DNA of 64,000 nt from Nitrospirota bacterium (GTDB taxonomy: Bacteria; Nitrospirota; UBA9217). Within the stretch, counting starts at the first letter, position 1. Each line of letters starts with the position of its first letter. Below, piece after piece: positions 1 through 64,000 of this stretch. Location: positions 384,001-448,000 of the forward strand of contig CAVWHO010000020.1 of the NCBI GenBank assembly GCA_963754875.1. The letters are read 5' to 3'. The translations under genes and the position numbers were made by a program. A model generated the notes under the pieces. The model saw only the letters and a list, made by a program, of their open reading frames with translations. It searched no databases and was not told the origin of the DNA.

Positions 1-96
1 ATCGGAAAGCTGTCAGCGAACCCGGCGGCGGCGAGTGCGGTCCCCGAATTGCGCAATCGGCTCGCCAAGGTGCGTAAGGCGGTCGGAGATGAATAG
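1..96 (+). CDS. 3' end of a gene entering from the left (partial)
   Basis: Open frame from base 1 (IGKLSANPAAASAVPELRNRLAKVRKAVGDE) to TAG at 94-96. Confidence 0.5.
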   Translation: MGKLSANPAAASAVPELRNRLAKVRKAVGDE

Positions 97-135
97 GTCG
101 CGGCGAATAAATATCTGAAGTGGAGAATAAAGAAA

Positions 136-819
136 ATGAAACACATTTCAATAAGTATAGTATTAGTCCTGACAATGGCAGGCCACGTGTTTGCATTTGA
201 CTGGTCAACTTATTTTACAAGTAGCCCAAACGAACAAGAGGTTGTAAGCTTACTTGGAAAACCATCGAAAGCAGGCACACTGTACGGTCAAATTGATTAT
301 GAAACATTTACCAGAATAAATAAACCTGACATTTATATGCTTGAATACGACAGATCTCTTCGCAACCATAATAAAATATTTCAGAGTCCGTTAGGCATAG
401 AAGCTTCATTTATCGAGATCTGGTTTGCTAAACCAGGGAGTTTGCCCAACATGCAGGGAAAGGTTACACGTATATTTTCAATTGATTTTTTCTTTTCAGG
501 AAAAGACAGAGATAAAGCTTTTACGGCTTTCAAATCCGACAAGAAATGTGACAATGAGGATCTTGCTTGTTTTTTTTCGCAAAAATGTTGGCAAGTGACA
601 ATGTATCCATCAAAAGAATACAAAAAATATGCTGATATCTTTGCTAGAAAATATGAAGATGGCTTTGATTATCTGTTCACCTGTTTTAAGGCTGCACCTA
701 CGGGAGCATATTGTCTTGATAACTTAGAAAGACTGTCATTAAAATATCATACTGATACTCTTGATAAGCAAAAAATGAAAAAAGAATGTGAAGAAAATAA
801 AGAGGGATTTAAACATTGA
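136..819 (+). CDS. Hypothetical exported protein, AT-rich
   Basis: 227 aa ORF, GGAG upstream, signal-peptide-like N-terminus (MKHISISIVLVLTMAGHVFA). Confidence 0.75.
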   Translation: MKHISISIVLVLTMAGHVFAFDWSTYFTSSPNEQEVVSLLGKPSKAGTLYGQIDYETFTRINKPDIYMLEYDRSLRNHNKIFQSPLGIEASFIEIWFAKPGSLPNMQGKVTRIFSIDFFFSGKDRDKAFTAFKSDKKCDNEDLACFFSQKCWQVTMYPSKEYKKYADIFARKYEDGFDYLFTCFKAAPTGAYCLDNLERLSLKYHTDTLDKQKMKKECEENKEGFKH

Positions 820-1053
820 AAAAGGCTCATTAGCGCCCCAACGTTTTTTTTATAAATATCGTTTCGACTCGTGTAGCGGTCCGCGAGACTGCCTGCTGGC
901 TCTAGCGGTGGCGCCACTTGCTTTTATTGGAACTTCTGAAGGAGCCCCTCGCAGCATTTAGTAACCCCGTCCAGAACGAAGACTCCAATTCACATCCCTT
1001 AGCCAAATACCACAATATGAAGCCCGCACGCCGCTTGCCTTTGGCCGGCATTT

Positions 1054-1617
1054 TTGTTAGTATCCTTCATGTTTTCCGTATTAATGCTTTTCCTCATCCC
1101 TGTAGGGGGCGGAATCCCGGCAGGCGTATTGCTCGCCCAGACCAAGGGTCTGGCCTGGCCCGTGACCGCCGGGCTCTACATGGTTTCCGATGTGATGCTG
1201 GCCCTCGCATTCGAACCGGTCCTTCAACTTCTCGCATGGTTGGGGCGAGGAGTTCCGTTTCTCGCCCGCTTCAGCGCGAGGATGAAGGCTGCAATGGCCC
1301 GCAGCACGGCCCATTTCAGCGGCACCGGTGCAGGCCCCATTACGCTCGTTTTGATCTCCTTTGGCGCGGACCCGATGACCGGGCGTGCCTCGGCGCTGGC
1401 TGCGGGCCATGGCTTCCTGATGGGCTGGGCCTTCGCGATCGCGGGCGACATGCTGTATTACGCCGTCATTGCAGTCACGACCCTGCGCCTGAACAGGTAT
1501 TTTCGCGATCCCGACACGACGATGTGGATAGTTCTTGGCGCGATGATCATCGTTCCCCTGATCGTCCGCGCTTTCCGGGCGCCCCAGGGGATAAAGGGTC
1601 GCCCGGAGATCCGATGA
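1054..1617 (+). CDS. Hypothetical integral membrane protein
   Basis: 187 aa hydrophobic ORF with several TM-like segments; start uncertain. Confidence 0.7.
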   Translation: MLVSFMFSVLMLFLIPVGGGIPAGVLLAQTKGLAWPVTAGLYMVSDVMLALAFEPVLQLLAWLGRGVPFLARFSARMKAAMARSTAHFSGTGAGPITLVLISFGADPMTGRASALAAGHGFLMGWAFAIAGDMLYYAVIAVTTLRLNRYFRDPDTTMWIVLGAMIIVPLIVRAFRAPQGIKGRPEIR

Positions 1618-1625
1618 GGTCAGCC

Positions 1626-2080
1626 ATGATAAATCAAATCGATCACCTTGCTATCGTCGTTACTGATCTTGAAAGAAGCAGGAAGTTTTTTGAGATCCTC
1701 GGATTCGAGGAGGCGATCCGATCGACACTCGACGCTGCGTTCCTCGAGTTCGTCACCGGTATCAAGGGGGCGGCCGGTTCGTTCGTGGGGATGAAGCATC
1801 AGACGAGCCAACTCGTCATAGAACTTCTGCACTTCAGCAGTCCGAACCCAGTGCCCGACCCGAATTGCGGTTATCCGAATCGTATCGGTTTCCGTCATTT
1901 GGCTTTTTCTGTTAAAGACATTGCACATACGGTTGCACGGCTCAGGGAGTTCGGCGTTGAGTTCTTAAGCCGATTCGGACCTGGGAAAAAACAGGAAAGC
2001 GCCTCGTTTATTTCCATGGTCCCGATGGAATCCTTATGGAACTCGCACAGTATCCGGAAGAAGAAAAATGGAATAGCTGA
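1626..2080 (+). CDS. VOC/glyoxalase family protein (frameshift near 1970)
   Basis: IDHLAIVVTDLERSRKFF and GFRHLAFSVKDI motifs; the C-terminal VOC motif RLVYFHGPDGILMELAQ continues in another frame to TGA at 2078-2080. Confidence 0.8.
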
Positions 2081-2138
2081 AAAAAATAGCGGAAGGCCGG
2101 AGAATACGAAGGGAAGATCATTGAGAGAAGGTAGTCGC

Positions 2139-3543
2139 ATGAAAACATTCGACCTTATCATTATCGGAGGCGGAGCCGGTGCATTCGGGGCCGCCATTCG
2201 TGCAGACGAACTCAAGGCGAATACGGCCATGATCAACTCAGGCCTGCCTCTGGGCGGTACCTGCGTGAACGTCGGCTGTGTACCGTCAAAGACGCTTCTC
2301 TACGCGGGAGAAATCCTGCATCTTGCCCGGAGTCACGGCATCCCCGGCATTGAACTTGCGGTGAAGAACTTCGATTTTAAAAAGGTTGTTCAGTATGATC
2401 TCGCCATCGTCGAAAAGCTTCGCACTAAAAAAATACAGCAAGGTGTTGAAAGACCTCGAACACGTCACCTTTCTTGAAGGACGTACGAAGTTTATTTCTC
2501 CGCATGAAGTCGCGGTAAACGGCGAGACGATCCGCGCTCAAAAGTTCATCATTGCCACTGGTTCAACTGCCACGGTGCCGCCTATCGAAGGCATCCGGGA
2601 CGCGGGATTCCTGACCCATATCGAAGCGCTCGCGCTCGAGAAGCATCCGAAAGAACTTACTATCATCGGCGGCGGACCTCTCGGGCTTGAATTCAGTCAG
2701 ATGTACTCGCGCTTCGGAACAAAGGTCACTCTCCTGAAACGTTCCCCGTCGATCTATCCCATATCCGAAAGCGAGCTGACGGAACGACTCGCGCAGATCC
2801 TTGCTCAGGAAGGGATCACCATCAAAAGAGGCGTTCAGATCAGGAAGGCTTGGGTGGAAGGGCGCAGGAAGAACGTATCATTCACGTTGGACGGGATAGA
2901 GGAGCGGGTATCGGCTGATGAAATACTACTTGCCTCAGGAAAGACGCCGAACACTTCCGGTCTCGGGCTTGAAACCGCGAAAGTCAATCTCGACAAAAGA
3001 CGGGCAATCGTGGTCAATGAATTCCTTCAGACCTCCAGTCCCGAAGTGTTTGCGGCCGGCGATGTGGCCAACCTTCCGTTGCGCCTTGAAAACACGGCAG
3101 GCCATGAAGGAACGCTCGCGGCGGAGAACGCTTTAACCGGCTCGCGAAAAACCATCGACTATGACACCGTTCCTTACACGATATTCACCGATCCTCAGCT
3201 TGCCGGAGTCGGTCTTACGGAAGAAGAGCAGATGAAGAGATTCGGCACATGCATGTGCCATACCGTATCGTTTACGGATGTTCCGAAAGCAATTATTACG
3301 AAGCGCACTGAAGGGCTGATCAAGATGGCAATCCACCCGAAGACAAAGCAGATAACCGGGGTTCATATCCTTGCGCCTCACGCCGGTGAGATTATTGCCC
3401 AGGCGATGATGTTAGTTAAGAACAAGAACACCATCGACGAAGTGGTGGATTCTTTGCCTATATTCCCGACGTTTTCTGAGTCAATTAAACTAGCGGCACT
3501 GTCGTTCACCAAGGATATATCAAAGCTGAGTTGCTGCATTTAA
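2139..3543 (+). CDS. merA: Mercuric reductase lacking the NmerA domain (one extra A in the A7 run at 2427-2433)
   Basis: GGGAGA FAD motif, GGTCVNVGCVPSK redox centre, TIFTDPQLAGVG, C-terminal vicinal cysteines (LSCCI). Confidence 0.85.
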
Positions 3544-3568
3544 GACAAGTCTGAAAGGAGAGATAAAA

Positions 3569-3886
3569 ATGAAAACAACATCGTGGATACCTTCTCTTGC
3601 AGGTTTTTTCTCTTTTGCCGCTGTTGCCGAGGCTCAGGCACAGACCCAAGGCTACGGCCCATGGCCGGGAATGATGGGCTGGGGGTGCGGCATGGGGTGG
3701 CCTTGGCCCATGATGTTTATATTCTGGATTGTTGTTATCGCCGGGATCGTTTATTTTGTGCGGTCGGCGCATAAGGGTCGCGGTGGCGCTCCGGAAGAAT
3801 CGGCCCTCGAGATCCTTAAAAAACGATATGCCAAGGGCGAGATCAGCAAGGATGAATACGAGAAAATAAAAAAGGATATTTCATAA
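3569..3886 (+). CDS. SHOCT-domain membrane protein with Gly/Met-rich segment
   Basis: Signal peptide, GMMGWG segment, TM helix, ALEILKKRYAKGEISKDEYEKIK SHOCT motif. Confidence 0.85.
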   Translation: MKTTSWIPSLAGFFSFAAVAEAQAQTQGYGPWPGMMGWGCGMGWPWPMMFIFWIVVIAGIVYFVRSAHKGRGGAPEESALEILKKRYAKGEISKDEYEKIKKDIS

Positions 3887-3910
3887 CCTGTACGTGCAAG
3901 GGGGAAGAGC

Positions 3911-4897
3911 TTGAAAATCGACTGCTATATATCACAAGGATGCGGTTCCGAGGAAGCGTTAAAAGAGAACATCGCCCGTGCTTTGGAAAATGAAAAGATT
4001 CAGGCGGAAGTAGGTATGCACCGGATTAGCGATGAAAAAGCGGCAGAATTGAAACTCAGCGGATCACCGTCCGTATTCATAAACGGCAAGGAACTGCAGC
4101 CATCGGGCACCATCGGGTTTTCCTGAAGGATGTTCAAGGACGAGTCCGGCAGACTCGGGAATGTGCCGTCAGTGGATACGCTGCGCAAGGCTATGAAGGA
4201 GCCGAATTGCGGGGCAGGGTGCACGCCTGCTATCGGCAAGACTAATATGAAGAGCCTCATGGATCAGATCGGGGCAACGGTACGAGGGAGACTGGCTGAA
4301 GCCAATCTGAGTCAATCTGAAAACGAGACGCGAAAGTTTATTCTGAAAGAGTTCGCCAGAACAGGCAATCCACCTGACGAGAAAACAATAGTCGAGGCAA
4401 TGAAACTGCCGTCCATCGAGTCGGTTCGCAGGTTCATCGAAAGACTGCACAAGGCGGACATCCTGACGATGGAAGGCGGGGAGATCATATCCGCCTACCC
4501 CTTTTCCGCAAAACAGACCCGTCACAAAGTGGTGTTCCCTGACGGTCACGAGATATACTCGCTTTGCGCGACAGACGCTCTGGGCATTCATTTCATGCTC
4601 AGAGAGAACATCGTTGTCCGGTCACGCTGCCCGGAGTGCGACGGAGAAATAAAGATCGAAGTGAAGGACGGTAAGATCGTCTCTTCCGTTCCGGATGGAG
4701 TGGTTGAATTTGTCAGCAGCGGGGACCACTGTGGATGCACCGCAAAGACCTTTTGCCCGTTCATGAACTTCTTCTGCTCGAAGGACCATCTTGAGAAGTG
4801 GCGGGAAAAGAACCCCGCCTCCGCTAACGGCGAAATGTACCAGCTTCAGCAGGTCCTGGAGCATGGGAAAAACATCTTCGGAGATTTTCTGAAATAA
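3911..4897 (+). CDS. merB: Probable selenoprotein: thioredoxin-like domain (GFS-U-RMF) fused to organomercurial lyase MerB
   Basis: ORFs 3911-4126 and 4130-4897 share a frame and are separated only by TGA-AGG; SECIS-like hairpin at 4141-4157; MerB motifs AYPFS, LCATDA, SRCP, FCPFMNFF. Confidence 0.8.
4131..4163 (+). promoter_or_regulatory. Bacterial SECIS-like stem-loop
   Basis: CGAGTC-CGGCA-GACTCG perfect 6 bp stem starting 14 nt after the TGA, with G in the apical loop; weak lower stem TGTTC/GAATG. Confidence 0.7.
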
Positions 4898-4922
4898 ACA
4901 GACTGCAATACCTGGAGGGCAA

Positions 4923-5282
4923 GTGGTGAGCAGAATAACAAAATCGGCTATTTTCATTGTGTTTTGCGCTCTGACGGTGATCTCGCTCTGTAAATCTGCG
5001 TCAGCATGCCAGGTGGACGAGTTTTACATGACGAAGGAAGGAGCTTTAGCCGCTTCTACTTCTGAGACATTAAATCTGGCGATCAAGCTCGAAGAATAAG
5101 GTAACAAAGAAAAGCTTGCAGACCTCATAAAGAGCGGGACTGTTCTGCGGCTGACAGACAACGCCAAGGTTCAGGTTCTGGAAAGATCCGTTGAATTCAA
5201 AACGCTCAAAATAAAGTTCCCGGATGGAAGTGATCCATATTGGGTAAAGGACGGCTCGTTGAAACAAATCAACTGTAATTAA
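4923..5282 (+). pseudogene. Small exported protein with an internal TAA stop
   Basis: GGAGG-preceded GTG, signal peptide, in-frame TAA at 5097-5099, frame continues (GNKEKLADLIKSGTV...YWVKDGSLKQINCN) to 5282. Confidence 0.6.
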
Positions 5283-5512
5283 CTGACAATCTTGCTGCTT
5301 AGAGAGCGAGGACTATCCGAACCGAAATCGGGGGCCTTGTCTTTGTAAATCAGGGGGATCATGGCGGTTCCGAAATAAAGATGTAGTATTTTTCTGACGA
5401 TTTAGACCGAATTCGATATCAAAGTCGCCGGCAAGTGTATGGACCGCGTGCAGCACGATCATGAGGAAAGCAATGATCGTCCGGTTGAAACGTTTTTATC
5501 ATCCATTCCTCA

Positions 5513-5983
5513 TTATTTCTCTTTCCACATTCTTGCGTCAAAGACAAAGGGCATTGGGTCGCTAATGCGGATTTTCTTGAAATCGCGGTGAGCGGGATTG
5601 AGCAGATAGTTCCAACTTTTGGGAACCAGCACGGAGGGGACCCGGAAAACCGCTGTGTCCGCCTTCTTTGCCCAGGTAGAACCGATCTCTTTGGTTGAAT
5701 CCCTCGGCGGTTCGGCGGTCCAGTCATCGGGGAGATCGGCGCTCTTCAGCTTTTCAATAGGGACGCTGTCCGGAATCTCGATTTTATAGTACACGAACTT
5801 GATGTGAGAAGCGTCGAACCCCAGGTGAACGAACTTCTCCAGAACGGACAGGGCGATGGACTCGCTTACGTAAATGACGGGTATACCCTGGTGATGCCAT
5901 CGGCCGCTTACGCGGCGCGCTCCTTCGCCGGTAAACGCTTCCTTGGCACGCTTCGCTTTATCCAGGCGCCAGGCAGTGATCAC
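5513..5983 (-). CDS. RES-domain NAD+ phosphorylase toxin
   Basis: FTGEGARRVSGRWH, YVSESIALSVLE, VPSVLVP, NYLLNPAH motifs. Confidence 0.9.
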   Translation of the reverse strand: MITAWRLDKAKRAKEAFTGEGARRVSGRWHHQGIPVIYVSESIALSVLEKFVHLGFDASHIKFVYYKIEIPDSVPIEKLKSADLPDDWTAEPPRDSTKEIGSTWAKKADTAVFRVPSVLVPKSWNYLLNPAHRDFKKIRISDPMPFVFDARMWKEK

Positions 5984-6420
5984 GAGATAACCCCGTATTC
6001 AATGCGCCAGAGAAGGTCTTCAACCTCCTTTGCACCGGCTTCGGTATGCAGCAGATCAAGGGGTGTTTTACCGCCTAATCCCACCTGTTGACGACGAAGC
6101 CACTCCTTGGCTTTTTCCTCGTTCTCCAAGACCTCACAGGCGATCGAAAAGATCCTTGCCAGCCGGTAAAGCCGGTCGCTGGCGATGGCCGACAGGCGCT
6201 GACTCGGCGAGTTGCGGACTCGGGCCAGGGTTCGTTCGCTTACCTCGATTATGCCGGCAAAAATGGGAAGGGGAAGGTCCAGCAGGCCCCGGACGTGGTT
6301 GCCCGCTTTATAAGGGAACCCCTCGCGGATGAGCTTGTCCAAGTCCAGGGTGCTTTTAATTTTGCGTCCAAGAGATGTCTGTCCGCCAAGGACTGATACT
6401 ATATTCTGTTCGGTAAACAT
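5980..6420 (-). CDS. Xre/MbcA/ParS-type antitoxin
   Basis: HTH plus C-terminal WL..P/Q..GLGGKTPLDLL.TEAGA.EVE.LL.RIEYGV; 4 bp overlap with the toxin gene. Confidence 0.9.
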   Translation of the reverse strand: MFTEQNIVSVLGGQTSLGRKIKSTLDLDKLIREGFPYKAGNHVRGLLDLPLPIFAGIIEVSERTLARVRNSPSQRLSAIASDRLYRLARIFSIACEVLENEEKAKEWLRRQQVGLGGKTPLDLLHTEAGAKEVEDLLWRIEYGVIS

Positions 6421-6755
6421 GGAAGTAACCTCCTGTCATATGGCATTATAGTATCAGACAAATGGCATGCTGTCAATGGCGATGTAGTTCGAGAATATCA
6501 TGTTTCCGATGAATTAAAGGGAACCGAACGCTCAGGCAGGCCACAAGAGTTCCCCAAAAGTGATCAGACGATTTAAGCGAAATTGTGAAGTGCAGAAAAA
6601 ATACGCTTTTGCATCTCTTGAATATTCCAAAGAAAATTCGAAGGGATTTTATCGCGGGATACTGACCTTTATGCACGAGCGAAATGAACTGCTACAGTAA
6701 CTGACATGACATAGAAAAAGGATTGGCTTTTGTAAGCCAACCCTTTGAAAACTTC

Positions 6756-6771
6756 GTAGAGCTGAGGGGGA
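6756..6771 (-). repeat. tRNA-Ala 3'-end fragment (att-like direct repeat of 62933-62948)
   Basis: GTAGAGCTGAGGGGGA versus GTGGAGCTGAGGGGGA, 15/16 identical. Confidence 0.6.
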
Positions 6772-6883
6772 GTCTCTCGTGCTTCGCTTCACGAAAGGGC
6801 TCGCCCTCTCGTGTGCTCTCCGAAAGCATGAGGGAAATCCTTTCCCTCAAACTCCCTTTGGTTCGATCCTCCTCATCAAAATA

Positions 6884-6917
6884 AAAAAAGCCGGTCAATA
6901 ATGACCAGCTTTGTTTT
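6884..6917. terminator. Probable intrinsic terminator downstream of the ABC operon
   Basis: AAAGCCGGTCA-ATAA-TGACCAGCTTT hairpin flanked by A and T runs. Confidence 0.55.
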
Positions 6918-7039
6918 ATTTATAACTGTGGAATCTCAATAGTATGAAACTATTATCGAATATAGGTAGTACTTTGCACAAAAAACGCAAGTTCACAGAC
7001 CGCGTAGGAGGTCGGCAGCGCATCGCTTTAACAGCTTTT

Positions 7040-8161
7040 TTATGCCATCGTTCCAATAGCCTTTCGAAAGCGCACCAGGGAGACAGAGAAAAAAACCGTC
7101 CCAATTAGCAAGAGAGCAACGAAATGCTGCCACACCACCGACAGCCCCGCGCCGCGATACAGGATGGCCTGGGCAAGGGCCACGAAATGGGTGGTTGGCA
7201 TCGTCAGCATGAGGTACTGAACAACCTCCGGCATACTTTCCCGCGGTGTCATGCTGCCCGACAGGATCTGAAGCGGCATCATCACCAGCATGAGCAGGAG
7301 GGCGAACTGCGGCATCGTGCGCGTGTTCGTGGCCAGGAATATGCCCATCGACGTGGTGGCGAACAGGTGAAGCGCGGCACCGGTCAGGAACAGGGCGACC
7401 GAGCCCTCGATCGGCACCTTGAGTAGCCCCTGGACCACGAAGGTAAGCGACAAGCTGGCGGCGACGAGCACCACGAGCGCCATTGCCAAGACCTTGCTGC
7501 TCATGATCTCGAAGGGCGTCACCGGCATCACCAGCAGATGCTCCACCGTGCCGTGCTCCCGTTCGCGGATCAGCGCGGCGCCGGTGAGGACGAGGGACAG
7601 CATGGTGATGCTGTTGATGACTTCCATCACGGCCCCGAACCAGGACTTGTTCAGCTCGGGGTTGAACCGCGCCCTGAGCGCCAGATCGACCACAGGCGTA
7701 TCCAATGCCCGATATCGTTGGACGAAAGCATTCACCTCCCCGGTCACAATGGACTGGATATAGCCGCTGCCGGTGAATGCCTGGTTCATCCGGGTGGCAT
7801 CGACATTGAGCTGCAGCGCGGGGCTGCGCCCGGCGAGCACGTCGCGCTGAAAGCCGGAGGGAATATCGAGGGCGAAGGTGTCCAGACCGTTGTCCATCCG
7901 GGTGTCCATCTCCTTCGCGGAGATGAACTCCGGCGGAAGAAAGTAGGGCGGGTAAAAGGCGTCGGCGATGCGCACGGACAGCGGCGACCGGTCCTCGTCC
8001 ACGATGGCGATGGGCGCCTTGTGCAGCGTTTCCGGCTGCGCTGTCGCCGATGTATAGACGGAGAAGGTGAAGGAGAAGATGATCAGCACGACCAGTATCG
8101 GATCGCGCACGAGACTGCGCAATTCTTTGACGCCGAGATGGAGGACGTTGGCTATGCGCAT
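7040..8161 (-). CDS. yhhJ: ABC-2 permease, YhhJ-like
   Basis: [37 protein letters not shown]; third gene of a yhiI-rbbA-yhhJ operon. Confidence 0.9.
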
Positions 8162-8162
8162 G

Positions 8163-10953
8163 TCAGTGCTCCTGTTTTTTGAGTAAGGCCGCAGCTATGC
8201 CGATGAACAGGGGCGCGGCGATCAGCGAGGGGCACGAACGAGCCCCGGAGATTGGCGAAGACGAGCCCCTTGGAGAAGGTGCCGCGCGCGATGGTCAGGA
8301 AATGGGTGGTCGGGTAGATCCGCCCGATCACTGCGCCGGCGCCCTCCAGCGACGAAACCGGGTCCATCATCCCGGAGAACTGGACAGCCGGCAGGATGGT
8401 CAGCACGGCAGTGCCGAACAGTGCGGCGACCTGGCTTCGCATGAAGGTCGAGATCACCAGCCCCATGGCGGTCGCCGTGATCACGTACAGGAATGCCGCG
8501 ATTGCCAGCGTCGGAAAGCTGCCCTTGAGCGGCACGCGGAACAGAAAGACTGCCATCGCGGTGAGCAGCAGAAAATTGGTCAAGGCAAGGGCGACGTAGG
8601 GGATCTGTTTGCCGATCAGGAATTCCAGGCGGGTGACCGGCGTGACGTAGAGATTGACGATGGAGCCGAGTTCCTTTTCCCGCACCACGGACAGGGCCGT
8701 GAGCATGGCGGGAATCATGAGCAGCAGCAGCGGGATCACCGCAGGCACCATAGCGGGCAGGCTTTTCACGTCAGGGTTATAGCGGAAGCGCGTCTCGATG
8801 TCGAACAATCCCGCGGTGGCGGCTGTGCCGTAGGCTTCTCGCGCCTTGGTGGTCAGCCAATGGTAGTGCATGCCCTGCACGTAGCCGCGCACGGTTTCGG
8901 CGCGCATGGGCATGGCGCCGTCGATCCAGGCGCCGATCTGAACCGCCGTGCCCCGCGAAATGTCTCGGCCGAAACCCGGCGGGATTTCGATTGCAAGACT
9001 GATGGCGCCCCGGCGCATGCGCTCGTCCAGATCGGCATAGTCGCGGAGCGGCGTGCGCTCGGTGAAGTAGCGTGAACCGGCAAGATTGAGCGTGTATTCG
9101 CGGCTCAGCGTCGTCTGATCGCGGTCGAGCACTGCAAAGGGGAGGTTCTCAATATCTGTATTGATGCCGTAGCCGAGCACCAGCATCAGGATGATGCTGC
9201 CGAGCCCGGCAAGGGTCAGGCGGATCGGGTCGCGCCACAGCTCAAGCGACTCGCGCCGGGTATAACTGAGCAGGCGGCGCAGGTTGAGGAACCCGCGGCC
9301 GGAGGCAAGCGCTCCAGCCTGTTCGGGATTGTGCGGTATCGAAGAAACCTCCCTGGCAGCGGCAATCGGCTCCGGCATTGCCTCTGTGGTCGCCTCTTCG
9401 AGAAAGGCGATGAAGGCCTCCTCGAGCGTGTGCTTCCCGCGCTGCTCGATAATGGCTCCCGGCGTGTCGCTCGCCAGCACCTTGCCGTCATGCATGAGCG
9501 AGATCCGGTCGCAGCGCTCTGCCTCGTTCATGAAGTGGGTGGAGATGAAGATGGTGACATGGTCCTTGCGCGCCAGGTCGATAATGACGTTCCAGAAACG
9601 GTCGCGTGCCACCGGGTCCACGCCCGACGTCGGCTCGTCCAGGATCAGCATCTCCGGCCCGTGGATCATGGCAACGGCGAGCGAGAGGCGCTGGCGCTCC
9701 CCCAGGGGCAACGAGTCGGGCAGGGCATCCATTATCTCGGTGAGACCGAAACGCCGGGCCATCTCCTGCACCCTCGCAATGATTCGTTCCGGCGCGATGC
9801 CGAAGAGCCGCGCATGGAGAACGAGATTCTGGCGCACGGTCAGCTCCCCGTAGAGCGAGAAGGACTGGGTCATGTACCCCACGCGGCGGCGTGTGTCGAT
9901 ATCGTGCGGGTCTACTGGATGGCCGAAGAGCCACGCCTCCCCTCCGGTCGCGGGCAGAAGACCGGTGAGCATCTTCATGGTGGTGGTCTTTCCGCAGCCG
10001 TTGGGGCCGAGGAACCCGAAGATCTCGCCCCGGCGGATGCGGAAGCTCACGTGATCGACCGCCGTAAAGTCTCCGAAGCGCATCGTGAGATCATGTGCCT
10101 CAATCGCCGCATCCCCTTCCGAGCCCGCCTCATGGGGCGGGATCACTACGGGACGATACCCTTCCCGCTGCGAGGCGGGCAGGAGCGCGATGAAGGCCTC
10201 CTCCAATGTGCGGGTTTTGCTCCGTTCCAGGATCTCAGCCGGCGTGCCAGCCGCCAGCACCTTGCCGTTATTCATCGCCACAAGCCAGTCGAACCGGGCA
10301 GCTTCTTCCATGTACGCGGTCGCGACCAGCACGCTCATGCCGGGCCTGCCGGATCGGATGCGGTCGATGAGCTCCCAGAACAGCCTCCGCGACAGGGGGT
10401 CCACGCCGGTGGTGGGTTCGTCGAGGATCAAGAGGTCCGGGTCGTGGATCAGCGCGCAGCACAGACCGAGCTTCTGTTTCATGCCACCGGAAAGTTTTTC
10501 CACAGGGCGGTCCGCGAAAGGTGCAAGGCCGGTGGCGTGGAGCAGGTCGCTGATGCGCCTTTCGCGCTCCTGTTGGTTATGACCGAAGAGGCGGCCGAAG
10601 AAGTCCACGTTTTCGAACACGGAGAGTGTGGGATAGAGGTTCTTCCCGAGTCCCTGGGGCATATATGCAATCCGCGGACAGATCTCGTTCCGATGGCGCA
10701 CACTGGCCATGTCCCCGCCGAGCACAGTGATCCGTCCGGACTGGATTGCCCGAGCGCCCGCGATGAGCGAGAAGAGGCTTGATTTCCCCACGCCGTCAGG
10801 GCCGATAAAACCAACCATGCGGCCAGAGGGGATCTCAAGATTAATCTCATGAAGGGCGATCACTTTTTTGAAACGTAGACCGACGCCCTGCAGTCTGGCA
10901 ACTGGCTGGGACGTTGGCGAAAGGGAGGATGGTGTGGAAGGAGGCTCGTTCAT
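8163..10953 (-). CDS. rbbA: Ribosome-associated ATPase / ABC transporter RbbA (frameshift near 8228, close to the C-terminus)
   Basis: Two ABC domains ([18 protein letters not shown]) plus permease domain; the natural C-terminus [20 protein letters not shown] is in another frame. Confidence 0.9.
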
Positions 10954-10993
10954 CTTTTTTATGCTCTTGAGTAAACGAACAAACCTAAGACCA

Positions 10994-11086
10994 ATTTTCA
11001 CACGAAGGCACAAAGGCACAGAGAAACTGATAAAATACGGATCGAGCCTTTCTACTTCGTGCCTTCGTGGCTTCGTGTGAGATCGT
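10994..11086. repeat. Palindromic REP-like element, copy 1
   Basis: ATTTTCACACGAAGGCACAAAGGCAC...GTGCCTTCGTGGCTTCGTGTGAGATCGT, similar to 59934-60019. Confidence 0.75.
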
Positions 11087-11179
11087 CGTCGATTATATTT
11101 CTTTTTCCACCTGCCTAAATTTCCACATAGGACTGACTACTTCTCCACGTGAGACAAACGTATTTGAATTTACCTATCA

Positions 11180-11260
11180 ACTACCTACTGCTTTATATTC
11201 CTGTCTACTGCCTACTGCCTACTGCATTCCCACCTACCTACTCCATACTACTTGCTGCCT
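11180..11260. repeat. Degenerate heptamer repeats (CTACTGC)
   Basis: CTACTG CCTACTG CCTACTG and variants between yhiI and rbbA. Confidence 0.6.
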
Positions 11261-12333
11261 CACTGCGGCAACTTCACCTGCAGGTGTGCAGGCCATTCTG
11301 CCCTGGGATCGAGCCACACATAGGCCACGCCGGGAAGTCCGGTCTTGACCTGGGTGATATGTTTTTTGAGAAGTTCCATGGGGATTTGCGCCCGAATGCG
11401 AAACATCAGCTTCTCCCGTTCACTGGCCGTCTCCACGGTTTTCGGGGTGAACTGGGCCACGTCGGCAATGAATGACACTTTCGAGGGGATCACGTACTGG
11501 GGTGCGGCGTCAAGCACCAGCCGTACCTCGGTGCCGAGTGCGACCCGTCCCGCCGCGGCCGTGGGCAGGAAAAAGGTCATGTAGACATCGCTCAGGTCAA
11601 CCAGGCACAGCACGCGGCCGCCTGCGCCGACCACCTCGCCGAGCTGGGCAACCTGGTACTGCACCCGTCCGTCGCGGGGTGACTTGAGGGCGCTGTCCCG
11701 TATATCCGCCTGGATGCGCGCGATGGTGGCCCGTGCCGCATCGACCCCCGATTGCGCGCCGATGATCTGCTTGCGTGCCGTGGTAATGGTCGCTTCGGCG
11801 GCGGCCACCTGGGCGCGGGCTGAACTGAGGGCGGCAGTCGCGCTTTGAAGCCGTGTCGTATCGTCGTCGACATCTTGTTGCGCTATCATCTCCTCTGAGA
11901 GAAGCTGTGTTGAACGGGCTAAATGCTTCCGTGCGTTGTCGAGCTCGGCCTCGCGCTGACCGACTAGTGCCAAGGCCGCCTCCTTTTCGCTTTCGCGCTG
12001 AAGGAGCTGGCTCCGCGCCGTCGCAACGGAGCTTTGTGCCTGCCGCAGTTGCGCCTCTGCCTCGTGAAGCTGAGCTTCCAGGACCTCGGTATCCATGAGC
12101 GCAACCACTTGCCCGGCGGAAACGAACTCGCCTTCGCGGACCAGAATATCCTTTATCCGCCCGGGAGACTTTGCCGCGACGTCGATCTCAACAGCCTCGA
12201 TGCGGCCGTTCCCGCTGACAAGACCGTTGGTTCTGTTATTCCGGTCGAATTTTTGCCAGGCAACTCCCCCCAAAACGCCTAGGATCAGCAGAATAACGCC
12301 TCTGATCAACCATTTTTTCTGATGTGCAGTCAT
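11260..12333 (-). CDS. yhiI: HlyD-family membrane fusion protein, YhiI-like
   Basis: SGNGRIEAVEIDVA, AQFTPKTVET..ER.KLMFR, VKTGLPGVAYV. Confidence 0.9.
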   Translation of the reverse strand: MTAHQKKWLIRGVILLILGVLGGVAWQKFDRNNRTNGLVSGNGRIEAVEIDVAAKSPGRIKDILVREGEFVSAGQVVALMDTEVLEAQLHEAEAQLRQAQSSVATARSQLLQRESEKEAALALVGQREAELDNARKHLARSTQLLSEEMIAQQDVDDDTTRLQSATAALSSARAQVAAAEATITTARKQIIGAQSGVDAARATIARIQADIRDSALKSPRDGRVQYQVAQLGEVVGAGGRVLCLVDLSDVYMTFFLPTAAAGRVALGTEVRLVLDAAPQYVIPSKVSFIADVAQFTPKTVETASEREKLMFRIRAQIPMELLKKHITQVKTGLPGVAYVWLDPRAEWPAHLQVKLPQ

Positions 12334-12726
12334 AGTATTCTTCTATCTGTTGCGGCCTGCATGCTTGGACATCATAAGGTTTCGCTAAATATCCATTTAA
12401 AACAATTCCACAGCGAATGTACGAATCACGTAGCACTGGTTCATTTATATGATATTATCACAACATTTTGTACTTTGAGGGAGTATTCATCGTTATGAGA
12501 GCGTTGTTTTTCGTCATGAATTTCGATTGGTTATTTTGGGGTATTTCAGCAATCACGGAATGAATCATGATATGTTTCGAGGATTCACAACTTCAAGTGA
12601 TTCAGACCTTATGATTAAAGTGGCAAGTCTGACTTAAGGTATATTTACGTCAGGACGACTCACGCGTAACGTTTCGATCAGGATCTTTCACGATAAATTT
12701 CAACTCTGGCAGCAACATGTCAGCGT

Positions 12727-13731
12727 TCAAATCGATGTTGACAGGCAAAGCGCTCCGAAATTGTCGGCCCCGTTCTGGCCTTTGAACTCTCGCGAGCGCT
12801 GGACATGCGTATACGTCAGACGATAGGCCCGCCACGTGAAGGCTATCCCCCACTGCACATCGTCCACAAGCGGCTCTTTCTTCACTCTTCTGCTGTCTTG
12901 GTAAGTGTTGCCGTCGAGAAATATGTCTCTCGCCACTGCCCGCCCATCGAATCCTGCGAAAAAATACCACTCAAAATAATGTGTAGGTTCGAGAAAGCCC
13001 GAGCCGGGCAGGCTGGGCTGGATGCGCGGAGGGCCGTAGTCAAGCGGGAGTTTATTCCCGTACCGCAGCATGAGGCCCATGTTGGCATAGGTATAAACGT
13101 TCGCTAGGGCGCCTCCGACGTGCGGCGTTACGTCGAAATCATTACCGATCAGCGTTTTAGCCACGAGGCCGCGCCAACTCTTCTCATAGGTCAGCACGAG
13201 GCCTGGTTCGTCGTGAAGTTGCGTGTCCCAACCTTGGGCCCGTTTTGCATCGACGACGGTATGGACCATTTTTTGGGTTTGTTCTCCGCCGGCAGCTGGA
13301 CCGACAACACCCAGCGTTAGCACGAGGGCGTCCAGTTCTCGCCCCGTCACCACGCCGACCCCTACTGAACCGTACAGCCATCCCGCATAGGGACGTTCGT
13401 TGGAGGGCGGATTCGCCAGGGTCACATTGCTGGGGGTATATAAATTCTGGCCGAACGCGTAGCCATGACGGACTTCGCCGTCCTCAGGGAACCAAGGAAT
13501 CCAATGACCAACCCGCAGGATCCAGTCCGGTGCCGGCTTGTCATTCGGCACCCGGATAACCTCGGTGCCGTTCGTATAATCCCGGTCGGTATGATAAAAG
13601 AGGTTATTTTCTTCAACGATGCTCAGTACGCCAGACGTTGCTTCCTCTGCATAAGCACGATTTCCAGCAATGAAGGCAGAGAGGACGAAGAATGCTAGGG
13701 CCGCTCTTTTAAAGGCTCTTGAATTCTTCAT
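12727..13731 (-). CDS. lpxR: Lipid A deacylase LpxR family outer-membrane protein
   Basis: Signal peptide, EN..F..TDRDYTNG, GQNLYTP, RPYAGWLY, GWDTQL, DIFLDGN. Confidence 0.85.
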   Translation of the reverse strand: MKNSRAFKRAALAFFVLSAFIAGNRAYAEEATSGVLSIVEENNLFYHTDRDYTNGTEVIRVPNDKPAPDWILRVGHWIPWFPEDGEVRHGYAFGQNLYTPSNVTLANPPSNERPYAGWLYGSVGVGVVTGRELDALVLTLGVVGPAAGGEQTQKMVHTVVDAKRAQGWDTQLHDEPGLVLTYEKSWRGLVAKTLIGNDFDVTPHVGGALANVYTYANMGLMLRYGNKLPLDYGPPRIQPSLPGSGFLEPTHYFEWYFFAGFDGRAVARDIFLDGNTYQDSRRVKKEPLVDDVQWGIAFTWRAYRLTYTHVQRSREFKGQNGADNFGALCLSTSI

Positions 13732-13998
13732 GCTCGTATGGTCAAAAAACTCATGCGGTCATCTGGTAGTAATATTGAAGCAGTAAAGACCCTGAGAAAT
13801 TGTCTTTTAGCGTCCCTGGAACAGATGGCGGATCTGTACCGTACCTTTTGTAACAATAAAGAGCATATCGCTGGTTGAGACTCTCGAGTATCCCGTCGTC
13901 GTAGAAGCAGAAGGGCCCCCTGAGACGTTGCGGCCACATCTTGACATTGCCGACAATCTGGATACACTTGAGATATATGTTTTGGACGGGGAGGGGGG

Positions 13999-14997
13999 AT
14001 GTCGCAAGAGGGGGCAGGACGGGTACTGGTTACGGGCGGAACCGGTTTTGTAGGAAGTCATCTTGTTGAACGGCTTCTCCGAAGCGGTTATGCAGTAACC
14101 TGCCTCGTGAGGGATCCTCTTCATTTGCGCTGGCTTGAGGGCCTGGACGTGCGGCTCGCGCACGGTGACTGCACGCGGCCCGAATCGCTTGCCTCCGCCG
14201 TGCAGGGTATCTCAGTCATATTCCATTGCGCCGGACTTACCAAAGCAAGAGATGCTCACGATTATTATCTCGTGAACCACCTCGGCACGAAGAATCTTCT
14301 GGAAGCATGCGTACGATATAATCCCGACATTGAGAAATTTGTACTGGTTTCGAGCCAGGCGGCGGCAGGTCCGAGTTTGGACGGCCGACCGGTCAAAGAT
14401 GGCGACACACCTCATCCGGTGTCTGATTACGGCCGGAGCAAGCTGCTTGCCGAAAACGAAGTGCGCAGTTACAAAGACCGCCTTCCTATTGTGATTCTCC
14501 GGCCGTCGAGCGTCTATGGACCGAGAGATGTGGATATTTACGAACTGTTCCGCTGGGCCAGTCGAGGCCTGACTCTCGAGATGACAGGGGGAAATCGATA
14601 TCTCAACCTGTGCTATGTCGAAGACCTGACCGCGGCGCTTCTTCTGTCAGCCGAACACAGGACGCAGAGCGGCATCGTATATTTTGTCGCGGAGAACAGG
14701 CCCTATTCGCGGTCGGAATTCAGGAATCTGCTGCTCGCCACGGGTGGTGTGAAGTCGCGCATGATAAAAATTCCCTACGGGGCGGCTTACTTGATCGGCC
14801 TCGCTTCCGAAATCGGAAGCCTGTTCACAAAAAGGCCGGCGCTTGCGAACAGACAAAAAATCCGGGAAGCCGCACAGAGATATTGGCTTTGCGACGTCGG
14901 CAAGATCGAGAATGACCTCCGCTTTCGGGCGGAGTATCCCCTGCAGAAAGGGCTGGAACTCACATGGCAATGGTACAGAAAAAACAAATGGCTGTAG
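13999..14997 (+). CDS. NAD-dependent epimerase/dehydratase (extended SDR); candidate ceramide/ketosphingolipid reductase
   Basis: TGGTGFVG and YGRSK motifs; overlaps the start of the SPT gene. Confidence 0.8.
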
Positions 14998-16220
14998 TGC
15001 CGGAACCGGTACCGCTGAGGGATCTTGAGGCGAGAACGCCGGATTTGTTCGAAAAATGTCGGAAGTTTACAACTGCGAAAGAGGTTATGGCCGCCGGGCT
15101 GTATCCCTATTTTCACGTCGTGGAATCGGAGCAGAGCCCAGAGGTGATCGTCGAGGGTAAGAAGATGATCATGCTCGGCTCGAACAATTATCTCGGGCTT
15201 ACGAGCCATCCGAAGGTGAAGGAAGCTGCCATCGAAGCCGTGAAGAGATACGGCAGCGGCTGCGCGGGTTCACGCTTCCTGAACGGAACCCTCGACATCC
15301 ATGTGAAACTTGAGGAAAATCTCGCTTCGTTCTTTCACAAGGACGCGGCGCTCACCTTTTCTACGGGATATCAAACCAACCTCGGGATCATATCCGCCCT
15401 CGCCGGCAAGGACGACGTAGTCGTGATCGACAAACTCGACCACGCAAGCATAGTAGACGCGTGCAGGTTGTCTTTCGCCGAGGTAAAAAAGTTCAAGCAC
15501 AACGATATGGACAGCCTCGAATATATCCTTAAGGAAAGCGGGAACCGCGGCAAACTCGTGGTCGTGGATGGCGTGTACAGCATGGAGGGGGACATCGCAC
15601 CTCTCCCTGACATCATCAAGGTCTGCAGGAAATACGGGGCGCGGCTCATGGTGGACGACGCCCACGGCATCGGCGTTCTGGGTGGGACCGGCAGAGGGAC
15701 CGCCGAACACTTCGGTGTCGAGAAGGAAGTGGACGTGATCATGGGCACGTACAGCAAATCCTTGGCGTCCATCGGCGGATTCGTCGCAGCCGACGAGGAC
15801 GTGATCCATTACGTGAAGCACACCTCCCGTCCGCTCATTTTCTCCGCAAGCCCTCCGCCTGCCTCGGTGGCGGCGGTTATCGCAGCGCTGGATATCATTG
15901 ACCGGGAACCGGAACGAAGGGAGCGGCTATGGCACAATACGCGCAAGATGATGGAGGCGTTCAAACAGATGGGCTACGACACGGGCGTCGCCGAGACGCC
16001 GATCATCCCGCTTGTCATAGGTGAGATGGAGCGGACGTTCCTGATGTGGAAGACCCTGTACGATGACGGGGTATTCGTGAATCCCGTGGTCCCACCGGCC
16101 ACGCCGCCGGGCCGCTGCCTCATCCGCACAAGCTATATGGCAACCCATACCGATGAAATGCTTGACCGGGTGCTCGGCGTGATCGAGAAAGCCGGAAGAA
16201 AAATCGGCGTGATCTCGTAG
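14964..16220 (+). CDS. spt: PLP alpha-oxoamine synthase, probable serine palmitoyltransferase
   Basis: [41 protein letters not shown] (SPT-like SKS lysine motif). Confidence 0.75.
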
Positions 16221-16240
16221 TCGATTAGGGGGGGGAGATC

Positions 16241-17353
16241 ATGAACATCGAACAGGTCAACGATGCGGGCGGCAAGAATGAATTCATCCAGTTCCCGTGG
16301 AAAGTGTACCAGGGAAACCCCAACTGGGTCCCGCCGCTCGTAAGCGAAGTAAAATTCGTCCTGAGCGAAAAGAACCCCTTTTTTCAACACGCCGAAGCCG
16401 CATATTTCCTTGCGCGCAAAAACGAAGAAACGGTCGGCAGGATTGCGGCGATCATCGATCGCAATCATATCAACATCCACAACGAGCAGGCTGGATTTTT
16501 CGGCTTCTTCGAATGCCTGCCCGACATCGCAGTCGCCCAAGGGCTTTTAGATACGGCATCGGGATGGCTCAAGAAGCGGAACATCTCGATCATGCGCGGA
16601 CCCATGAACCCGTCGACGAACGATGAGTGTGGGTTTCTTCTTGAGGGGTTCGATTCGCCCCCCATGATCATGATGACGTACACGCCGCCGTATTACCTTG
16701 ATTACATGGCACAGTGCGGCCTCGTCAAGGCCAAGGACCTCTTTGCCTATATATCCGTCATCAAAAACGTCTCCGCGGCGCCGAGGCTTGAAAAGCTGGC
16801 ATCAGCCGTCAAAGCGCGCGTCCCCGGGCTCGTCGTGCGTCCGGCCGATATGAAGCATTTTCGTAAAGAGCTGGAAGCGGTAAAGGACATCTATAATTGC
16901 GCGTGGAGCCGCAACTGGGGTTTCGTTCCCATGACGGATGAGGAAATAGATTCCATGGCGAAAAGATTGAAGCCGCTCATCGTGCCGGAACTGCTCATCA
17001 TGGCCGAGGTAGACGGCAGTCCCGCTGGATTCTTCATGGCTGTGCCCGACTATAACCAAGTCCTGAGCAGGATCAACGGCAGGCTCGGCCCTCTCGAACT
17101 CGTCAAATTCCTCTGGTATTCGAGAAGGATATCGGATATACGCGTGTTGACCATGGGCGTCAAGGAAGAGTTTCGAAAAAAAGGCATCGAGGGACTGCTC
17201 TATCTTGAGTCGTTCAAAGCGGCCATGTGCAGGGGCTACGAGCGGGCCGAGATGTCCTGGGTACTGGAGGACAACGCCCCGATGCGCAATGGGTGTGAGC
17301 TGATGGGCGGGAGGCTGTACAAGAAATACCGGATCTACGAGAAGGGGATTTGA
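16241..17353 (+). CDS. GNAT-fold acyltransferase, bacterial ceramide synthase (bCerS)-like
   Basis: FPW.VY..NPNWVPPL, GRIAA, GFFGFFEC, NWGFVPMT, EMSWVLEDN; directly after spt. Confidence 0.7.
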   Translation: MNIEQVNDAGGKNEFIQFPWKVYQGNPNWVPPLVSEVKFVLSEKNPFFQHAEAAYFLARKNEETVGRIAAIIDRNHINIHNEQAGFFGFFECLPDIAVAQGLLDTASGWLKKRNISIMRGPMNPSTNDECGFLLEGFDSPPMIMMTYTPPYYLDYMAQCGLVKAKDLFAYISVIKNVSAAPRLEKLASAVKARVPGLVVRPADMKHFRKELEAVKDIYNCAWSRNWGFVPMTDEEIDSMAKRLKPLIVPELLIMAEVDGSPAGFFMAVPDYNQVLSRINGRLGPLELVKFLWYSRRISDIRVLTMGVKEEFRKKGIEGLLYLESFKAAMCRGYERAEMSWVLEDNAPMRNGCELMGGRLYKKYRIYEKGI

Positions 17354-17420
17354 CGTTTATCCGCCTCCTTGGAGACGCGCGTGCGTCTCTCGCGTGCGTT
17401 TATCATTTTTGCCGAATGCA

Positions 17421-18323
17421 TCAGCTGACCTGCTGGACCCCGCCGCCCGTTTTCCGGGCTACGCGTGAGAGCGCCGCGAACAGTATCGGCGCCAGATAAA
17501 CGGTCAGGATCGTCAGGGCGATTCCCGCGATGACATCGATAACGTAATGATACCGGAGATACACGGTCGAGATGAGCAGTCCCGTTACCACCGGGATCAA
17601 GCCAGCAAAAAGTCTTTTCTCCTTTTTACTCCATGCATAATAGAGGCTCATAAGCGAGACGGCTGTATGGCCGCTCGGGAAGGCATCGGTCTTATTTTTT
17701 TCGAGACTGTTCAGGACATCCTGAATCTTTTCGATGAACGGGGAAACCTGCAGTCCTTCGGTCTGGAGATGGCCGAGCGTAAAACGCGGCCCGATTGCGG
17801 GAACGAGCAGGTAGCCGACGTAGGAGAGATAGAAGCAGAGCAGGATGCCGAACAGGGCCTCTTCGAATTCCTCGAACCTGCCCCTGGCAATGAGTGCGAC
17901 GCCGAGCGAGAGGGGGATGAAATAATAACTGATGTAGGCGAACTGGAGGAGGGCCGAAAGAGTCGGGCTGATCAGCCGTTCGAGCCATACCGTGGGGTGA
18001 ACGCCGAAGAGCGCATGATCGACGGAGATGAGGCTGGCGTCGAATGTCGTCGTGTGAATGCCGGCGATGAGGGCCCCCAGGCTGTTAAATATAGAGAGAA
18101 CCGTGATCACCGTAACGACAACCGAAAGGTAGAAACCCTTCTTTGCCGAGTCTACCCTCGTTCGGTACGCGGCAACCGCCAAGATCGCAATTGCCAGCAC
18201 TGTGTACGTAGCGAGAAGTCCGGCCCACGACGGGTTCATACGCGCGGAAAATACCGTAAGGCCGGAGAGAAGGACAAGAAAAGAAAGCGTTAGCAGATCA
18301 GAGGGTCTCAAGACAGGGCGCAT
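17421..18323 (-). CDS. PAP2 superfamily membrane phosphotransferase/phosphatase, AUR1/IPT1-like
   Basis: Multi-TM protein with PAIGPR, AFPSGH and HYVIDVIAG motifs. Confidence 0.8.
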   Translation of the reverse strand: MRPVLRPSDLLTLSFLVLLSGLTVFSARMNPSWAGLLATYTVLAIAILAVAAYRTRVDSAKKGFYLSVVVTVITVLSIFNSLGALIAGIHTTTFDASLISVDHALFGVHPTVWLERLISPTLSALLQFAYISYYFIPLSLGVALIARGRFEEFEEALFGILLCFYLSYVGYLLVPAIGPRFTLGHLQTEGLQVSPFIEKIQDVLNSLEKNKTDAFPSGHTAVSLMSLYYAWSKKEKRLFAGLIPVVTGLLISTVYLRYHYVIDVIAGIALTILTVYLAPILFAALSRVARKTGGGVQQVS

Positions 18324-18597
18324 AGCGATATATACACTACCTGAGGCGAAATTGCAATCTCAACATCGATCCCTGCCGAATGGGTTATATATGGGTAGAA
18401 GCTAACGAATACATGTGAAACATTATGTGTTGCTAAGAATGGCGACGACAAGAACTACAGGATGCACAGTTAACTGTAAACTTCAAATGGCATTCGCCAC
18501 TTCATCTATGATCGACTGCTCCGCGATGACACCTACAAGCTTTGGAGTTTCGCTATATGGAAACTTCAACGAATACCGGTAGAAGCTTGCATATGCA

Positions 18598-18655
18598 GCC
18601 CTGCCCCGGCAGACCGGATTTACGGTCACCGTTTCTGCCGGGGCAAGGCGTGACA
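18598..18655. terminator. GC-rich hairpin
   Basis: GCCCTGCCCCGGCAGA...TCTGCCGGGGCAAGGC just past the gene remnant ending at 18693. Confidence 0.45.
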
Positions 18656-18692
18656 AAGCTCAATCAGTCAACATTTCGTTATTTACAGCCTT

Positions 18693-19333
18693 CTAATGCC
18701 CTTCCGATATAACCCGTATAACATCCACTCCCTCAAACGGCGTTGACCCTATCATGCCGCTTACATGGACCGGGACGTGGTCTCCTGTCGGCAGCACCGC
18801 AATAACATCGCTCCGTTTAAATTTCACCGTAAGCTGAGAGTGATTGTGACCGGCGTGGTCGCGGTCACAGCCGTGCTCGAGGTAATGGTCTTTTATTTCG
18901 TACGGCCACAGGCTTGGAGGGCGAGGGCGGTGTCGAGGATGTAGCTATTGGGGCAATCATCAGCGCCTCCGAACCCACCGTCTGAATTGCGGTAGAGGAG
19001 CAAACTCGCTACATAACCTGAGGTATCCTGCCCTGCGCGTTTGAGCGCAATGATCTGACGTGAAATATAATCCGTTGGAGAAACGATCTGGCTGCTCAGC
19101 CACTGGAAGGCCGGCCCGTAAGCCGGGTTTGAGGGATCAACTGAATAGATAGCGTCCAGCGCCGCCGCAGTAGAATAATAATCTGTGGTCACAACTTCCG
19201 GCCAGTTGCTGGATGTGGTTTGAGCGGAGTAGAGCCATGAGAGTCCATTGGAAATTTGCGGAGATTGCGCGAAGACGGATGAATTCAACGCCAACAAAAG
19301 AATAACAACAAAGCCATATACTCTTTTCCGCAT
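18693..19333 (-). pseudogene. Deletion remnant: N-terminus of a large exported prenyltransferase/squalene-oxidase-repeat protein joined out of frame to a C-terminal fragment
   Basis: Signal peptide plus YRNSDGGFG...LDTALALQA ending abruptly; another frame gives LTVKFKRSDVIAVLPTGDHV...FEGVDVIRVI to TAG at 18693-18695. Confidence 0.65.
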
Positions 19334-19475
19334 GGTCCCTCCCGAAAGGCACATGTAACCACAGATTGATTCAGGAACTACGAATACAAATGATCATCTC
19401 ATCGTCAATTCGATACTTTGAAGGATGAAAGAAAGTATTTTTGTACCATCACAAAACTCCGCTATCACGTCATGA

Positions 19476-20459
19476 TTATTTACGAAGCATAAAACTTCGA
19501 TTAAAAAAACGAACAAACCGTTTTGCAATTTTAATTGAATCTGTTTCGTATAACTCCATTGTCATTTCAATATCTGGATTTATTTTTTTTATTATTTCGG
19601 CGATTTCTGTTATCTGAGCAATATAATCATCTAAGGTTGAAAACACTATTTCGTAAATATCGTTATTACCAGTTTTAATGATTAGAAAAGGGCGTATACT
19701 TTTCATGAATTCTTTCATCTTGCCTTCAACCGCCTTAATTTCTGAGAGAGGGATAACATCTCTTTCCCGCCAGCTTTTGGGGAAACGAATATGAAATATT
19801 AAATAATCAAGAATAATTACATTCGAAGTGGTAATTACGAAATGCTTTCTTGCAACTCTTTCACCATTCTTTAATTTTTGGAAAGATGACGTTAGCTTCT
19901 TATGAAAGAGTATTTCTTCATCAATTGCTAAACTCAATAAAGGCATTAACTGGTCTGGTATCTTGTCTCCTCTTACAATTGCTGAGGCATGATTTGTTGA
20001 TGGACCAAGAAGATCGCCTTTCTTGTATGAGCAATTTGAGCAGGTTTCAACCAGTTGAATATTGTAAAAATGACAAGACGGACACTCAATAAAATATTGG
20101 CCTTTTGCCAGACCAATTACCATTTTCTCAAACAGAATATGTATCAGTAGGTCTACAACCACAAACGTTGCCAAAACTATGAAATAATAATATGGCTTTG
20201 CAGTTTGCATAAATATCGGACCGTTAGTGGCGTCCAAATACATAGAAACAATAAAGGCCGGTAGAAAAATAAAAATATATTTTTTTTCTACTCCCAAAGC
20301 CTTTAGGAAACAGTAGCTCATATATATCAGGAAAAACCTGTAACTGCCGACGCCTGAAATAAGAAAGAGAATCCCAGTTACAACACCAGACATGTTTACA
20401 ACAAAATCACGATACTGACTTGAAAACCGTTTAATCTTCACCTTTATAACTTCCTCCAA
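19476..20459 (-). CDS. AT-rich membrane protein with zinc ribbon (candidate immunity/accessory protein)
   Basis: N-terminal TM helices, CPSC...CSNC; start codon uncertain. Confidence 0.7.
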   Translation of the reverse strand: MEEVIKVKIKRFSSQYRDFVVNMSGVVTGILFLISGVGSYRFFLIYMSYCFLKALGVEKKYIFIFLPAFIVSMYLDATNGPIFMQTAKPYYYFIVLATFVVVDLLIHILFEKMVIGLAKGQYFIECPSCHFYNIQLVETCSNCSYKKGDLLGPSTNHASAIVRGDKIPDQLMPLLSLAIDEEILFHKKLTSSFQKLKNGERVARKHFVITTSNVIILDYLIFHIRFPKSWRERDVIPLSEIKAVEGKMKEFMKSIRPFLIIKTGNNDIYEIVFSTLDDYIAQITEIAEIIKKINPDIEMTMELYETDSIKIAKRFVRFFNRSFMLRK

Positions 20460-20557
20460 TCAGGCCTTCACATTCCCGCATGAAACTTCTCCAAGTTTGC
20501 AGCGACTGGAAATCGGTAGCAATAAAGAGACGTGGATCAGAATAAAATGCTTATAGT

Positions 20558-23500
20558 TTAAGCACAACAATGTAATTCTTTTCCCAAAATTAAACTCGGC
20601 TGGACATTCATTGTCTTTATATACTCGTCATAAAACCCACTGAGGATTATTTCTGCATTCTGAGCAAGTCTCCAATAATTAGTTAAATGCTCCGATTGTT
20701 TTATGTACTTTAAATATATGAAACACATGTAAACCATAATATAATATGCTCCACCAGTAGGATCTGTCGGTATTGGCCATGGCGGTGGCGAGTGTTGTGC
20801 ATAAAACACTGAAGCATCATAAAAGGCAGCGCTCCACTTGACTTTTTGGAATAAATCAGCTAATTGTAAAGAATAATCTAAATATTTATCACTTACATTG
20901 CTATATAATGAGGCAAACAATACACCAATTGCTGAAATAAAGCTCGTGACAGCATCATCAAATGCTGCCGTAGTGGCAGCGATTTCGGGAGCAAATGCTC
21001 CCACAAGCATTCCGATCGCTATGGTCAGAGCGATAATGGCAAGAATCCACATAACAGTCCAGAAATAATACCAGAAGCAAGATCCATTTAATCCATTGCT
21101 GATCATATAAGCGCCTGCCCCGGTATTTGGGTCTATGATAATGTAACCACACCCGGTCCAGCCATTATAAGTGATGTTTGACTGTTGAACTGTAACAATT
21201 TTCCCGGTATTTACGGCATTTTGAATATCGGACTTTACATCTTCATTTACGCCCAGTAGCGGGAATATTGAATTTATATTCGACTGATTGATAACGTAAA
21301 TAGGAATACCCTGATCATTCGCAAGCCTAAGAGCTGTAACAGCTGAAACGCCTTGCACATCATTTGTGGGCGTGGAAAATAGCTGCTCCGGTACGTCATG
21401 CTCCAGCGCAGATGAGTTGGATCCTGATGAAAGCATATATTGTTTGACTTTATCGAGACCCCCATCTTTACTGAAAACCGCTTGCATAATTCTGTCTACA
21501 TCCATCACCATACCTTTAGGGCCGGCACTTATAGGGATACCGAAAGCGTCAGTCACATTGAGTGCCATAGAGAACATGCCAACAGAGGGTATGCGATACC
21601 GAACGATATTCGAGGTCCGGGCAGCAATCTCATCGGCCACATCTAGTTCGGCAAAATAACAGGCAATAACGGTGGAGAGGATGTCACCCATCAGATCGTC
21701 TTTAGTGATCCCGTCAAATGTTTGTGCCTCTAATTTAGTCTTTGTTGTTTCTAGTTTTGCTTTAAGAGCATTGAGTCGATCAGCACTAATCCGCCCTGTA
21801 TCCACACCAATTCCGTAATATTCTCCGGCTTTGATCACGTTGTTTATATTGCTTACACCAATGCCTGGTTCATTTAGCGATATCGTGAATGCTTGATCAC
21901 TACCCATTGTTCCAGGAACGCCAGTTGCCACAATCTGTCCTTCGATCCGGAGTTCGGGCTTAAAATTAATAAGATACGCGGGAAGGGATAATGGTAATTG
22001 GCTCGGGTCTATGGGCGTTCCATTAGGATTGGGGACAGGAAGAAGCGATTCTAGCACCGCCTCATCATTGTCCGTAGCTGGTGAGAATGAGAGTGTTATC
22101 TTCTTCCCTGCGATCTGTGCCATACTCGTTGTGTAGGACAGTCCTGCAGTTGCTCCAGTCGGATCGGGGATGGTGAATCTAATAGTCTCACGGAGATTAT
22201 CTGAAACTGCAGTAAATTCCGAACCAACTTGGACAGTTTTATAAGGAAGTGTTCCGAGGAGGATCGGGAAGTTCTGCTGAATAATCTGCTTCGTGCCGAT
22301 CACATCTCCAACAGTGGCGCTCGGATAGTTCTGCTGAATGTAGTCGTTAACACGGGTCTGGTAATCTTGCATGGTTTGCTGGACATACGCCGAGTTCAGA
22401 TTTGTGATCGAGCCGAATGTCGTATCAGTCGTTGCCGTAGACAAGAACTGATTCATAAAGGTTTGACCGTCGAAACTCACAGCTGATGCTATGTCGATTC
22501 CCTGCGTGTAATTGTACTGCTTGTAGCTCGCATCAAGCGGTATCCAGGCATTTCCCTGCCTCTGTACTGCGCCCCGGCTTGGGATGTAGTCGATATACGC
22601 CTTGACCCAGACGTGTTCGATCTGTTCGTATTGGATCGTACTGCCTGAAACGAGGGCTGTTGCTGGGACCCCGTTGGTGGCGAGAACAGTGCCTGCCATA
22701 TTCGGGTCTGTCACGCCTCCCACCCAGTTCATGGCTTTATCTATCGGCATTTGTATGGTTCCGTAGACGTAATGAGCGTATATCCCCGATACTCTGAGGA
22801 GAGCGATGAGCAGACTGGCTGTGTCCATGTCGTTGCATATCTTTGACTGGAGGCACTGGTCCGCGCCCTGGATTGAACCGTAGGTTGGCGCGTATTCTAT
22901 GTTGTTGCGGACCCAGTTGTAGATTTGTACGGGATTATTATTAAGCTGCGTCGCAAGATTAATAATATCTTGGGTGAACTGGATATCCGGAGTTTCAGCC
23001 AAGTCATCAGCGGAAGGTTGGCCCGTCATTTGTGCGAGAATGAATGGTGTTGAATCGACTAAGGCAAGTTGTGAAAGATCGTTGATTTCAGATTTCGGGA
23101 TGATACCACCCCTCATCTCACTCCTTTCCCCTGAGGGGCGAGGGATTGTAAAGGAAATGTCGCTTGCAGTTTGATTGAATGCCAGAAGAACAGGTTTATG
23201 CTGAGGTGTGGAGTCTATTGAGCGTGAAATCTGCATGTATCTGCGTAAATCTGCGGATAAAAAGTCTTGCGGGTTTGAAGCAGTCCTTAATGACTTCTGC
23301 TGCGGAAAATCCTTTTCAAAATCTTCTTTCTTCAGCCTCGGCGATCGTTTTTTCCCTTTTACCATCCTGTTCGGGAGGTTATTCGGATCAAGTGTCTTAT
23401 GCATCTTTGGCGGCTTTACTTTTTCGAGATGCAGCCTAACTTTTTCAATTTTGGCCTTGAGGTCTGATTTTGTCTTTGCCTGCTCGACATCGTCGAGGTT

Positions 23501-23935
23501 CGTCCTCAGCTCTTTCAGATTATCTTCATAGTGCTTTACGAATTTATAGTGCCGGGCGAGGATTTCATTCGGCAGATGCGCGTCTTTAAGCTTCTTTTCC
23601 GTTGCAGGAAATTCTTTTTTAAAATCGGTATCTAATGAATCTATCTCGGCTCTTTTAGCTCTTATCGCTACTATTTCCGCTGAAGCGTCTTCACCTTTAT
23701 TGGTTTTATCTCCTGCTTTTGCTGCTGTCTGACGGATATCTTCCAGCGCCTTCTCGAACCGCGCCTCTGGTCGCTCTTGACTTTTATCGGATGCCGCTGG
23801 ACTCTGCTTTATCGTCCCTTTGCCCTGCGGTGTCGCTGCATATGCGACCGCTGCATACAAAGGCAAGTACGTCCAACAGAAAAAGAAGAGCGTGATACCA
23901 GAAAATATTCTTAATGCCCGATAGAAAGCCCGCAT
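20558..23935 (-). CDS. Large exported transglutaminase-like protein with variable hydrophobic C-terminal tip
   Basis: Signal/TM N-terminus, helical region, CNDMDTASLLIALLR...EHVWV...WIPLDAS Cys-His-Asp triad, TGAGAYMISNGLNG motif then AT-rich TM-rich tail. Confidence 0.85.
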   Translation of the reverse strand: MRAFYRALRIFSGITLFFFCWTYLPLYAAVAYAATPQGKGTIKQSPAASDKSQERPEARFEKALEDIRQTAAKAGDKTNKGEDASAEIVAIRAKRAEIDSLDTDFKKEFPATEKKLKDAHLPNEILARHYKFVKHYEDNLKELRTNLDDVEQAKTKSDLKAKIEKVRLHLEKVKPPKMHKTLDPNNLPNRMVKGKKRSPRLKKEDFEKDFPQQKSLRTASNPQDFLSADLRRYMQISRSIDSTPQHKPVLLAFNQTASDISFTIPRPSGERSEMRGGIIPKSEINDLSQLALVDSTPFILAQMTGQPSADDLAETPDIQFTQDIINLATQLNNNPVQIYNWVRNNIEYAPTYGSIQGADQCLQSKICNDMDTASLLIALLRVSGIYAHYVYGTIQMPIDKAMNWVGGVTDPNMAGTVLATNGVPATALVSGSTIQYEQIEHVWVKAYIDYIPSRGAVQRQGNAWIPLDASYKQYNYTQGIDIASAVSFDGQTFMNQFLSTATTDTTFGSITNLNSAYVQQTMQDYQTRVNDYIQQNYPSATVGDVIGTKQIIQQNFPILLGTLPYKTVQVGSEFTAVSDNLRETIRFTIPDPTGATAGLSYTTSMAQIAGKKITLSFSPATDNDEAVLESLLPVPNPNGTPIDPSQLPLSLPAYLINFKPELRIEGQIVATGVPGTMGSDQAFTISLNEPGIGVSNINNVIKAGEYYGIGVDTGRISADRLNALKAKLETTKTKLEAQTFDGITKDDLMGDILSTVIACYFAELDVADEIAARTSNIVRYRIPSVGMFSMALNVTDAFGIPISAGPKGMVMDVDRIMQAVFSKDGGLDKVKQYMLSSGSNSSALEHDVPEQLFSTPTNDVQGVSAVTALRLANDQGIPIYVINQSNINSIFPLLGVNEDVKSDIQNAVNTGKIVTVQQSNITYNGWTGCGYIIIDPNTGAGAYMISNGLNGSCFWYYFWTVMWILAIIALTIAIGMLVGAFAPEIAATTAAFDDAVTSFISAIGVLFASLYSNVSDKYLDYSLQLADLFQKVKWSAAFYDASVFYAQHSPPPWPIPTDPTGGAYYIMVYMCFIYLKYIKQSEHLTNYWRLAQNAEIILSGFYDEYIKTMNVQPSLILGKELHCCA

Positions 23936-24253
23936 AGATCGATCTCCCGTACGTATTCAGATTTTCAAGCTAATAATAAGAAGTGAGTTAAGGCAAGATA
24001 ATTCGGAAATACATGCTACTTTTGTAGCATAAATTTGCAGATCAAGTCAATGACCCAAATAGGGTATTTTCGGGCGATGTAATTTGAAACAACGATCTTC
24101 TAAAGCAGAAACTTTGCCTTCATGTGTATTCTGGTGAATTCAGGCAGGCATTCGGTTTCGTTTCGGGCACGCATTCCGATTCAATTCGGGCACTCTCCAA
24201 CGGGATAACCGATTGCTGGGTTAAAGCTACTATCTCATAGGGATTTTGACTTG

Positions 24254-24994
24254 TCAACGATTGATCTTTGATTTGCTCTTTCTCATTGATTCTCCTTTCA
24301 GGTCTATTTTGTAGGCGTTATGCACCAGACGGTCCATGATAGCGTCAGCCAAGGTCGGGTCGGCCAGGATATCATGCCAGTGCTTAACCGGCATTTGGGT
24401 AGTTATGAGGGTCGACCGGCGATCATAACGGTCCTCGATGATTTCCAGAAGATCTCTTTGCTGTTCCGTCGTGAGCGGAGCAAGTCCGAAGTCGTCGAGG
24501 ACAAGCAGGTCTGCCTTGAGAAGTGACTTCATCAGTTTCCGATACCGTCCGTCGTGATGCGATAGGGCCAGATCTTCAAGAAGCCTCGGCAGCCTCTGAT
24601 ACACGACGGCATGACCATCACGGCAGGCTTTGTGGGACAGGGCGCAGGCAAGATAGCTCTTTCCCACGCCGGTCGGGCCGATGATAAGCAGATTGTGATG
24701 CTCGATAATCCACTGGTTCGACGCAAGCGACAGAATGAGCGATTTGTCCAGCCCTCGGGGCTGACGGAAGTCGATGTCTTCGATAGATGCTGAGATTCTC
24801 AGTTTTGCAGCTCGTAAGCGCGTAACAAGCCGTCTGTTCTCTCGTTCTGTCAGTTCTCGGTCAATAAGGAGCCCAAGCCGCTCCTCAAAGCTTAGTGAAG
24901 TCGCTTTTTGATTCTGCAGTTGTTCACGCAGGGCTTTTGCCATGCCAAAAAGACGGAGTTGTTCGATCTTGTCGAGTGTGGGATGCGCTAACAT
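24254..24994 (-). CDS. istB: IS21 helper ATPase IstB
   Basis: GPTGVGKS Walker A, LLVLDDFG, LADAIMDRLVH. Confidence 0.95.
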   Translation of the reverse strand: MLAHPTLDKIEQLRLFGMAKALREQLQNQKATSLSFEERLGLLIDRELTERENRRLVTRLRAAKLRISASIEDIDFRQPRGLDKSLILSLASNQWIIEHHNLLIIGPTGVGKSYLACALSHKACRDGHAVVYQRLPRLLEDLALSHHDGRYRKLMKSLLKADLLVLDDFGLAPLTTEQQRDLLEIIEDRYDRRSTLITTQMPVKHWHDILADPTLADAIMDRLVHNAYKIDLKGESMRKSKSKINR

Positions 24995-25012
24995 AATAGT
25001 CTCCTTTTGCAG

Positions 25013-26554
25013 TTAGTTATAGTATTCGCTGCCACGGATGTTGCTGTGAGTGATCGCCTGTGATGCGGCTTTTGGCTCTGGTAACGGTTTTTTGTCTAAA
25101 TTTGTTTCAAGGATGGACTTGACGCTTCCGAAACTGATGCCCCCGATGGCGAGTGCTCGCTTGCAGGCAGCCTCGACGCGTTCTTTGCCAAACTTCTTGG
25201 AAAGAGTGATGATCCCCATACAGGAACGAAAGCCTTGTTGTGGGTGAAGCTTCTTTGCGAGAATGGCCGTAACCAGCTCTGCCGTTGATTTGCCGGTTTC
25301 CGATGCCCAGCGTATCAGGCGCTCTGGGGTCCAGTCAGCATAGTCCCGATGGGACTTCGGCATGTGCTCGGCAAGTGTCGTATGTCTTCCCTTGGCATAG
25401 GACCGGATATGTGAGGCGATGCGTTTGTTGTGAAAGAAGACTTCTACAATCGATTCCGTTAGCCGTACGTCCAGGTATTCATTGCGGAGTTGGTAGGGTA
25501 CGCTGTAATAGTGGTCATTGACTTCGACGTGGTAATCGATGCCGGAACGTTTTTTTATCTTCCATTCTGCGTACTCGAAGGCCACAGCAGGCAGCGGTTG
25601 TAATGCAGGCTTATCGATCTCCAGAAAACGGCTCATACGGCTGCCGGAGAGCTTCTTGAAGGGCCGGTTATTGAGTCTATCCAGCAGTTCCCGGATAGCG
25701 GCATTGAGTTCTGCGAGGCTGAAGAAGGTACGGTTCCTGAGGGCTGCCAGGATCCAACGCTGCACCAGAAGGACTCCGGCTTCAACTTTCGCTTTGTCTT
25801 TAGGCTTCCTGACGCGGGCAGGAATGACCGCAGCACCGTAATGAACTGCAAGCTCTTGATAGGTGCGATTGACGCCTGGCTCATAGCGACAGACCTTGGT
25901 GATGCCGGAGAGAAGATTATCAGGGATCAGGATCTCGGGCACACCGTCGATGAACTTAAGGGTCCGGACATGGGAACCGATCCAGTCTGGCAGACCCTGC
26001 GTAAACGTTGCTTCGGCATATGTAAAGTTGCTGGCGCCTAGGACGGCGACGAAGATCTGACAGTTGTGTACCTCTCCGGTGGATTTGTCGATTACCGAGA
26101 CTGTTTGGCCACAGTAATCAACAAACAGCTTTTCTCCTGCAAGATGAACCTGTCGCATGGAGATATCGAGCTTTTTTGCATAGGCGCGATAGAGGTCACA
26201 AAAATGTGCGTACTGATATCCTTCAGGATATTGCGCTTTGTACTCGTCCCACAGGAGCATCAGGGTAACACTTTTACGCGCAAGCTCGCGGTGAACATCC
26301 TCCCATACAGGGAGCGGACGTGGAGATGTGGAGACAATGACCGGCGGGTAGAGAAGATGCTCGAGGGCGGTATCGTCCAGGTCTGCCGGCAGGGGCCATG
26401 ATAGCCCGGCCTGTCTGGCTCGTTTCGTATACTCGTCAACGGTGCTTCTGGCTATTCCACAGCTTTTGGATATAGCGCGGCGGTCTAGGCCGCAGGACCA
26501 TTTGAGGCGTAAAACTTCTTTAATTGTTCGCACGGGTATTCTTTCTCTCGTCAT
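25013..26554 (-). CDS. istA: IS21 transposase IstA
   Basis: N-terminal HTH, GEKLFVDY, PDNL, KPKDKAKVE, YYSVP. Confidence 0.95.
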   Translation of the reverse strand: MTRERIPVRTIKEVLRLKWSCGLDRRAISKSCGIARSTVDEYTKRARQAGLSWPLPADLDDTALEHLLYPPVIVSTSPRPLPVWEDVHRELARKSVTLMLLWDEYKAQYPEGYQYAHFCDLYRAYAKKLDISMRQVHLAGEKLFVDYCGQTVSVIDKSTGEVHNCQIFVAVLGASNFTYAEATFTQGLPDWIGSHVRTLKFIDGVPEILIPDNLLSGITKVCRYEPGVNRTYQELAVHYGAAVIPARVRKPKDKAKVEAGVLLVQRWILAALRNRTFFSLAELNAAIRELLDRLNNRPFKKLSGSRMSRFLEIDKPALQPLPAVAFEYAEWKIKKRSGIDYHVEVNDHYYSVPYQLRNEYLDVRLTESIVEVFFHNKRIASHIRSYAKGRHTTLAEHMPKSHRDYADWTPERLIRWASETGKSTAELVTAILAKKLHPQQGFRSCMGIITLSKKFGKERVEAACKRALAIGGISFGSVKSILETNLDKKPLPEPKAASQAITHSNIRGSEYYN

Positions 26555-27269
26555 CCAGCTCTCCTTAGAAGCGAATTTTAAGGAGCAGGATATACGAATT
26601 TGTAGAATTTACCCAGCGTCGTTTAATGCGTTAGAGGGTGCCTGAATTGGAGCGGAACACCGGCCCGAATTGCAGTGGAATGGGTGCCTGAATTGGAGCA
26701 GAACAGGTGCCTGAATTGCAGTGGAATGGCTGCCTGAATTGGAGCAGAATACTCAGCCTTCAGTCTCATTCTTATAGACTGTAATTTCACCCAACATGAT
26801 GGTCGCGGCACCATAGCATTGTCGGATGAGGTCGTCAATCAGGGAAACCCTATTTTTGGCTTCGATTTTCCTGATGTTATAAAATGGAAACGCGACAAGG
26901 GGAGAACAACGCAGTCAATCTGAAAAAAATGGAGATGCCTGTATCTGTATGTAGAAGTAGTGGACGTTATGATGTTCTCAAGCCTCAAAATAAGAGATTT
27001 CGAGTAGCAAATTCGACATGAAGTAGTGAAAAATTGACTGGCGACAAAATCACACCTTCAGGAAGATATTTGGACTGTAATTTTCAATCAGAATATTTCA
27101 GCTTTCTCTTCTCAGGCCGGCGTCGAAGCCACCTATTATTGTGCAATTTTAGCAAAGAAAATTATCATCAACTACCGCATGTAACTTACACATGAACGCT
27201 GCCTAAAGGTACGGCGTGGTTGGGATCAGCGGAAGGTCATCGTGCCGGCAATTCTGTGGATGAAAATTG

Positions 27270-28670
27270 CTACTTGTAATATTCCGGATATATCATTTTC
27301 GCGCATTGCGGGCAGATACTGTGGCTGAATTCTGCCAGTGAATGCCTGCTCAGATATGCTTCGATCTGGTTCCAATATCCGTTGTCGTCGCGTATTTTCT
27401 TGCAGGACGCGCAAATCGGGATGAACCCGCGCAACGTCTTTATGTTGTCAAGAGCTTCCTGAAGTTCAGAAACGAGCTTTATCCGCTCTTCCTCCATCTT
27501 CTTTCGCTCCGTGATCTCGCCGGTCAGCTTATCATTCGCCATCATCAGCGCCGCAGTGCGTTCCTGGACCCGCAACTCCAGTTCGTCCCTCGACCTTCTG
27601 AGCTCGATCTCCGCCTGTCTGAGAGCGGTTATATCCCGCACGATGTACACATTGGCGAGCAGCCGGCCGTTTGCATCCTTCATAACGGATGCTGACAGGT
27701 TGAGAACCTGCTTGCGGCCGTCCGGATGGTCATAGGAAAGATCGAGCTGTTGCGCCTGCTTTCTGCCGGCCGCTACAGCGGTCTGATCTAAGGATACAAC
27801 GTCGTTAAAAAACGCAGAAATATGCTTCCCCACGAGATCCGGGGTCGAATGACCGAGCACCTGGGTCGTGGGATTGTTCACAAGCCGGATAATGCCTTCC
27901 GCATCGAGAACCAGTAACGCATCGTTCATGGTGTCGATGATGTTCTGAGCGGCGAATCGCGGAGAGATGTCCACTAATCGGTAACGGCTGATGGTCGTCT
28001 CAAGTATCCAAAGGGCGATAAAGATCGCAAAAAAGCCGAAGGGAAAGATTGGAACGCCAAGTCCTGGAAGATAGTCGACAAGACCTAAAGAGCCGATGCC
28101 GAACGCGATAAAGTACGCTTTGATGCGATGGTATTGGACGCTGTTCGGTGCAGCCTGTTTCTGGCCGAGCCAGAAGTGACGCAGGCCGAGGCCATAGAAC
28201 GTCAGCATATATATGATGAGCAGCGTGTTCTGTGGCGCCATTGCTCCCTGGTAACCCCAGGTGTAGTGAATGACGCCTTTCACGATAAGGTCCGTATTGA
28301 TCGCGATGATCGAGAAAAGCGTCGACAGGATCCACCCCGTCCAAATGGTGGTTCGGTGCTTTTTGTCGACCCTGAGTGCCACGACAGCAAAATGGTAGAT
28401 CCCCGCTGGGATGAACGAGATGCCGATATTGGACGTTTTTGCCCACCATATCGACACTGCTTCTTGGTTAGAACTATAGGTAAAAAAATTAGAAACAAGC
28501 CAAATAGTAATGACGATGCCGAGGAAGGCCAGTGCGTCGGCGGCGAGGCTGAACTTTTCCAGGATCAGATGCCGTAGAGAAATGATCAGCGCCGTGACCG
28601 CGATGAGGAGCGTGGGTATGGCGTAGGGATTGAAAAAGTAGTTTGTGGACTCAAAAATCTGGTTTGACAT
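27270..28670 (-). CDS. Membrane sensor: HisKA_7TM-like N-terminus, PAS domain, coiled coil, Cys-rich C-terminal domain (no kinase domain)
   Basis: About 7 TM helices, IIDTMNDALLVLD PAS, LRGFIPICASCKKIRDDNGYW...FSHSICPQC. Confidence 0.8.
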   Translation of the reverse strand: MSNQIFESTNYFFNPYAIPTLLIAVTALIISLRHLILEKFSLAADALAFLGIVITIWLVSNFFTYSSNQEAVSIWWAKTSNIGISFIPAGIYHFAVVALRVDKKHRTTIWTGWILSTLFSIIAINTDLIVKGVIHYTWGYQGAMAPQNTLLIIYMLTFYGLGLRHFWLGQKQAAPNSVQYHRIKAYFIAFGIGSLGLVDYLPGLGVPIFPFGFFAIFIALWILETTISRYRLVDISPRFAAQNIIDTMNDALLVLDAEGIIRLVNNPTTQVLGHSTPDLVGKHISAFFNDVVSLDQTAVAAGRKQAQQLDLSYDHPDGRKQVLNLSASVMKDANGRLLANVYIVRDITALRQAEIELRRSRDELELRVQERTAALMMANDKLTGEITERKKMEEERIKLVSELQEALDNIKTLRGFIPICASCKKIRDDNGYWNQIEAYLSRHSLAEFSHSICPQCAKMIYPEYYK

Positions 28671-29007
28671 GGGCTGTAACCCTGCCGTTTGAATAGTTTT
28701 GAATGAATTCTATGCTTATCCTAAATGTTTGTCAACATGATGAGAGTTTTTTGATGAGAGTTTTTTATGAAAGGAGCTGGCGGAACATAGTGTTTAAAGC
28801 ACGGTGCAATATTACGATAGTAATCGATCACAACGCTTTCCTTTTCATGACCTCTGCACGCAAGCCTGCTGGGATAGGACGGCAGCCACATTTCTTATCA
28901 TGCGCCACGTGCCAGCTTATTCTTTCGTTGGATGTAAATCGATACTCGATTTGCCAAACGCTTGAGTCGTATCGGTCATTTCCCCTCCGTTAGTTAGACA
29001 ATTTTCG

Positions 29008-29784
29008 TCACTTGCCTTTATGGTGGAATGCATTCAGTCTTGCTCTTACTTCGCCGAAATCGCCCACGTTCGAATAAGCATTGATCGTTTCGAGCTTCAA
29101 AGCATCATCCAGGGTGCGGCCCACCACCTCAAGGATGGTCTCTTTTGCTGAACGAACAGCCTGCTGGCTGTTCTTCAATATCATGTTTGCATATGCTTCA
29201 GCCGTCGTAATAAGTTCATTCTGGGGGACAACTCGATTTACCAAGCCGAGCTGGTGCGCCTCGGTTGCCGTTATTGCACGTCCCGTCATTGCCAAATCCA
29301 AAGCCACGGCAAGTCCCGCGATGGCGACAAGGCGTACGATGCCTCCGTCGCCTGAATGCAACCCCTGGCGCACTTCAAAGGAGCCGAATTGAGCGGTTTC
29401 GGAGGCTATGCGGATATCGCACGCGAGCGCCAGTTCAAAACCGCCGCCAATTGCGTGGCCGTTTATCGCCGCTATAATCGGTTTGTAAATCCGATACTGA
29501 CCCCTGGTTATGCCGCCTCCAATGCCTTTTTTTACATTCTTGCGAATATCGAGCATGGTCGCGTGTTCCCACTTCGGTATCCATGTCTTAAGGTCTGCCC
29601 CTGCGCAAAATGTCCTACCGGCCCCAGTGAGTATCGCTATGTCGACAGAATCGTCTGCGCTGAAGTCCGACCACACTTGCCAGAGGGCATTGTTAAGGTC
29701 GTCGTCCAGTGCATTCAAGACGTCGGGACGGTTCAGGGTAACATAGCCGATCCGGTTCTTCTTCTCATACATGACCTTGTTCAT
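29008..29784 (-). CDS. Enoyl-CoA hydratase/isomerase family protein
   Basis: TLNRPDVLNAL, FCAGADL, KPIIAAINGHAIGGGFELALACDIR. Confidence 0.9.
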   Translation of the reverse strand: MNKVMYEKKNRIGYVTLNRPDVLNALDDDLNNALWQVWSDFSADDSVDIAILTGAGRTFCAGADLKTWIPKWEHATMLDIRKNVKKGIGGGITRGQYRIYKPIIAAINGHAIGGGFELALACDIRIASETAQFGSFEVRQGLHSGDGGIVRLVAIAGLAVALDLAMTGRAITATEAHQLGLVNRVVPQNELITTAEAYANMILKNSQQAVRSAKETILEVVGRTLDDALKLETINAYSNVGDFGEVRARLNAFHHKGK

Positions 29785-30040
29785 TGCATCCTCCCTGTTT
29801 CCATACATGTCAGCGTGATGCTATCCGCCTGGATGTTCACCATGAATTCTCGACACGTAGCAGGTCTGGTTGAACACAGGGATATCCAATCTATTTCGGA
29901 ATAAAGTGACCGGCTTCGCTCGAACGAAGGATTACCCCAACTGCGGCCCTTTGCCGACCACCATCCTGCCGTTGTAATATCTTTGTTTGATTTCTTGTTC
30001 TTTTTCCAGATATTAGGCAATCCCGTGCTGTTTGAGGGTA

Positions 30041-31247
30041 GTGTAGTGTCTCTCAATTAACTGGTGTTATGTCATGATTTGTGATAGGATGCTGTTCATG
30101 GCACGACACGCTTTAACCATAAACCTTACTGAGTCTGATCGACAAGAACTAGAGCAATGGGTGCGGGCTCATCGCACCCCGCAACAAGTTGCTCAACGGT
30201 GTCGAATTATTCTAGCCGCTGCGAATGGCCAACAAGACAAGGCCATCGCAAAGCAAATGCAAATCAATTATAAAACGGCTGCATTATGGAGGCAGCGGTT
30301 CTGTAGTGAAGGTCCGGACTGCCTTTGGGAAGTTGCGGCAGGTCGCGGACGTAAACCAGAGTTAACGGCAACCAAAATTAATAAAATAATTAATGCCACA
30401 CTGCAAACGAAGCCTGCTGGAGCCACCCATTGGAGTTGCCGAACGATGGCTGAACAGCAGGGCGTGAGCAAAGCAACGATCAATAGGATCTGGCAAAGTC
30501 ATCATATTCAGCCGCACAGAACCACGGGATTTAAGTTGTCACGCGATCCACGGTTCTTGGAAAAGCTTACCGATGTCGTCGGGCTCTATCTCAATCCTCC
30601 AGAAAAAGCATTAGTGCTGTGTGTGGATGAGAAAAGCCAGATTCAAGCGTTAGATCGTACACAACCGGGACTTCCTTTAAAAAAAGGGCGTTGCGGTACC
30701 ATGACTCATGACTATAAGCGTAACGGCACGACAACCCTTTTTGCTGCGCTCGAATTGGCGCAAGGTAAAGTGATCGGTCAATGTTATGCTCGGCATCGCC
30801 ATCAGGAATTTCTCAAGTTTTTAAAGCAACTGGATGCTGAATTCCCGGTCGAAAAGCAGCTGCACATAGTGATGGATAACTATGGCACGCATAAGCACCC
30901 CAAAGTCCAGAGATGGTTAACACGGCATCCACGTTTTGTTTCCCACTTCGTCCCGACCAGTTCAAGCTGGTTGAACCTTGTTGAGCGTTGGTTCGGAGAA
31001 CTGACGGGAAAACGAATACGTCGCGGAGTCTTTGTCAGCGTGGACGCGCTCAAGAGCGCTATCGAAGAGTATTTGGCTGCTTGGAACAAAGACCCAAAAC
31101 CGTTTGTATGGACCGCAACCGTTGAATCGATCGTTAAGAAACTTGGACGCTGCAAACAAACATTGGAGAAAATTCAGCCAGGCTGCACATTACCTCGCTC
31201 TCGCAAGAAAAAGGCTGATAACACCAGTCGTTTGTGAGACACTACAG
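30041..31247 (+). mobile_element. IS630-family element A
   Basis: IRs GTGTAGTGTCTC / GAGACACTACAG flanked by duplicated TA. Confidence 0.9.
30098..31237 (+). CDS. IS630 transposase
   Basis: CVDEKSQIQALDR, HDYKRNGTTTLFAAL, MDNYGTHK, SWLNLVERWF. Confidence 0.95.
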   Translation: MARHALTINLTESDRQELEQWVRAHRTPQQVAQRCRIILAAANGQQDKAIAKQMQINYKTAALWRQRFCSEGPDCLWEVAAGRGRKPELTATKINKIINATLQTKPAGATHWSCRTMAEQQGVSKATINRIWQSHHIQPHRTTGFKLSRDPRFLEKLTDVVGLYLNPPEKALVLCVDEKSQIQALDRTQPGLPLKKGRCGTMTHDYKRNGTTTLFAALELAQGKVIGQCYARHRHQEFLKFLKQLDAEFPVEKQLHIVMDNYGTHKHPKVQRWLTRHPRFVSHFVPTSSSWLNLVERWFGELTGKRIRRGVFVSVDALKSAIEEYLAAWNKDPKPFVWTATVESIVKKLGRCKQTLEKIQPGCTLPRSRKKKADNTSRL

Positions 31248-31620
31248 TAGCACAGGTTGAATATTTTAAGGTTGTGCGGCAGGACGTCCGCCGTGGGATT
31301 GAATTTAACGCAGCGGAATTCCAAACACTCAAAACAGAAGTCGAGCCCTCGTTCTGTCGCGCATGCGTAGGTTACGCATGTGCCTTCGACGAACTGGTTC
31401 TTCCCCTTAGCCGGCCTGCATCCCGGACAAGGGGCCCCGTTCCATTTCGTCTTCTTAATCAGTACCTGCCGCAGAGACGGATCGTCCTTGACCTTGTAAG
31501 CCGGGCAGGTCCCGCAATGCATCCCTCATGGCGAACTAGAGTAATGTCGTCTTTTGTCTTCATGGAAGAAGCCTCCTTTTTGTTTTCTTCTATCCGTTAG
31601 ACCGGCTCGGAGGCGATAGG

Positions 31621-32430
31621 TTACAAAAGATCAGGAAAAATAAACCACTCTTTGTTTCGAATACCTTCACGGATTCTTTGAGCAAAAGATTCGTCAGCCC
31701 TGTCCCGGTAAAGGTCGTGGTAAAAATCACGCAACGTTTTCATTTTCCTGAAATCTTCCCTTGCTTGGATGGTAATAGGAGGAAGGGGATTGACTGAAGC
31801 CTCTTTTGAAATCCAGCCCTGCGACAGGCCGAAACGAACGAACTGCCTACAATTACAGGGATTGGATTTCTTGATAAATTGACATCTGTTTTCCATGTAG
31901 CCGAACCATCTTTTCTTGGCACGATGAAGCGTAGTTTTGACCGAGCTTACTGAGCAGTCGAGAATTTCGGCAACGAGTTTCTGAGGCAGACCTACAGTGA
32001 TCGTCAGGCAAAAAACCTTTCGCTCGTTCGCTTGCAGGCATTCCGTCAAAGAGTGCAAACACTTGACCCGCGCCTGCTGGGCGAGCAGCGCGGTTTCAGG
32101 GTTGTTTGCGGGATTAGAGTCAATGACGTCCTCGAGAGAATAACCCAGGTCCTCGGTAAGCGTATAGATCGGCAGTTTGCTCCTGTATCTCAAGTAATCA
32201 TTTGATACGTTGATCGTAATTCGATATACCCAGGTAAAAAAAGAACTATCTTCGCGGAAGGTGTCATAGGAGCGAAAAGCACGAAAGAATGCTTCCTGGG
32301 TGATGTCCTCGGCGTCGTATGCATTGCCTGCAAGTGACAACGCAAGCCTATAGACTTTCGATTGATTGTCACGGTACAGCTGGTCGAAAAGATTCCTCTG
32401 CTCGTCAATCACAGTCAGCACCTCTTTCAT
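31621..32430 (-). CDS. ECF sigma factor with Cys-containing C-terminal extension
   Basis: DAEDITQEAF, FFTWVYRI, VKTTLHRAK, then C(x8)CNC extension. Confidence 0.85.
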   Translation of the reverse strand: MKEVLTVIDEQRNLFDQLYRDNQSKVYRLALSLAGNAYDAEDITQEAFFRAFRSYDTFREDSSFFTWVYRITINVSNDYLRYRSKLPIYTLTEDLGYSLEDVIDSNPANNPETALLAQQARVKCLHSLTECLQANERKVFCLTITVGLPQKLVAEILDCSVSSVKTTLHRAKKRWFGYMENRCQFIKKSNPCNCRQFVRFGLSQGWISKEASVNPLPPITIQAREDFRKMKTLRDFYHDLYRDRADESFAQRIREGIRNKEWFIFPDLL

Positions 32431-32561
32431 TTTCGGAGTTTTACTAAAGAGGTATCCCGATGATCTCCTCCGCATTTGACACCTTATTTTTCATTTTTTG
32501 TTTTGTATCTGTCTTTTTGATTTGATATCAACCCGGTTCGTGCATTTCCTCCGCCGCTGAC

Positions 32562-33848
32562 TTACGTTGGCTTTGTTTTTTTGCGGCCCAGAAAATAGAC
32601 GGTGAAAGCCCCCAGGGCGCAGAAAAGACCGCCCGCCTGCAAGGCGTGGCCCGAACCCACCCTTTGGGCGATGACGCCCATCCAAAAGCTTCCGATAGGC
32701 ATGCTCCCGCCGAAGACCAGTGCCCAAATGCCCATCAGCCTTCCACGCAGGTGATCAGGGGATTGGGTTTGGATGATGCTATTTCCGATGGAAAAAAATA
32801 AGATGATGCCGAACCCGGCGAAGAAAAGAAGGAAGGCCGCTCCGACCGGTTGATGCATGAAACCGAAAAGAATGATGAAAGCTCCATAAATGCCCGCGCC
32901 GGTATAAAGCGTTTTAACGCGGACGATACGAGATCCTTGGGCGGCGACGAATAAAGCGGCGGTACAAGCGCCGAGGCCATTCAGGGCCAAAAGCCAGCCA
33001 TAGCCTTGGGCGTCCATATGCAATTGGGTTACCGCGAAGGCGGATAGCTGGGATTGGTAGGCCCAGCCTCCCAGTCCCATGATGAAAAGCAGGGTTACTG
33101 TTTGGGCCATGGTGGAATTTGTTTTTAAATATTTGAATCCTTCTAAAGTATATTTCCAGTCGGCTTTTACTTTTTTAGGCGCGTAGTGCGATGCGGGAAG
33201 CTGGATTTTGTGAAGCGCGTAAAGAACCGCCAAATAACTCATGGCATCCAAAAGAAAGCACCAGGCAGCCCCGAAGGAAGCCAGTAAAAGACCTCCAATA
33301 GCGGGACCGATGACCCGGGTCGAATTCACCATGGCGCTGTTAAGCGCGATGGCGTTCACTAAATCTTTTTTGCCCACCAGTTCAACCATGAGGGTCTGCC
33401 GGGACGGCATCTCAAAGGCGATGGATAGCCCCCAAAGGGCGGAAAAGATCATTAGATAGGCAATGTGAACGGGACCGCGGAACAACATGACGGCCAAAGT
33501 CAATGAAGACAGTAGCGAAAACCAACTAGTCAAAGTAAAAATCCTGATTTTGGGAATACGGTCGGCCAGAGAACCGGCATAAACGGCGAAAAGGAAAATG
33601 GGAAGGGAATTGAGCATGAAAACAATACCCAGCAAAAATTCCGAATGGGTGAACTGAAAGGTAACCCAGCCTAAGGCGGCGGTGCGGGTCCAGGTGCCGA
33701 TCAGTGAAACGGTTTGTCCCGAATAAAAATAGCGGTAATTAGGATTGCGTAAGGCGGAAAAGGTTTTATGCCATCCTTTGGAAGGGGGCAGCCCGGCATT
33801 GTTTGCCTCCGCTTGCTGCAAGGTTTCCTGGGAGTTCTCTGATCTCAA
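32562..33848 (-). CDS. MFS transporter
   Basis: 12 TM pattern, GQTVSLIGTW, GSLADR, NAIALNS, LRGRLMG. Confidence 0.9.
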   Translation of the reverse strand: MRSENSQETLQQAEANNAGLPPSKGWHKTFSALRNPNYRYFYSGQTVSLIGTWTRTAALGWVTFQFTHSEFLLGIVFMLNSLPIFLFAVYAGSLADRIPKIRIFTLTSWFSLLSSLTLAVMLFRGPVHIAYLMIFSALWGLSIAFEMPSRQTLMVELVGKKDLVNAIALNSAMVNSTRVIGPAIGGLLLASFGAAWCFLLDAMSYLAVLYALHKIQLPASHYAPKKVKADWKYTLEGFKYLKTNSTMAQTVTLLFIMGLGGWAYQSQLSAFAVTQLHMDAQGYGWLLALNGLGACTAALFVAAQGSRIVRVKTLYTGAGIYGAFIILFGFMHQPVGAAFLLFFAGFGIILFFSIGNSIIQTQSPDHLRGRLMGIWALVFGGSMPIGSFWMGVIAQRVGSGHALQAGGLFCALGAFTVYFLGRKKTKPT

Positions 33849-34093
33849 TTATTCCGTCTGCTTTGCAATAAGGACACCAACTGTGAGGACCGTTGCTCGT
33901 GTCGGAAAAATCTTCTCGGTTTGAACAAGGGGTATATCCTGAGCGGCGTCGAAATGGGAATCTTTGATGACGACGTATCGAAAATCCAAGCCGAACGAGC
34001 GCTTTAGTGTAGGAAAAGTCTTGCCACTCGTCGACATTCCAAAGGTACCAAGTTTTTAATGGTTGAATGTTCTGCAGCTCGAATCATTCAAAG

Positions 34094-35093
34094 CTACTTT
34101 GACGAGAGGGTTTCAATAGCTCGTTTCGCCCAGGTGCTGTCTTGAAGGATTGCCCTTCCAACGCCGATCAGGTCAGCTTTCTTATCCTTCAATAATTTCT
34201 CAGCAGCGTTCACCATCAGTTATCCCTCCCGTAAGGATCACGGGAATGGAAACAACGCTCTTAATGGCTTCACTGAGTGGAGCAAAATATCCCTGACCGG
34301 TGAGGCCGGGGGGAGTATATCCAACAAAACCGCCGGAGATGTGAATCATATCCAGACCTGCTTTTTCAAAGGCCTGGGCGGCAATCATGCTGTCTTCAAT
34401 GGTCGTTCCACCTTCTGTATAATCCGATGCCCCTAACCGTATCTGAATTGGAAAGTCCGGCCCGACTGACATGCGTACTGCCTGGATCACCTGTAAATGA
34501 ATGCGAATGCGGTTGGAAATATCTCCGCCATACTCGTCTGTTCGTTTGTTTGTCAAAGGGGATAAAAACTGGTTGAGCAGGTAACCATGCGCAGAATGGA
34601 TCTCCACAGCATCAAAGCCCGCGTCCCTGACCCTGCGTCCGGCCTCTTGAAAGGCATGCACAATATCACTGATTTCCTTCTTGGTGAGTTCGCGGGGCAT
34701 GTCGCCGCGTCTCGGGTTCGCTGTTGCCGAAGGAGCCAAAGGCGTCGTTCCCGTGACCTCCTTGAGCGCCGCGCTTCCAGCGTGATTGATCTGCATTGCG
34801 GCTTTTGATCCGTTCCGGTGGATAATATCCGACAATTTACGCAGACCTGGTATTGCCGCGTCATCGCAAACAGAAAGCTGACTGTTGCTCGCCTTGCCTT
34901 CCGGGGTTATGTAGCTATGCTCAATGATGATCAAAGCAATATGGCCGCCTCGGGATTTTTCGTCATAGTAGTCGAGAAGCGACTGGCTTACTGTTCCGTT
35001 GAGTTCGGCTTTTGCGGTAGCCATCGGCGGCATAACCAGGCGGTTGGCCAGGTTCATTGAACGCACTTTTAACGGTGTGAGAAGACAGGTCAT
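34094..35093 (-). CDS. NADH:flavin oxidoreductase / Old Yellow Enzyme family (frameshift near 34213)
   Basis: NRLVMPPM, QINHAG, GFDAVEIHSAHGYLLNQFLSP; C-terminus ADLIGVGRAIL in another frame to TAG at 34094-34096. Confidence 0.85.
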
Positions 35094-35734
35094 GGATTAA
35101 GAACCTCCGATACGCTCTTCACTATTTCAGTCGAATTTTTTACGATAGCGACCCGTTCGAGGTTTTTTAAAGAACGTTCATGCGCATCCCGGTCCATCGA
35201 AGAAACGCAATCAGAAACAACCACCGGGTAGAACCCTCTGTTTGAAGCATCACGCGCTGATGACTCGATTCCTGCCTCAGTTGCTATACCGGTGAATATC
35301 AGCGTCGTTATCTGCCTGTTTCTCATCATAAGCTCGAAATTCGTCCCGATGAAAATGCTCGCAGTTGCTTTATCCAGAAGAATGTCTCCCTTCTCAGACT
35401 TTACAGCCTCGGGGATTTCTCTTTCTCGTGAACCGGGCAACATGAAATTCGGCAGTTTGTCCGGCTCCTTGACATTATAGCGTCGCATCATATTGAAAAT
35501 GCCCCAGGAAGACTGAAATTCACGTGGAAGGGGCGTGATCAGGGTATAGACAACAGGCATTTTATTTCTCATGCTCTCCACAAGACGTTTAAGGTTACTT
35601 ATAAATTCCTCCTTGTTGAATATTCTGTCCACAAGCCCGTTTTGGACATCCCAGACAATGAGGCACGAATGATCGGGATGGACTATTTCTTTCAGATCTT
35701 CATATATGGTAAGGCCATTTGTATTTATCATCAT
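35090..35734 (-). CDS. Isochorismatase-like hydrolase
   Basis: LIVWDVQN, GIATEAGIESSARDA, VVVSDC. Confidence 0.85.
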   Translation of the reverse strand: MMINTNGLTIYEDLKEIVHPDHSCLIVWDVQNGLVDRIFNKEEFISNLKRLVESMRNKMPVVYTLITPLPREFQSSWGIFNMMRRYNVKEPDKLPNFMLPGSREREIPEAVKSEKGDILLDKATASIFIGTNFELMMRNRQITTLIFTGIATEAGIESSARDASNRGFYPVVVSDCVSSMDRDAHERSLKNLERVAIVKNSTEIVKSVSEVLNP

Positions 35735-35775
35735 TGACTCCTTTCTGTAGAAAGCATCCCGTGACGTTATCAGGC

Positions 35776-36318
35776 TTATTTTGTTTGCACATAATTATTG
35801 GAGTAATGGTTGTGTTTAACCTTGTTATATGCCAGCTCGCTATCCGGAACTGGATTCTTAGTTTCGTTTGGGTAGCCAATGCTCACCATACATTCAACCT
35901 TGATATGTTCGGGCAGTCCGAGCAGATTCTGTATATATTGGCCAGCAGATATTATCTCTGAGTGATTACGATTCCTAATTTGTATCCAGCAGCAGCCCAT
36001 GCCCAAAGCGTGAGCAGTCATCTGAACTAGTATTGCTGCAATGGAACAGTCCTCGACCCATACGTCGGATTTTGTGCTATCGGCACATACGACGATCCCC
36101 AAAGGTGCGTCCCGCAGGTGATGAGATCCTTGTTCTCTGGCCTTCGAAAGGTTAGACAGGAGCTCCCGATCATCAACAACGATAAACTCCCAAGATTTAC
36201 CGTTTCGCGATGTCGGTGAACGAAGTAATGCCTCTATAAGTACATCAATGACTTTGTAATCAATAGGCGTTTGGGCATATTTACGAATACTTCTGCGTGT
36301 GCGTAAGAGATCGATCAT
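35776..36318 (-). CDS. Nitroreductase family protein
   Basis: TRRSIRKY, WEFIVV, GMGCCWI, IGYP. Confidence 0.9.
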   Translation of the reverse strand: MIDLLRTRRSIRKYAQTPIDYKVIDVLIEALLRSPTSRNGKSWEFIVVDDRELLSNLSKAREQGSHHLRDAPLGIVVCADSTKSDVWVEDCSIAAILVQMTAHALGMGCCWIQIRNRNHSEIISAGQYIQNLLGLPEHIKVECMVSIGYPNETKNPVPDSELAYNKVKHNHYSNNYVQTK

Positions 36319-36391
36319 GTTGTGTCCTCCTCATGGTAAAACACAGCGGCGATGTAGTAACCGCTTCTTTGACCCTTTTCCCAGAGAGCGC

Positions 36392-37174
36392 CTACTTGAA
36401 AATCTCGCTGAAGAAGCTTTTCATCGCTTCCCATGAACGCTTATCCGCTTTTTCGTTATATGCGACGCCTTTCGATTTGTCCGTCCCGCTTTCAGGATTG
36501 GTGAACGCATGTACGGCGTCAGCATACGAGACCAGGTACCAGTCAACACCCGCTTTGCGCATCTCATCTTCAAAGGCAATCACCTGCTCCGGCTTTGCAT
36601 AGGGATCGTCTGCTCCGGTGAGAACCAGTACTTTGCTCTTGATGTTCTTGGCATCCGCTGGGTTCGGCGTAGTGAGCCCCCCGTGAAAGCTAACGACACC
36701 AGCAAGGTCGGCACCGCTTCTGGCAAGCTCCAATACCGTGGTCCCGCCGAAACAGTACCCGATTGCTGCGACACGTTTCGAATCAACCAAGGAGTTCTTC
36801 TTCAGGGCTTCAAGCCCTGCATTCACTCGGGCGCGCAATAGATTCCGGTCGTTTCCGCCAAGATACTTGCCCGTAAGCGCCATCGCTTCCTGAGGTGTTT
36901 TCGCTCGGTTGCCTTTCCCGTAAATATCAGCTGCTAAGGCGACATACCCGAGCTGCGCCAGCTGTTCAGTTCGTTTCTTGGTATAATCGTTGATGCCCCA
37001 CCATTCATGAACAAGGAGGACACCTGGACGAGCGCCCTTGATCGTATCATCATAGGCCAAGTATCCTTCCAGCACTGTGTCTCCCTGTTTGTATTCAACG
37101 AGTTCGGTATGAATGGCCGCATTTGCTTTTACTGCGAGTAGCATGAAAAGCAGGCTTCCAATTATAATTTTCAT
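36392..37174 (-). CDS. Dienelactone hydrolase family, exported
   Basis: Signal peptide, HEWWG, GYCFGG, FHG, HAFT. Confidence 0.9.
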   Translation of the reverse strand: MKIIIGSLLFMLLAVKANAAIHTELVEYKQGDTVLEGYLAYDDTIKGARPGVLLVHEWWGINDYTKKRTEQLAQLGYVALAADIYGKGNRAKTPQEAMALTGKYLGGNDRNLLRARVNAGLEALKKNSLVDSKRVAAIGYCFGGTTVLELARSGADLAGVVSFHGGLTTPNPADAKNIKSKVLVLTGADDPYAKPEQVIAFEDEMRKAGVDWYLVSYADAVHAFTNPESGTDKSKGVAYNEKADKRSWEAMKSFFSEIFK

Positions 37175-37254
37175 TCTATCCTCCTGTAGATCTGGATTTG
37201 AACTCATCGTAAATTAAAATAATTTTAACACTTCCTTCATTTAGTAAGCCATGC

Positions 37255-37905
37255 TTATCCTTTTGCGGCAAGGCGATGTCCCAAATCAAAGGCTTTCTGA
37301 CAGTCAATTGGGAATATTTCTTTTCGTCTCAAAGCCTTCTTCTCAGGATCAAAGTGCTCCATGATGACTTTTGAATAGTCGGGGAACTGATACGTGTCAT
37401 AGGAGCACAAGGTTTCGGCCTCGCCGAAGATCCTCTTTAAAGATGCTTCGGTGGCGCTCATCATTGCTTGGTAGCCGATCTGCTTGCTCATTTCCTCGGG
37501 AACGTTCATCGTGTAGATCATCGCCGTACGCAATTTGCGCGGGAAAAGAGATCGTGGAGGTTGGGAATACACAAGAGGGGCAAAGAGGAGGCGTTCCATG
37601 CATGATTTCAGCTCTCCGGACATGGACCCGAAATAGACCGGAGTTCCCAGCACCACTGCATCGGCCTGGTCCTCGATCATTTTTAAAACAGGGGTGAGCT
37701 CGTCTTTCATAGCGCATTTTCCCTTGTTGGGCGAGTCGATCAATTTACACGAGAAACAACTCGTGCAGCCTTTGAAGGTGAGATCGTAGAGATGAATCAG
37801 CTCGGCTTCTGCTCCTGCGGCTTTTGCCCCTTCGATTGATTTTTTCAGCAGCGTTGCGGTATTCCCGCTCTTTCTCGGACTGCCGTTAATGGCGATCAGT
37901 TTCAT
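37255..37905 (-). CDS. Flavodoxin family / iron-sulfur flavoprotein
   Basis: INGSPRKSGNT, CTSCFSC...C, GTPVYF. Confidence 0.85.
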   Translation of the reverse strand: MKLIAINGSPRKSGNTATLLKKSIEGAKAAGAEAELIHLYDLTFKGCTSCFSCKLIDSPNKGKCAMKDELTPVLKMIEDQADAVVLGTPVYFGSMSGELKSCMERLLFAPLVYSQPPRSLFPRKLRTAMIYTMNVPEEMSKQIGYQAMMSATEASLKRIFGEAETLCSYDTYQFPDYSKVIMEHFDPEKKALRRKEIFPIDCQKAFDLGHRLAAKG

Positions 37906-37982
37906 GTTGGATTAGCTCCTTATAAAGAATAACCTTAATGTCTGCTGCATGGCTCCGGCTCTAGGATGCGTCATTCTTATTG

Positions 37983-39050
37983 TCATCTCAGCGTAATGGC
38001 TTTCTCTGGACACATCTCCTGGCAGCAAAAGCACGCAATGCAAATGTCGGCGTTCACTCGGGGAATATTTCCAACCATGGATAACGCGGATACCGGGCAA
38101 TGCTCAACGCAGGTACCGCAGCTTGTACATTTCTCCGGGTCCGCCTGAGGGCGCAGGATTGCCCGTCCATGAATCATTGACTGCATGGCCTCATTGCGGA
38201 ATATTGCTTCTCCGCCCAACGGGGGCAGTTTGAAATCAGGCAGCGTTTTCAACTCTCCGATGATTTCGATCGTCTTGAGATCGTAGTCACCCAAGCCCGC
38301 TTCTTTCGCCTTTTGAAGGAATCTCAGTTTCCCTGGATCGCATCCCATCATCGTTGCTATAACGGAGTCAACGGCAACAGCATTATCTGAGGCGAGGATC
38401 ACGCCGATATTTCTGAGGTCAGGTGAGGCCGGTCCATTGCCTTCCATTCCGACTACGGCGTCAACGATGAACAAATCCGGCACCCGAAGCTTGAATACTT
38501 CTACAATCACTTCATTAAAATCCGTCGGGTTGCCGGCAGCCCTGTGCAGCATGGCTTTCTGCGCGCCGGGCAATAAACCGTAACTGTTCTTGATCGCTCC
38601 AGTCAGAACGGTCAGACCGTGAGTTTTGAATTTAGGAAGACTGATGATAATATCAGCATCCAGCACGTCTTGCGAAACGCTGACAAAGGGCATGAATTTT
38701 GGATGGAAGGCGACTTTCCGGGAATCATTTCCGATGTTTTTATAGTGGCCTTTGGCTGCGTCCATCAGGCCGGTTTTGGAAAAGCTCTCCTCGTTTGCGC
38801 CGTAGCTGAACAGGCCTGGATTATCTCCCACGATAAGAGAGGCGGGACTCATTGTTTCCACCTTTTCCACGACAGCGCGGAGGACGGCAGGATTAGTGAC
38901 AATGCCATCTTTTGTTTCCGAGCTTCGGAGTACGTTGGGCTTGATCAGGACTTTCTTCCCCGATACCATCATAGGAAAGAGTTCAAATGCTCGGTCTACA
39001 GCTTGACGGACATTCTCATAACTGGCTGGATGGATCATGACTTTTGGCAT
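37983..39050 (-). CDS. DUF362-domain protein with two 4Fe-4S motifs
   Basis: VLIKPN, LPKFKTH, GMEGNGP, CTSCGTCVEHCP and CIACFCCQEMCP. Confidence 0.9.
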   Translation of the reverse strand: MPKVMIHPASYENVRQAVDRAFELFPMMVSGKKVLIKPNVLRSSETKDGIVTNPAVLRAVVEKVETMSPASLIVGDNPGLFSYGANEESFSKTGLMDAAKGHYKNIGNDSRKVAFHPKFMPFVSVSQDVLDADIIISLPKFKTHGLTVLTGAIKNSYGLLPGAQKAMLHRAAGNPTDFNEVIVEVFKLRVPDLFIVDAVVGMEGNGPASPDLRNIGVILASDNAVAVDSVIATMMGCDPGKLRFLQKAKEAGLGDYDLKTIEIIGELKTLPDFKLPPLGGEAIFRNEAMQSMIHGRAILRPQADPEKCTSCGTCVEHCPVSALSMVGNIPRVNADICIACFCCQEMCPEKAITLR

Positions 39051-39054
39051 AGCT

Positions 39055-39621
39055 TTACTCCTTTTTCCCTATCGAAAACGCCTTACCAATAAGCTCACCA
39101 ATACTATAATAAGCTCTTTGCCCTATATCAAAAATGAGCGGTTTGACTTTCAGGATATCCGCCATTTCCTGTTCGCCGAGCGCCGACTCTTCAGCCTTGA
39201 CATCCATGATCTCTCCGATGAATTGCGTGTGAAGACCGATTTCGAGCGTGTGGATCACCTTGCACTCTATTACCAAGGGAAATTCTTTTACGTACGGAGC
39301 GTCAACGAGGTCGCTTCGAACAGGGGTCAGTTTCGTCATTGCAAATTTATCGACATTTCTTCCCGAAGTCATGCCCACATAGTCCACCTCTTTCACCATC
39401 GCAGCGGATGGGATGTTAATGGTATATGCTTTGCGTTCCTTGATGCACCCGTATGTGTACGTTTCCTTTCGCAGGGAAATAGTGACGCAGGGAGGTTGGG
39501 AGCAGCATATTCCTCCCCATGCAATAGTCATGATGTTTGGTTTTCCGAGCGAATCATAGCTTCCGATAACCCATACAGGGGCTGGCTGGGCTAGTGTTTT
39601 GGCGCCGAGTGATTTTTTCAA
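39055..39621 (-). CDS. Flavin reductase family protein (flavoredoxin-like)
   Basis: [42 protein letters not shown] start after GGAGG. Confidence 0.85.
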
Positions 39622-39683
39622 AGTTACCTCCATAAAAAATGTCGTGAAAGACTGAAGAGCGGCATTATAGATTGGCTTACTGG

Positions 39684-40478
39684 TTATGTGCCGATGCTTT
39701 TTGAGGCTGGTACGCCATCGGCATTTTCGAGAGACCATTCTGTTGCTGTAAAGCGCCTGCCGGTGATTCTCCGTCCCTCGTCGGATGCGAGAAAGACGGC
39801 AACAGGAGCGATGATCTCCGGCTTGAGCAGGCGCGAGCGGAGATCGTCGGAAATGCCGGATGGGATCATGCCTGTATCGGTAGCACCTCCGGGAAGTATC
39901 TCGTTCACCGTTATACCCGTGCTTTCCAGGTCCTGGGCCCAGATGATCGTCTCGGACTCAAGGGCAGCTTTCGATGGACCGTAGGGCGAGAAACCTTTGC
40001 GCTTCATGGTCTCGTAGTTCATGGTCACATTGATGATTGCCCCGCTCTTTTGACGCAGCATGTGCGGCACAACTACGCGAGCCATGTAGAAGGGACCATT
40101 GACGTTCGTGTCTATGACCATCTTCCATGTTTCAGGGTCTGTTTCCCAGAATCGAGCTGGCTCGGCCATGAAGGTCGGGGAAACGTATTTCATACCCCGG
40201 CCGGCATTGTTCACGAGCACATCAATGCGTCCGAAACGGGAAATTGCTTCTTTTATAACGGCTTCACAGGCACGGTATTCAGCAACATCCGCTAAAAGGG
40301 CAAGGGTTTTATCTTTTCCCCATACAGACACAAAGGAATCGATCTCCTTCCGCTCTCGGGCTGCGATTACTACCACGCGGCACCCTTCCTGCACATATCT
40401 CTCGGCAATGGCTCTGCCCATGCCACGGCCGCCGCCGGTCACAACTGCCACTTTCCCGTCTAATTTGCCCATGATCAC
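39684..40478 (-). CDS. Short-chain dehydrogenase/reductase
   Basis: [17 protein letters not shown]. Confidence 0.9.
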
Positions 40479-40857
40479 CTCTCGTATGCTTTTCGCAGAT
40501 GCACAATGCTGGAAGCCGCAACTTCTCGATGTGAGACACTTCAGCGGCGAATAGGCTGAATATCTAATCCTATCATGAATATATTCTCGATTCCAGGCGA
40601 AGTCAAACGGGACGGGTATGCCTGATGTGTAGAGGCTACGAAGGTGCGTTATAAAGGGAAATCTACTATGATATATTGCGGGCGTTGCTGCTGAGAAGCG
40701 TGTACCTCACGCTGGGGACCGTTCCTTCGGCTATATACTTGAGGTACACAAACTTCGGGTTCATAGCTCGGAACGAAGTAGCCCACCTCCCTCAGTCGCG
40801 GTGTGGCAAAGAAATAACATCACCATCGACCGGTGGATTACATGGACCAATCAACTG

Positions 40858-41937
40858 CTAGTGTAGTGCGTCCAACGCTTCTTTACTTTTGGCGACCTTG
40901 GACAAAATCTGTTCCACAGGTGCAGTCCATACAAACACCTGCGGATTTTGGTTGTGATTATCGATATAGTTTTTGATAGCATCGATTAATGCTGGCACGT
41001 TCCGAAACGTGCCACGACGTATCCGCTTGTCGGTAATTTCTCGGAACCACCGCTCGACCATGTTCAGCCAAGAGCTCGAGGTCGGGATAAAGTGCAAATG
41101 GAACCGTGGATGCCGCTTGAGCCAGGTTTTTACGCTGGGATGCTTGTGGGTCCCGTAATTGTCTACGATCAAGTGCAGGTCGAGACCGATCGGGGTCTCT
41201 CCATCTATTTTCTTGAGGAAGCGGATAAATTCTTGATGCCGATGGCGCGGCAGGCAGTCGCCGATAATCGTACCGTCGAGCATGCTGAGGGCTGCAAATA
41301 ATGTTGTTGTGCCGTTTCGTTTGTAATCGTGCGTCATGGTCCCACAACGGCCCTTTTTCAACGGCAACCCCGGCTGCGTCCGGTCGAGTGCTTGGATTTG
41401 ACTCTTCTCGTCGACACAGAGCACGAGGGACTTGTCCGGAGGATTGAGATAGAGCCCAACAACGTCGTACAGTTTCTCGACGAAGTTTTTGTCGCGGCTG
41501 ACCTTGAAGGTTTTGATCAAATGAGGCTTTAAGTCGTGTTGCTTCCATATACGGCGTATTGTGGCTTCGCTTAACCCTTGAGCCTTGGCCATGCTGCGAG
41601 TGCTCCAATGGGTTGCATTGGGTGGAGTGGTATGGAGGGTGGCTTCGATGACTGCTTGAACCTTCTTCACCGGTATTTTGGGGATACGACCAGGACGGGG
41701 TGCATCCTTTTCCAGTCCCTCCAGTCGAAAAGCCAGAAACCGCTGTCGCCAAAGCTGCACGGTTGGCCGGGAGACACCAAGCTCCTGTGCAATATCTTGG
41801 TTCTGTACTCCATCCACAGCCATTCGGATGATCAGTGCACGTTGTACAAGTCGCAAGGGAAAGCTTTTTCCACGAACCCAGACGTCCAATTTGGATTGTT
41901 CCTCAGGAGACAAAATAATGGGCGCTGCGCTTTTCAT
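40858..41937 (-). CDS. IS630 transposase
   Basis: CVDEKSQIQALDR, VDNYGTHK, SWLNMVERWF. Confidence 0.95.
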   Translation of the reverse strand: MKSAAPIILSPEEQSKLDVWVRGKSFPLRLVQRALIIRMAVDGVQNQDIAQELGVSRPTVQLWRQRFLAFRLEGLEKDAPRPGRIPKIPVKKVQAVIEATLHTTPPNATHWSTRSMAKAQGLSEATIRRIWKQHDLKPHLIKTFKVSRDKNFVEKLYDVVGLYLNPPDKSLVLCVDEKSQIQALDRTQPGLPLKKGRCGTMTHDYKRNGTTTLFAALSMLDGTIIGDCLPRHRHQEFIRFLKKIDGETPIGLDLHLIVDNYGTHKHPSVKTWLKRHPRFHLHFIPTSSSWLNMVERWFREITDKRIRRGTFRNVPALIDAIKNYIDNHNQNPQVFVWTAPVEQILSKVAKSKEALDALH

Positions 41938-41995
41938 GATGGCTTAGCATACAGAGTTCCATATCATAAGTCAAGTTATTTATGACGCAGTACAC
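40861..41995 (-). mobile_element. IS630-family element B
   Basis: IRs GTGTAGTGCGTC / GACGCAGTACAC flanked by TA; the transposase stop codon uses the TA flank. Confidence 0.9.
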
Positions 41996-42037
41996 TAGAT
42001 TGAATGGCCAACTGTCAGATCCTGACGCTGAAGATGA

Positions 42038-42066
42038 TTGACAACCCTCTATATATTCAATATATT
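42038..42066 (+). promoter_or_regulatory. Sigma70-type promoter
   Basis: TTGACA-17 bp-TATATT. Confidence 0.7.
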
Positions 42067-42068
42067 AT

Positions 42069-42208
42069 GCCCGTTGAGCGAAAGTTTCTTGGCTGCAGCC
42101 AGCAGCGGTAAACACTCCACGGGCGAGGAAAAGGGTTTCCCTACTTCGTCTACAAAGGGGAGCCATAGCTAGAAAAAGGGCCAATTTCAAAAGAAATTGG
42201 CCCTTTTT
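42069..42208 (+). ncRNA. Candidate structured sRNA of about 135-140 nt
   Basis: Lies between a near-consensus promoter and a perfect terminator; internal stems GCCCGT.GAG/CTC.ACGGGC, GCTGC/GCAGC, AGGG/CCCT. Confidence 0.5.
42173..42208. terminator. Intrinsic terminator (possibly bidirectional)
   Basis: AAAAAGGGCCAATTTC-AAAA-GAAATTGGCCCTTTTT perfect 16 bp inverted repeat. Confidence 0.85.
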
Positions 42209-42668
42209 AACTTTGCGACTGCTAACTATACTATTACATTTTTTAACAACCGTTCACATCGGCCATATATTGTGATTTCATATTGTGTGAGCTTGTCCTG
42301 AGTGAAAAAACAGCTTTCAGATATCATTAGTTGTCCGGGCTGCGAAAATATATAAGTGCTGCAGTGTTGTCATGTATCATAAGATACAGGCTGTGTTATC
42401 TCCCCTACCTGAGGCTAATTTCCGCTCTTCCAATTCTTACCAACAGTAATTTATCGGCGCCCTCCGGAAGAATCGCTCTCTAAACATCATTGAACAACTA
42501 ATCTCTGCGCTTCAAACGTCGTATTTTGCATCTATTTGAAAAACAGGCGGAGATATTGCATTTATGCGATAACAAATGCCTTATGTCCCCTGTAAATTCA
42601 ACATGCTGGTTCGCGGCATGGTTAATGCAATCATTAAATTAAGATTGAATAGAGAGGGGGACCGGATC

Positions 42669-42977
42669 ATGAAAAAGGTCATGTCAACTCAAGGCGTTTA
42701 TATCGGCACAGGTGCAGGCGTCATTCTTTTTGCGCTCTTTGGATTTTTGCCGGGATGCCTGCTCGGTGGTGCTGCCGGTATCAGCATCGCCGGATGGCTT
42801 TTAGGCTTTCCCCTCGATCCAGGGCTGCTCTCACGAGTGATTATTCTGTTATCTATGCTCGCGGGAGTGCTCATATCGGCAAGCGTAATCGTTATTGCAT
42901 TGTCCGCACTCGGATGGCTTTTCGGATCGTTTTTGCGCATCTTCATGGATGATAAAACCGTATTGTCAATACTATAG
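42669..42977 (+). CDS. Small Gly-rich membrane protein
   Basis: GAGGGG RBS, two to three hydrophobic helices. Confidence 0.7.
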   Translation: MKKVMSTQGVYIGTGAGVILFALFGFLPGCLLGGAAGISIAGWLLGFPLDPGLLSRVIILLSMLAGVLISASVIVIALSALGWLFGSFLRIFMDDKTVLSIL

Positions 42978-43013
42978 GTAGTCAATACTCGATAAAAAGG
43001 GAGGGAGTCTTCT

Positions 43014-43823
43014 ATGAGCAAGAAACTAGTGGTTTTCATGATTGGCTTTATTGTTGTAGTCGGGGGTTTTTATCTCTACGAAACAAGAGTCGCATTCCAG
43101 AATCCGAAGAATTGCACCGCTTGTCACTTTGTAGTTCCCTATTATGAGAAGTGGGCGACGTCGACGCACAAGAACGTGCCTTGTTTGAAATGTCACGAAT
43201 ATTCAACCGAGCGCGCGCTTGCAGCTCAGTTCCTGTTTCTGGCCGGCTCTTATAATCCGCGGCCACTCACAAACGTCCCGGACAAGAATTGTCTCCAGTC
43301 CGGCTGCCATGATAAAAGGTTGGTCACATCCAAGGTGACGTTTACAAAAAGAGGCATCAGTTTTGATCATAAACCGCATTTTACGGAGATGAAGCGGGGC
43401 ATCAAACTGCATTGCAGAAGCTGCCACTCCGACATCGTCCAGGGAGAACACCTTAAGGTATCGATGAACGTCTGCTATCTTTGCCACTTCAAAGGTGTTC
43501 CTCATGACCAGGCCCAGACTGGATGTCCTTCATGCCATGCTGCTCCTGCGAACCCCATTGTCTACAAAGGCAAGAGCTTCTCTCATGCGGCGGCTTTGAA
43601 TGCCGGTTACAAATGCAACAAGTGCCATATAGAGATTACGAAAGGCGATGGAGTCACACCTCGGGACAAATGCTACTTCTGCCATGTCGACAGAACGGAA
43701 AAGTATTCTGATGTCAATCTGATCCACGAAAAACATGTTACCCAGAAACAGATTGATTGCTTGTATTGCCATTCGAAGATAGAGCACGGGAAAATTAAGA
43801 TGGCTGAAAAGATGCCAATTTAG
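43014..43823 (+). CDS. Membrane-anchored multiheme c-type cytochrome
   Basis: Eight CxxCH motifs plus one CLQSGCH (CX4CH); N-terminal TM helix. Confidence 0.9.
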   Translation: MSKKLVVFMIGFIVVVGGFYLYETRVAFQNPKNCTACHFVVPYYEKWATSTHKNVPCLKCHEYSTERALAAQFLFLAGSYNPRPLTNVPDKNCLQSGCHDKRLVTSKVTFTKRGISFDHKPHFTEMKRGIKLHCRSCHSDIVQGEHLKVSMNVCYLCHFKGVPHDQAQTGCPSCHAAPANPIVYKGKSFSHAAALNAGYKCNKCHIEITKGDGVTPRDKCYFCHVDRTEKYSDVNLIHEKHVTQKQIDCLYCHSKIEHGKIKMAEKMPI

Positions 43824-43854
43824 TTACGTCAGTCAGAAGTTAGAAAGTAATGAA

Positions 43855-43890
43855 AACCGCCATTGGTCATCTATTCTACCAATGGCGGTT
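43855..43890. terminator. Hairpin after the cytochrome gene
   Basis: AACCGCCATTGG...CCAATGGCGGTT. Confidence 0.6.
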
Positions 43891-44133
43891 ATTTAATTGA
43901 CAATGTTGTAATCGTTACTTTTGCTGAAATAATGGAAAACGCACGAATTTTGCGCATAACTTTGGCACAACAATTATTATTGTCTGCAATTTATATTGCA
44001 AAGTTTCATTCAATTTGGTAGCATTTGTTTGAGAGTTTAATGAATTTTTTTCGTCTTTAATGCATTTGTTTTTATTTAAACTTATGATTCCCTCCTCGTG
44101 CAGTTTTGACTGATGGGAATAAAGGTGGATTAG

Positions 44134-44571
44134 ATGTATAAGACCTTTCAATTCATAACATGGGCGTTCTTCTTCCTATTTAACCTCTACACGTTTTCTC
44201 CTATTTATATCGTTCAACCATCCGGTGGCGGGACCGGGTTCAAGCTCCCGAATGATACATACGGCAGTACTCTTGCTAATCGGACTTTCCGTTTGCCTGG
44301 AATTGAAGAAATGGATGGTGATTTTCATCATCACGACTCACGGGGCAATGATTTGATCCGCATTGTGAAAAAAAGAGCCGTGATCAAGATGGCCGTCGAT
44401 CTTAAACCCTTCCAGATTTCAGACGTAAAGCCTTTATCAGATTGCTGCAAAAGCGACTCCGCAACGGTCTACACCAGGCAGGCCGCGATAGACGTTGGCT
44501 TTAAGCATGGTGTGGATGAAGGCTTTTACTTCAAAATAACCGGTCTTTCACCTCCAACTCCTCTCTCATAG
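44134..44571 (+). CDS. Hypothetical protein
   Basis: 145 aa ORF with hydrophobic N-terminus and C-terminal TGLSPP. Confidence 0.55.
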   Translation: MYKTFQFITWAFFFLFNLYTFSPIYIVQPSGGGTGFKLPNDTYGSTLANRTFRLPGIEEMDGDFHHHDSRGNDLIRIVKKRAVIKMAVDLKPFQISDVKPLSDCCKSDSATVYTRQAAIDVGFKHGVDEGFYFKITGLSPPTPLS

Positions 44572-44773
44572 CAGTTTCATAAATTTTCTCTTTTTTACTG
44601 ACGAACCCAACAACCTAATGTGACCCTTGTGGATATTACTGTACCCGTTGGGTCGAGAATCTGTTTGGAAATGTTTCCAAATACAGAGCTAATACGCTCT
44701 ATTTATTTTAAAGATGGCGCTCAAGCTAAATCATCATTAATCATTAAATACCAAGGAGGCTGGATAGTAAGCA

Positions 44774-45112
44774 ATGGTAAGGAAACTCTCGATGGTTTTC
44801 GTAATGCTTGTCGTTTCTATTTATTTATTCGGTAGTGTTGCAAATGTTTTTGCCGAGACGGAATGGCAAAAGGAACACCCCCGCAGAAAAGAGGTAAATA
44901 AACGTTTGAACAGACAAAACAAACGCATCGACAGAAAGGTCAAAGAAGGGGAAAGGTCTAAAGGCGAATCCAAGAAGCTTCATCAGGAAGATAGAAATAT
45001 TCGCCAAGAGGAACGGGATATGGCCAAGCAAAATGGTGGGCATATTACCAGGCAGGAACAGAGAGCACTAAACCAGCAGGAAAACCAAAACAGCAAGGCA
45101 ATTCGCAATTAA
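44774..45112 (+). CDS. Exported low-complexity Gln/Arg-rich helical protein
   Basis: GGAGG upstream, signal peptide, HPRRKEVNKRL.RQNKRI and GGHITRQEQRALNQQEN. Confidence 0.8.
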   Translation: MVRKLSMVFVMLVVSIYLFGSVANVFAETEWQKEHPRRKEVNKRLNRQNKRIDRKVKEGERSKGESKKLHQEDRNIRQEERDMAKQNGGHITRQEQRALNQQENQNSKAIRN

Positions 45113-45297
45113 TCCTGATTGTTGCTCTTACGACAAATTATATTGAAGCGACAATCCTCAGGAGAGACAATATTTCATTCGGTTAGCACGACATGCCCGA
45201 GTGATTCTGTCTGAATACGTTTCTACATATTGGGGTAACCTGAGCGAAGGGGATACCCACCTTATTCAATTCTAATTTAAAAGGAGTCTTAAAAAAA

Positions 45298-46986
45298 ATG
45301 AAAAGATTTATGAGTGCAGCTTCACAATTTAGCACGATTTTATTTATTGCGGTTTTCCTTGGCGCCTGCGGGTCGGGAGGCAGCGGAGGGGGCGCCAGTT
45401 TAACCCCTACCCCGACATACACCGTAACCTATAACGGCAACAGCAATACCGGCGGCAGTGACCCGGTTGACGCAACCAACTACGAGCAGGGACAGAACGT
45501 TACGGTGCTCGGGAACACAGGCAACCTTGTGAAGACGGGGTATTCCTTCGCTGGCTGGAATACGCAGGCTAACGGGTCCGGAACGACCTATACGGAGCCG
45601 CAGAGTTTCGCGATGGGTACTGCAAATGTTACATTGTTCGCGAGGTGGACCTCAAGCCCAACATATATCGTCACTTATAACGGCAACGGCAATACTGGAG
45701 GTAGCGTCCCGATTGACTCAACCAACTACGAGCAGGGGCAGAACGTCACGGTGTTCGGAGCGACCCTTGCGAAAACCGGATATTCCTTCGCTGGCTGGAA
45801 TACGCAGGCAAACGGATCCGGAACGACCTATACGGAGCCGCAGAGCTTCACGATGGGCACGACAAATATTACCCTCTACGCAGTGTGGACGGCAAACCCA
45901 ACGTATAAGGTAACTTATAACGGCAACGGCAATGCCGGCGGTAGCGTCCCGACTGACTCAACTAACTACGTGCAGGGTCAGACCGTTACGGTACTTGGCA
46001 ATACAGGAAACTTGGTGAAAACGAACTATTCCTTCGCTGGCTGGAACACTCAAGCGAATGGATCCGGCACAACCTATACGCAGACGCAGACTTTCACGAT
46101 GGGTGCGGCAAATGTTATCCTGTACGCAAAGTGGACTAACACTGTGACGGCTACACTAGCTTCCATAACGGTCACTCCGGCTAATCCCACTATCGCTCTC
46201 GGATTAACACAGCAATTTACGGCGACCGGCCACTATTCGGACGGCTCGACTCAAGACCTCACGACGACCGCGATCTGGAGTTCATCTACGACGAGCGTCG
46301 CCGTGATCAGCAACGCGACGGGTTCAAATGGCCTCGCTACCGCTGTAGCCGTGGGAACTAGTACGATCACCGCGACCTCGGGCAGCATACCTGGTTCGAC
46401 TACGCTAACAGTCAATGCTGTATCAGGCGGTACGACATATATTTACTACTCTCTAACTTTGACAACTGCACAAACAGCGACTCTAGACGCGAATGGCACA
46501 CTTAACATGGGTGGGTTGAAATTAACTGGGTTCAGTTTTGGTGTCAGCGCTTCAGACGCTTCGGGAACCCTTACAAGCTGGGCGGCACCGTTGAGTAACG
46601 TAAATCAACCAAATGTTCCAGTGATGCTTTTTTGCGGGACGAACAATAAGTTGGCCTATGTGCTGCTGTTATCAAATGCCAATGATCCGAATAGAACAAA
46701 TTCCAGTGTCGTTAACTTACTATCGGCAGTTGAAAGTGCAAGTCAATATAGCGGCATCGGAGTATACACTGACTGTTCTGGCACCTTTACTTCCTCTTGG
46801 AACAATGACTTGCCATACACAGACTACTACCTTTGGCCCAATGTGATTAATACCTACAGCTACGCATATGTTGCGAGTGAGTTGAATAATGCCTTCATTT
46901 TTTATGAAACAGGGCAAACATCCAACCCGGATAATTACCTTGCCATTACATGGAAGGGTACAACCCCTTTTGAAGTTTGGAAGTAA
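45298..46986 (+). CDS. Surface lipoprotein with three InlB B-repeat (Listeria-Bacteroides) domains and an Ig-like Big_2 domain
   Basis: Lipobox LGAC; 3x YxVTYNGNxNxGG...YSFAGWNT...LYAxW; SITVTP...QQFTATG.YSDG. Confidence 0.9.
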   Translation: MKRFMSAASQFSTILFIAVFLGACGSGGSGGGASLTPTPTYTVTYNGNSNTGGSDPVDATNYEQGQNVTVLGNTGNLVKTGYSFAGWNTQANGSGTTYTEPQSFAMGTANVTLFARWTSSPTYIVTYNGNGNTGGSVPIDSTNYEQGQNVTVFGATLAKTGYSFAGWNTQANGSGTTYTEPQSFTMGTTNITLYAVWTANPTYKVTYNGNGNAGGSVPTDSTNYVQGQTVTVLGNTGNLVKTNYSFAGWNTQANGSGTTYTQTQTFTMGAANVILYAKWTNTVTATLASITVTPANPTIALGLTQQFTATGHYSDGSTQDLTTTAIWSSSTTSVAVISNATGSNGLATAVAVGTSTITATSGSIPGSTTLTVNAVSGGTTYIYYSLTLTTAQTATLDANGTLNMGGLKLTGFSFGVSASDASGTLTSWAAPLSNVNQPNVPVMLFCGTNNKLAYVLLLSNANDPNRTNSSVVNLLSAVESASQYSGIGVYTDCSGTFTSSWNNDLPYTDYYLWPNVINTYSYAYVASELNNAFIFYETGQTSNPDNYLAITWKGTTPFEVWK

Positions 46987-46991
46987 TCATA

Positions 46992-47035
46992 AGTCATGAC
47001 ACACTGGCGTAACCGGTGTGTCATGACTCCTTTTT
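46992..47035 (+). terminator. Intrinsic terminator
   Basis: AGTCATGACACACTGG/CCGGTGTGTCATGACT stem followed by T run. Confidence 0.75.
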
Positions 47036-47082
47036 ATAGAATACGTATTTTTCTCTTTATCCTTTGACGCCTTTCAAGCTGC

Positions 47083-47900
47083 TTGTTGGGCAACGAGCTA
47101 TCCGGCGTCGTCCAAGCCATTGGCCCGGGGTTGATGCGCTTCGCCAAGAACGACCGAGTGTTCGCGCGCGTGGACAAGAACATCATGGGCGCCTTCGCCG
47201 AGTACGCCGTGGTCCATGAAGACTACGCGGCGCGAATGCCGGCGTCACTGGACTTCCCATCAGCAGCGGCGGTGCCGCTCGCAGCGCTCACCGCGCTGCA
47301 GGCGCTGCGCGACGAGCTGCACCTGAACGCCGGCCAACGGGTATTCATCCCGGGCGGTGCCGGGGGAGTCGTACCTTCGCGATCCAGATCGCCAAGCACT
47401 TGGGTGCTCACGTCGCCACGACGGCCTCGCCGCGTGGCGAGGCGCTCATCAAGCGCCTTGGCGCCGATGTGGTGATCGACTATTCGCGCGAGCGCTTCGA
47501 AGACAAGCTGTCGGGTTACGACTGTGCCTTCGATCTGCTCGGCGGCGAAACACTGGCGCGGCTGTGCTCGGTGTTCAAACCGGGTGGACACGTCGTTTCG
47601 ATCGCGGGCGTGCCTGAGCCCGTGACGGCGCGTAAGGATCTGCGACGTGGCAGCGGCCTTGCAGCGCTCTTCTGGTTCGCCAGTCTGCCGACGCGCCTAG
47701 CCGCTGCGCGCCATGGCCTCAACTATCGTTATCTGTTCATGCATCCGAGCGGCACCGACCTGGCCTATCTGGCTTCCCTTATCGACGCCATGCAGCTTGA
47801 AGTTGTCGTCGACCGAGTCTTTCCGTTTGCCGAGGCGAAGCAGGCGATGGCCTACCTGGAGGCCGGCCACGCCAAAGGCAAGATTGTCCTTGCCCTGTAA
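47083..47900 (+). pseudogene. NADPH:quinone reductase / MDR oxidoreductase, 5'-truncated and frameshifted
   Basis: Begins at LGNELSGVV without the N-terminal region; AAAVPLAALTALQAL, GGAGGV; frameshift near 47370; GC-rich. Confidence 0.8.
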
Positions 47901-48271
47901 CCCCATCGCGAGACGCTCAACGTCCCAAACCTCGCCGGTTACGACGTGGAAACCGATGCCCAACCAGTGGGGCAAGGCGCCACGCGGGCTTTTGTCAGCG
48001 TCGCGTTCAAGCGAAAGCTACTACCAGTACTCGATAGAGTTTATTTTTCTCGAAACACCAATAGTAATAGGTGCTGTCGAGACCGAAGGAATTCAAGATG
48101 ACGTGGGAAATTTCGCTTGAAGTATGCGGCGCGGTTTCCTTCCTGAAACAGTGGAGTTCTCAACTCTCGCAACAATAAACAGTTCAATCGGAAATTATCA
48201 TTTTCTACCCAGAAAATACTCCTTTTGGTAATTGACATCCTTCGTATTCTTGATTCGTCGCTAAATATCGC

Positions 48272-48298
48272 TTGACAGAGGTTAGCATAATTGCTAAC
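48272..48298 (+). promoter_or_regulatory. TA promoter with overlapping palindromic operator
   Basis: TTGACA at 48272; palindrome GTTAGCA-TAAT-TGCTAAC at 48281-48298. Confidence 0.65.
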
Positions 48299-48307
48299 AT
48301 GCCAAAG

Positions 48308-48635
48308 ATGAAATATACCATCGAGTATTTCCATGCCCGTGTCAAAAACGACATCGAAAGCTGGCCCGATGGTATATTGGCAGATTATGCTCGTTTGGTG
48401 GAACTCTTGATGGAGTTCGGGCCGAATCTGCGGATGCCGCATTCGCGCGCCATGGGTGACGGTCTCTTTGAGTTACGACCACGCGGCCGTGAAGGCATCG
48501 GTCGTGCATTTATATTGCTTCGTTGTGGGTCAACGCATCGTGATGCTTCACGCTTTTGTAAAGAAAACGCAAGAAACCCCGGAGAAAGAACTACGCCTTG
48601 CCCGAAAAAGAATGAAGGAGGTACGAAATGGCTGA
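48308..48635 (+). CDS. RelE/ParE (Gp49-like) toxin (one extra T near 48510)
   Basis: LRMPHSRAMGDGLFELR; corrected frame gives IVMLHAFVKKTQETP..EL.LARKRMKE. Confidence 0.85.
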
Positions 48636-49011
48636 TTTAAAATATAAACCCGTTGCCCACGACCATGAGGCTTTCCTCAAAAAGGCCTCGAAACGGAAAG
48701 AGTTCAGAAAAGCATACGAGGACCTGGAAGAAGAGTATCGGCTTACCCGTGAGATGCTTGCAGCTCGTTCCAAGTTCGGCCTCACTCAGGAAGCCGTTGC
48801 AGAGTTGATGGGGACGACAAAAAGCGCGGTATCACGCTTGGAAGCTGCGGGTAAACATGCCCCATCTCTGACTACGCTCAAGAAGTATGCGCGGGCAGTC
48901 GGCTGTCGCCTGGAGATCAAGCTCGTTCCCAACGCTCGCCTAACCAAGACGCTCAACACGGACCGCCAAAAAGCAGGCGGCCGGCCAATTTCACGTTTAG
49001 CATCTTCGTAA
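48628..49011 (+). CDS. XRE-family HTH antitoxin
   Basis: GLTQEAVAELMGTTKSAVSRLE, PSLTTLKKYA. Confidence 0.9.
   Translation: MADLKYKPVAHDHEAFLKKASKRKEFRKAYEDLEEEYRLTREMLAARSKFGLTQEAVAELMGTTKSAVSRLEAAGKHAPSLTTLKKYARAVGCRLEIKLVPNARLTKTLNTDRQKAGGRPISRLASS
48938..49001 (+). repeat. Degenerate attC-like site
   Basis: GCCTAAC-CAAGA-CGCTCAAC...CCGCC/GGCGG...CGTTTAG. Confidence 0.45.
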
Positions 49012-49201
49012 ACTTTGCTTCCTGGAGTCTGCAATCGATACCATTTGACCAGTTGTGTAACTTCGAAGTAGTATAGTGCAACGACCTTCCCATTTCATAC
49101 ATCCTAACATTGGTGTTCTTGTTCTTCGCAACCATCACTACTTCATTCAGCAATTCACAGCGGTCTCAGGAGCATTTCATTGACAACACCTTGCAGTGGT
49201 G

Positions 49202-49223
49202 ATACAATGTAAACACATTGTAT
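49202..49223. promoter_or_regulatory. Palindromic operator of the AbrB-Doc TA pair
   Basis: ATACAATGT-AAAC-ACATTGTAT just upstream of AGGAGG. Confidence 0.65.
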
Positions 49224-49235
49224 TAAGGAGGAAAT

Positions 49236-49463
49236 ATGATTAAAAAAATGGTTTCTCATGGAAATAGTGCGGCGATTATTATCGATAAGCCAATTTTGCA
49301 GCTTCTCAAGATAGATGAGGATACACCGCTTGAGCTCACAACTGATGGCAGAAATCTAATCATCTCACCAGTTGGCGATGAAAAACGAGAGAAGAGGTTC
49401 AAATCCGCGCTTGAACGAGTGAACAAAAAGCATTCAAAAACTTTGCAGAGACTGGCCGAGTAA
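49236..49463 (+). CDS. AbrB/MazE/SpoVT-family antitoxin
   Basis: HGNSAAIIIDKPIL..LKI, DGRNLIISP. Confidence 0.85.
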   Translation: MIKKMVSHGNSAAIIIDKPILQLLKIDEDTPLELTTDGRNLIISPVGDEKREKRFKSALERVNKKHSKTLQRLAE

Positions 49464-49468
49464 TCTTA

Positions 49469-49849
49469 ATGAAGGGAAAGATTATTTTCCTAACGCTATC
49501 CGAGGTTGTTGATATTCATGCCGATCAGATTAAACGCTATGGCGGTTCGGACGGTATTAGAGATATTAGCCTACTGAGCTCTGCGGTTGCCATGCCATTC
49601 GCTACTTTTTCTAGTGAATATCTTCACGACGACATATTTGAGATGGCGGCTGCTTATGCTTTTCATATTTGCCAGAATCACCCGTTCATTGATGGCAATA
49701 AACGTACAGCTCTTGTTTCAGCGCTGGTATTTCTTGACATGAACGGAGAAGATATATCATGCGGTACAAACAAATTGTACGATGCGATGATATCTCTTGC
49801 GACAGGAAAGCTCAACAAATCAAAATTTGCTGAAATATTGCGATCGTAG
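49469..49849 (+). CDS. doc: Death-on-curing (Doc/Fic) toxin
   Basis: GIRD..LL.SA..P, HPFIDGNKRTA. Confidence 0.9.
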   Translation: MKGKIIFLTLSEVVDIHADQIKRYGGSDGIRDISLLSSAVAMPFATFSSEYLHDDIFEMAAAYAFHICQNHPFIDGNKRTALVSALVFLDMNGEDISCGTNKLYDAMISLATGKLNKSKFAEILRS

Positions 49850-50480
49850 TTCAGAGGCTTTCTCCTGAACTATGCACTCAGTGCTGTATTGCCAGGGGTG
49901 TAACTTTTAACCAGAAGTATTCACGTAGCTTCTACACGTTCGGGTCTAGCTTGGGGAGCCAAAGACTACGATACGTGACACCTTTACCTATAAGACGCAT
50001 CGGAACCTGTTTCGCTTTATAGTTTGACTCTCCGGACTAAGCACAGTAAGCTAGCACTACCCTAAACATTCCACATCATCTACTCTGTCCCAGCGATTGT
50101 CTAAGAGCCTTTATTGTGAAGATATCATTTGACACGACAATCGAACGTGTTTAAAATTTTAAATCAAGCGCAATGAATTTTCAGGCCGCCGTGTTGCCGA
50201 AACGGGTGCGATCACGTCTTTATAATAATTTTTATAAGCTGAATCATTTTCATTGATTCTGGCACCATCAATATTTCATCAAAATTTACTAACGAAGAAC
50301 GTCTAATGAAGCACGTTGATATACCAATTTTACCGCTACATATTGGAATACGTTAACAGAGGTAATCTGGTATGTAGATGCATTAAATGATAGATAACAC
50401 TCAGTGAATATTAGAATCAACGAGCACTCATCTAACGATATTTAATCGGGGGCTGCTCAATCACTTATAGTGGGAGAACA

Positions 50481-50867
50481 ATGCGAATCATATCATTGAT
50501 AGCCATAATGACAATTATGCTATTCTCTTGCAGCAATAGTGAGCAGGGGGCGCCATATGACCGCGCCGGCGTAGATCAGAGGTATCAGACTGTATATAAT
50601 CTCACCCAAGATCTCTCTTGCACCGATTCCTCCGTATGCCTAAGCATAGGTATCGGATCAAAGCCTTGTGGTGGCCCTTGGCGCTATCTAGTGTATTCAG
50701 CAGCAACAGTGGATCCAGAGAAATTAAATGCCGCAGTTGCCGATCTGGATGCCTATGAGGCCGGGTACAATCAGCAAGAGGGACTCATTTCGGATTGTAG
50801 CTTTCCCCCTCTTGCAAATCCGAGTTGCGTGAATTCTAATTGCGTTGATCTAAATGCAACACAATAA
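50481..50867 (+). CDS. Hypothetical Cys-rich lipoprotein
   Basis: Lipobox LFSC; GSKPCGGPWRYLVYS. Confidence 0.8.
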   Translation: MRIISLIAIMTIMLFSCSNSEQGAPYDRAGVDQRYQTVYNLTQDLSCTDSSVCLSIGIGSKPCGGPWRYLVYSAATVDPEKLNAAVADLDAYEAGYNQQEGLISDCSFPPLANPSCVNSNCVDLNATQ

Positions 50868-50965
50868 TTGTTTGAGCGTGTCGTTAAATAGTCAGCACTC
50901 CATCCTGTACTGTACACACTTGACGATTTGATCGATGTGTAAGTTTGAATTAGTATGTTAGAACA

Positions 50966-51205
50966 ATGCAAAATGATACTTCTAAAATAATTATTGCAGG
51001 CATCTTATTAATAGGCGCAGGCGGCTTTTTAATAGCATACGGAATAAAAGGCGGACTGTTTGATAAAAAAATCCTTGCTAATTATTGGTCAAAATCGTAT
51101 GCAACTGGTCCTGAAGCTGTTAGACGTGGTTGGTTCTATATCTCACTCGGAGCTATCATAATTGCAGTGTATCTTCTCGCGCTCATAAAAACATTTAAGG
51201 CTTAG
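50966..51205 (+). CDS. Small two-TM hypothetical protein
   Basis: 79 aa with two hydrophobic helices. Confidence 0.6.
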   Translation: MQNDTSKIIIAGILLIGAGGFLIAYGIKGGLFDKKILANYWSKSYATGPEAVRRGWFYISLGAIIIAVYLLALIKTFKA

Positions 51206-51484
51206 GATGAGGACTACTTGATGGGTCGTTCCGTCATGCGATGTCCTTCCTGAAGCAAACGAGTTGCCAGCCTTTGCAATATGCTAATTTACAACCTGAA
51301 CTTTTCATGCATCTACTCTGAAATAACCCCATCAACCACATTCACACATTCATCACATTCGTTTGACATTCTCTTAGATCCGGCATATATTCGTATCGAA
51401 TTAAGTCTGTTAATAAATGGTTTGCATTGCCGAAATTCATCTGCAATGTTTTACGACTTTTCACGGCGGAAAGAAAGGGCAGAC

Positions 51485-51982
51485 ATGAAACAACAATGGA
51501 AAGCCATATTCAATTGTTGTCTAATAATATTTGTTTGTTGCTTGTTAAATGGATGTGCTTTTCTTATAAAAGGAGTGGTGCCCGAGCCAGTTCAAATAGC
51601 GTCAATCCCATCAGGTGCTACATGCGAAGTTTATAACAAATTAACCAGAGAAAAAATATCCACGTTGACGACTCCAACCACCATTTTGCTGGAGAAGAGC
51701 CGTGGATATTTTAAACCTTCGTCTTATCAGATATCATGCATTCTAGATAAACAACAACCACAAGAAGCACTGATAGAAGGAAGCATAAGTGGCTGGTATT
51801 GGGGAAACCTCGCTTTTGGTGGTTTGATCGGAATGCTCCTCGTAGATCCGGCTTCAGGTGCGATGTGGACGTTAGAACCGGATACTGTCCTTGTCAACTA
51901 TGAAGACCCGAGTAAATCCATATTGAACGGTTCATCGTATCGAATTACTGATCGAGGATTTCGCACGCGTGAAAATAGATAG
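51485..51982 (+). CDS. Hypothetical lipoprotein (PEGA-like, GNLAFGGLIG..VD..SGAMW.L)
   Basis: Lipobox LNGC; SIPSGA; Gly-zipper segment. Confidence 0.8.
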   Translation: MKQQWKAIFNCCLIIFVCCLLNGCAFLIKGVVPEPVQIASIPSGATCEVYNKLTREKISTLTTPTTILLEKSRGYFKPSSYQISCILDKQQPQEALIEGSISGWYWGNLAFGGLIGMLLVDPASGAMWTLEPDTVLVNYEDPSKSILNGSSYRITDRGFRTRENR

Positions 51983-52237
51983 ACTTCTTAAGCTTTTGGT
52001 AACATCTCAGGAGATTGATGCTGACACCTGAGATGTGTTCTACGAGTATCATGAGGCAGTATAGCATTCAGCCATCTGATTAAATCTGACCCGATATCCA
52101 TGTTCCAATTTGAATTTTCCATTCAAGTCTGCATCCTGAATAGTGCATTTTTGGAAATTTGGCAACAGGTGTAATTTTCAACTCGAACAGCGTGTGCGCC
52201 GCACATGCGTCGGGAGTGTAAAAAAGAGGAAAGAGCT

Positions 52238-52660
52238 ATGAAAAGAAAATTTTTTTATCTTTTCTGTGGAGCAATATCTTTAGCCTTTTGCATTTTTGCC
52301 TGCTCTGGGACGACTAGTAACACGCCGGCTGGCGGGCCATGTACTTATAACGATATACCGGGAACTGCGACTATTATTTCAAACACGACGCCAACGAACT
52401 CAATTAGCTGTTTTAACAATCCTGTAGAAGTGGTATACAACTTCGCTCCTACCGATCCTAATGCTGCCAATAATTATCGTTTTTCAAATTGGCTTGATAC
52501 TGGTCAGATTTTTTTAATTTATGGACTTAATCCGTCATCCAGTTGTGTTGCAAGTCAAAATTTAATTACTGGATCTACACATTCGGCCATCAGGAAAGAA
52601 GGGGTGACTGGTACTTGTACACCTGTCGTCTTTGAAATTACTGATGTTAACATAACTTAG
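52238..52660 (+). CDS. Hypothetical lipoprotein
   Basis: Lipobox IFAC; GGPCTY...GTCTPVVF. Confidence 0.75.
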   Translation: MKRKFFYLFCGAISLAFCIFACSGTTSNTPAGGPCTYNDIPGTATIISNTTPTNSISCFNNPVEVVYNFAPTDPNAANNYRFSNWLDTGQIFLIYGLNPSSSCVASQNLITGSTHSAIRKEGVTGTCTPVVFEITDVNIT

Positions 52661-52798
52661 TGCGATAGTACCTGTAATTAAGTCTGTGAAGTGCGTCTGA
52701 TCAAAGAACTAATCCATCCTGGAGTCGCAAATCGCGACCTTTTGACCTGACGTATTACTTTGAAGTAGAAATTAGCAAACGATTTAAAGTGAAATAAC

Positions 52799-53017
52799 AT
52801 GTCTGGAAGATCAGCGGTTAAATTTATAGAGCTTCTTATTGCATTGGCAATAACTGCATTGGTTTTGTTTGCTATTCGCTTAAAAACAGAAAAGCCTTGG
52901 CCGGTGATTTTAAAAGCTACCGATCGATTTTCTCGATACATTGAAATAGCAACTGTTATCTTCTTGCTGTTAATATTCGCAACATTCTTTTTTATAAATA
53001 ACGGATTCTTTCGTTAA
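52799..53017 (+). CDS. Small two-TM hypothetical protein
   Basis: 72 aa hydrophobic ORF. Confidence 0.45.
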   Translation: MSGRSAVKFIELLIALAITALVLFAIRLKTEKPWPVILKATDRFSRYIEIATVIFLLLIFATFFFINNGFFR

Positions 53018-53204
53018 TTTCGTCACCAAGATTCTCCTGTAGTCGTGGAGTTTCCATTTTCAGCAACAGTGTTTGTATTCCGGTGAATCCGACCCCTGAT
53101 TCCGAAGTTATGCGACCCCGCGTTCCGCTTCAAAGCGACCCCTCCGCTAATTGGGCTGACCAGGCGCTGGGCTGAAGCTACTATCTCACAGGGATTTTGA
53201 CTTG

Positions 53205-53945
53205 TCAACGCTTGATAGATGATTTGCTCTTTCTCATTGACTCTCCTTTCAGTTCTATTTTGTAAGCATTGTGTACCAGACGATCCATGATAGCGTCAGC
53301 TAAGGTCGGGTCGGCCAGGATATCATGCCAGTGCTTTACGGGCATTTGCGTAGTTATGAGAGTTGACCGGCGATCATAGCGGTCCTCGATAATTTCCAGA
53401 AGATCTCTTTGCTGTTCCGTCGTAAGCGGAGCAAGTCCGAAGTCGTCGAGGACAAGAAGGTCTGCTTTAAGAAGAGACTTCATCAGTTTTCGATATCGCC
53501 CGTCATGATGAGAAAGTGCCAGATCTTCCAAGAGTCGTGGCAGCCTTTGATACACGACGGCATGACCGTCCCGGCAGGCCTTATGGGACAGGGCGCAAGC
53601 AAGGTAGCTCTTGCCCACGCCGGTCGGGCCGATGATGAGCAGATTGTGGTGCTCGGTAATCCATTTGTTCGACGCAAGCGACAGAATGAGCGATTTGTCC
53701 AGCCCTCGAGGCTGACGGAAGTCGATGTCTTCAACAGACGCCGAGATTCTCAGTTTTGCAGCTCGTAAGCGCGTAACAAGTCGTCTGTTCTCTCGTTCAG
53801 TCAGCTCTCGGTCAATGAGGAGCCCAAGGCGCTCCTCGAAGCTTAGGGCAGTTGCCTTTTGATTCTGTACTTGTTCACGCAGGGCTTTTGCCATGCCAAA
53901 AAGACGGAGTTGTTCGATCTTGTCGAGTGTGGGATGCGCTAACAT
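53205..53945 (-). CDS. istB: IS21 helper ATPase IstB
   Basis: Near-identical protein to 24254-24994. Confidence 0.95.
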   Translation of the reverse strand: MLAHPTLDKIEQLRLFGMAKALREQVQNQKATALSFEERLGLLIDRELTERENRRLVTRLRAAKLRISASVEDIDFRQPRGLDKSLILSLASNKWITEHHNLLIIGPTGVGKSYLACALSHKACRDGHAVVYQRLPRLLEDLALSHHDGRYRKLMKSLLKADLLVLDDFGLAPLTTEQQRDLLEIIEDRYDRRSTLITTQMPVKHWHDILADPTLADAIMDRLVHNAYKIELKGESMRKSKSSIKR

Positions 53946-53962
53946 AATGATCTCCTTTGAGG

Positions 53963-55504
53963 TTAGTTATAGTATTCGCGGCCACGGATATTGCTGTGAG
54001 TGATCACCGGTGATGCAGGCCTCGACTCCGGCAATGGCTTTTTGTCCAAGCCGGTTTGAAGGATGGATTTGACGCTTCCGAAGCTGGTGCCCCCGATGGC
54101 GAGTGCCCTTTTGCAGGCAGCCTCAACGCGTTCTTTGCCAAACTTCTTGGAAAGGGTGATGATTCCCATGCAGGAGCGAAAGCCTTGTTGCGGATGAAGC
54201 TTCTTTGCGAGAATGGCCGTAACCAGCTCTGCCGTTGATTTGCCGGTTTCCGACGCCCAGCGTATCAGGCGCTCTGGGGTCCAGTCAGCATAGTCCCGAT
54301 GGGACTTCGGCATGTGCTCGGCAAGGGTCGTATGTCTTCCCTTGGCATAAGACCGGATATGTGAGGCCACCCGTTTGTTGTGAAAGAAGACTTCCACAAT
54401 CGATTCCGTTAGCCGTACATCCAGGTATTCATTGCGAAGCTGATAGGGTACGCTGTAATAATGGTCATTGACTTCGACATGGTAATCGATACCGGACCGT
54501 TTTTTTATTTTCCATTCCGCGTATTCGAAGAAAATCGCAGGCAAAGGCTGTAGTGCCGGTTTATCGATCTCCAAAAACCGGCCCATACGGCTGCCGGAGA
54601 GCTTCTTGAAGGGCCGGTTATTGAGTCTATCCAGCAGTTCCCGGATAGCGGCATTGAGCTCTGCAAGGCTGAAAAAGGTGCGGTTCCTGAGGGCAGCCAG
54701 GATCCACCGCTGCACCAGGAGGACCCCGGCTTCTACTTTCGCTTTGTCTTTGGGCTTTCTGACACGGGCCGGAATGACCGCGGCCCCATAATGAACCGCA
54801 AGCTCTTGATAGGTGCGATTGACGCCTGGCTCATAGCGACAGGCCTTGGTGATGCCGGAGAGGAGATTGTCGGGGACCAGGATTTCAGGGACACCGTCGA
54901 TAAACTGCAGCGCCCTAACATGGGAGCCGATCCAGTCCGGCAGACCCTGCGTGTATGTTGCTTCGGCATATGTAAAGTTGCTGGCGCCCAAGACAGCGAC
55001 GAAGATCTGGCAGTCGTGCATCTCTCCAGTGGATTTGTCGATTACCGGGACTGTTTGACCGCAGTAGTCTACAAATAGCTTCTCTCCCGCGTAATGCACC
55101 TGGCGCATGGAGATATCGAGCTTTTTTGCATAAGCTCGGTAGAGTTCCGCGAAGAAAGAATATTGATATCCGTCCGGATATTGCGCTTTGTACTCGTCCC
55201 ACAGAAGCGTCAGGGTAACGCTTTTACGTGCAAGCTCGCGGTGGACGTCCTCCCAGACCGGAAGCGGGCGCGGGGAATCGGAAAGAATTACAGGTGGGAA
55301 GAGAAGATGCTCAAGAGCGGCGTCGTCCAGTTCTGCCGGCAGAGGCCATGATAGGCTGGCCTTCTCTGCTCGCCTCAAATACTCGATAACCGTGCTCTTG
55401 GCGATGCCACAGCTTTTGGCGATGGCACGGCGACCCAGGCCGCAGGACCATTTTAGGCGTAAGACTTCTTTGATTGTTCGCATAGGTATTCTTTCTCTCG
55501 TCAT
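53963..55504 (-). CDS. istA: IS21 transposase IstA
   Basis: Highly similar to 25013-26554. Confidence 0.95.
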   Translation of the reverse strand: MTRERIPMRTIKEVLRLKWSCGLGRRAIAKSCGIAKSTVIEYLRRAEKASLSWPLPAELDDAALEHLLFPPVILSDSPRPLPVWEDVHRELARKSVTLTLLWDEYKAQYPDGYQYSFFAELYRAYAKKLDISMRQVHYAGEKLFVDYCGQTVPVIDKSTGEMHDCQIFVAVLGASNFTYAEATYTQGLPDWIGSHVRALQFIDGVPEILVPDNLLSGITKACRYEPGVNRTYQELAVHYGAAVIPARVRKPKDKAKVEAGVLLVQRWILAALRNRTFFSLAELNAAIRELLDRLNNRPFKKLSGSRMGRFLEIDKPALQPLPAIFFEYAEWKIKKRSGIDYHVEVNDHYYSVPYQLRNEYLDVRLTESIVEVFFHNKRVASHIRSYAKGRHTTLAEHMPKSHRDYADWTPERLIRWASETGKSTAELVTAILAKKLHPQQGFRSCMGIITLSKKFGKERVEAACKRALAIGGTSFGSVKSILQTGLDKKPLPESRPASPVITHSNIRGREYYN

Positions 55505-55930
55505 CCGGATCTCCTCAGAGGCGTATTTGAAGGAGGCAGGATATACGAATTTATAGAATTTACCCAGCGTCGATTTGTGGATTAGCGAATGACCGAATTG
55601 AATCGGAATGGTGGGTCGGATACCACCGGAATCGTGGGTCGGATTAAAACGGAATCAGGGGTCGGATAACAGCGGAATGGTGGGTCGGTTAGGACCGGAA
55701 TACTCAAACAGTGTAGTTATCACTCTGTAGTCGATAACTGCATGCCCCGAAAATACACCAATTTTGTTCTTCCCTTTCACCGCATCTTTTTTTATACTAC
55801 AAAATGAGATGACATAAGTGCCCGACCTGCTCATTGTGGAACTGGATTGCGCAATTTTCGAGGGGGGTGCTGAGTACAGGGGCTGCTCAATAAAGAGTTG
55901 GGCCTCATAAATAACAAGGAGTGCATAGAA

Positions 55931-56641
55931 ATGGTCTTAACACGATCTCAAGCGCAAACCTTTTACGACCGCTTCGGAAGAAGACAGGATGCACAGGCTT
56001 TTTATGAAGATGCAGCCTTAGATGACTTGATCGCCCATGCTGCATTCGAAAAAGCAGAAAACGTTTTCGAGCTTGGGTGCGGTACGGGCCGCTTCGCACA
56101 CCGCCTGCTGTCAAAGCATCTGCCTCCCCTCGCTACGTATTTTGGCATCGACCTAAGTCAGACAATGACGGATCTTGCGGGGGAACGAATATCATTATTC
56201 GGAGAGCGTGCTAAAGTAGCTCGATCAGACGGCTCCATGCGCTTTCCGCTTTCCAATCGTTCAGTCGATCGAATCGTCTCGACCTATGTGCTTGACCTCC
56301 TGTCGGACACAGACACCCGAGAAGCAATATCCGAAGCGAGCCGGGTACTCAGGCCGAGCGGAAAGCTATGCTTAGTGAGTCTCACAAACGGTGTTACGTT
56401 TTCATCGCGGATCGTTTCTACGCTATGGTCGGCCGTATTTGGTTTGTACGCGCCCTTGGCAGGAGGCTGTCGACCAATTAAGCTCGATTCTTACTTTGAT
56501 CACCAAAGTTGGTCGATAGATTATCGAAACGTGGTCACCCAGTTTGGGGTGCCATCAGAGGTGCTTATTGCAAGTCTCAAAGGCTCGCCCAACAAGACGT
56601 TCAAAGCGGACGTCAATCCTGCGGAAGGAGGTAACCTGTGA
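55931..56641 (+). CDS. Class I SAM-dependent methyltransferase
   Basis: VFELGCGTG, GIDLS, DRIVSTYVLDL, RVLRPSG. Confidence 0.9.
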   Translation: MVLTRSQAQTFYDRFGRRQDAQAFYEDAALDDLIAHAAFEKAENVFELGCGTGRFAHRLLSKHLPPLATYFGIDLSQTMTDLAGERISLFGERAKVARSDGSMRFPLSNRSVDRIVSTYVLDLLSDTDTREAISEASRVLRPSGKLCLVSLTNGVTFSSRIVSTLWSAVFGLYAPLAGGCRPIKLDSYFDHQSWSIDYRNVVTQFGVPSEVLIASLKGSPNKTFKADVNPAEGGNL

Positions 56642-57417
56642 TTTCCAGTGCTAAGCTGCTGTTTGTGATAGTCGCTAGCTCAGCGTTGCTCGCCGCTCGA
56701 AATATCGGGTTTGCCTCACCCGATCCAACCGCGCTGGTCAAGGCCGCGCTGCATCACTGGCGCGGTTACAGTTCCTACACGGAAGTGGAGATGACCATTC
56801 ACCGGCCCGCGTGGCAGCGCAGCATGGTCATGGCAGCCTGGACCCGGGGCGACGCGGATTCATTGGTACGCTTTACGAAACCGGCAGGGGACGCGGGGAA
56901 TGCGACCCTGAAGCTCGGCCAGTCGCTCTGGCTCTTTAACCCGAAACTGAGCCAGGTCATCCAGATACCATTTTCCATGATGGCGCAGAACTGGATGGGG
57001 TCTGATTTTTCCTACAATGATTTCGCCAAGTCTGACCAGGTGGTGACCGACTATTCGCACAGCCTGGGCCCAATCGAAAAAAGCGGGGACCACACGATCT
57101 ACACCGTGGTTTGTCTGCCCAAGCCGGGCGCTCCGATCGTGTGGGGCAAGCAGGAACTCAAAGTCCGCGACGACGATGTCCTGATTGCGGAGACGTTCTT
57201 TGACCAGGACATGAAGCCGGTGCGCAGGCTCGAAACAACGAAGATCGCGCCGCTGGGAGGCATGCCCTATCCTGTGATGATGCGCATGAGCACGCTGGAT
57301 AAGCCCGGGCAGTGGACGGAGATGCGGTATACGCAAGGCGCCTTCAACATCGCTTTGCCGGATTATCTGTTCACGCTTTCCAACCTGCGGAATCCCCGGC
57401 ACTGGAGCGCGCCATGA
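56638..57417 (+). CDS. Outer-membrane lipoprotein-sorting protein (LolA-like fold)
   Basis: Signal peptide, WMGSDFSYND, FTLSNLRNPR; heads an ABC operon. Confidence 0.85.
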   Translation: MISSAKLLFVIVASSALLAARNIGFASPDPTALVKAALHHWRGYSSYTEVEMTIHRPAWQRSMVMAAWTRGDADSLVRFTKPAGDAGNATLKLGQSLWLFNPKLSQVIQIPFSMMAQNWMGSDFSYNDFAKSDQVVTDYSHSLGPIEKSGDHTIYTVVCLPKPGAPIVWGKQELKVRDDDVLIAETFFDQDMKPVRRLETTKIAPLGGMPYPVMMRMSTLDKPGQWTEMRYTQGAFNIALPDYLFTLSNLRNPRHWSAP

Positions 57418-58634
57418 TCGCGCTTGCCTGGCGCAATATCTGGCGACAGCCGCGGCGAACGCTCCTGACCGTGTCTGCCATCGCCTTTGCCTGCATGATC
57501 ATGGTCTTCCTGCTCGCCCTGCAGGTGGGGACCTATGCAGGCATGGAGGACAACAGCCTGAGCCTGTTCGACGGGTATGCCCAGATCCAGAAGCCGGGAT
57601 ACCTGGATGACCCCGGCATCGACAAATCCTTTGTCTTCCCTGAAACGCTTGTGCAAGAGATCGGCAAGGTTCCCGGCATCACCGTTGTGGCAGGCCGGGC
57701 GCAGACCTATGCTTTGCTGACCAGGACCAATACGCAGCGCAGCATGGCAGCGATGATCGTGGGCGTGCAGCCGGATATCGAACAGCGCGTTTCGCGTCTC
57801 GCCAACTCGATTAGAAACGGCCGCTATCTGCAGGACAACGCAGCCGAAGCAGTGCTGGGCGAGGCGCTTGCACGAAACCTCGATGTCCGGCCCGGCGACA
57901 GCGTGACGCTGCTCGGCATGGGTCGGGACGGGTCCGTGGCCGCGGACGTACTGATCGTCGCGGGAATCTTCTCGAGCGGGGTGCAGGATCTCGATCGACA
58001 AGTGGTGGAAATCCCGCTCAGCCGATTTCAGGCTGATTTCGCCATGCCCGGAGAAATTCACAGTCTGGTCATCTCCGGACCATCTCTTGCTTCCGTTGAC
58101 CGCGGCCTGCCGGCCCTTCGCAGCCTCACGGAACAACGCAATTTGCGCGTGCTGAATTGGGGAGAACTCGAACCCGGCCTTAAGGACGCGATCCGCCTCG
58201 ATGCCAGCAGCTCGATGCTTTGGTATGTCGTCCTTATCGTCGTGGTGATTGCGATCCTGCTGAACACCATCCTGATGTCGATCCTGGAACGGACCCGCGA
58301 ATTCGGAATTATGCTGGCTCTCGGCATGCGGCCGTCAACCGTGGGCAGCATGGTCTGGATCGAGATCCTGATGCTCCTGCTCGTGGGACTCGCGGCCGGC
58401 ATCGCAGTCGGCGCATCAGCAGCAGGATGGTTCGCAATCCATGGAATCGCGCTTCCCGGAGCCGAAGGCGCATTTGCCCAGTGGGGCATGCCCGGCAAGC
58501 TCTATCCGAAGCTCACGCTCTTCAGCCTCTTTGCGGCGCCCGCGGCCATAGCCGTGTTCACCGCGGCGGCAGGCATCATCCCCTTTATCAGGCTTCGCAG
58601 GCTCGAACCGGTTGCCGCAATGAGGGCCACGTGA
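57414..58634 (+). CDS. LolC/E (FtsX-like) ABC permease
   Basis: LAWRNIWR.PRRT, MSILERTREFG.MLALGM. Confidence 0.9.
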   Translation: MIALAWRNIWRQPRRTLLTVSAIAFACMIMVFLLALQVGTYAGMEDNSLSLFDGYAQIQKPGYLDDPGIDKSFVFPETLVQEIGKVPGITVVAGRAQTYALLTRTNTQRSMAAMIVGVQPDIEQRVSRLANSIRNGRYLQDNAAEAVLGEALARNLDVRPGDSVTLLGMGRDGSVAADVLIVAGIFSSGVQDLDRQVVEIPLSRFQADFAMPGEIHSLVISGPSLASVDRGLPALRSLTEQRNLRVLNWGELEPGLKDAIRLDASSSMLWYVVLIVVVIAILLNTILMSILERTREFGIMLALGMRPSTVGSMVWIEILMLLLVGLAAGIAVGASAAGWFAIHGIALPGAEGAFAQWGMPGKLYPKLTLFSLFAAPAAIAVFTAAAGIIPFIRLRRLEPVAAMRAT

Positions 58635-59863
58635 TGGAAAAGTCCGGACTGCTCTTTTCGCTCGCCTGGAGAAATCTCTGGCGCAATCCGCGGCGGACCG
58701 CGCTGGTGCTGTTCGCCGTGGCAGTCGGCGTGTGGTCCATGCTGACCTGCACTGCGCTGCTCCAGGCATGGAACGCAAGCAGCCTCGACGCCGCGCTCAA
58801 AGACATGACCGGCCAGGGCCAGATTCACGGCCGGGGATATCTCGACGATCCCGGCGTGGGCCATCGCATGCCGTCTCCGTCAGGACCGCTGCTGGCGCTG
58901 CTGAAGGAGGCCGAGGTCATGCAGTGGGCGCCGCGCGTGCGAGTGCCTGCTGCAATCCAGAGCGAGTATGAGACCTGGCCTGTGAGCATGATAGGGATCG
59001 ATCAAAAACAGGAGCAGGGCCTGTCGTTCATTGCCACAGCGGTGACCGAAGGCCAATCACTCGCAACCGGTCATGATCCGGCCATCCTGCTCGGGCGCAA
59101 ACTGGCGAAGCGGCTGCATACCGCGATCAACAAGCGGGTCGTGCTCATGAGCCAGGACAGTTCAGGAGCCCTGGCCGAGCGCGGCTTCCGCGTCGTGGGA
59201 TTGTTTTCCGCCGCGCCCGAGGCTGAAGACCGCTACGTATTCATCGGCATTGCGCAGGCGCAGGACATGCTCCGCATGGGCCACGACATTTCGGAGATCG
59301 CGTTCGATCTCCGCGACAGGACCGGACTTCCGGCTTTCATCACCCGACTCCGGCAAGCAGCCCCGGACCTGGATATCCAGTCTTGGGAAACGCTCCGTCC
59401 CCTGACCAAGGCGATTACCCGGATGATGGACGGCTTTATCCAGGTCTGGATCGTGATCATGTTCGTGCTGATGGCGTTCGGGATCGTCAACACCCTCATG
59501 ATGTCGCTCCATGAACGGGTGCGGGAACTGGCGCTGTTGCAGGCCCTGGGCCTGCGGCCCGGTCTCATCTTCGGCCAGGTTACGCTGGAATCCGCGCTCC
59601 TGGTCGTGCTGGGCATCGCGAGCGGAGCCGGCCTGGCGTTCGCAACGATACAGTTCTTCCACAACGGCCTCGACCTGGGGTTCCTTGCCCGGGGGGCCCA
59701 ATGGTTCGGTGCGGGCAAGGTGCTCTACCCGCGGCTCACGGCATCGCAGTATATGGATATCGGGCTTCTCGTTTGGGTGTTGGGGATTCTCGCGGGTCTC
59801 CTGCCCACGTGGCGCATCGTGCGGCAGGTGCCCATGGAGGCTATCAGCAGGAGCACGACGTGA
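58634..59863 (+). CDS. LolC/E (FtsX-like) ABC permease
   Basis: LAWRNLWRNPRRT, MSLHERVRELALLQALG. Confidence 0.9.
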   Translation: MEKSGLLFSLAWRNLWRNPRRTALVLFAVAVGVWSMLTCTALLQAWNASSLDAALKDMTGQGQIHGRGYLDDPGVGHRMPSPSGPLLALLKEAEVMQWAPRVRVPAAIQSEYETWPVSMIGIDQKQEQGLSFIATAVTEGQSLATGHDPAILLGRKLAKRLHTAINKRVVLMSQDSSGALAERGFRVVGLFSAAPEAEDRYVFIGIAQAQDMLRMGHDISEIAFDLRDRTGLPAFITRLRQAAPDLDIQSWETLRPLTKAITRMMDGFIQVWIVIMFVLMAFGIVNTLMMSLHERVRELALLQALGLRPGLIFGQVTLESALLVVLGIASGAGLAFATIQFFHNGLDLGFLARGAQWFGAGKVLYPRLTASQYMDIGLLVWVLGILAGLLPTWRIVRQVPMEAISRSTT

Positions 59864-59933
59864 TGTTTTTAACATATTTTTCGATATGGCACCAAGAATT
59901 TTGAGCTGCGTTTTACGGCAAAGGCAAAAATCG

Positions 59934-60019
59934 ATTTTCACACAAAGGCACGAAGCACACAAAGAAAGACTTTCAGACGCTTCACCCTTCGTGCTCTTTG
60001 TGTCTTCGTGTGAGATCGT
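59934..60019. repeat. Palindromic REP-like element, copy 2
   Basis: ATTTTCACACAAAGGCACGAAGCAC...GTGCTCTTTGTGTCTTCGTGTGAGATCGT. Confidence 0.75.
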
Positions 60020-60086
60020 TTCATGCTTTGCATTATTGAGTCCTTCGCGATGAACGATTTCGACGTAACGTGGACAGGAGCCCTTT

Positions 60087-60776
60087 ATGGAACCGATCGT
60101 GATCTGCAGTAAGCTGAGCAAGGTCTACGGCGAAGGCGCGACCGAGGTGCACGCCCTGCGTGACGTGGACCTGGAAATTCGGAAAGGCGAGTTCCTGAGC
60201 CTGTCCGGTCCGTCCGGTTCGGGCAAGACCACGCTTCTCAACCACATCGGCGGGCTCGACCGGCCTACGAGCGGCGAAGTCACGGTTGACGGGCAGAAGC
60301 TCAATGAGCTGGACAAGGGGACGCTTGCTGATCTGCGGCTCAAAAAGATCGGGTTCGTGTTCCAGGCCTATAACCTGATCCCGGTCTTGAGCGCCTATGA
60401 AAACGTGGAGTTCATTCTCCAATTGCAGGGCGTGGGTGCGCAAAAGCGCCGCGCACGGGCGCGCGAAATGCTCGCCGAGGTCGGGTTGGAGGGGCTCGGC
60501 AACCGCAGGCCGGGCGAGCTCTCAGGAGGACAGCAGCAGCGCGTTGCCGTCGCCCGCGCCATGGCTTCCACGCCCGCTATCATCCTCGCGGATGAACCGA
60601 GCGCGAACCTCGATTCCAATGCAACGGATGGCCTGCTCGCGCTCATGAGCAGGCTGAACGAAACACGCGGAGTAACGTTCTGCGTTGCGAGTCACGATCC
60701 GCGCGTTATCGCACATACGCGGCGGAAGGTGCGTCTGCGCGACGGCGGGATTGAAACGGATGAACGAATCTCATGA
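60087..60776 (+). CDS. ABC ATP-binding protein, LolD-like
   Basis: GPSGSGKTT, LSGGQQQRVAVARA, LADEP. Confidence 0.95.
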   Translation: MEPIVICSKLSKVYGEGATEVHALRDVDLEIRKGEFLSLSGPSGSGKTTLLNHIGGLDRPTSGEVTVDGQKLNELDKGTLADLRLKKIGFVFQAYNLIPVLSAYENVEFILQLQGVGAQKRRARAREMLAEVGLEGLGNRRPGELSGGQQQRVAVARAMASTPAIILADEPSANLDSNATDGLLALMSRLNETRGVTFCVASHDPRVIAHTRRKVRLRDGGIETDERIS

Positions 60777-62038
60777 GAAGATGCCGGGGACCGTTGTTCA
60801 TCGCCCTTTGCCTCGTGCTTTCAGTCCATGAGGCTGCCCATGCGGGAATCAAGGGCGAGGTCGATCTGGAGAGCGGGTATGCAGCCAATACCCATGACAG
60901 CCTGGACGCGGCTCTTGGCGAGCAGCGCCGATGGGACCAGTCATTGACAGCCCGGTTCATGTGGTCGGATACGTTTTCGTCGGGCTGGAATTTCGATGCC
61001 GCGTATCTCGCTGTTGCGCGCTACGGCCTTGGCGTGGAGCTGCTGCGCAAGGAGCGCGCGAACGACCCGTTCTTTCCCGTTGATCCGGACCGGACTGCTT
61101 TGTGGCATCTGAACCATGTCCTGACTGATCGCGATCAGACGTACACCGAACATCGTCTCGACCGGTTGTCAGCTGGCTACAGCACCAGCCACCTCGTGCT
61201 GAAGGTCGGACGCCAGGCGCTCACCTGGGGCAGCGGCCTCGTGTTCCACCCCATGGACCTGTTCAATCCCTTCCCCCCGAACGCAACCTACACAGCATAC
61301 AAGCCGGGCACGGACATGCTCTATGGACAATGGCTGTTCGAAAGCGGATCGGATGTCCAGGGCGTGGCCGTTCCCCGGCGCGATCTGAATACGGGCAATG
61401 TCACGGAAGACCAATCATCAGCCGGGATCAAGTGGCATGGTTTCTTCGGTCGGGACCAGACGATCAGCATGGACCTGCTGCTGGCACAGAACTACCGGAC
61501 GCAGGTGTTCGGGGTCGGCGTGAGCGGCCCTTTGAGCGGCGCAACCTGGAATGTCGAGGTTGTGCCGACGCGCAGTGACGACAATTCCGTGCTCACCTCG
61601 TTTCTTGCCAACGCTCAATATGCATGGGTAGGGAATGAAAAGAACGTGAACGCGTATATCGAATACTTCCATAACAGCTTCGGCGTGAGCGGAACCGGGC
61701 ATACGTTGTCCGACCTTCCGGTATCACTGACCGAACGACTCAGCCGCGGCGAGCTTTTCACGATGTCGAGCAATTACCTCGGAACAGGTGTCGATATCCA
61801 GTGGACGCCGCTATGGGACTTGAAACCGTCGGTCATCTCGAATCTCGACGACGCCAGCATACTGCTGATCGGGCAGGCGATCTACAGCCTTACGCAAAAC
61901 ACGAACCTGACCTTGGGATTTCAATGGGGCCTTGGCGGCCGGGGGACCGAGTACGGCGGCCTGGAGACTGTGCAGGGATCAGGAATCTATGCAGTTCCAG
62001 CCAATCAAGCCTACATTAGGCTTACTTGGTATTTCTAA
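60773..62038 (+). CDS. Hypothetical outer-membrane beta-barrel
   Basis: Signal peptide, VGRQALTWG, C-terminal YIRLTWYF. Confidence 0.8.
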   Translation: MRRCRGPLFIALCLVLSVHEAAHAGIKGEVDLESGYAANTHDSLDAALGEQRRWDQSLTARFMWSDTFSSGWNFDAAYLAVARYGLGVELLRKERANDPFFPVDPDRTALWHLNHVLTDRDQTYTEHRLDRLSAGYSTSHLVLKVGRQALTWGSGLVFHPMDLFNPFPPNATYTAYKPGTDMLYGQWLFESGSDVQGVAVPRRDLNTGNVTEDQSSAGIKWHGFFGRDQTISMDLLLAQNYRTQVFGVGVSGPLSGATWNVEVVPTRSDDNSVLTSFLANAQYAWVGNEKNVNAYIEYFHNSFGVSGTGHTLSDLPVSLTERLSRGELFTMSSNYLGTGVDIQWTPLWDLKPSVISNLDDASILLIGQAIYSLTQNTNLTLGFQWGLGGRGTEYGGLETVQGSGIYAVPANQAYIRLTWYF

Positions 62039-62519
62039 TTGTAAATATTATTTCGTGTGAAGATACTTCTCATTCAGAGAAAAGTAGTGAGCGAAAGTAA
62101 AAAGATAAGATCGATGAGGAGAACGGCGTGGAACATGATGATGCCAACAATTTAGTTCGAGAGGCCACGAAAACTGCGGACCGCAGGGCTGTCATGTATA
62201 ATTTTTCAACCTGAATTCTGCAGTGATTTTTTGTCAACGGGACCGCAAGATTGTAGGTGAAAGTCGCAAAATCCGGCATCATTTCTTTGCGCAGTTGAAT
62301 TCAGTTGAATGCAAAATTAATTGCTCATTAACCGCATAAAATCAAGACTTCAGACAGAACTCATCATCCGCTGCATTACTAAAATATATTCTAAAATATA
62401 TTCCTCTCTGATCTTCAGATAAATCGCTAGTTCAATTCTGAAGTGAAACACGTTGGTATGCAGGAAGTGATCTACGGTCCGTGTGGGAAAGAACTGCTTA
62501 AACGCATGACATTTTGCAA

Positions 62520-62708
62520 CTATTCCCGGGTAATTCCTGCTTTCGATCGTGCTTTTAATAGCGCCTCCAATTCCGCATAATCATTTTCAAGCGAATCGTA
62601 TGCGGTCCTTACCTCGGGTTTTGACAGCAGACGTGTATTATCCTCGGTAGTATGAGGAAGGGGTTTGAATTGTTCCGACATCAGTTTATCAAAGCGTTTT
62701 TTATCCAT
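62520..62708 (-). pseudogene. Truncated HTH antitoxin remnant
   Basis: FKPLPH...AYDSLENDY...LLKARSKAGIT, similar to 48628-49011 but stops at the start of the HTH. Confidence 0.6.
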
Positions 62709-62930
62709 GATGTACCTGTGGAGAAACGACAGCAGCGGATTTGGAATTCCCTATCGAAATATAAAGATGCTTACGTATCTCTCGAATATTTCAATGAAAA
62801 TATTTGACGAGATTTTATTCAGCAGATATTTTTTTGCAAACTCCCAAGAAATGAACTTCACAATAACTTCACACGAAATAGAAAAGGGGACAGCTGGCTT
62901 CAGCTAACCTCTTAATCTAATTATTTATTT

Positions 62931-62975
62931 TGGTGGAGCTGAGGGGGATCGAACCCCTGACCCCAAGACTGCCAG
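62931..62975 (-). pseudogene. 3' half of tRNA-Ala(GGC), an att-site fragment
   Basis: Minus strand CTGGCAGTCTTGGGGTCAGGGGTTCGATCCCCCTCAGCTCCACCA; no D arm or 5' acceptor strand upstream. Confidence 0.85.
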
Positions 62976-63017
62976 ACAAGCCTGGAAAATAAGGGATTTT
63001 GGATATTATTGAACTTT

Positions 63018-63109
63018 CAATAACTTGATTCCCAAAAGGTGGTTCGGAAAAGGCTGTCAAAGACGTAAAACTAACCGCTTTGAACCTGGTACAGTAACTG
63101 GCACAGTGA
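63018..63109. promoter_or_regulatory. IHF-like site plus tandem integrase arm-type repeats
   Basis: Minus strand AATCAAGTTATTG matches WATCAANNNNTTR; CTGGTACAGTAA-CTGGCACAGTGA tandem 12-mers. Confidence 0.6.
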
Positions 63110-63127
63110 CACAGGCGAAATGCTCAT

Positions 63128-63154
63128 AGGCCCTCGGTCGCCGCCCGAGGGCCT
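63128..63154. terminator. Hairpin downstream of the Crp/Fnr gene
   Basis: AGGCCCTCGG...CCGAGGGCCT. Confidence 0.55.
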
Positions 63155-63237
63155 GTTCTCTGTGATTTTGCAGAACGCAATGAGGTGAGACTTTCAAACG
63201 TTTTCATTGAACCGTTATAATACTGAAAAGCCAATTA

Positions 63238-63930
63238 TCAGGATGCTAGCGCTGAGAGTCTGTCCTGCGATTTGATCAAGATGTATTTATCCTCGAAATC
63301 GATCAGCCCATCGTTCTTCATCTTGTTGAGCGTTGTAGTGACCGTCTCCCGAGTAGACGCGATGAGGTCGGCATAGTCCTTGTGAGTGAGCTTGATCTGC
63401 AGCAGATACCCGTTCTTGTGCGGCACGCCGAAATCTTCAAGCAGATTGATGAACGTCTTGGCCAGCCGCTGTTCGACCGTCCGGTAGAGAAGGTCAAGCA
63501 GCTTGTTCTCGATCTTCCACCGCTTGAGCCCGATCATTTTCGACAGCCTGATGGCAAGGCCCGGCACCATCTGGATGAGGCGTTCGAAATTCTCCTTCGT
63601 CATGATGCACAGGAGCGCGTCTTCCACGACCACCGCTGATTCATCACGTTCCTGCGGATCGATGACCGACATCTCTCCGAACATGCTGCCGCCGGAAAAG
63701 ATATCCAGGATGATCTCGTTCCCTTGAGGAGTCAGCTTCGTGATCTTGACAGCGCCTTTTTTCAGGAGATATACATTCTTGTCCGACGCGCCCTGCAAAT
63801 AGAGGACATCTCCCTTGCTGACTTCTTTCATGCTGGAATACTGGTCGATCATCTTGTATTCTTCCGTGCGCATCTGGCTGAAGATGTCGAGGTTTTTCAA
63901 ATACCACAGTTTTGTGCGTTCAGGTGACAT
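63238..63930 (-). CDS. Crp/Fnr family transcriptional regulator
   Basis: cNMP-binding domain (G.VKI, MFGE) and HTH THKDYADLIASTRETVT. Confidence 0.92.
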   Translation of the reverse strand: MSPERTKLWYLKNLDIFSQMRTEEYKMIDQYSSMKEVSKGDVLYLQGASDKNVYLLKKGAVKITKLTPQGNEIILDIFSGGSMFGEMSVIDPQERDESAVVVEDALLCIMTKENFERLIQMVPGLAIRLSKMIGLKRWKIENKLLDLLYRTVEQRLAKTFINLLEDFGVPHKNGYLLQIKLTHKDYADLIASTRETVTTTLNKMKNDGLIDFEDKYILIKSQDRLSALAS

Positions 63931-64000
63931 AGTTTGTAATCCTTTGAAAAGTGTGTCTATCTTAAGCTGGGCTCATCATACCCGATCGACCGGAAAACGT

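Follow-up and report, generated by a model that had tools for sequence, protein, structure and literature searches.

[quoted passage not shown] In that outline SaoL carries its selenocysteine (Sec, U) as a CU pair at the site of MerB C159, whereas the fusion described below has a cysteine at this site, a predicted Sec in a separate domain, and a mer context. SaoL and SaoT had been put forward as comparators in a preliminary description of this DNA, and the comparison was not upheld, since the Sec is predicted in a DF-type domain and not in the MerB active site. Membership of SaoT (NF040730) was rejected with no match at E values up to 0.1 and no Cys within four residues of U72. Membership of SaoL (NF040728) was rejected with FCP instead of CU at the C159 site and with 90 bits against a cut-off of 140, which was the best NCBIfam score of the lyase domain.

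The DF protein of the deep-Sep study (PMC12013277, NF049942) has the Sec/Cys column and a downstream SECIS in common with the present gene. As presented there, it came from Desulfosediminicola flagellatus and had no TGA-bearing homologues, whereas in the present analysis it was widely distributed among Nitrospirota and joined to MerB; the main text of that study makes no mention of mercury, MerB, fusion or Nitrospirota. DF and SaoL are listed as separate entries in a 2026 review (PMC13188914), the accessible text of a 2022 review contains no DF-MerB fusion, and fusion terms are absent from the main text of BSepDB. A description of a Sec-DF-MerB fusion was not found in the main texts covered. 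Already known are the DF selenoprotein-type domain, the MerB family and the Cys form of the fusion, and the Sec form was found in no description among these texts. In the text of the SAO preprint, Haft and Gwadz (2022) knew no mercury-resistance selenoprotein, and the design seemed a liability to them. The present fusion is not the first hint of Sec in mercury resistance, because NCBIfam now has a MerT/CopZ selenoprotein model.

The lyase part of the fusion shares its fold with MerB (R831b, PDB 1s6l/3f0o) and Bacillus MerB2 (5c17), with TM values of 0.71-0.82 on the target, and has the four MerB signature residues C96, D99, C117 and C159 as given in PMC8261052. It differs from MerB by an identity of about 20%, the extra conserved C243, C274, C276 and C289, FCP in place of FCC, and the added Sec domain. 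With the NmerA domain of Tn501-type MerA, a two-ligand shuttle taking Hg(II) from MerB as described in PMC4525700, only the proposed role is common. NmerA has an HMA fold and is tethered to the reductase, whereas DF has a thioredoxin fold and is tethered to the lyase.

The features of the locus are presented in Table 1, with coordinates referring to the window, i.e. the whole stretch of 64,000 nucleotides that was analysed. The sole internal stop of the frame 3911-4897 was the TGA at residue 72, and ORF calling with translation table 11 split the frame into 71 and 255 aa. The preliminary description had taken the two ORFs for one frame broken only by this TGA, which was borne out with a readthrough product of 328 aa. 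It had also expected gene callers to split the fusion, and of 120 homologues listed from the databases, 80 were indeed annotated as starting at the Met just after the TGA.

Table 1. Coordinates of the features at the DF(Sec)-MerB locus in the window.
Feature	Position	Strand	Basis or remark
merA without N-terminal NmerA domain	2139..3543	+	frame broken at A7 run 2427-2433 in the assembly
Small membrane protein with SHOCT domain, in the merA-fusion interval	3569..3886	+	same place in L038, L046, L072
Predicted single gene, 328-aa DF(Sec)-MerB fusion	3911..4897	+	TTG start after purine-rich run AAGGGGGAAG; stop codon TAA
DF-type thioredoxin-fold domain, aa 1-97	3911..4201	+	C5, C11, GSP (51-53), U72; NF049942 match
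In-frame TGA, predicted selenocysteine 72	4124..4126	+	conserved TGA; TGC in actinobacterial fusions
Predicted bacterial SECIS, 6-bp stem and 5-nt loop CGGCA	4141..4157	+	conservation, consensus-model criteria
Variable linker, aa 98-112, with CGAGC	4202..4246	+	pLDDT below 50 for aa 100-112
MerB-family lyase domain, aa 113-328	4247..4894	+	Pfam PF03243, Foldseek, residue alignment
Small, probably exported protein, no known family	4923..5282	+	TAA interruption at 5097-5099; follows the fusion in many loci

TGA at residue 72 was found in 34 of 34 DF loci of the Nitrospirota search and in 37 of 37 distinct in-frame fusions, two sets that overlap and consist of related sequences. The fusions were drawn from 29 + 72 fetched genome and metagenome loci, and the fusion-bearing loci were assigned to Nitrospirota. 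When column 72 was aligned, TGA was scored in 36 of the 37 fusions; in the damaged and misaligned copy L100 it was recognized by inspection. A search of 401 genomes of the phylum resulted in whole-protein matches at 11 places in 10 genomes, with one TGA each, and in many further matches covering the first 97 residues only, nearly all of which had the TGA. Of the 150 top-ranking profile hits (out of 1215), 75 had Cys at column 72 and 71 had no aligned residue there, while R, H, L and W occurred once each; 56 of these 150, by a loose pattern, ended in a GFS-like motif. TGC was present at this column in all five fetched actinobacterial fusions. Two of the three refutation checks proposed earlier came out in favour of readthrough here: Cys was found at the TGA column of homologues, and the TGA recurred in independent assemblies. 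Four DNA sequencing runs were found to hold related copies, one contig covering the whole stretch with 60 differences, and no RNA run was among those listed in this search; the copies, for which 40 of 310 difference rows were seen, were not used as TGA evidence. From the sequence comparisons it is very probable that the frame encodes a single selenoprotein in which the TGA is read as Sec.

The hairpin downstream of the TGA consists of CGAGTC (4141-4146), the loop CGGCA (4147-4151) and GACTCG (4152-4157). It starts 14 nt and its loop 20 nt past the TGA, and it folds as had been described. The fold energy alone did not stand out from chance (z = -0.33; 75 of 200 shuffles were as good), and hairpin stability by itself was ruled out as SECIS evidence by these shuffles. 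The conservation asked for at the outset was detected in the pairing, which was kept in 93.9% of the cells compared with 19-43% in slid controls (34 TGA loci, 33 distinct sequences). True covariation is thin, since only the outer stem pair varies on both sides (7 sequences). Silent sites were strongly biased within the hairpin: Glu was GAG in 30/30 cases vs 93/257 upstream in the same genes, Arg was AGR in 30/30 vs 43/99, and Leu was CTC in 30/34 vs 31/200, although these counts overstate independence because the sequences are related. The SECIS model given in PMC13188914 has a loop of 3-9 nt, a stem of 4-16 bp, G at loop position 1-2, a distance of 16-37 nt from the UGA, and MFE <= -7.5. The hairpin, with a loop of 5 nt, a stem of 6 bp, G as the second loop base, a distance of 20 nt and -8.4 kcal/mol, was within all of these ranges. 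Given the model and the silent-site constraint, the hairpin is predicted to behave as a SECIS.

The machinery for Sec insertion, which the preliminary description had wanted to see, was complete: selA, selB, selC and selD are all present in the genome, each over its curated cut-off. The selA, selB and tRNA-Sec genes are located on the window's own contig, the tRNA having the anticodon TCA, and the selD of the genome carries an in-frame TGA of its own. A second tRNA-Sec-like Rfam match was observed about 240 bases past selD (G000:C13:54979-55080), with 45.4 bits and a cut-off of 47.

The N-terminal domain was matched across the TGA by the NCBIfam model NF049942, DF family (seleno)protein (aa 4-94; profile 2-96 of 96), with 49 bits and an E value of 4.5e-13, which is under the cut-off of 70. 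The actinobacterial fusions scored 67 and 45 bits. The DF domain here is a related subfamily and not a cut-off member of NF049942. Pfam gave no DUF2703 (PF10865) match for the fusion, and many Cys relatives match this family near or below its cut-off. The DF structure, predicted with Cys in place of Sec, was thioredoxin-like, with a best Z of 8.2 and an rmsd of 2.9 over 77 residues, and thioredoxins filled the match list. C5, C11, GSP and U72 were invariant in the 20 aligned DF copies.

A distant second Sec-DF lineage with the motif GLG-TGA-RVY and its own downstream hairpin was found at L101:1553-1860, and also in L102 and L103. A third DF selenoprotein gene of the present genome, stand-alone and 40% identical, is located at G000:C13:84637-84936 (L073:5640-5936, - strand), where it follows an AhpD/CMD-like gene and a small ferredoxin-like ORF.

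The length changes of the linker in intact fusions were whole codons (0, -1, -6). In the preliminary description, CGAGC and CGC had been pointed out as extra motifs, of which only the latter stood: the CGC pair (C274, C276) was kept in 13/13 fusions, as were C5, C11, C240, C243 and C289, not all of which had been mentioned there. CGAGC was rejected as a metal site, with C104 kept in 1/13 and C100 in 10/13 fusions. The lyase domain scored 103 bits with Pfam PF03243 (gathering cut-off 27), and its best Foldseek matches were MerB2 5c17 and MerB 3f0o (E 4e-14). In the alignment with 1s6l/3f2g, C219, D222, C240 and C282 corresponded to MerB C96, D99, C117 and C159, each being kept in 49/49 aligned rows; the earlier assignment of LCATD to C96/D99 and of FCPFMNFF to C159 was thereby confirmed. 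The ATG at 4247 coincides with the start of unfused MerB relatives. The domain remained under the MerB equivalog cut-offs, with 55.7 vs 200 bits for NF033555 and 65 vs 193 bits for NF009710. The C-terminal domain is predicted to be an organomercurial lyase of the MerB family. In the full-length model (pTM 0.64) the DF and lyase domains were not placed relative to each other.

An intact paralogous operon, merA-SHOCT-DF(Sec)-MerB-small protein, is located 72 kb away in the same genome (G000:C20:458373-461117; L072:6364-9502). It shares 86% DNA identity with the window over 4.6 kb, including a RES/Xre pair, and its fusion is 85% identical. The intact MerA paralogue (C20:458373-459764) exceeds the TIGR02053 cut-off. 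The merA frameshift and the stop in the downstream gene of the window stem either from errors in the assembly or from decay of the copy. The VOC-family gene (about 1629-2070) likewise seems to have a frameshift at an A run, and the RES/Xre toxin-antitoxin pair of the window lies at 5513-6420 on the - strand, both members being over their NCBIfam cut-offs. The protein downstream of the fusion has about 119 aa in its intact copy (L072:9146-9502), for which no Pfam or NCBIfam match was obtained, and it accompanies the fusion even without merA. An Atlas search with this protein resulted in unnamed clusters and a weak Sap1 lead whose recognition value was below the reliable range.

The host also has hgcA with the motif NVWCAAGKG, which we take to be the cap helix motif, and behind it an hgcB-type ferredoxin that ends in CC (G000:C16:598766-600050). 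In the 64 genomes of the family, with 21 candidates scored per genome, hgcA was over the cut-off in 52 and MerA in one. The presence of hgcA in 9/9 fusion genomes was not informative compared with this background of 52/64. Nitrospirae carrying hgcAB and merB were known already, according to the relevant text of PMC9948709.

In other genomes, the fusion was found in the gene orders merR-merT-merP-merA-SHOCT-fusion (L046) and merR-merA-fusion (L042). The MerA beside the fusion was without NmerA in 5/5 loci with a readable N-terminus. Among 13 species-level fusion genomes, 4 had merA next to the fusion. With the MerA of L042 as the query, no MerA orthologue was detected in 9 of the 13 (9 of the 10 others tested), the best matches having 30-34% identity; the completeness of the genomes searched was 84-100% where given. 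In addition, 12 loci had a plain merB beside an NmerA-less merA, with no DF match in the fetched flanks.

The DF domain was also joined to other mer proteins. MerR-DF(Sec)-MerB was present in a single frame in L047:5587-6984 and L099:1441-2835, a MerR-DF fusion was represented by P0123, and in P0112 the order was reversed, DF following MerB and ending at the Sec column. Cys-form DF was fused to MerT+HMA (P0175), to MerB, and to a weak MerC match (P0257). In L101 a separate TGA-bearing DF gene was located between merR and merT in the operon merR-DF-merT-merP-merB. In L112:1-1528 a MerR-MerB frame was followed by the small protein and then by a separate DF gene. Among 20 DF(Sec) loci that had no intact lyase, ars-type clusters accounted for 8 (L022, L027, L028, L029, L030, L032, L033, L036), 3 lay next to merA, and 2 adjoined the MbdU selenoprotein. 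Partners in the ars-type clusters were a permease, an MTH895/ArsE thioredoxin, ArsR, ArsC or Acr3. Several genomes of the family also had remote MerB-like matches (18-29%) containing one or two in-frame TGA codons (G069:C1:2188379-2188972, G050:C14:4716-5255, G005:C3 and C2, and others), which are possibly split or SaoL-like selenoproteins.

Cys-form fusions were not found by an exact-word search in the range of 180-574 aa, but plasmid tblastn and the profile search detected them. In the tblastn search, 21 of the 146 matching records covered >=80% of the fusion; the 21 listed were all from Actinobacteria, and most were annotated as alkylmercury lyase family protein or merB. All five fetched fusions adjoined a gene for a MerR-type or heavy-metal regulator. 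WP_331724092.1, WP_006438313.1 and WP_149357616.1 have, like the present protein, DF followed by MerB in about 328 aa, with 29-31% identity, and their C11, C72 and MerB C/D/C align with the Sec fusion. Unlike it, they have Cys for Sec, no SECIS, no C5, and Asp at the C117 equivalent. In a lyase-domain tree of 40 rows, from which 8 duplicate loci and MerB matches that were shorter than 170 residues or held a stop had been left out, 14 Sec fusions nested among unfused archaeal, Geobacter and Dehalococcoidia MerB, apart from the Cys fusions (support 98/95). A single origin of the Sec and Cys fusions was not rejected when imposed as a constraint (p-AU 0.059). A separate origin of the two forms is favoured by the tree.

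The reading that we prefer is that the DF domain acts as a mercury shuttle. C219, D222 and C282 would bind R-Hg and protonate the carbon, as in established MerB chemistry, leaving Hg(II), which would have to be removed from the lyase by an outside thiol pair. The tethered DF domain would be this outside ligand, with U72 and C11 pulling Hg(II) off the active site. A selenolate is a stronger Hg ligand than a thiolate. The same difference is stated in the text of the SAO preprint (bioRxiv 10.1101/2022.07.06.499078), and according to PMC4525700, incoming thiol(ate)s are required to take Hg off MerB, a task that NmerA performs in vivo. DF would substitute for the NmerA domain that is absent from the neighbouring MerA and would pass Hg(II) to this MerA where present; where no MerA is encoded, it would give Hg(II) to cellular thiols or hold it. 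We assign a probability of roughly 0.45 to the shuttle as a whole, with DF stripping Hg(II) from MerB through U72/C11 and standing in for NmerA. It is favoured because of the repeated fusion of DF to mer proteins, the mer operon context, and the lack of NmerA in the adjoining MerA. The scores of the lyase domain under all three NCBIfam MerB-type cut-offs were counted against it. DF appears to be dispensable, because of the 12 loci without it, and the hand-off to MerA cannot be general, as most fusion genomes tested had no MerA orthologue. Also against the shuttle, 8/20 stand-alone DF(Sec) genes are in ars-type clusters vs 3/20 beside merA, a distribution that suggests a general thiol-metal or redox role of DF.

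The reading that survives best besides the shuttle has the same selenoprotein with DF as a thiol-disulfide oxidoreductase, which would reduce the cysteines of MerB, or ArsC in ars operons, and would not carry Hg. The thioredoxin fold, the placement of C11 where helix 1 begins, and the GSP motif are in agreement with such a role, as is the position of stand-alone DF copies next to MTH895/ArsE thioredoxins, ArsC and Acr3. A related DUF2703 protein of Rhodococcus BCP1 has been proposed as an ArsC reductant, as stated in PMC6514093. However, the usual site is without CxxC, C5 and C11 being six apart and the Sec 61 residues further on, and the fusions with MerR, MerT-HMA and MerC suit metal binding better. 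We regard the oxidoreductase as unlikely.

A different substrate is improbable. The lyase would then process a different organometal(loid), namely an organo-arsenic, -tin or -lead compound, or else a metabolic organometallic intermediate, and mercury would be secondary. Such a substrate has been proposed for SaoL, the top-scoring NCBIfam model below its cut-off, ArsM-like genes adjoin the fusions of L041 and L069, and MerA is absent from most fusion genomes tested. Against this, the four MerB signature residues are canonical, the lyase site has no CU motif, and fusions occur in true mer operons whose MerA exceeds its cut-off (L042, L046, L072).

A further reading is that the UGA mainly gates by selenium: DF would need Sec, MerB could in addition arise from an internal start at ATG 4130 or 4247, and the supply of lyase would be selenium-independent. 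An ATG at residue 74 was present in 31/34 TGA loci, and ATG, GTG or TTG at residue 113 in 22/37 fusions, this one included. Met74 was, however, equally common in stand-alone DF genes, where a restart would yield 26-40 residues. At residue 113 no start codon was found in 15/37 fusions, and inspection by eye gave no consistent ribosome-binding site before it; a conserved internal start at this residue was rejected, a start codon being present in 22/37 only. A gating role is considered quite improbable. A reading with two genes of 71 and 255 aa, in which the TGA would be a genuine stop or an error of sequencing, is very improbable: the usual database call, the nearby assembly lesions (the merA frameshift and the stop in the downstream gene) and the Trp at column 72 of one further database protein (P0122) speak for it, but a stop there would remove the last helix of the predicted thioredoxin fold, stand-alone DF copies conserve 26-40 codons past the TGA before their stop, and the codon in the DF loci and fusions examined was always TGA and never TAA or TAG, with Cys there in homologues.

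The fusion places a predicted selenocysteine inside ordinary mercury-resistance operons. Through its repeated fusion to four mer proteins, the DF family, which had no function, gains a testable role, and a widespread annotation error is corrected, in which 80/120 listed homologues start past the TGA. The Sec fusion is present in likely methylators, mostly without MerA, and since 52/64 searched genomes of the lineage carry hgcA, this bears on how metagenomes are read for both the production and the breakdown of methylmercury. More speculatively, and with considerable doubt, DF may be an overlooked component of mer (and ars) systems, a Se- or S-armed metal shuttle replacing NmerA. In hgcAB-bearing, MerA-less Nitrospirota, the Sec fusion might then enable a single cell to form methylmercury as well as degrade it, with Hg(II) parked on Sec and the net methylmercury output tied to the selenium supply.
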